DNA of 64,000 bases from Euprymna scolopes (GCA_053919585.1 CM132787.1), one strand, 5' to 3'; positions 1-64,000 are shown, counted from the stretch's first letter. Numbers and translations are program-made. The notes: generated from the sequence alone by a model not told the origin.

Positions 1-800
1 TTCACAAAACCTATATATTGGTAAATATAGATTGGTTCATTTATTCAATAAGGGAATACAAACAATTAGTAGAAAGGAGCCTTTATGTCAAGGCATTTCG
101 AAGTCTAATGTTTCTCATCAGAAGAGTAGAGAATATGCTAGGTAACATAGTGGGAATGCGGCGTCTAGCGTGGGATTCATTAGGAACGAAATAGATCGAT
201 TAAAATTACCATGGTGCCGGGGGGGGGTTATCGAATTTAAAATTAAGGAGGAGTGTATTATATAGACAGTTATGTAGAAAGGTGTATAGGGTATTTATCA
301 TAGTTTTAAATGTATGTAGTATACGTTTTAAGGCTTAAGGGGTGGCATAGTGTGGATGGGTGGTAATTCTATTTTATCGGCGTGTAAGATGTCTATTATC
401 TATGCAAGGACATTTAATTGATAGATGCAAACGAGACGACAACAGCACTATGAAGTGGTGTATAATTTTAAGAGCGGTATTATGGTGATAATTTAAGGCG
501 GAAAAGCGAATGAGTGTATTCTAAGCAGGGTTGGAATAAGGATATTACATGGGGCGTCCTGTACCAGGGTTTTAATTTAGTAAGGCGAGGGAGGGTTCAG
601 AAATGAGTTAAAAGGACAAGTTATGGAGTGGGTCTGGATGTGTAGTTGTGAGGCTATAATAATAAATTTAAGAATACCAATATATACTAGATAATATGTA
701 GACAAAATTCTAGGTGTCCTTGTGATAAGATATACAGGGAAGTGGGTTGGCGTATAAGGCAGAAGTATAAGGAAAGAGTAGCAAAGGTTGTGGAGGTGGA
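1..800 (-). mobile_element. Possible degraded Penelope-like element 3' region / pseudo-LTR
   Basis: Strongly G/A-skewed block. The minus strand carries a hammerhead-like core CTGATGA-GAA..TTC-GAAA (96-121), a motif typical of Penelope pseudo-LTRs. No readable ORF; boundaries uncertain. Confidence 0.3.
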
Positions 801-817
801 TAAAATGACAAAAGAAA

Positions 818-2981
818 ACTTATATCTAAAATTTGAAGTGTTTATACCCAAAATTGGCGGAGGAGTTTGGTAGAGTTCTCAAAAGTTCAAATCGTTGAAC
901 TTTGACCCCCTTAACAGCAAAATATTTGGCTGAAGACCGATCACGTTGATTTCCCCAAATCTCAGTACCCTGTATATCAAGTTTCGAGAATATAGGCTAA
1001 AAATTGACAGTTATTGCGTAGGGAAATGTACACAGACACGTTCAGGTCCTGGATATGACCTTAAACTATATCCGATGGTGAGGGCCCCAGCTTGCAGGCC
1101 TTAGGGAGTGTGGAGCCACCCTTTAATTGCCATTGCTCCCAGGTCCACTCTGACCCGGAGTGGTAGCACCTGTTAGGGTCCCAACTATGGGTTAAATAGA
1201 ATACCACTTAAAAAACAAATATACTAATATTCAAAATCACCAGATTCGGCAATAAATAACCTGAAAAGGGATGATATGCCGTAAAACAAAACAACCAACC
1301 AACCAACAGACACGTTCACTTTTATAGATATACTAGCATGGGTGCCCGGCGTTGCCCGGATGTTTCTAAGTGTATGCTGAGCAAAAAAAAGCGGTCATTT
1401 TTTTTAATTTGAACCCTATTATAACCCCTTAACATTTGGTGTTTTGGGCTCAAATCAAGTTATTAAGTTAGATCCATGTCCACGACATCTATATCGAAAA
1501 TATCAAGTGTTTAGACCCAAAATTGTCGAAGGAGTTTGGTAGAGTTCTCAAAGGTCAAATCGTTGAACTTTGACCCCTTAGCAGCCACATTTTTGGCCGA
1601 TAACCAACCACATCGATTTTCCCAAATCTAAGTGTCCTGTATATCAAATTTCGAGTTTGTACTTAAAATTGTCAGAGTTATTGCGTAATGAAATGTACAC
1701 AGACAGACAGACAGACACACAAACACCTTCACTTTTTAAGATATACTAGCATTTCACCCCGGCGTTTCCCGGTAGTTTAGAGGTGTATGCTTAGAAAAAT
1801 AAATAAACAAAAACAAAAATGGTCAATTTTTTTTTTAATTTGATCCCTATTATAACCCATTAAAATTTGTTGTTTTGCCCTTAAATCAAGTTATTAAGTT
1901 AGATCCATGTCCAAGGAACCTACTTCTAAAATTTCAAGTGTGTGGACCCAAAATTGTCGGAGGAGTTTGGTAGAGTTCTCAAATGTCAAATCGTTAAACT
2001 TTGACCCCTTAACAGCCAAATGTCTGACCGAAAACCGATCACATAGATATTCCCAAATCTCAGTACCCTGTATATTAAATTTCGAATCTGTAGACTGAAA
2101 ATTAAGAGTTATTGCGAAGGAAAATGTACACAGACAGACACACACACACAGACTCACAGACACATTCACTTTTATAGATATACTAGCATGGGTGTCTGGA
2201 GTTGCCCAGGTATTTGGAGGTGTATGTTTAGCAAAAAAAAAAAGCGGACAATATTTTTTAACTTTGACTCCTTAAAATGTATTGATTTGGGCTCAAATCA
2301 AGTTATAAAGTTAGATCTATTTCCAAGTAACATGTATCTAAAATTTCAAGTGTGTAGACCCAAATTATCGGAGGATTTTAGTAGAGTTCTCAAAGGTCAA
2401 ATCGTTGAACCTTGACCCCTTAATCGCCAAATTTCTGACCCAAAACCGATCACATCGATTTTCCCAAATTTCAGTCCCGTGTATATCAAACTTCGAGTCT
2501 GTAGACTAAAAATTGACAGAGTTATTGCGTAGGGATATGTACACCGATACACATACACAGACATACACTTTCACTTTTATAGATATATAGACTATCATTT
2601 CACCCCGGTGTTGCCCGGGTGTGTGGGGGTGAATATTGAGCATAAAAAAAGATCAATTTTTTAAAACTTTGATCCCTATTACGACCTCTTAAAATTTATG
2701 TCTTTCAGCTCTAATCAATAATAAATTAAGTAAGATTCATGTCCAAGTAACCTATATCTAAAATTTCAAATGTGTAGACCCAAAATTGTCGGAGGAGTTT
2801 GGTAGAGTTCTCAAAGGTCAAATCGTTGAACTTTGACCCCTTAACAAATTTCTGGCCGAAAATGAATTACTAATATTTCCCAAATCTCAGTACCTTCTAT
2901 ATGCATTTAGAGTCTGTAGACTAAACATTGACAGTGTTATTGCGTAGGAAAATGTACAGAGACACACAGACAGACACCTTC

Positions 2982-3057
<76 letters not shown>

Positions 3058-3678
3058 TAGCATTTCAACCCGACGTTGCCCGGGTATTTGGAGGTGACTA
3101 CTGAGCAAAAATAAAAGCGATCAATTTTTTTTTAATTCGACCCCTATTATGACCCTTTAACATTTATTGTTTTGGGCTCAAATCAAGTTATTAAGTTAGA
3201 GCCAGGTCCAAGGAACATGTATCTAAAATTTCAAGGGATTAGACTTAAAATTATCGGAGGAGTTTGGTAGAGTTTGCAAGCGACAAATCGTTGAACTTTG
3301 ACCCCTTAATCGCCAAATTTCGGGCCGAAACCGATCACATCGATGTTCCGAAATCTCAGTACTCTGTATATCAGATTTCGAGTCTGTAGACAAAAAATTG
3401 TCAGAGTTATTGCGTATGGAAATGTATACACACAGACAGACACTTTCACTTTTATAGATATACTAGAATGGGTGTCCGGCGTTTCCCGGGTGTTTGGAGA
3501 TGTATGCTGAGCAAACAAATAAACAAAAAAAAACGTCAATTTTTGTTTAACTTTGACCCCTTTTATGACCCCTTAAAATTTATAGTTTTGGGCTCAAATC
3601 GAGTTATTAAGTTAGATCCATGTCCAAGAAACCTTTATCTAAAATCTCAAGTATTTAGACCCAAAATTGTCGGAGGAG
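818..3678 (-). repeat. Tandem array of about 6 non-autonomous Helitron-like units (about 410-460 bp each)
   Basis: Junction motif ttttatagatataCTAG recurs at about 1333, 1746, 2183, 2592 (mutated), 3057 and 3463. On the minus strand each unit ends in a GC hairpin (CCGGGCAACGCCGGG) about 9 nt before CTAG, and the next starts with a TCTATAAAAGTG-like end plus a (TGTC)n microsatellite. This is the standard Helitron terminus layout. Confidence 0.85.
1045..1305 (+). mobile_element. 5'-truncated SINE / retroposed insertion with (AACC)n tail inside a Helitron-like unit
   Basis: Perfect 13-bp TSD ACAGACACGTTCA at 1032-1044 and 1306-1318; GC-richer body; tail acaaccaaccaacca. Confidence 0.85.
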
Positions 3679-4102
3679 TATATATATATATATATAATTA
3701 TTTTTCGATTTACACGGCGAAAGTAAATATATGTCAGGTCGATATATCATATAGTTCCTTGTCAACGTTTCAGGGCATTGCAAATAGTTTTATGTATATC
3801 TGTATATATCTGTCGCTCACATTACGTTTAGTATGTTTTGCTACTATCAAGGACTTACATGCTTTTTTCGGATTACATTGTATTCACGTTATAGGGTTTA
3901 GTTATATTCTAGAACTTAGTAGTATTACATGTCGATTATTTTAATGTTTATAATTTAATTTTCTGCAAGGTAATCGATTTTTTCTGATACCTAAAAATGT
4001 ATCTGTTTATTATATTATTGTTGTATGACCGAAATTAGTTCGTTCTCTTGAGTAAACTGTAATAATTTTGTTAAAATTGCCTAATCTTTCAATGGTTAAC
4101 AT

Positions 4103-5427
4103 TAGGCGCCGCCAAAAATAGCCGAAAAATCAAGTTGTTGTTTTTTTAAAACGAAATTACATTTATTAAAATTCATTATTTCTGAGTTACTTTTTTTCCA
4201 GAAAGATAAAACCCTGAATTTTATAATATAGAAAACAGAATAATTTAAAGCTTTTTCGACTATTTTTAATTAAATTTTAAATGTTAAATTTTCCCAAAAA
4301 GTTAACAATTGACATTTTTTGTCTTGCACAAAAAACGTACATAAATATTTAAAAAAAAGTTTTTGAAATAATTTATTTATTTATTTGTTGTCTTACTAAG
4401 ATTTAGGATGATTTTCTAAGAGAATATGCAAAACTATTATAATATAAATACCTGGATTTACAAATAATTCCACTTATTCATATAGGCAACCAGTTACTTC
4501 GGGTCGATCTAGAGTCTAGATCGACAATGTTTGCGTTAGCATTTGATAAAAAGCAAACTATGGAAGACCAAACAGGCCAAAAAAAGCTTATTTTCCGTGA
4601 CGAAAATGTCAATGTATTATTAACGCTGAGGCTGGCCAGTACCAGATGGGTGACCATTCGTATGAGTTTGGTTTTTAATGTGTATGTGTGTGGGGGCCAG
4701 GCTCCCAAAAATGGGGGGGGCAATTTAAATCAGAATAAAAAAAAATTATTTCAGCGCGTTTGGTCCACCGTAGTCGAAATGCGGCAAACATTTTCAAACG
4801 GGAACGAAAAAATGGTGCTATTTTTAACACAAAGGGCACAATATTTATCGATTTTTTTATTGTATCGATTCATCAAAGCATGCCCTGTTTAATTATGGTC
4901 ATGTATTATTCGGCTCGCTAAAAAAATGTTAATTTATTTATCAAATATTTTAAAATGGCTTTTTTTCGTATAAATATAAAAAAATCTTTTTGTTTGTTTT
5001 GCTTAACTTAAATTAATTATTTTACTTAACATATTCACCGAATTTCATACTTTAAAACTCAAAAGCGGGATAATTAAACACAATCGAAGTTCTGATAATC
5101 AGACGTCAAAATAAGGTATGCAAACAATTTTTTAATCTACATTTCTGTCCCTTACAACAACACAATATGTTGTGTTCAGTTTCAGATGATTATTTTACGC
5201 ATATTTGTATCCCCTCAAAACTAGGGGGGGATTTTGTAAGCATATATATATATATATATATATATCGTTTATTAAAAGTAAGTACACTGTTATAAAATTC
5301 ATTCTTCTCTTAATAATCGCTTAAAATTTCGTATTGATCGGATAATTAGCTGATTTTTAGTAGGTTTTTAAAAAGACGGTCCGTCAAAATGTACTTACCT
5401 GCCCCCCCCCAGTTTTGGCGGTGCCTA
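4103..5427. mobile_element. Non-autonomous hAT-type DNA transposon (1325 bp)
   Basis: TIRs TAGGCGCCGCCAAAA / TTTTGGCGGTGCCTA (14/15 match). Perfect 8-bp TSD GTTAACAT at 4095-4102 and 5428-5435. Internal CCAAAA..GGGGGGG repeats; no transposase ORF. Confidence 0.9.
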
Positions 5428-6560
5428 GTTAACATTCATTGAGAAACTACGGCCATAGTGAAAAGGAGCGTAATGTTAGAGGAATAATCTTTAATATAAA
5501 ATCAGTATTTTTGTTCAGAAAAATGTAAACAAAGCAAAGTTGAGTTACGTTGCCATGGTCGTATCATGGTTGATATCGAGTTTAGCAGGTAGTAAAGTTA
5601 ATGAATAAAAACGTTAAGCCATTATCACAACGAGGATAATGATCTGATTACAGAAATCATGTTATAATTATTTTTGTATTTCATAATTCGAGATAGCAAT
5701 CATGTTAATCAATTCGTGGAAATTAAATAAACACGGAGAATGATATAATATTAATTTCAAATTTGATTATACATGTAAAAAATAATTTCAACAGAGAAAT
5801 ATGAACATGAGGATCATCGCATGCAAAAATATGCAATAACTTGTAAACAAGGAAATATTAGAATTTACCTGGTGATCGTAAAATAATGTTATAGAACTTC
5901 GTTATGACAAATCCTATCTCCGATCATAATTGGACGTGAGTATTTGAATCCATGTCTCCAGGCACCACTTCAACCGTGTGTAAAACGTCAGTCTCATCAC
6001 TTAGTGTGTTTCCTATTTTCTGAGTCAATTTCTATGGATGGACGTTCGCGCTATAAGTGTTAATAGAAGTAATGTATTTTATAGTGGATTTCATATTGTA
6101 TTTGTAAAACAAATAGATGTTTAACGAACAACACAGTTAATAAAATAAAATTAATTTTAACGTCTTCTATTTACTTATGTATCTGAAGGGTATATTGCTT
6201 ACAGGCCTTAATACGTTTTTGGAAAAAAGCGCTAGAAAATAAAGATCACCCTCAATCATGTTAAAGAATAAAATTAAAACGGAGTTTTTGGGAGTCCATT
6301 TTGGATTTACAATTTTTATTATTTCAAGAGCCATATATTTTTCATATGAATATAAATTTTTGATATTAGAAACCTGTTATGAAAATAGTTTTGTTTAAAC
6401 TTCGCGGAATATTTTAATTTAATATCATTTAAATATTTTTAAAAATAATTATTTTTTGGAATTCTGTTTTGTTGTTGTTGTATTTTAAATGATTATATTA
6501 CAGAGAAAAAATATCAGGAAACAGTGTTTATGTTTTAACATAATAATATTGATTTTACGT

Positions 6561-6589
6561 CTAAGCTTTTTTACAACTTTCAGGTAAGT
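6561..6589 (+). promoter_or_regulatory. Candidate recursive splice site (polypyrimidine-CAG|GTAAGT)
   Basis: ctaagcttttttacaactttCAG|GTAAGT: an acceptor abutting a perfect donor on the collagen-gene strand, inside a long intron. Confidence 0.3.
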
Positions 6590-6608
6590 GAAATAAATAA
6601 CGGGATTT

Positions 6609-6651
<43 letters not shown>

Positions 6652-7329
6652 TATTTGATCTTTCCAGCTTAAAAATGTGTGAATTTTTATCGACCTACAT
6701 TTATTTTGTTTAGTTTCCGTTACATGAGATATGGGGGGGGGGTAGAACGCCTAAAAATATTTCCTCCAATATATTTTTTTAAAATAACCTACTTTTATTA
6801 TGTAAGTTTATTTAATAATGAATAAATATCGAATATTTTAGGAAAATTTTAAGATTATTTGATTTTTGCTGATTTTTAAAATATGAGTATGTCTACAGCT
6901 TCAAAAACGTCACTACATAGGAACGCTGTTTTAAAGCGTCCATAATGTAAACACGATTTTGTCTCGCATTTTCATTATTTTTGTATGCTGTAAATCTTTT
7001 TAAATTAGCAATTTATTTGAAGCTTTTTTTAAATGGTAAACAAGTTAGGATGATAATATAAAATTGAAAACGTTACATCGTGTTACATACAGCGGGGGTT
7101 AAAATTGTGGCGCATGTTGGAGGTACCTACATGTCTCTCATGCAATAATTTTACCAGTTTTTATTTCTGAAGCTTTGACGAAAAACAATCTTAGTTTTAA
7201 GTCTCTGTATGGCATTTTCCTAATCAGTACACACATTGCTATTAGAGGAGTTAAGAATTTCAATTGACAAAAACACGCTTGTAAAGGTAGTAATTAAATA
7301 GACTATTGAATAGTAATTAAAATCAGTAA

Positions 7330-10300
7330 TTTGTTGGCAATCCGACCAAATAAATACGGTTCTATGTCTAATTTCAACAATGAAGTATTACTACTACAAG
7401 TAGGGATCGTGCCTGGCCGGGGAAGGATATGAAGTAAGCAGTGAGCTATTTGTTTACATAACATTTCTACTTCTGACACTTATTGCTGTCAAAGGAAAAA
7501 GAAAAAAGAATGCATTCCTTCTTCCAGCTCTTGGAGGATAGAAACGATCAAAGTTGAAGATTTTTCAACATCTGGCGACCTCAATATTATACGGGTGCTA
7601 ACTATCTTCTATTCGGATTAATCGAAACTACGCAAGTGTAGGGGGATACGTGTGCTATGAGGTCAGAGAAAATTACGTGAAAGTACTTGAAGCAGAAATG
7701 AGATATTGCGGCAAGGAACTAGGAGCTTAAGCTTGGACAATAGTTTTGGACCTATTAAATTGATGACTGTTATTTTAGCCGTTTCTAAGAGTGGCAGATG
7801 CTCCAGTCCAGATGTGGCATAATGTATCAGTAAATATTGGCTCTGTTAAGATATGAAGTGGATGATTTCTCATGTGAGTATTATTCTAGCCACGTAGAGA
7901 GGGCACACCTTCTTGGAAGTAGCCTCGGTAACCTGCGCAATGAATTTGTTTCGTGTTGCTTGTGAGGGTTAGGCCGGGAACTCCGAACGATATGCTCTCG
8001 GGTAAGGTGTAATTTGACGTGGGCACCGGCTGTTGTGAAGGTTCTTTGTAATTATTGAAGGAAAAGACTTACTCTTACTAAAATTAAATGTCATCGTTCA
8101 GTTGTCATCCCATTCCATTAGTGACTGAAAATTGTTTTATATAGTCATTGCCATTAGCTTAGATGTGTCTAGATTAGAGGTAAATTTACGTTTAATACAA
8201 AGCTTCGTGTAATCAGCAAATATACCCAACTGATACACAATTTTATCAGAAACGTAATTTATGAATATCAGTAGTAAAAATAATCAAAGGATGCATTAAT
8301 ACCATACTATCATGTTGATTAGACGTACGTCCATTGAAAGCAACTTGGATTTCTTTTGTCTTGTAAAAATTCTATGTTGCGTATTCATAAAGCAATTCCA
8401 TAGAATTGACTTTTCATAAGAGGACCTTATTCGAGATCTTGTCAAGTTTTGGATATATCAAAAGCTACATCTCTAGTTTCGCATGTGTCATTCAGCGTAC
8501 CTTATATGCATTTAGAGATGACGGTTAAAATATCAGCAGTATAGAGGACTTGCATAAATCGATACTGTTCGCCACACAAATCTCAAGATTGTAGACTAGT
8601 GCTTGATTGATTACAGTCCAAAGATTTTAGAGAAAAAGGGCATGCGACTTACTACGCGATAATTCAACGGGTCAGTTCTTTAGCAAGTATCCTAGAATGC
8701 TGGCAAAACAAAGACAATTTTCGAGCTACAAAGGATACGAGACCCATACAGACATTTGCTGATAATTTTGGAATGCACAGCGGCAAGCCTAACAAAGCAT
8801 TTCTTCGTGTGGCAGAGACAAAACTAGGCCCACAGTCCTTGAGGGTGTTTAGATTATTTTATGGTGTTACTGGCACGTAAAAACGTGGTTTTCCGATCAA
8901 CATGTGTGGATTCTACCCGCAAACGGAACTTTGGGACAGAGCGGTTTAACAAGTCTAAGGTGGAGTTACAGGCACACCGTTTGTTAGTCATTAGTAATTG
9001 GTCGGGGAACTGATTACTGTACATTACTTATCGAACTATTATCAATATTCCAGTAAACATGAGTTCATATTTTCTGCAATTCGATATGTATCTTGGTTAC
9101 TTGAATATGCCGTCTCTTATCTGCGGCAATTTTACTCTTGCAGTCTATTTTATAGTTTGTCTAACTTTCCAGATTTGCACTTGTGATCAATGAATCATCG
9201 TAATGTATGCTGCCTTTAAAGAATGTTTTTTTCACAAGTTGGATAGAACCAATTAGAAGAGTTGGGATTGATATAATATGTCAATCCTGTTTTTCACCGT
9301 TCGGTTTTCGTATTGACAGACTGTTCAACGGGTAAAATATATGATTCCATAAGGCATCATGTTTTGAAGTATATCTTCGTTTGGGACATCACTTTTCAGT
9401 CGATTACTTAGATTGATATAAAAGAATATGGCCAGTCATGTAGAACTGCAGTAATGAATACGTCCATAAGTATGGTTTACCAATCTTTACAGTCTGGAAA
9501 ATTGGTCATAAATGTGATTATCTTATGGAATGCGATACAGAGAATATATGTGCTGTTACCAACTCCGTTTGTGTAACTCGATAAATTATTGTGATTTACA
9601 TGTAATTGCCAAAATACATACTTTGGGTCTCAGTATGTAAGGTTAATGATTCTTTTATACTGTCAGCGATATGTTTAATAAGGGCACAGTTTTGATTCAA
9701 GAGACAATGATACAAAATATAACTAACACAGTGAAGTAAGACTAGCCATAATCAAATGAATGTCTGGTCATCTGATTCTGGACTGCATTCTCTATTTAAG
9801 AGTAGTGGGATAGTGGACGTAGACTCCAATTGCGTGCATATATATGTCCGAGCCCTTAAGGCGAAGAAAAAGATATCCTGTTATTTTCTCCCAATTAGTT
9901 GGCTTCAGGAGTGTAAGTGGTTTTCACTTAATTCTAAGATATCCGGGAAGTTTATTAGACGAAAAGATTCAACATACTCTAAGTTACTTCTCAGCCGACG
10001 GATATTTGTGAATAAGAGCCTCAAGGATGAAGGCGAATTGTTTTTTATTGGTTGGTGTCGGGTTTGAATGCTGTTTTTTTTTTTTTTTTTTTTTTTTTTG
10101 TTTTTGCTTTGGATGCCATTTCCTTTGATTGTTTTATATGAGTGTAGAATGAGTTGATGTCAAATATGGACACAGTAGGAGAATATTAGCCGTATCTTAT
10201 CAAGATGATTGTGGCCTCGAGAAGGACAAACGGCAACAAATGCAGGGCTCCTTAACATTCTCAATATAGAATTACAACAATTCTGCAATAATGATAATAC

Positions 10301-10560
10301 AGCTGCACAAAGCGTTAGTATAAAATTAGAGCTCCTTTACTGTAAGTCGTAAACAGCAGTTAAAAAGACTGTGACAGCTTTATCCTCACCGTGTCAGACA
10401 AAATAGGCCCATACTGGGCGCATGGATATGCGCGGTAGTCAAACAAGTGTAAGATAATAGCTCTGCTTGCGATAAATGAGAATAATAAGCAATGTGAGGA
10501 AGAAATGTTTGTGGGATGGCATTTATTAAGAAACAAGGTCGCTCACTAGGTGTCTACTAA
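7330..10560 (-). mobile_element. Heavily degraded non-LTR retrotransposon (CR1/Jockey-group, APE-RT type)
   Basis: Minus-strand fragments: endonuclease start LFTNIRRLRSN..VESF..INFPDILELSEN (about 10020-9920), and RT C-terminal motifs CHIWTGAS, LIGPKLLSKL, FKYFH (about 7830-7640). Many stops and frameshifts. Confidence 0.65.
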
Positions 10561-11794
10561 GTACTTAAATGTACTTTTTATGCCAACATAAAAGCCTAGG
10601 CTAGATCTTAATCAGAAACTTAGTGAAAAGTTTCTTAAATGTCAGAGCAAGTTTATCAGATGGAAGTGAAAACTTTTAATTGATTTGTCAAAATAGGTAG
10701 AAATGATGTTTTGTTTTTCAATAGAATCTTAGTTATACTAATGCATTGTGCGATTGGGTTTTATAGAAAGAATGAACTTATTCAGATTTACAAGATTCTA
10801 AAATATTTTGATTTTTCAATGGCGAATATGACGAACTGTTTTGAAATAGACAAAAGATTTTTTCTATTTGAGACAGATCTTTCGTGCAAATGACAGCGTT
10901 GATAATTGAAACGGTTGATTGAAAAGGGATATACAATACATTCATCAATGCTTTAGATGAAGGCAGCAAAAGTGATGTAAATTATTAATGTTTTAATAAA
11001 TAAAATCAACGAGAATCTTAACTTAACACGTTTAGGTCGACTTCCGATTTCGACCAGTTATTTAAATTGTAAAAATGTTTCCATTAAAAAATTTAATTCT
11101 TTACGGAATACTACCAGCAACACACTGTTTCTTGTTGGATCCCTAAAGTAATACATAATATTCAGCCTATCCAGATTAAAATAGCTAACTGTTTAAGCAC
11201 CCAAGGCGCTGTGTATTAGAGAAAAGCGAAATCGACATGTAAGAAACCTTTTACAAGAACATTAGTATAACTTGCTTATGCATGCTTGTTGACACAATGG
11301 AACCCCCGTTCCCCGGGTTGCAGTTCTGTTTTCTAATTTGTGGCAAATTTTTAGAGTGATATTTTCTTTTAAATACATAGAGAAAAACCGGCAAAATGTG
11401 TTAATATAAAAGTATTAGAATTAAAATATAATATTTCACTATATTAACATTTACTCAGCCATTACAAGTGTCACAATATTAGTTGAATCGTGTTTTTTTT
11501 ATTATAGAAAATGTGAAACACAGTGTTTATACGAATGTGTACGTCTATGAAAAGAAGTTGGCAAATCTTGAACGGAGATTAACGTGATAATGGAAATAGT
11601 ATGATTTTTCAGCTTAACACACAGACATATGAAAGATAGATTATTGGATGAGCATTAGAACAGAATTTTAAAGATGGAGGCACAGACACGCCAGTGAATG
11701 TGAACAAATATTCGAACCTTAATTATTTGATGTGAAGAATATTTTGTTATTTTTGTAAATTCTAGATGCTACCTTTCTTTTCGGGCTTTTGTTT

Positions 11795-11837
<43 letters not shown>

Positions 11838-13575
11838 TCGGATATATCTTAAGAGATGTCTTGTTATAATTCCATATATGTAAAACTATTGTCTGTAAAT
11901 ACATCTAGCACTGCAAGTGAATACATTTTAAAGTATGCGACAGATAAGCGTAGTTTACACAATACGAGCGGTGAAATCGTTAAAGCCAACATATTATTCT
12001 CAGAATGCTGATTGGTCATAAAAATATTTGAGTAGTAATTCAGTATCTTTTTTTTAATTATAAATTCGGGTTGTATGCATATTTTCTAATGAATTTATGT
12101 AATGTTTACTCGGATAAATGTATATATAAAGAGCAGAATACTTGAGTCATTTTTAAGAACATTACAAATTATTCAAATTTATATGCATAACTTGCTAAAA
12201 TGGTATGCCTGTATAAGTCTCCAACCCGGGACAGACATAACAAGAATAGTAATTGTAAACCAGGATGTCCAATTATAGCATACCGAAATATTAAGAGCAA
12301 CATTCTCCGTATGTTCTTAAATTTAATCACTTTGTATTCGTTTCAGAACAACCTTTCTATAACGCATAAATATTGTATTCGACTCTAAATTTTAAAGAAA
12401 CAAACATTAAACAATGCATATTCGTAAAATAAAATTAATGCTAAGTATATGTTTACGTGTTTGTTTGTTTGTTTGTTTTTTTACATATTTTTGTAATCAT
12501 TTGTATTTTTACGAGTTTATCTGTAGGGAAATTTATAATCTTATTAGCATGTTAAAGCCGATGTGATAGGTTATGAATAATCATTTAAACGACCGTTTAC
12601 GTTGCCGTTTATCTTGGGGTGAAACAGTTAGCTAAATCGATAATATAACGGGTTTTCACCTTGCTCATTAATATACTGCAAACTCTCTGTTGTGTGATCA
12701 TCTATTTGCATATAAGAATCAGAATTTGACATTTTAAAGATAGATTAAATCAAGTTTACTAAACATTGATTTTATTCGGTTCTATTGATTAAATAACGAA
12801 TGTTAGATTATAAGTAGTTTATCTCCTAACTAAAACAGCTCATTTCGTTTAGCTCGTTTTAATTTCGCGTCCACATAAACTCGGATGATTCGTTTTAATA
12901 GATGCAAATCTAATGACTCCTTATATTTGTGTTCATGCTATATTTTGTTTGCATGCTACATTTAACAGCATATGTTAATACCGAGCATATCTTATACGCT
13001 GATCAAAACAAAATTTAATTCGATAAATTTTAGAGTTAATCAGTCACATTCCTTAAAATAAATACGTTGTGGAAATTGTTTCATTTCGAAATATAAGAAT
13101 TTATAAGTATTTGTACAAATTACTATTTTATTGCTAGTGTTATTTTATTAAGAAATTAGACTAAACCGAATCAAATATAATCTAACATTCTACCCAGTAA
13201 GTCTTTTCTCTCTCATTATAACTTAAACAATACCTTAACAAAAATTAATCCACCAGAATTAATGGACCTTCCGAAAAGTTCCTGGACTTTTAGTTTAATA
13301 TATAATCACTGCATTGCCTTGTTGAATATATTTTATATCGAGTTTCCAATGGTAATTTTGTAAAGTTCATATCAGTTTACTCACTATTTCAACCTTTGTT
13401 TCGAAGGCAATGTTTGATTGACTAATCGAAAGAAACAGATATAGCAAACAAATCGTATATGCTTAAATAACGTGACAATCTCCTATTAGATTATCGTTTT
13501 AATTTTTTGCTTCTGTTAAAAAAAAAACGAAATTATGTATAAATGCAAGTGTAAGTGTGATTATTGTTCTTGCAG

Positions 13576-13692
13576 GAACGAAAGGAGAAAAAGGAGACAA
13601 AGGAAACACTGGACCAAAAGGAAATCAAGGTGAGAATGGGCGACACGGTGTTCGAGGACCTGCTGGCCCACCTGGACTATTAGGAAATAAAG
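13576..13692 (+). CDS. Collagen triple-helix exon (internal, 117 bp, phase 1-1)
   Basis: ttgttcttgcAG|...|GTAAGA. Translates as 13 uninterrupted triplets (G)TK GEK GDK GNT GPK GNQ GEN GRH GVR GPA GPP GLL GNK, with a split Gly codon at both ends. Confidence 0.93.
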
Positions 13693-41789: not shown

Positions 41790-42232
41790 AAAATGTAGTC
41801 CCATTCTGGCAATGCGTCTGACCAATGATGTTTTTGAACCCGCGGCCAGCACTGCGATGTCATCAGCATCAGCCTGGGCACAACTATTCCTATTTTTAAA
41901 CTCCTTTAAAAGAGGAGTCAGCATACAGTTCCATAGTAAAGGTGATAAAATCCCACTTTGGGGGTTTCATTTAACTACTTTCCTTTTAACAGTTGCCCTC
42001 AGTAGTTCTACTTGAACTGTTCTGTGCCTCACCATATACTCAATCCATCGGATGAGTACTGGTGGCACATTGAGTTCTCGTAGCGACTTGAACATACTAC
42101 TGAAGGGTATGTTGTCGAAAACTCCAACGATATCTAAAAAGACACCGAGTGTCATCTTCTTTTTTGTTAGTTTACGCTCTATACAGATCACGAATTCATG
42201 AACCGCAGTCTCGGTAGAGACCCTGACTCGGA
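41790..42232 (-). pseudogene. Non-LTR reverse-transcriptase fragment (LOA/R1-like)
   Basis: STETAVHE..LGVFLDIVGVFDNI..LIRWIEYMVRHR..*NPQSGILSPLLWNCML..QADADDIAVL: core RT motifs in one frame with a single stop. Confidence 0.85.
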
Positions 42233-42340
42233 ACTATTGTGATTGAATAATAAATATTGCATAAATGTGTGTTTGAGAGCTAATTTTTTTTGACAATCAT
42301 TAATACATATTATAAATTTATATATTAATACAATAGCAAT

Positions 42341-42520
42341 GCCTGGAAAAATCATGGATTATATGGAAAAATGCGCGCATGAAAAGTAATATTCTTAAGA
42401 TTTGATTAAACCATGAAAAGTAAAGGACAAGAAATTCAACCTGGAAAAGTAAAGAACAAGATATTCTAGTAAAGTAAAAAATAAGAATTTTTTAGACTTA
42501 AAATATTGCAGCTAAAAATA
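42341..42520 (+). mobile_element. Fold-back element family, single-arm copy
   Basis: Matches the left arm of 40879-41227 (gcctgg..atggatt..aaaatgcg.gcatgaaaagt..tattctagtaaa..acttaaaatattgcagc). Confidence 0.75.
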
Positions 42521-44517
42521 AAATTTGAATATTGATAAATATTTTATTTATTATTTGCATCTAAATTGAGAAATTTGTACGTGGGAGTCATAGAATATTT
42601 ATCTGTTTGATGTTTCACGACTGTGCATGCGTGAATCGTTTACATTATATAAACATTAAGTAGGTTTGAGAACATTTTGTAATTGTTATCGCCTTTGACT
42701 CAGTGTCTTTGTTTCGGTTTAGATCTCAGCTTGAGTCTTTTTCACTTACAAGTGAACTGTTTAGAAAAAAAACAATACTGGCATGGTCATGTCGCATTTA
42801 TTTTCACTTTACAGGGGGGTAACGTTACATTTTCTCCGAATACTTTTTTTTCGTATTTAATAAAATTAAAATTTTGTATATTACCTCTAAATAAAAAAAA
42901 CAGGAAAATAACAGCAAATATGAACATATACTCGTTATATATCAGGACATAAAGAGCATTTTATACAGTTTTATAATACTTAATAATATTACCTTTCTAA
43001 CAGTTTCATAACAAAAAGTTATTGAAGATATTTTCGATAAGCTTATGACAAATTAATATAATTCATGGTAAGTTTACATATTATGTACACTAAAAATAGT
43101 TTCAAATAAAACTAACAGTACGAATAAAATAGTGAACATTTTGAGCATGTGATTTTTCGAGAAATAGTATTTCCATTGTGGACATGTCTTGTTAAGATTT
43201 ATAAACTGAACGTTCTATGCCTGTTGATTTTTAATTAGGGTAATATTAAGGACAGGTCACCTATACTGGTGCAAATGCTATATTCAGAAGTGTTATTCAA
43301 ATTATGGGGCGAGACAACGATATATTTTCGTTATCATTACGCTCGCCGAATAAGTGAAAACCGTCATGGTATGTGTTATAATGTAGGGTTTCCTTTCTTA
43401 ATCTTATAAAAATTAAGACTGCCGTCAATGCGTATATTAAAATTCGATATATTCGTAAGAGTTATTGGAATGAAATTCCATTGTCAAAATAATACAGGAC
43501 ATAATTTGTACGCATTTCGAATCAAAAACATAACCAGTTCTCTCTAAGCTATATACACTAGGTCGCAACGGAAAATGAAAACATAGGCACAATTTCTCTT
43601 GATGGAGAAGCATGGATTCATTTTTTTTTTTTTTTTTTTTTTTTGCTATTTCATGTAAGCAACACAAGTACTCGCTATTAGAACACTATAACAGTTTTAC
43701 ATAGTTCAACATTTCGTAGAAGTATGAAGAGTGAGCAGACGAGTCACTGGGCAATGTGCCCGTAGGGGTTTACTTTTCTTTCTTTCTTTTTTTTTCTCCC
43801 TCTCTTCTCCTTTCTTGTGTCTCCTTGTTCCGTTTCAGTCTTTTCTCGATATTTATCCTTTATACACATATTTATTTGAGTTGTTGGTTTCATTCCATCG
43901 CCACGCCTCCAAATTCTTACATTATGTTACAAACATTCTCCAAAAATCAAATCACTATTAAACTATAGTTTGAGATGCAAGGACGAATATTATTTTCCCA
44001 GAATAAGTATAAAAAATATTTTAGAAAGGAGTGTAGATGGCCATGGGTAACTGTTCTTATAAACTCGCATCCGGATTAACCAATCAGTTATGATATACAT
44101 CACACGCTTATAATAAATGTGACGATCATGATATATATGGAGGGGTGGCCAGGAACAGCACTGAAAATGATTAGGAATTATAGAGAATCGCCATGAATGT
44201 TTTTTCTGAGATATTAGATGGGGATTAATGACATGTTATCCTTTTTCAAATTCATTAGGTAAACCCGGGAAACAATATCATGACAGCGAAACCAAGGGTC
44301 GAAATATATGTATTCTATTTATCCATATATTTATGTAAACTATTTGAAATACTCAAATACATATAAAAGTATATTGAAATAACCACACAGTAATTGAAAT
44401 ATCCAAACATTAATGAAACTGTATTAGAATATTCAAATAATTATTAAACTACTTGGGAATAGTGAAATGTGGAAATTTATTGGAATATACAATGGGTTTA
44501 TGAAATATGTCATTATA

Positions 44518-46065
44518 CACTGCGTGTCAAATTATTAACGAGATAACATTTTTTTAATGAGTTTCAGGAACTTAAAGGTAGTTTCATATCAAAAACTTCG
44601 GAAGCTTTGGCAATACTGAGCTGCGTGTACTGTGGAATTTGCGTACTATTCCACGTAATGTAAACAACTTGCCATCGTAATTGCTGAATCCACGATGTTT
44701 GAGGTGTGTCAAATTATTAACAAGGCAGTTTTTTCATCAATATAATGGGTCGTAAAGGTGGTTTGAGTAGTTATAAAAAGAGTACTATTAAAGAACAGCC
44801 AACAAAAGTTAAAACTTCCCTCGAAATATCGAAAATTATAGGCAAGGTACAATCAAACTGAAGAAATTTGTCAAGGACCCGACAAAGGTACGTAAGAGGT
44901 CAGATAATGGTAAATCTAGAATTGTTTCACGCCGTTCTCTACTCCAAATTAAATGTTAAAAACGCTGGGCAGACAAGTCGAGAAGTCTTGACCAAGCCAG
45001 AGTGAAGAATGTCTCAAAAAGTACTCTATGTCGCCTTCTGAAAAGTGGCAAAGTCTATTTAGCCTGTGCAAAGCCTCCCTTAAAGCAACATCACATACAA
45101 AACCGATTGAAATGGGCAAAGGACAACATGGAAACGGATTTTCCAAAGTTTTGTTCACGGATTAAATGCGTGTCACTCTTGAGTGCTCAGATGCCTGGAG
45201 GAAGCGGTTGGTCCTAGATGGACGACATCGTCATCAGAGTTTAAGGTGCCAACAAAGCGGGGTTGGGATAATGATTTTGGGTAGGATTCTCGGAGGTACT
45301 TTAATTGACCAATGGAGAGTCCCCGAAGTCGTAAAAAGGACGTCAAATGCTTACATAGCTTTTTTGAAGGCGCACTTAAAATGATGGCTGAAGAAGCAAA
45401 AGAAGGCAGTCAGAAGAACCATTATTTTTATGCAGGATAATGCTCCCTCGCATGCAGCAAACAAAAGCAAAGAGTATTTGTAACAACTGGGGTTCTCTAG
45501 GCTACGGAAGATGGAGTGGCGTACGAATTCACCAGATTTGAACTCAATGTAGAATCTTTGGAGTATCATGATGCGACGCTTCTATGCAAGTGGACGCCAA
45601 TATAAAAGCAAAGATGAGTTGTGGGATGCTCTCCAAGAGGTATCGCGAGGAATAACTTGACGAAATCACAAATTTTACTAATTCTGTGCATCAGCATCTT
45701 TTACAATTCATTCATAAGAAAGAATCGCATATGCCCTACTAATTATGTCAACGTAGAAATTGCTATGTAGTTATTGTGTTCGAATAATTTTTCCTAGTAC
45801 ATTTAATGTCTGCAAATCATTTCAATCACAAGTTCTGGGTATATTGTGTTTTTTCTCAACCTCGTTAATAACTTGACACACTGAAATCAACAGATATTCC
45901 TATCTTCTGCCATAGTTTCGCTAATACTCTTTAAATATTTTTATTTTCTTACTGGAGTAGCTGAATAGTATTGTAAGTACTTGGTCAAAGTTTCATAGGT
46001 GTTTATTCACTCGTTCCTTATATATTTAAAAATATGTAAACTTGTTAATAATTTGATACGCAGTG
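44518..46065 (+). mobile_element. Full-length, inactivated Tc1-family transposon with IR/DR ends (1548 bp)
   Basis: TIRs CACTGCGT(G/A)TCAAATTATTAAC(G/A)AG with TA on both sides. Inner repeats TGTGTCAAATTATTAACAAG (about 44705) and CTCGTTAATAACTTGACACA (about 45861). Confidence 0.95.
44745..45742 (+). pseudogene. Tc1 (DD34E) transposase pseudogene
   Basis: MGRKGGLS..., KPPLKQHHIQNRLKWAKD, FMQDNAPSH, SPDLNSM*NLWSI (catalytic Glu codon now TAG); several frameshifts and stops. Confidence 0.9.
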
Positions 46066-47194
46066 TATATGATAAATATCGAACATATTACATATCTACA
46101 TGAAAAATCATTCTGCCTGCTATAATTCCTGATGAACTAATGTATATGCCATGTTTAATTCTACATGTCCATGTTAATATATGCGTATTTTTATCGAAAT
46201 AATTTTTAATTTAACTAGTTGTCAGATATAACCACTTCCAGAAACAAATAAAATAGAGAAATACTATTCAGAACTAAATATATTTACTTGTTTTCTTTTA
46301 ATACAAAAAAATGTTCGGATTTGAAAAAATGCATTTGGCAATTTTTTCTATTTGGAAAAATGTCTCAATTTGCAGGTGGTTATTAAAATGTGTTTTTATA
46401 TTTTAAGTTGAAATACAAATCTAATAAAGACATGTTTTACCAACATCTTTATAAGATGTAAAGATATGTAAATTGCGAAACTTTCACGTACTAGATAAGT
46501 AAATCTTTCTAAGATAGTAGCAAGCATGTGAGAATTTAGATCCATCAAAGTATATACGCAACATTCACCGATACAAACAATAAGAGATACTGAACGCATT
46601 TGTAAAATATACGATGATATATGTGAATGCTTTGCTTGGAACTGCTCGTTGATATGGTGTATGCTCTTTGTGTAAATGCAGCATTGGTCTGATTTGTTAG
46701 CTTGCTTGGCTTGCATCAATTTTCATTCCATTTTGTTTTTTTTTTGTTTTTTTAATTTTTAAATAATTTGCTTCGCGTCGGTATGCTTTGAACGTTTGTA
46801 TTTTCTCAATAAACCAAGGAGAAACTGCAGAAAAACAATCACAATATTCGGAACATTTCTGAAATATCATGTTTCGGATTTTTCTTTCAAGTGAGGATTG
46901 ATAATTTGGGTGTTGGAATTACTCCGATTAATATTACCATTTACATTTTTTATCTACATGGTTCCGATCAGTGTAAACTCTGATAATTTCACGATGAAGG
47001 TTTCGTGCTGAGTAATGTCGACATCGGTAATTCAAACTTGTTAATCAGAATTATATATATATAACTACTTCATTTATTCGCATAAATTTAATATATGAAA
47101 GTATAGATTTATGCGTAAACTTTAACTATTTACTTCAAAAGTTCTCAATACGTAGGTAGAGCTAGTTAGTAATTTATAAAATATATATGGCGAT

Positions 47195-47248
47195 TAAGCT
47201 ACACTGAATATTCTGCGTTTCATCCAACTATAGGATTCGTCAGGCTTA
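47195..47248 (-). ncRNA. Type I hammerhead ribozyme (antisense copy)
   Basis: Stem I TAAGC/GCTTA (5/5), core CTGACGA, stem II ATCC-tatagtt-GGAT, GAAA, stem III ACGCAGAAT/ATTCAGTGT, cleavage triplet GTA. Confidence 0.85.
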
Positions 47249-47662
47249 TGCGCGAATTCTGTCGTAGCTTCTTGTTTTTATATATGTTGAGGATTTCTAG
47301 TCGGCCAATCAGCTTTCTAGTATCCTAAAACTAACAATAACAATAGGAAAAAAACAAATAAATAAATTAAATAAACATGAATATACATAAACGATCACAT
47401 ACATATATGTATGTGTATGTATATATATGTATATATGTATATGTATGTGCATTGTTGTGTGCACATAGGTATATTTATATGTATAAAAAAAGGAGAACGA
47501 CCACCTAAACCCACTAACCTAGTTCTAAAACAGATCCTTTGTTTGATAAAATGCATGCCCATTGGCTGGTAGGAAGGAGCGCGGTGGATACTAGAAAGCT
47601 GATTGGCCGACTAGAAATCCTCAACATATATAAAAACAAGAAGCAACGACAGAATTCGCGCA

Positions 47663-47716
47663 TAAGCCTGACGAATCCTATAGTTGGATGAAACGCAGAA
47701 TATTCAGTGTAGCTCA
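47663..47716 (+). ncRNA. Type I hammerhead ribozyme (sense copy)
   Basis: CTGACGA 47668-74, stem II ATCC/GGAT, GAAA 47690-93, GTA 47709-11 (predicted cut after 47711). Stem I TAAGC/GCTCA has one A-C mismatch. Confidence 0.8.
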
Positions 47717-47742
47717 ATCGCCATATATATTTTATAAATTAC

Positions 47743-47777
<35 letters not shown>

Positions 47778-49857
47778 GATTTCTTATTCACTTATATTTT
47801 ATTGTTCTTTCAAATGCGAACCGTTTTTAGATATACCTTTAGTGATATTCGTGAAGTCGAAAATGATTTTAGTAGTAGATGTACAAACTATGAAATAAGA
47901 GATTACTTGATTACAAAAATCGATTTCAGTAAAGTTAGAAAGGTAGAACACAACACATTTGTTTCTTTTATTAATGTATATAATGGAATTTAATTGTGAT
48001 TGATGAACTTCGGGTTTCTTGTTCGCATTTTATAGAAAATGAAACAAATATTTCCTCTTTACGTTAATGAGTAATTTTCTATATGGAAAAAATCTAGGTC
48101 ATGAGTATGATAACGACAACAAAATTCATTATGTGTATAGTCGTTTCAAAGAAACTTATTGAACACAGAAGTGATGGAAAAAACCAAAGTGTCTTATTTA
48201 TCGTTTAAATATTTTTTTCCAAAACAATTATCACCTATCATGAGGAGGATTTTTTTTATAAAGAGTTGTAGAATAATGATTTCCTCATTTAAAAAATATA
48301 TTATAAAGCTGCACAGTACATTATATATGTCTATGATATTTATGCATATGGTTGATTAATATTTAGATTTATAACATAAACCTCGACCCAAGTGTCCACA
48401 CACAAAAACACACATATTTACACAAAATAAACGTCTTTGTTATATAAAAGACAAATTATTACGGCAATTCTGAGATGTGTAGTGGTACTTTACTGGTGAT
48501 TTTGCAATGAAGTTATATTCTCTATTCAAATATTGTGTACAGACAATAGAAATAACTCTATGAATGATATTTTACCAAGCTGACTTGCATATCCAAACTA
48601 TACAGTTGGAATCCTACATCGGGTTTCTTCTTTTTCTGTTAAATGAAAAGAAAATTCTAATTGTGTTCTTATTTCTATACTACACTGTCGTGAGAAACGT
48701 CTTAGATGTTAGTATATTTTAATACATAACGCTTCTTGGTCTGTCGGTATCCCTCCGCCTTCTCTCTTTTTCTATCTCTCTCTCTCTATATATATGTAAT
48801 AAATGAAAAGGTATATTCTTAGTTTTTATAAAAAATAAAACAAGAATTATGCTTTGCAGATTACGTATTACATGTACAATTTTCCTGCAAACATGAGAAA
48901 ATTGTCATAAATTGCTTCCTGCATTATTCACAGTAATTCATATACTCATGAATATGTTCGTTAGATATATATCAAAAATAAAATATCAGCCCACACATTA
49001 AGGTAGGAGCTCTTAACGTAAAAATCCTTATATATGTACATATAAATAAGTAGCAAGCCTTCCGAGGTTTCCTTGTCGTATAATATGATATTTTAATTCA
49101 TACAAATTTTGTGTTTATTTTTATAGACCCAATTGTCTGTCGATTATATTTTACTCAATAAATTATAGTGGTTTCAAAGGTTTTTAAAAGAATAGTTAAG
49201 TGCCCTCAGCACGAATTGATACAAAAATATTGAAACTCCAGCTTTTGTACCTATCGTTTGAGCTATGAACAGAGGAATAAGAAATAATAAATAAAATGCA
49301 TATTTGCACCTAAGTATGCGAGAACGTTTAATCCTCTTATGCCAACCAAGCTGCATTTTGTTTTCAATTTGATCCCTTAGCAATAGTATTGCCGCTTATA
49401 ACCAGATCGAATTTATTCCAAAGATATAAATATCCTATATACTTTCAAGTGTCTAGATCAGAAGTTGGCAGAGTAGTTTGGTAGCGACTGTTCTTTACAC
49501 GGACAATAAGAATATATATATATGTGTGTGTGTGCGCGCACGTGTATGTATGTCACAATTAAAGACTGTAACTTATAATTTACAAGAATTTATTTTAAGG
49601 AAGAATACTCAAAAAGAAGTACTCGCAGAGAAAAACATTCTTTGAAACTCCGAATATTAAAAAATTCTTACTTTTTGTGTATCATGTCGAACAATTATAG
49701 TCTATAAATGATAATTTACATTATTATAAAGTATTTTTATGACAAACAATTTCCTATTTTGAATGTAATCAGTTTTTATTTTTTTGGGGGGGGTCTATAT
49801 AAACATAATTATGTATATTCGCTTCACGTTTACTGTAGCGTTTGGCTTGTACACTTC

Positions 49858-49936
<79 letters not shown>

Positions 49937-50884
49937 CAGTGCACAGCACAATTATTTTACCTGGTTCTATGACCGTGTGTCTCGGAGGAGATTTACTGAA
50001 AACAAACGGGTGCACACAGCCATAGTGAGTTTTGTAAAAAAGATTAAACATTATTCAATATTTTAATGAATTGAAAGTTTTGTGAAATATAATGCGATTA
50101 AAACCTGATTAAATGCAAAAATATAACTTTAGAACTCAAACTACGCTTAGAAACATTACTCTCTTCCATGTCCCAAAGGAATTATTTTCACTTGTATATC
50201 GTTTATAGTTGATTTTATTTCCTGAATTTCTTGTATTCGATAAATATGGGACAAATGGAAGGTATTCATTCATATTACTTTGTGAGAAAATATGTCTAAC
50301 ATATTGCTACATTTTCTACGTCTTGCAACAGAGGCAAGTCGTTATACAACATGAAATATTTGTGGAATATTATGAAGATATACGCACACATTCTAGAAAC
50401 AAATACAAAGACGCAGCTTATATTAACTTTTTTTGCAGACTGTGAGAATGACTCGACGTTGTTCAGGATTATATGAGGATCAACGGATTTCGACACTTTC
50501 AATTTTTGCTATCGAAATCGGTGATTGCTTGCTCAAGTCGGAGATACACCACAATGCACTGATATGACTTCTCGCAATGACTTTGTCCACAATACATTGT
50601 AGTCTACATTACACTGTAGAGAACTTGATTTTATAAAATTATTTTAAATAATGATGTGAACTAAATTTAAAAATTCGAAAGTTAACTACGATGGTTTAAT
50701 TGGGCTCTTAGCAGAAACATTTATATCGAAGACGCCATGTCTCATCGAGGAATCTACTGTAAATTTTATACGCCGAATCAATCTACTTTCGCAATGATAA
50801 AACTTGTACAATTCAGTTATGATGTTAAGTATAATCAGAATGTTAACTTTGTTCAAAATCGTCCCTGCTTTAATTTAATTTAAC

Positions 50885-51025
50885 ACGTATCTAAGAACAC
50901 TCCCAGACACAAATTGGGTTTGTGTAAAATTTCAAATAAATGTGCTCATCCGTTTAAGAGTCTATAGGGAACGGAATCACACACATGCACACAGACAAAT
51001 TGCTTGTTATATAAGTAGTGATTTT
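50885..51025 (-). mobile_element. Helitron-like 5'-end fragment
   Basis: aaaattttcaa..ccgtttaagagtctatagggaac..cacacagaca..ttatataagtagtgat has the same terminal layout as the Helitron-like units at 818-3678. Confidence 0.45.
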
Positions 51026-51211
51026 TAATTAGCATATATTAAATATAAATCGTATTTAACCATTATCCTCGAATGGCCTATGGGCCTTGATAAGTGGTGA
51101 TTCCTTTATAAAACTGAATATGCGCATAAAACGGAAAACAAATGGTCAGAAATGTCATTTATACATTTTTAGGATTTAAACAATCATTTGTGCCAAACAT
51201 ATGTTACATTA

Positions 51212-51500
51212 CGTGGCGCAGTTGATAGAGACATTGAATCTCTACGGTTCCAGATAAGCATTGTCTGAAGATAGCCGTTTCGATTCTACCCATAGCCAGA
51301 TAAATGCTTACTTGGCCAGAAACCTGGTGAGACGGCAACAACTACGGATGGAAGCGATTGCTGAGAATGCAGTTTGGAGATTCGAAGTTCCTATCTTTCG
51401 CGATTACCACCTGACGAAGGCCAGAGGAATAGTTGGTTGAAACGTTGTGAAACAACAACTAATGAAGATGAGAATAATAGTACGTAATAAATAAATTAAT
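51212..51500 (+). mobile_element. tRNA-derived SINE with a hammerhead-like 3' region
   Basis: A-box TGGCGCAGTTG (51214), B-box-like GTTTCGATTC (about 51276), A-rich tail. 13-bp TSD ATATGTTACATTA / ATACGTTACATTA (51199-211, 51501-513; 12/13). Confidence 0.8.
51408..51449 (+). ncRNA. Minimal type I hammerhead-like motif
   Basis: CAC-CTGACGA-A-GGCCAG..TTGGTT-GAAA-CGTT-GTG: 3-bp stem I CAC/GTG, stem II with G-U pairs, palindromic AACGTT stem III (would need a dimer). Confidence 0.55.
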
Positions 51501-52296
51501 ATACGTTACATTATTTCATAATCAGCTTACTACTCTAGATTAGTCAAACGAAATAGTGTAGAATTATCTGATAAGGTTAGTTATTTTTAGTCTAGGTGAC
51601 AAAATGAACAAACTAATATTAAGTTAAGGCAATTCTGTGTTGAACACAAGTTGCCAACTACCACTCCTTTTCATAAAGATGGGATCGCCGATCCACGAAA
51701 ATGCACAGCCAATATAGAAACATTTTAGCTGATTTTAAGTTACATCGAACGTGAAACTCGTATTAAAAGATACTGTCTTTGTTGCCAGGATGCGTTCCTT
51801 CCAAGCTTGTCGAATGAGATCATATACAACGTTTGAGTTACATGTTCACATAATGTAAACAGGTTACGAACCTATACAAGCGATTCGAATATATACGTGA
51901 AATTCGTAAAATATGTTATTTATTGTTTAAAGCTGAATATTGCTAGGTTATCATTCGAACTGGACTTAATAGAATGGAAATATATTTCGAATACACTTGC
52001 ATTAATTTAGAGATATACACTGTATTCTGAATCCTACAATAATTAGAATTTGAACATATGTAACGATTGAACTTCTACCGTTTCAACTAATCTAACATGA
52101 ATAAACTAAGTATCAAAAATGCGTATATTAACGTAGTCTAATATTTACGAATTTTAATAAGATTCTTAACGAAATGTGAACTTATACAGGTGCTGTTTTC
52201 TATTGTAGAAGAAGAGATTTCGTCAATTTAACAATTAACTCTAGATAGGCTATTAAAATAGATTTTAAAAATGTAATACTTCCGACTTACTTTCTT

Positions 52297-52299
<3 letters not shown>

Positions 52300-52367
<68 letters not shown>

Positions 52368-52374
52368 CGTGTGT
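52300..52374. repeat. (CA)n(TG)n self-complementary microsatellite
   Basis: About 17 CA units run directly into about 13 TG units, then GCGCGCACGTGTGT. Confidence 0.95.
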
Positions 52375-54385
52375 TTCAGGTGTGTATTTGTATGCGTTTT
52401 ATTTCCTATAATATCCACCATAAATAAGCTGCACATTTGATCTCTATAAGTCGTGCAATAAAAAATTAAAATAATATAGAAAATTGAATTAATTTTTCAG
52501 AAGAAACGTTTTTCAATGTATATTATGTGTTTATGATTTGGTGTTAATGATTTTTGTAATCATATACTGCTGCCAGTAATGGTGCTAAATATCTAAATGT
52601 ATCGCAAACGATAGTTTATCTCATTTTTATATTTATTAAATAAAAATGAAAAAGTTATAGTTATAGAAAGTAAAAAAAAATCAAATGAGCATAAGATGAT
52701 TACTTTCTGTGAGTAAATGTACACCTCAGCTAACAACGTTATGCTTGATTGCTGGTAATTTGTATTACAAAACAAATTCTAAAAAAATATGACTTATCCA
52801 AATATATACGTATTTCTCTAACATTGCGTGTTCTTTTAGATATTTATTCATGAAAATTTGGATTCCAGTTTTTTGCATTTTCATTATATAATAAAACTAT
52901 ACAGAACATTTTACATTTTCGTAAGTCTTTAAATGTTTTCGATAATTCTACTGACAATATGGACAGTAACATTTGCATTATATCTATCATGATTCCTCTT
53001 ATTTTTTTCACAATTAAATGGTTTCGGAATTATTCCGAAAACACTTATTTTCTACAAAATTTATGACATCCTTTTCTTGAATAAAGACAACATTAACAGA
53101 TATTAAAGCTTTGATTGTCACTTTTACCAGGAGTAATCGCTCTGTTAAAAATGCGTCTTTCGAAATGCATTTCATGTTTACGTCCGAGCTGTGTTTGCTG
53201 TGATAGGACAGTTGTTTGAATTTTTTAAAAAAATGCGTATGAAATACGTTTATAATCCAAATTTGTTTACACGTGCGCCAAGCATATTCTTCCAAGATTT
53301 CAAAATAACACCGCAGATGAATAAAAGCTGGATTTTTACTGATGTTTTTGTTTCTTAAATTTAACATTATGACAGGGAAAAATGTACTAAATTCTGAGGA
53401 TAGAGTCTATCTCCGAAATATTCATTTTAAACAAAAATATTTTAATTTCATAATATTGTGTTGTAATTTTGTATATAAACGTATTTCATACGGATTTTTG
53501 TTTATTAATTGTTAATCAGTGTACTAAATTCACACGCTAAATATGATAAAATGTTATAGTAATTAAGTATGCTCATTAATGATTCCCTCAGACAAAGTAT
53601 GTGTGTTGTCTTAAAAAGTTATTTCATGGAAATTGCGAAACCTATTTCATTTTAAATAATTAAAGATTAATAATTAAACTTTCTCGACATTATAAGGTTA
53701 AAAGTGATATCTCTCCCTGTGGTTTTAAAGAACCCTCAGACACTAAAATAAACATTATTATATACTGCCATATATTAATTCTATTTTCTTTTGTGCACTT
53801 ATTGTAGGTCATGCGGTTTGTAAATATATTCGTACTGTTTATTTTATACCTAGATATAAAAATAACTATATTTCTACGAAAAGCTAGCAGACATGCATAA
53901 TGGATATATTTATTCTTTTGTAAAAATGGATCATCCTTACATTGAATATACTGGAAAGTTTGAAAATATTTTACATCTGTAACAAAATCTGTACATGTTA
54001 TCGTAATTAATAGAATATATATAATTCAAACACGGTACTGTTTGAATATGTTGTTTGGTGTTAGGTTTACTAATTTAAACTTGCTTTAAAGCTTCACCGC
54101 TCACTCAATTTGTGACCAAATAGTAAACAATTTTTACAGTTCATGGGTCACCTTCTCAGCTATATTTTGAAAGAAAAGGGTCAATTTTTGTTCAATAAAC
54201 AAAAGTTATAAAATTACTGTGCTCAACGGTTCTCAGAAAATGTAACGAACGTAGCGACGTGTTTTTCTTATTTGCTGTTGGTTGCAATAGCAACTTTTCC
54301 AACATTCACGTTTTATAGATACGATTTCCTCCGCAAGACGATTTCTTGGGATTGATTGTTGGTTAACATAAAAAAAAACTTTTCC

Positions 54386-54765
54386 GACATTCAGTCAGAG
54401 TAGCTTCTTGTGATTCAAGCCACTACTGGTATTCTGATAAAGTCAACTAGAAAAGCTTCTTGTTTTTCAAGCCCCAATTGGTCTTCTGATGAACATTTAA
54501 CCAGAGTAGTTTCTTGTGTTTCAATCCCCGACTGGTCTTCAGATAAACATTCACCAAGAGGAGCTTCCTCTGTTTAAAAGGACGGATTAGTCTCCAGATG
54601 AACATTCAGCCATAGGAGCTTTTTGGTATAAGCTCCGACTGGTCTTCTGATATACACTGAGGCAGAAGAGCTTCTTGTGTTTAAAATCCCGACGAATCTT
54701 CCGATGAAAATTCAGCTACAGGAGCTTCATTGTATTTAAAGCCCGACCGTCCTGCTGTTGAAAAT
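54386..54765. repeat. Diverged tandem repeat, about 54-bp unit, about 7 copies
   Basis: The agcttcttgtg-like anchor recurs at about 54402, 54454, 54508, 54562, 54617, 54669 and 54723. Confidence 0.9.
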
Positions 54766-54816
54766 ATAAAATAGTGTTATCATCGCAATCATCAGTGCAA
54801 TATATATTATATTATA

Positions 54817-54856
<40 letters not shown>

Positions 54857-55010
54857 ATACGTTTTTCTTTGTTTCGTTGTATGTACTTATATATTTATAT
54901 AATAATCATTTTTTAGACCTACATACACTAGTTTTTCATGCTTACGCAATGATCAGTGTAGGTAACAATTCCTTCCTGTAATATAAGATGATTTTGAAGA
55001 CAAGGAAAAT

Positions 55011-55353
55011 CCTGGTATAAAATGGATTACATAAAAAATGCGAGCATGAGAAGTAATATGTCTAGGATTAACCTTAGAAAGATAAAAGGATTAGTTATTA
55101 AAACTGGAAACGAAAAAGATATTCTAGTAAAAAATATAAATGATCAACTTATAATATTGCAACATTAATTTTTGTACAGAATTCAATTTAACATTATATA
55201 ATCAATTCTTAATACTTTAACATTTTAAGTTATGAATTTAATATATTTTTACTAGAATATATTTTGCTTTCCTGTTCCAGTTTTAACTAGTCTTTTTACT
55301 ATTCAAAGTTTAATTTAACCATATTATTTTACTGCTCGCATTTTTCTATGTAA
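55011..55353. mobile_element. AT-rich fold-back element, copy 3
   Basis: Same arms and spacer (ttcaatt..a..attatataatcaattcttaat) as 40879-41227; followed by (TA)n. Confidence 0.8.
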
Positions 55354-55871
55354 TATATATATATATATTATTATTAGTATTATTATTAATATTATTATTA
55401 TTATTATGTATCCACAATTTAATTATTACAGCTTAATATTTTCAGAAAAACACTTAAAGTATTGGACAAGTCATCAATTTAAATTTACGATGAATTATTA
55501 TTAACGAATAGTTCAGAAATATTTAAGAAAGGAACATATTTTATAAAAGCAACATTTAAAATATATCCTTACATTTATTTACAAAATAATTTATATTCTA
55601 AGATATCGATTAGATTCACTTGAAGATATCTATTTTCATAGCAGTTAAATGAACATAATTAAAATCAGAACTTAAATATTCGCATATGATTTCTAAATTA
55701 TACAACTATGGTTTATCGCGTTTTTAAGATAACGGTGTTGCATTAATATCATAAATAAACGTTTCCACCAGATTTGCATCATTTGAAACGTGTAATTATC
55801 CAATAAATAACTAGAAATAAATCGATATAGGCTAATTTTAAGGAATGTGTCTGTTTGTGTTCTTTTCACAG

Positions 55872-55988
55872 GGGATTCGGGTCACATCGGGCCACCAGGC
55901 CCCGTTGGTCCCAAGGGAGATGTGGGAATTATGGGAAGACCTGGGATTCCAGGAAAGCCAGGCAAAGACGGTCACCCCGGACCAACAG
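55872..55988 (+). CDS. Collagen triple-helix exon (internal, 117 bp, phase 1-1)
   Basis: gttcttttcacAG|...|GTAATA. 13 triplets (G)[38 protein letters not shown]; frame-compatible with 13576-13692. Confidence 0.93.
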
Positions 55989-57214
55989 GTAATAGAACTA
56001 TCTTAGAATCTTTTTTTATCACCTGTCACAGTATTTCAATTACCCATATTCTTATTTATTTCTCTCTTTTCTTCCTTGAAAGTTTAACGTTTTGTTTATT
56101 AATGCTTCTATTTTCTTGTACGTCAATTTTTAATGGAGACACTTGTAAGCATATTTACTTTCATGTGAGATTAGATGTAGAACGGTAACCGGAAATTATC
56201 ATAATGGGCTTCCGGTGTGGTAATGGAAAATATTGTGATATTTGTTGATATGAAAAAGATTCTTCTGAAATGTGTTTGTATTACTGGTTGATGATATCAT
56301 CTGCTGTTAATGACTCATACATAACCCTATGTTGTAGTTCATTTATGTTGCCACTCGTCCATTACATTATCCTCATCTGTGTGTGATATTCTCATCTCAA
56401 TACCATTTCTTTCACGTTGTTCAAAGCATATATATTTGCTTTTATGTTTTTTCTTCCTTTCATTATTTCCCTGTCTATTACTTTTTGTCTTTCCATTCTT
56501 TCTTGGACTTACTGCTATACCCATGTTTCTTCTAACATTGTCAACTTCTTCTCACTCACTCGCATACTGATCATATTTTACTCATCCTTCTGTGTGTTCC
56601 CTGTTTTCGCTGAACTAATTCAAAACCCTCTTCTTAGTTTCGTTGCATTGAAATCTAACAATAACTAACCTCTATATCCGTATGTATTTGATTAATACAT
56701 ACCCCATAACATTATTGTATATGTTGGCAAAAACGAATAAAAACTACTAGTATAGTAGTATGTAGTTATATTATGCTAATGTACCTCTAGGATATCTTGC
56801 TTAATCAGTTAGATAATGTGTACATGAGAATCGCGTAAATGATTAAGAAATAACTAAAAGGTTTAATTGACAAGTCATAATATTAAAGTTTCGTTTTGTT
56901 TAGAACTTTGAGAAGTTGAGCAATTAAAACTACTTCGCTTATATTTGGATTTCATTCTCACAATTTGTCGGCCGAAGTAATCTCTGACCTATTTTCATAC
57001 GTTGAAATCTGGAATCTCTCATAAAATTTACTGGGATAGCGTTTTATCATTTCATAAACAATGATCATGTAGAAATCTTAATTACTGCTTGTAATATGTT
57101 GAGTATTTAAAATTACTTTTTACTTAAAATTCAATCTTCCGCCTCCAGAATATGTTCAGCACTTGTTAATAACGTCGTCTGTTGAACCATCAGTAAAAAT
57201 AAATAGTTCGATTG

Positions 57215-57305
<91 letters not shown>

Positions 57306-57308
<3 letters not shown>

Positions 57309-57733
57309 TGTTGGGACGAGTCCAATATTTTCCCGATTCCGATACAATTACCGACTCCGTACTAAATTCCCGATTCCAATACAATTACTGATTCCGATTC
57401 TCTATAAATCTCTAAATATGTAACTATAGAGTGGTAATTTGGCCAATTTCTGTATAAAAAACACGTTAAATATGCATACATTTTCATCAACCTTAAATTA
57501 CACGGGTGGACGATTATCGATAGACTTTTGCTTTACTGGTATTTTAAATCAATAAATAGTTATTATTTTATCATGATTTCTAGCAACGTAAGATTTTGCT
57601 TTTAACAACATCAAATAAAAAAAGACAAAAGAATCGTTTGATATTGGAAAACAGACATCATTTTTTTCGATTCAGATACTGATACTCCAAAATTTGTCGA
57701 TTTTTCCGATTGCGATTAATCGTTCCAACACTT
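57306..57733. mobile_element. hAT-like MITE inserted at a (TA)n tract
   Basis: TIRs TAGTGTTGGGACGA / TCGTTCCAACACT; subterminal CCGATTCC/GATAC repeats at both ends. TSD degenerate. Confidence 0.7.
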
Positions 57734-57890
57734 ATATGTGTGTAGGGGGGTATATAAAAGGCAGTTGTCGGTGTTTTAATATAAGTATCTTTGTATGTAA
57801 AGCTAAAACTTTCAACCTACAAAAGAGCCAGCCAAAATATATGTATATTTTTGATCGGAATACTCCTGAATGAATAATATTTAAAAGTAC

Positions 57891-57937
57891 AAACAATAAT
57901 TTCCTGGAGATTAACTACGCCAGGTTTCATCAGGGGA
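57891..57937 (-). ncRNA. Degenerate hammerhead-like motif in a probable Penelope-like terminal repeat (about 57740-58200)
   Basis: Minus strand CTGATGA-aac-CTGG..CCAG-GAAA; stems I and III are not convincing. Confidence 0.3.
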
Positions 57938-58197
57938 GGTCGCTTATCAGCAATTTTCAATTAGTATATAAAGGAAACGCAAATGATATTTTGAACATGA
58001 AAACAAGAAAAACTAATGGGATAGAAGAAGGTAAATAGTGTGGGTGGGGGAAAGAGTTTGTGGAAAAAGGGAAAAGAATGGAAAGAAAGAAATATAGAGC
58101 AACGGATTACGAGACGTAGAGAGTAAGAGTTTAATATAAAGAGTCTACACAAACACACACACACTTATATCTCTCTTATTTTATAGCACCGGGTAGT

Positions 58198-58248
<51 letters not shown>

Positions 58249-58252
<4 letters not shown>

Positions 58253-59170
58253 GTTGTCCGGAAAATAATGGCCAATTTTAGAGAAAAAGGATTTATTAAT
58301 CAAATAGGTGACACTAGACATTGAAATTAGTCAAAGTATGATCCTTGAACAGCCATGCATTTTTGCCGTCTATCAACTAGATCATTTATGCCTCGTTGAT
58401 AACAATTCTTTGGCTTAGATGCTAAGAAATCTTTGTAAAAATATTTAACCTCTGCATTAGATCTGAAAGTTTTGTTGCTTAAAAACGCGGCTAAATGCTT
58501 GAAAAAATAGTAGTCCATGGGTGAAAGATCTGGAGAATAAGGAGGATGTGGTAAAATTTCGTATCCCAAGTCTGTGAGTTTCTGCAGTGTCATTCTCGCA
58601 ACACTTCAAAACGTTGAGCTTGTTGATTTTCATTGAGCTCATGTGGGACCCATTTGTCGAGCTTTTTACCTTGCCAATTTGCTTCAGATGGTCCGACACT
58701 GTTGAACTGCTAACACCAAGTTCCCGAGACAGTTCCCTGACACTTTGCCGTGGGTTTTGCTCAACAATGGCTCTCAAATTTTCATTGTCAAGATTAGATG
58801 GCCGTCCTCTACCTTCTTCATCTTTAAGGCTCTCATCACCACTACGAAACTTTTGAAACCACCTACGTACTGTTCTATCACTTGTGATGCCTTCTCCCCA
58901 TGCCCTATTAATATTTGCAGTTGTTTGAGAAGCATTGTTACCAAGCTTAAACTCATGCAGGAAAAGTAATCGTAAGTCTTCTTTTCTCATATTCCAAATT
59001 ATGGGCTCATTCACTCATAAAACGTGTTCTGAAGGAAAAAAGTAAGAAAATATTAAAGAGCACCTATAAATCAATAATCATGTTGATGTTTACCTGAAAT
59101 ATAATAAAAATCCTATGATAAAATCCAATTTCAAAACAGACTTCCTGAAATGGCCATTATTTTTCGGACA

Positions 59171-59176
<6 letters not shown>
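58249..59176 (-). mobile_element. Internally deleted mariner element (Hsmar1/cecropia-like), 928 bp
   Basis: TIRs T(T/A)AGGTTGTCCG(G/A)AAAATAATGGCCA within (TA)n on both sides. HTH region (LFLHEFKLG..TVRRWFQKFRSGD..GRPS), frameshifted WVPHEL, HPPYSPDLSPMDY. The segments with the first two catalytic Asp residues are absent. Confidence 0.95.
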
Positions 59177-59222
<46 letters not shown>

Positions 59223-59634
59223 TCTATATTTGCATTACATTAATTATAAAAACAGTCTTTGTAAAACAAAAATCCAAGTCAAACCCCAGGAACAATATCA
59301 TTTGTCTTTAAAAAAATATGTGCGTCTTATTCGTGGATTCTAAACATATCGCTCGTTTTATAATTGTATTTGATTAAAGCTAATTTTAGAAAATAATGTA
59401 TTGAAATATAACTAAAATATCTTTTTACTATGCCTGCTTAAGCAGTTTTTTACATATTTTGTCTCATTTAATCGTTTTATAATATATCTAAATTATTAAA
59501 AGATTAGAGAAGACGTATGCTATACTAAAAATGCAAAATAAAGCATTAAATATATGCATAAACGCACTTTTATTTGTATTTAATAAACTATGTATCACGT
59601 TGTTTAATATAAAAATAAAGTATAAATATTGAAG

Positions 59635-59779
59635 NNNNNNNNNNNNNNNNNNNNNNNNNNNNNNNNNNNNNNNNNNNNNNNNNNNNNNNNNNNNNNNNNN
59701 NNNNNNNNNNNNNNNNNNNNNNNNNNNNNNNNNNNNNNNNNNNNNNNNNNNNNNNNNNNNNNNNNNNNNNNNNNNNNNN
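59635..59779. other. Assembly gap (145 N)
   Basis: Run of N. Confidence 1.
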
Positions 59780-60393
59780 AATATATAGATTTAAATACAT
59801 ATTTATGTGCAGTAATATCTATATTTAAAGTAATTTTATTGACCCTAGGATGGACACAATCCTATCAGAATTTTATTAACCTTATTTTATCTCAAAACCA
59901 ATTTCTATTCTAATGTTAGTCTCTTTTCTTTTTCGCTGGTTATATTTTATATCTTGGTTGCAATTATTGTATGTTCAAATTTCTACCTACTATATATATA
60001 TAGCATCAAACTTGGCACTGATTCTCTTAGTAAGAATATTTGTAAACGTTATTCAGTTATAGATTTTTTAATAAAACACTCAGCAAAATATATTTGTCCC
60101 CCAAATTATAAAATATAAACAAGCAGAGCTTACAAATCAGATTTACACTCATGGTTTACAACATAATCTAGTGTGACGGACAGAAACGTTGAATAGACAG
60201 ACTTTGGAGGAGGTCGGTATCGTGGATAGTTATGGTGTATACACGCAAAGTAGCATAGAAAAAATTGTATTTCCACCATTAACTGGACTATAGACTTAAC
60301 ATTTAAGGGTGTATTTTATCTAATTTAAATTAATAAAAGACAAACAGAAACAATCGTTTATTATATTTAGTATATTGATATATTAGGCTTGGT

Positions 60394-60441
<48 letters not shown>

Positions 60442-60625
60442 TGTTGCAAATATTTATGTTAACTATAATAGTTTTGAATAACAAGCACGACTATGATTCG
60501 GATTTCCCTTGTAGTTATAAGTAGATAAGCTATTAAGCTTTTTATACGTGTTTTACAGATATTTAATCGTTTCTTCCGCTACATGCATTCAAATTTACTC
60601 GAGCCCTGCAAAGGTCTGTAATGAG

Positions 60626-60791
60626 CAGGGCTAGGACAACCGCATTGTTTTGACTGTTTAATGTGTATCTGTTGATATCTTATATGCTTTTATATAGAGG
60701 GATGTTGATCCCGGTTGATTAACTGTGTCTGTGTCGGATATATACTCGAAAGTCAAAACAATGAAAAGAATATGCTGTTGTCATAACTCGA
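60626..60791. mobile_element. Second copy of the short hAT-type MITE
   Basis: Colinear with 33314-33491 (cggttgatt..actgt..ctgtgtcggatata..agtcaaaa.aatgaaaagaatat..tgttgtca); TSD GTAATGAG/GTAATGAC. Confidence 0.8.
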
Positions 60792-63700
60792 GTAATGACT
60801 AATAATTGAGATATAAATATTTCTTTGTACATAACTCGCAGTAAAACAATAAGTATTGGCTAAAATCAAAGTTATTTTCTATTTTATATTGTATGTAAGA
60901 ATGAAGAAGTTCAATCAGATAAACAAATATGAAATAAAGGAGGTCAATAGAGAAAGGTACAATTAATAATAATATATCTTGTATTTTTTATTATTAAATT
61001 ATGATAAACCTGATCATATGTTACTGCGATAACATTATTCACTACTTAATTATTATGCCTACAGAAGATATACTTAATTGTCGACTAATATTTATGTATT
61101 TTCCAGTGTCAATAATCGAATAATGATTACATACAGTAACACATCAATAAGGTTGGACGTAATCTGAGCTCAGAGGATCTAATTTTTAGTGCATTCGTTC
61201 GGTAGTCAAATCAGACTAGTAAAGCGTTAAATTTTCAAAAACTTATCTCTACGTGGATATAATGTATAACATCATGTCTTTTAGTTATTCATGAAACATT
61301 CATCATCTTGTTCAAAAGTATTTTTCCAAATAAGTGTGTTTTCCTATGTCAAAAAAATATATTCATGATAAACAAAATATTACTGATATGCATGAGGAAT
61401 ATTCAACTGATTAGAAAACTCCAACTTTGTTGAAACAGTTAACTGCATCCGCCATTACTTTAATTCGTTGATGTTTGCTTGTCACTGTGTTCTAATATGT
61501 AAAAATATAAGTGTTATAACATGTGTATCATTGTGACCGTGTAAGTTAATACTCTGGTAAATTCCGAAGTATTAACTTTTACATATTCGTGATATATTGC
61601 ATAACTTGTATATATTGGTGATATTTCATATATTATGAAAAATATTCTAAGAATGGGAAGACATTTGTAAATTAAAATTTGAAATGGACATTTAGAAAGT
61701 TTCTTTTAATACTTTTTAATTACTGGTAAATTAAAACCATTGCCATACATTATTCTATAACGTGGACTTCTGTGTTAAAGAAACATATATAAAGAAACGT
61801 ATTTACAATCAAAACTGAATTGGAGTATGGGCATAATAATTATTTACTACTAACCTTGACGATAATATATTTGAATAAATTCAGACACAGAATAGTAATA
61901 CCAGCTAAAATATATTTGTTAATCAGGCCAGAGTAATTACTTACTTTACTTGTAGATGTGTTGGTTCCTAAAAAGGCCGAATGCAATTAGAAAAGACAGA
62001 AGTTAACAAACGTATGTATTCAGATAAAATGCACACGTAATGATTATAGAAAGATTTTTTAGATTTGTTATAGCGTCTCAATATCTCATAATCAAACTAT
62101 TCAGGCATGCAATAAAATGTAATGGAAGGATTTTAAAAATCGGCCCATCTGTTTTATTTAATCTACATAAATAAAACAGTAGATTTATGCGTATGTGTTT
62201 CTGTGTTAAATATGTAACGCTAAAGAGTTCAGCTACTAGTAATATAACACTAAAAGTATATAAATATTTTTGGCGGGGGATGAATTACACGTACAAAAAT
62301 ATGTAGACAAGTTGAAATGCAAATTGTTCATATTACTTGCCGACACATTTTTATTTGTTTTACACATGCGCAAATTCAATCATAGCTGAATGTGGCTTGA
62401 GTATAAATCATGCTTATCTATTTGACGGGTTAACTCAAATCGCAATGTACGCAATATGATGCTTAATTAGGGAAGGCGGCTTAACCATGAAATATTTTGG
62501 TTTTGATTCTAACTGATGACACTTATTCAGTTTTGTAATGTTTGAAATCAGTAACATATATATATATATGGAGTCTGCTGTGCAGTAATAAAAACTAAAT
62601 ATGCATGAATTAAAATATATTTAAGCGTAGTTTTTCAATCAGGCAAGTTTAAAAATATCATTTCTATATTTGTTATATACTGTTCGTTAATATATCGACA
62701 TTAAACATGTGCTTTCAGCATCTTACATTTATATATTAGACACGCTTTAAAGATTTTACAATTTAGTAACCGTGTCAAATATATTCATTGTAATTAATGC
62801 ATTTATCGGTGTTTTGTGTGTATAGATATTTCGTTGAATCTAACAATCCCACACGATGTACACATTGTATAGAATATTATTCTTTTGACGTCAGACAACT
62901 TATATACACATGTATAAAAACAATATAGACGCGTATATGTTTTTCTTCTATTCTAATGTCTGTATAAAGTTTGTGGTTATAAATCATGTGTTATCACGGC
63001 TGTGTTCGCATGGAAATTTGAATTTCAATTGATAAGAAAACATGTCTAACTTCAGTTGATATTCTTTTTTCAAATCTCCCCGAGGATGCAACTTCTTATG
63101 GCAGTTATGGTATAAGGATATCAAATATTCAAACGTACTTAAAAACAATGGACTTTATATAATATTAAAAACAAATCAATTGACATATTCTTTTGTGATA
63201 TCTAAAACTAAAGACAAATCAAAATAAGAAAATCATAACCCAAGCAAATTAAGATTTGACATCTGAAGTTAAAATCAGATTAATTTGCTTAAATGAAAAA
63301 TTATTGAAAACGTTACGAAAATTTAGAATTGTCTAAACTAAAAACAGATAAAATATACGGAACGTGACCAATTCTATTGTTTGTTGTAAATATATGAGTG
63401 TATAATGCTGAACGTCTTATGTCATCTTATTAGTGCATAGATATTGTATCAACATGTTTTAGATAGTGAAACGAAGGACGGATAATGTAAATACATTAAC
63501 TGAAAAGTATTAAAAATACACGAATTGAAAAAAAATACGAAGAATCCGCTTTACATGAAAGAAACCAATTTGAATTTTGTAAAATATATTCTTTCATGTA
63601 GATGCACCCTATAACTTTAGCGTACATAATGGTATAATCGGGAAATGAATAAGCCTCGGGATACGGCATCAAAGCTCAGAAACAAAATACGGTACAGTAT

Positions 63701-64000
63701 ACAATATACATGTATAGAAACAAATAACATTGTAAATAACACCGTAACGCGGGAAAATGCCGTAATCAGGGGGTCAAAAACATCGTATTCCACATTGTAA
63801 CCTGAAGAAAACCGTATCCTTGACCACCGTATCCAGGGATTCTATTGTATATTTATTTAGGAAACATGTTTCTTGTAATGTGTAAAATAGAACTGGTTAA
63901 GAAATCGCAATGCCTATCTATTTCTCCAGACTGCATTCAATACTGCTACCGAATAAATCATTTCTGTTATATTTGGTCAAGTCGAATTTGTCCTTATTTT

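What the first reader, a model, noticed from the sequence alone, without database searches (positions are those of the whole stretch)
47167..47744. Fold-back element with a complete hammerhead ribozyme on each strand, inside a collagen intron
Seen: two 159-bp inverted arms differing at only 2 positions, so the structure is young. Each arm holds all parts of a type I hammerhead (stem I, CUGACGA, 4-bp stem II, GAAA, long near-palindromic stem III, GUA site), both pointing outward, with no ORF between them. Known: hammerheads mark Penelope pseudo-LTRs and retrozymes, usually as direct repeats and usually in minimal form; Penelope insertions can leave inverted termini. Inference: this may be a non-coding mobile unit in which a transcript of either polarity carries one ribozyme plus its antisense. 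The RNA could then switch between a long hairpin (ribozyme off, dsRNA/siRNA source) and a self-cleaving fold, loosely reminiscent of viroid-like ambisense ribozyme pairs. The stem II closing pair is A-U rather than the usual G-C, so activity is not guaranteed.
Basis: partly seen in the sequence, partly recalled or inferred. Interest (0 to 1): 0.85.

Follow-up and report, generated by a model that had tools for sequence, protein, structure and literature searches.

The report
Inverted Penelope retroelement tails with hammerheads
This is the usual insertion scar of a very abundant, young Penelope-like retrotransposon: two shortened copies of the element's 3' end joined head to head in a collagen intron, each carrying the family's hammerhead ribozyme motif, and not a new kind of mobile element.

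Summary
Arms 47167-47325 and 47586-47744 are 159-nt inverted copies with 2 mismatches. Each contains a complete type I hammerhead (HH) motif facing outward.

The arms are not the ends of a fold-back element. [quoted passage not shown]

- The family has at least 44,700 copies in this 5.9-Gb genome, mostly about 99% alike.
- The window holds two 5'-truncated copies joined head to head in a (TA)n tract. The left copy is on the minus strand and carries the optional 103-nt 'tail'. The right copy is on the plus strand and has no tail.
- This architecture is published for PLEs: an inverted 5'-truncated partner, a tail at one end only, and (TA)n targets.
- It recurs thousands of times here with variable junctions. 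Of about 3,630 short fold-backs, 98% have exactly one tail.
- This window's junction matched none of the 34 arms compared.

Subfamily changes in the HH fall at N7, loop 2, the unpaired helix III position and a pair-preserving 10.1. This suggests constraint. However, Rfam does not score the motif, and RNA-seq shows no ends at the predicted cut. A read-through transcript would fold into a -341 kcal/mol hairpin. The scan has already noted similar PLE hairpins elsewhere in this genome.

The parts
47052..47063 (.). (TA)6 tract at the outer end of the left copy. It is a remnant of the (TA)n target or 3' junction.
   Evidence: Sequence read directly. All 34 arms compared end in (TA)n, either directly or after the tail.
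47064..47166 (-). 103-nt optional 3' 'tail' (X') of the left, minus-strand PLE copy.
   Evidence: The same segment follows the arm in 16 of 34 arms; the others run straight into (TA)n. It matches many loci as one block with the arm. The PLE 'tail' is described in PMC8557442 and PMC11167929.
47167..47325 (-). Left arm: the last 159 nt of the family's 3' UTR, copy 5'-truncated at 47325. The hammerhead motif lies at 47256-47184, with the predicted cut between 47200 and 47199.
   Evidence: Private change at 47266.
47326..47585 (+). Upstream 3' UTR part (Y) of the right, plus-strand PLE copy, 5'-truncated at 47326. It includes a TG/TA-rich simple repeat at 47394-47456.
   Evidence: 47326-47744 matches other loci as one block at 90-97%. 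Reads from other copies run on upstream of 47326 with a common sequence (loose ends). In L041 this block starts 17 nt after the ORF stop. The microRNA-like Rfam hits here are low-complexity matches far below gathering scores.
47586..47744 (+). Right arm: the same 159 nt, without a tail. The hammerhead motif lies at 47655-47727, with the predicted cut at 47711|47712. A private U-to-C change at 47715 breaks a stem I pair.
   Evidence: Reads show T at 47715 in nearly all family RNA.
47745..47777 (.). (TA)n tract flanking the right copy (target microsatellite).

Best explanation
The 726-nt structure 47052-47777 is one insertion of a young, extremely abundant Penelope-like retrotransposon (PLE) into a (TA)n microsatellite inside a collagen intron. 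It consists only of two 5'-truncated copies of the element's 3' end, joined head to head.

Shown here:
- The arm and its neighbours (Y, A, X') are the 3' UTR that follows an ORF with an RT fold and a GIY-YIG nuclease.
- The copies are truncated from the 5' side.
- All copies end in (TA)n.
- About 4 in 10 arms have a head-to-head partner, with tails outward.
- Almost every such pair has the optional tail on exactly one side.

Inferred from published PLE biochemistry (PMC11167929):
- The element's protein nicks both strands of an AT-rich target and primes cDNA synthesis on both.
- Reverse transcription starts at either of two internal sites of the RNA, which gives ends with and without the tail.
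- Here both cDNAs stopped early, after 274 nt and 419 nt, and were joined at 47325|47326.

Each copy carries the family's type I hammerhead because that motif sits 33 nt upstream of the proximal RT start site, so even the shortest copies include it. The hammerhead is probably functional in active master copies, either for unit-length processing of multimeric transcripts or as a protein-assisted RNA structure. In this intronic, non-transcribed, mutated fold-back it is most likely inert. Any read-through RNA would form a long perfect hairpin instead.
For: Repeat anatomy.

Autonomous element (L041, own genome C6:66494000-66499000):
- ORF 1657-3456 with motifs FDIxDFYPSI and YRDDG, and VVY...YIG...R...H...E...N.
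- The AlphaFold model matches retron, TERT, group II and R2 reverse transcriptases (E down to 6e-7, probability 1.0).
- The C-terminal 145 aa hit Pfam GIY-YIG at 24.1 bits against a cut-off of 22.6.
- That domain's best structural matches are T4 EndoII and I-TevI.
- More than 80 genomic ORF copies are 85-98% identical, many with open frames of 720-790 aa.

Copy number: the exact 26-mer across the cut site occurs 44,714 times.

Pairing:
- Among the first 100 of these on contig C1, 17 minus/plus pairs lie within 1.4 kb, against one plus/minus pair.
- 2,168 short head-to-head junctions exist.

One tail per pair:
- 9 of 9 larger pairs.
- 3,552 loci with one tail, against 27 with two tails and about 51 with none.

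Literature:
- PMC8557442: inverted 5'-truncated copy, tail often at one end only, (TA)n targets.
- PMC11167929: both strands cleaved and extended, two RT start sites equal the tail, and the HHR is not needed for insertion.
- PMC4209133: HHRs in PLE repeats, and paired HHRs on opposite strands.

HH constraint: recurrent subfamily differences fall at N7 (all four bases seen), 10.1 (A or G, both pair with U11.1), loop 2 and the unpaired 15.5. Core changes are rare singletons (listings; loose ends and variant table).
Against: - No direct (tandem) pLTR of this family was seen in the loci held.
- The full-length 5' end was not defined.
- No empty site or target-site duplication can be read inside (TA)n.
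- The tail is 103 nt here, against the 30-40 nt in the literature.
- The mechanism steps (nicking of both strands, two RT start sites) are taken from a lizard PLE in vitro and were not tested for this family.
- Pfam and PDB sequence searches on the whole ORF were silent.
- For the hammerhead: there is no Rfam match, the 10.1-11.1 pair is A-U instead of the conserved G-C, fold energy is not above shuffles, and no read ends lie at the cut site.
Confidence: 0.88

Rival explanations
1. A distinct non-coding fold-back element. The two-arm unit is itself mobile. Its transcripts of either polarity carry one ribozyme plus its antisense and switch between a hairpin (dsRNA source) and a self-cleaving fold.
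For: The two-arm layout recurs thousands of times. About half of the short fold-backs share one junction sequence, which could reflect copying of a master. Family RNA of both orientations is present in poly(A) libraries.
Against: - Junctions vary widely, with arms 260 nt to 2.7 kb apart.
- The short junctions show many variants centred on palindromic microhomologies (GCGC, GC, TA, AGCT). This fits repeated de novo joining.
- This window's junction matched none of the 34 arms compared.
- The pairs are asymmetric, with one tail.
- No skip or back-joint reads suggest circles, and there is no depth in the locus flanks.
- The hairpin is about 25 times more stable than the ribozyme fold.
Confidence: 0.05
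2. Two independent insertions of the same PLE family, in opposite orientation, into the same (TA)n hot spot.
For: The family targets (TA)n tracts and is very abundant. The two copies have different 3' ends.
Against: - At about one copy per 130 kb, chance neighbours within 1.4 kb should be about 1 per 100. 17 were observed, almost all in the tails-outward orientation.
- Independent insertions would give two-tail, one-tail and no-tail pairs in roughly 1:2:1 ratio. The observed counts are 27: 3,552: 51.
- The two copies abut with no target DNA between them.
Confidence: 0.04
3. A DNA transposon or MITE of the fold-back type with 159-bp terminal inverted repeats.
For: Long, near-perfect inverted termini, no ORF inside and an AT-rich target.
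Against: - The 'TIR' length is specific to this copy. Other copies extend the homology inward into the 3' UTR and the ORF, and outward into the tail on one side only.
- Single arms follow an RT/GIY-YIG ORF.
- Copies form a 5'-truncation series.
- No transposase is linked.
Confidence: 0.02

Closest known systems
[quoted passage not shown] 2021, PMC8557442)
   Same: - Single ORF with RT plus a C-terminal GIY-YIG domain with Cys motifs.
- Heavy 5' truncation.
- An inverted 5'-truncated partner copy forming inverted repeats.
- An optional 3' tail at one end only.
- AT-rich or (TA)n targets.
- A hammerhead motif in the terminal repeat region.
   Different: - The tail is 103 nt rather than 30-40 nt.
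- The clade was not assigned.
- No direct pLTR was seen in the loci held.
- The copy number is very high (at least 44,700 arms) at about 99% identity.
PLE hammerheads (Cervera and De la Pena 2014, PMC4209133), including 'dual min-HHRs 100-700 bp apart on opposite strands' in Schistosoma
   Same: Type I topology, location in the PLE terminal region, thousands of copies, and pairs on opposite strands.
   Different: - Metazoan PLE HHRs are mostly minimal, with a 0-2 bp palindromic helix III that needs dimers. This one has a 6-pair helix III that could fold as a monomer.
- It has a 4-bp helix II and A10.1-U11.1 instead of the conserved G-C.
- It is not scored by Rfam RF00163.
PAc, the Anolis Poseidon element studied in vitro (Frangieh et al. 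2024, PMC11167929)
   Same: - Two alternative 3' ends, explained there by two internal RT start sites.
- Both target strands are used.
- The HH cut site lies a short distance upstream of the RT start sites.
- Uncleaved RNA is the main template.
- No RNA-seq ends at the cut site.
   Different: - A different host and family.
- None of the biochemistry was tested here.
- In vitro, PAc showed no difference in start site between strands. Here the two ends of a pair almost always differ.
Metazoan non-LTR retrozymes (Cervera and de la Pena 2020, PMC7229834; Li et al. 2026 preprint, 10.64898/2026.07.22.740005)
   Same: Non-coding, type I hammerhead-bearing and PLE-related sequences. The genome also holds ~410-nt tandem arrays of canonical HHs.
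   Different: Retrozymes are direct tandem repeats that yield circular RNAs. This is an inverted pair, with no tandem unit and no circle-type joints.

Membership tests
Penelope-like element (EN+) | Reverse transcriptase domain | tested here: met
   The model of the L041 ORF matches retron, DRT, TERT (3du5, 6usr), G2L4 and R2 RTs, with E down to 5.8e-7. FDIxDFYPSI and YRDDG are invariant in 29 homologues. Pfam RVT_1 hit only 1 of 29.
Penelope-like element (EN+) | GIY-YIG endonuclease fused to the RT (C-terminal in canonical clades) | tested here: met
   Pfam PF01541 at 24.1 bits against a cut-off of 22.6 on the last 145 aa. The best structural matches are T4 EndoII and I-TevI. Y, YxG, R, H, E, N and Cys columns are invariant.
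Penelope-like element (EN+) | Complex insertions: 5' truncation with an inverted 5'-truncated copy at the 5' side | tested here: met
   The window copy consists of 274-nt and 419-nt copies joined head to head.
Penelope-like element (EN+) | [quoted passage not shown] | tested here: met
   9 of 9 larger pairs. 3,552 one-tail loci against 27 and about 51. The tail is longer (103 nt) than described.
Penelope-like element (EN+) | Direct pseudo-LTRs from partial tandems | not tested
Two same-strand neighbours 138 and 371 nt apart were seen in a listing only.
Hammerhead ribozyme, type I | Conserved core (C3 U4 G5 A6 N7 G8 A9, G12 A13 A14, A15.1-U16.1, H17) between three helices, open at helix I | tested here: met
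   Direct reading, my descriptor scan and the minimum-free-energy folds of both 73-nt segments.
Hammerhead ribozyme, type I | G10.1-C11.1 pair closing helix II | tested here: not met
   A10.1-U11.1 in this subfamily. G10.1.U11.1 in a sister subfamily.
Hammerhead ribozyme, type I | Score at or above the Rfam RF00163 gathering threshold | tested here: not met
   No hammerhead row at the gathering score or at E<=10. The same model finds 73 or more canonical HHs elsewhere in the genome. The long helix III and loop 2 probably cost the score, but this was not shown.
Hammerhead ribozyme, type I | Conservation pattern or covariation supporting the fold | tested here: inconclusive
   Recurrent differences lie at N7, 10.1 (pair kept), loop 2 and 15.5, and C15.2-to-U keeps its pair. 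True double compensations occur only in single copies. The tally was made by eye from listings.
Hammerhead ribozyme, type I | Self-cleavage at the predicted site | tested here: inconclusive
   No pile of read starts or ends at 47711/47712 or 47200/47199 in three poly(A) RNA-seq runs. Short copies beginning at the cut site next to (TA)n number 54 loci, against 2, 13 and 228 at control sites. About 6-7 of 28 nearby 5' ends lie at the cut site. No bench test was possible.
Non-LTR retrozyme | Direct tandem repeats, each with a hammerhead, giving circular RNA | tested here: not met
   The arms are inverted, not direct. No back-joint reads were found.
Fold-back or MITE DNA transposon | Fixed terminal inverted repeats with target-site duplication and no RT-linked origin | tested here: not met
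   Arm extent differs between copies, and the arms are the 3' UTR of an RT ORF.

The most novel reading that the evidence does not exclude
The fold-backs of this family may record a specific, nearly obligatory integration pathway not yet described. Two cDNAs made at the two nicks of one target would run to a common end at the 5' edge of the hammerhead domain, where either an RNA 5' end or a pause could lie. They would anneal through the palindrome GCGC, and the intermediate would then be resolved so that exactly one side keeps the 103-nt tail (98% of about 3,630 short fold-backs).

A bolder variant is that the resulting HH/anti-HH hairpins are themselves transcribed and used as a dsRNA or small-RNA source, or as a self-propagating palindromic non-autonomous element. 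The hammerhead here would then be a monomer-competent A10.1-U11.1 variant that is active in vivo.
Probability: 0.12. Interest if true: 0.6.

Novelty: new member of a known kind. Interest (0 to 1): 0.27.

Why it matters
For the finding itself, very little. It is a dead, intronic scar of a known class of retroelement, and its ribozyme pair is a consequence of how that class inserts.

The family behind it is more useful. It has tens of thousands of near-identical copies, many open ORFs, a clear two-site 3' end and thousands of fold-backs with readable junctions. This makes it a natural data set for the still poorly understood PLE integration mechanism, including why pairs form, why one tail is kept and where cDNAs end. 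It also offers a way to ask what the PLE hammerhead is for.

It is also a practical warning. Rfam's hammerhead model misses this motif, so PLE hammerheads with a long helix III are under-counted.

Tried and rejected
- **Rfam cmscan.** Run at the gathering score on the window, at E<=10 on 47100-47800 and at E<=10 on 47640-47735. No hammerhead was found. The microRNA-like rows at 47371-47474 are TG/TA low-complexity matches far below their thresholds.
- **Fold energies.** The energies of the HH segments are not better than shuffles.
- **Whole-ORF sequence searches.** Pfam on the whole ORF and on homologues and PDB sequence or profile searches were silent. The domains were recognised only by structure and by scanning the C-terminal domain alone.
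- **Hammerheads in related PLE contigs.** L053, L055 and L056 have no CUGANGA on the sense strand. L054 has a minimal HHR in direct repeats flanking its ORF. The motifs are not alignable with this one, so no cross-family covariation was possible.
- **Covariation among held copies.** Only 9 distinct HH sequences occur in 55 copies, which is too little variation for a formal test.
- **Read ends at the cut site.** None were found.
- **MITE/TIR reading and two-independent-insertions reading.** Both were rejected on the counts.
- **Further genome DNA.** Junctions were therefore read from pattern-match listings instead.

Full report
**1. The observation**

The inverted repeat is real. The repeat finder reports arms 47148-47325 and 47586-47763 at 94%. 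The pairwise alignment shows a clean 159-nt core, 47167-47325 against 47586-47744, with two mismatches.

Each arm contains every part of a type I hammerhead (HH):
- CUGACGA core.
- A 4-bp helix II (AUCC/GGAU) with a 7-nt loop.
- GAAA.
- A helix III of six pairs with one A.A mismatch and an AUAU loop.
- A GUA site.
- A helix I of 5 bp, a 2x2 internal loop and 3 bp.

The 73-nt segments fold into exactly this three-way junction as their minimum-free-energy structure. The energies are -13.6 kcal/mol for the left arm and -10.3 kcal/mol for the right arm. My own descriptor scan finds the motif. The predicted cuts are at 47711|47712 (plus strand) and 47200|47199 (minus strand).

Two caveats apply. 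The energies are no better than shuffled sequence. Rfam's covariance models do not report a hammerhead at the gathering score, at E<=10 on 701 nt or at E<=10 on 96 nt. The same RF00163 model finds at least 73 canonical hammerheads elsewhere in this genome.

There is no coding ORF between the arms. Two collagen-type GXY exons lie on the plus strand at 13575-13700 and 55871-55996, so 'inside a collagen intron' is plausible.

**2. What the arms are**

The window lies in a 5.9-Gb genome. Run labels and earlier scan notes call it a mollusc. The arm is a high-copy repeat. The first search scored 40 copies at 99-100% identity out of 1,476 candidates. An exact 26-mer spanning the predicted cut site occurs 44,714 times.

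Comparing 34 arms with their flanks shows that homology does not stop at the arm:
- Inward, almost all arms continue into a common sequence, Y. This corresponds to window 47326-47585 and continues further upstream in other copies.
- Outward, arms end in one of two ways. They either run straight into a (TA)n tract, or they continue through a 103-nt segment X' (the reverse complement of 47064-47166) and then into (TA)n.

In locus L041, the block Y-A-X' starts 17 nt after the stop codon of a 599-aa ORF.

**3. The ORF is that of a Penelope-like element (PLE)**

- The ORF and 28 homologues (37-53% identity, about 710 aa) share invariant FDIxDFYPSI and YRDDG motifs. They also share a C-terminal VVY...YIG...R...H...E...N pattern with conserved cysteines.
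- Sequence searches of the whole protein against Pfam and PDB were silent.
- The AlphaFold model (mean pLDDT 76.9) matches reverse transcriptases, including retron RTs, DRT9, Tribolium and yeast TERT, G2L4 and R2, with E down to 5.8e-7.
- The last 145 aa alone pass Pfam's GIY-YIG threshold, at 24.1 bits against 22.6.
- That domain's model (pLDDT 91.8) has T4 EndoII and I-TevI as its two best structural matches.

RT plus GIY-YIG in one ORF defines an EN+ PLE. The genome holds more than 80 ORF copies at 85-98% amino-acid identity, many uninterrupted over 720-790 aa. The family is therefore young and possibly still active.

**4. What the window structure is**

The left part (47064-47325, minus strand) is a copy reduced to A plus the tail X', followed by (TA)6 at 47052-47063. 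The right part (47326-47744, plus strand) is a copy reduced to Y plus A without the tail, followed by (TA)n at 47745-47777.

The two 5'-truncated copies meet head to head at 47325|47326. RNA reads from other copies continue upstream of 47326 with a common sequence. This confirms that 47326 is a truncation point and not the start of the repeat.

Each arm differs from the family consensus at one private position, 47266 and 47715. So the 'two mismatches' mean two consensus copies that have each picked up one mutation. The change at 47715 breaks a helix I pair of the right-arm hammerhead.

**5. Does the layout recur?**

Yes, massively, but not as a fixed unit.
- Of about 26 distinct elements first sampled, at least 13 have an inverted partner with tails outward. 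The arms are 260 nt to 2.7 kb apart.
- Among the first 100 exact 26-mer matches on contig C1, 17 minus/plus pairs lie within 1.4 kb. There is a single plus/minus pair, and about 1 would be expected by chance at that density.
- 2,168 loci have the two hammerhead 5' parts within 30 nt of each other.
- Junctions differ between loci.
- This window's left arm is the only one of 34 whose inner end is not followed by the consensus Y.

This is what the PLE literature describes:
- Paired hammerheads '~100-700 bp' apart 'in opposite strands' in Schistosoma (PMC4209133).

**6. One tail per pair**

All 9 larger pairs I could classify have one end with X' and one without. In L041 the tail is on the ORF-bearing copy. 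In the element covered by L003/L043 it is on the inverted partner.

Pattern counts for fold-backs of about 170-200 nt are:

| End state | Loci |
|---|---|
| One tail | 3,552 |
| Two tails | 27 |
| No tail | about 51 (some spurious) |

That is 98% with exactly one tail. This excludes two independent insertions and shows that a pair is the product of one event with structurally different ends.

Frangieh et al. (PMC11167929) showed three things for a lizard PLE. The protein cleaves and extends both target strands. Reverse transcription starts at two internal RNA sites, whose interval is the 'tail'. Uncleaved RNA is the main template. I adopt this as the mechanism by inference. The strict one-tail rule is not explained by that work, which saw no strand difference in vitro.

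**7. Junction hot spot (family level, not this locus)**

About half of the short fold-backs join as GGCTTATGCGCATAAGCC. That is two copies overlapping in the palindrome GCGC at arm positions 73-76, the 5' edge of the hammerhead's helix I. Other junctions use GC, TA or AGCT palindromes.

Single short copies abutting (TA)n also pile up nearby:

| Arm position | Loci |
|---|---|
| 80 | 228 |
| 127 (the HH cut site) | 54 |
| 98 | 13 |
| 29 | 2 |

Two explanations remain open. Template RNAs may often begin at about position 75. Alternatively, two nascent cDNAs may anneal at the first G+C-rich palindrome they synthesise. I could not decide between these.

**8. Is the hammerhead functional?**

For:
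- The motif is complete.
- It sits in a PLE terminal region, 33 nt upstream of the proximal RT start. This is the same arrangement as in the Anolis element.
- Recurrent, subfamily-level differences fall where a hammerhead tolerates them. These are N7 (C, A, G and U all seen), 10.1 (A or G, both pairing with U11.1), loop 2 (five variants) and the unpaired 15.5 (A, C, G).
- C15.2-to-U and G15.3-to-A changes keep their pairs.
- Changes at A6, A9, G12, A13 and A14 appear only as rare singletons (tallied by eye, not formally).

Against:
- The conserved G10.1-C11.1 pair is A-U.
- Rfam is silent.
- Three poly(A) RNA-seq runs show no excess of read starts or ends at the cut site. Frangieh et al. reported the same for their element.
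- Short copies starting at the cut site are enriched only modestly. About 6-7 of 28 local 5' ends lie there. This cannot be separated from TA and AGCT microhomology effects.

I put the chance that the consensus motif cleaves in vivo at about one half.

**9. This locus**

RNA depth is zero in the unique flanks (46950-47042 and 47756-47850). About 70% of the reads laid run on into sequence unlike the stretch, so they come from other copies, and both directions are covered about equally. Nothing shows that this locus is transcribed.

If the intron were transcribed, the region would fold into a 159-bp hairpin of -340.8 kcal/mol (z = -27.9). In the collagen sense the antisense arm comes first, so the ribozyme arm would be zipped up as it emerges. 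The 'switch' is therefore unlikely here. A dsRNA by-product is possible but untested.

**10. Verdict**

The structure is a new member of a known kind. The hammerhead variant is of modest interest because of its long helix III and its A-U at 10.1-11.1. The family-level regularities are of some interest to PLE specialists: the 98% one-tail rule, the GCGC junction hot spot and the copy number of at least 44,700. Earlier notes of this scan describe similar PLE-type hairpin insertions of other families in the same genome.

Noticed in passing
own genome, pattern counts (arm positions count from window 47586 = 1): 5' ends of short copies cluster at arm positions 73-80, the 5' edge of the hammerhead domain. 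There are 2,168 head-to-head junctions, about half exactly GGCTTATGCGCATAAGCC (overlap in the palindrome GCGC). 228 single copies abut (TA)n at position 80, against 54, 13 and 2 at other sites. The cause may be an RNA start or cDNA annealing; this is not resolved.
   Followed up: partly
own genome: Near-absolute one-tail rule. There are 3,552 short fold-backs with the 103-nt tail at one end only, 27 with two tails and about 51 with none.
   Followed up: yes
window 47180 / 47201: An RNA-seq 'opposite strands' joint 47180<->47201 is seen in three runs (14, 6 and 35 reads), 2 nt from the predicted cut site. A rarer one at 47196<->47200 lies in the palindrome AGCT. It may be a transcribed tiny fold-back elsewhere or a cDNA snap-back at an RNA end.
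   Followed up: no
window 30639-30752 (+): 5S rRNA match at 40.5 bits, just above the gathering score of 38, with several non-canonical pairs. It may be a 5S pseudogene or a 5S-derived repeat.
   Followed up: no
window 84-121 (-): My relaxed descriptor finds a second hammerhead-like motif (CUGAUGA ... GAAA ... UA with 4/3/2-bp helices). It is probably chance or a decayed copy of another family.
   Followed up: no
own genome C8:10432194-10435515 and C3:89840417-89842627: Canonical RF00163 hammerheads (48-53 bits) occur in tandem arrays with a period of about 410 nt. The C3 array switches strand in the middle. These are retrozyme-like arrays unrelated in sequence context to this finding.
   Followed up: no
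L054:1653 and L054:4025: A metagenome contig encodes a 38%-identical PLE protein. It has the same minimal hammerhead (palindromic helix III CUCGAG) in direct repeats on both sides of the ORF, a classic pLTR arrangement.
   Followed up: partly
L041:2845-3024 (aa ~397-456 of the ORF): A long poly-Asn low-complexity linker, an (AAT)n-type repeat, lies between the RT and the GIY-YIG domain. It is disordered in the model (pLDDT about 30).
   Followed up: no
own genome C10:35198871-35199331 and C44:18156061-18158298: There are clusters of the 33-nt post-cut-site fragment flanked by (TA)n, some 48 nt apart. These are mini-arrays built from the smallest possible copy (cut site to proximal RT start).
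   Followed up: no
window 51199-51513: An earlier first-stage note (s1-247383) reports a tRNA-headed SINE ending in a Penelope-type minimal hammerhead in this same window. It shares no sequence with the family studied here (no BLAST hit).
   Followed up: no
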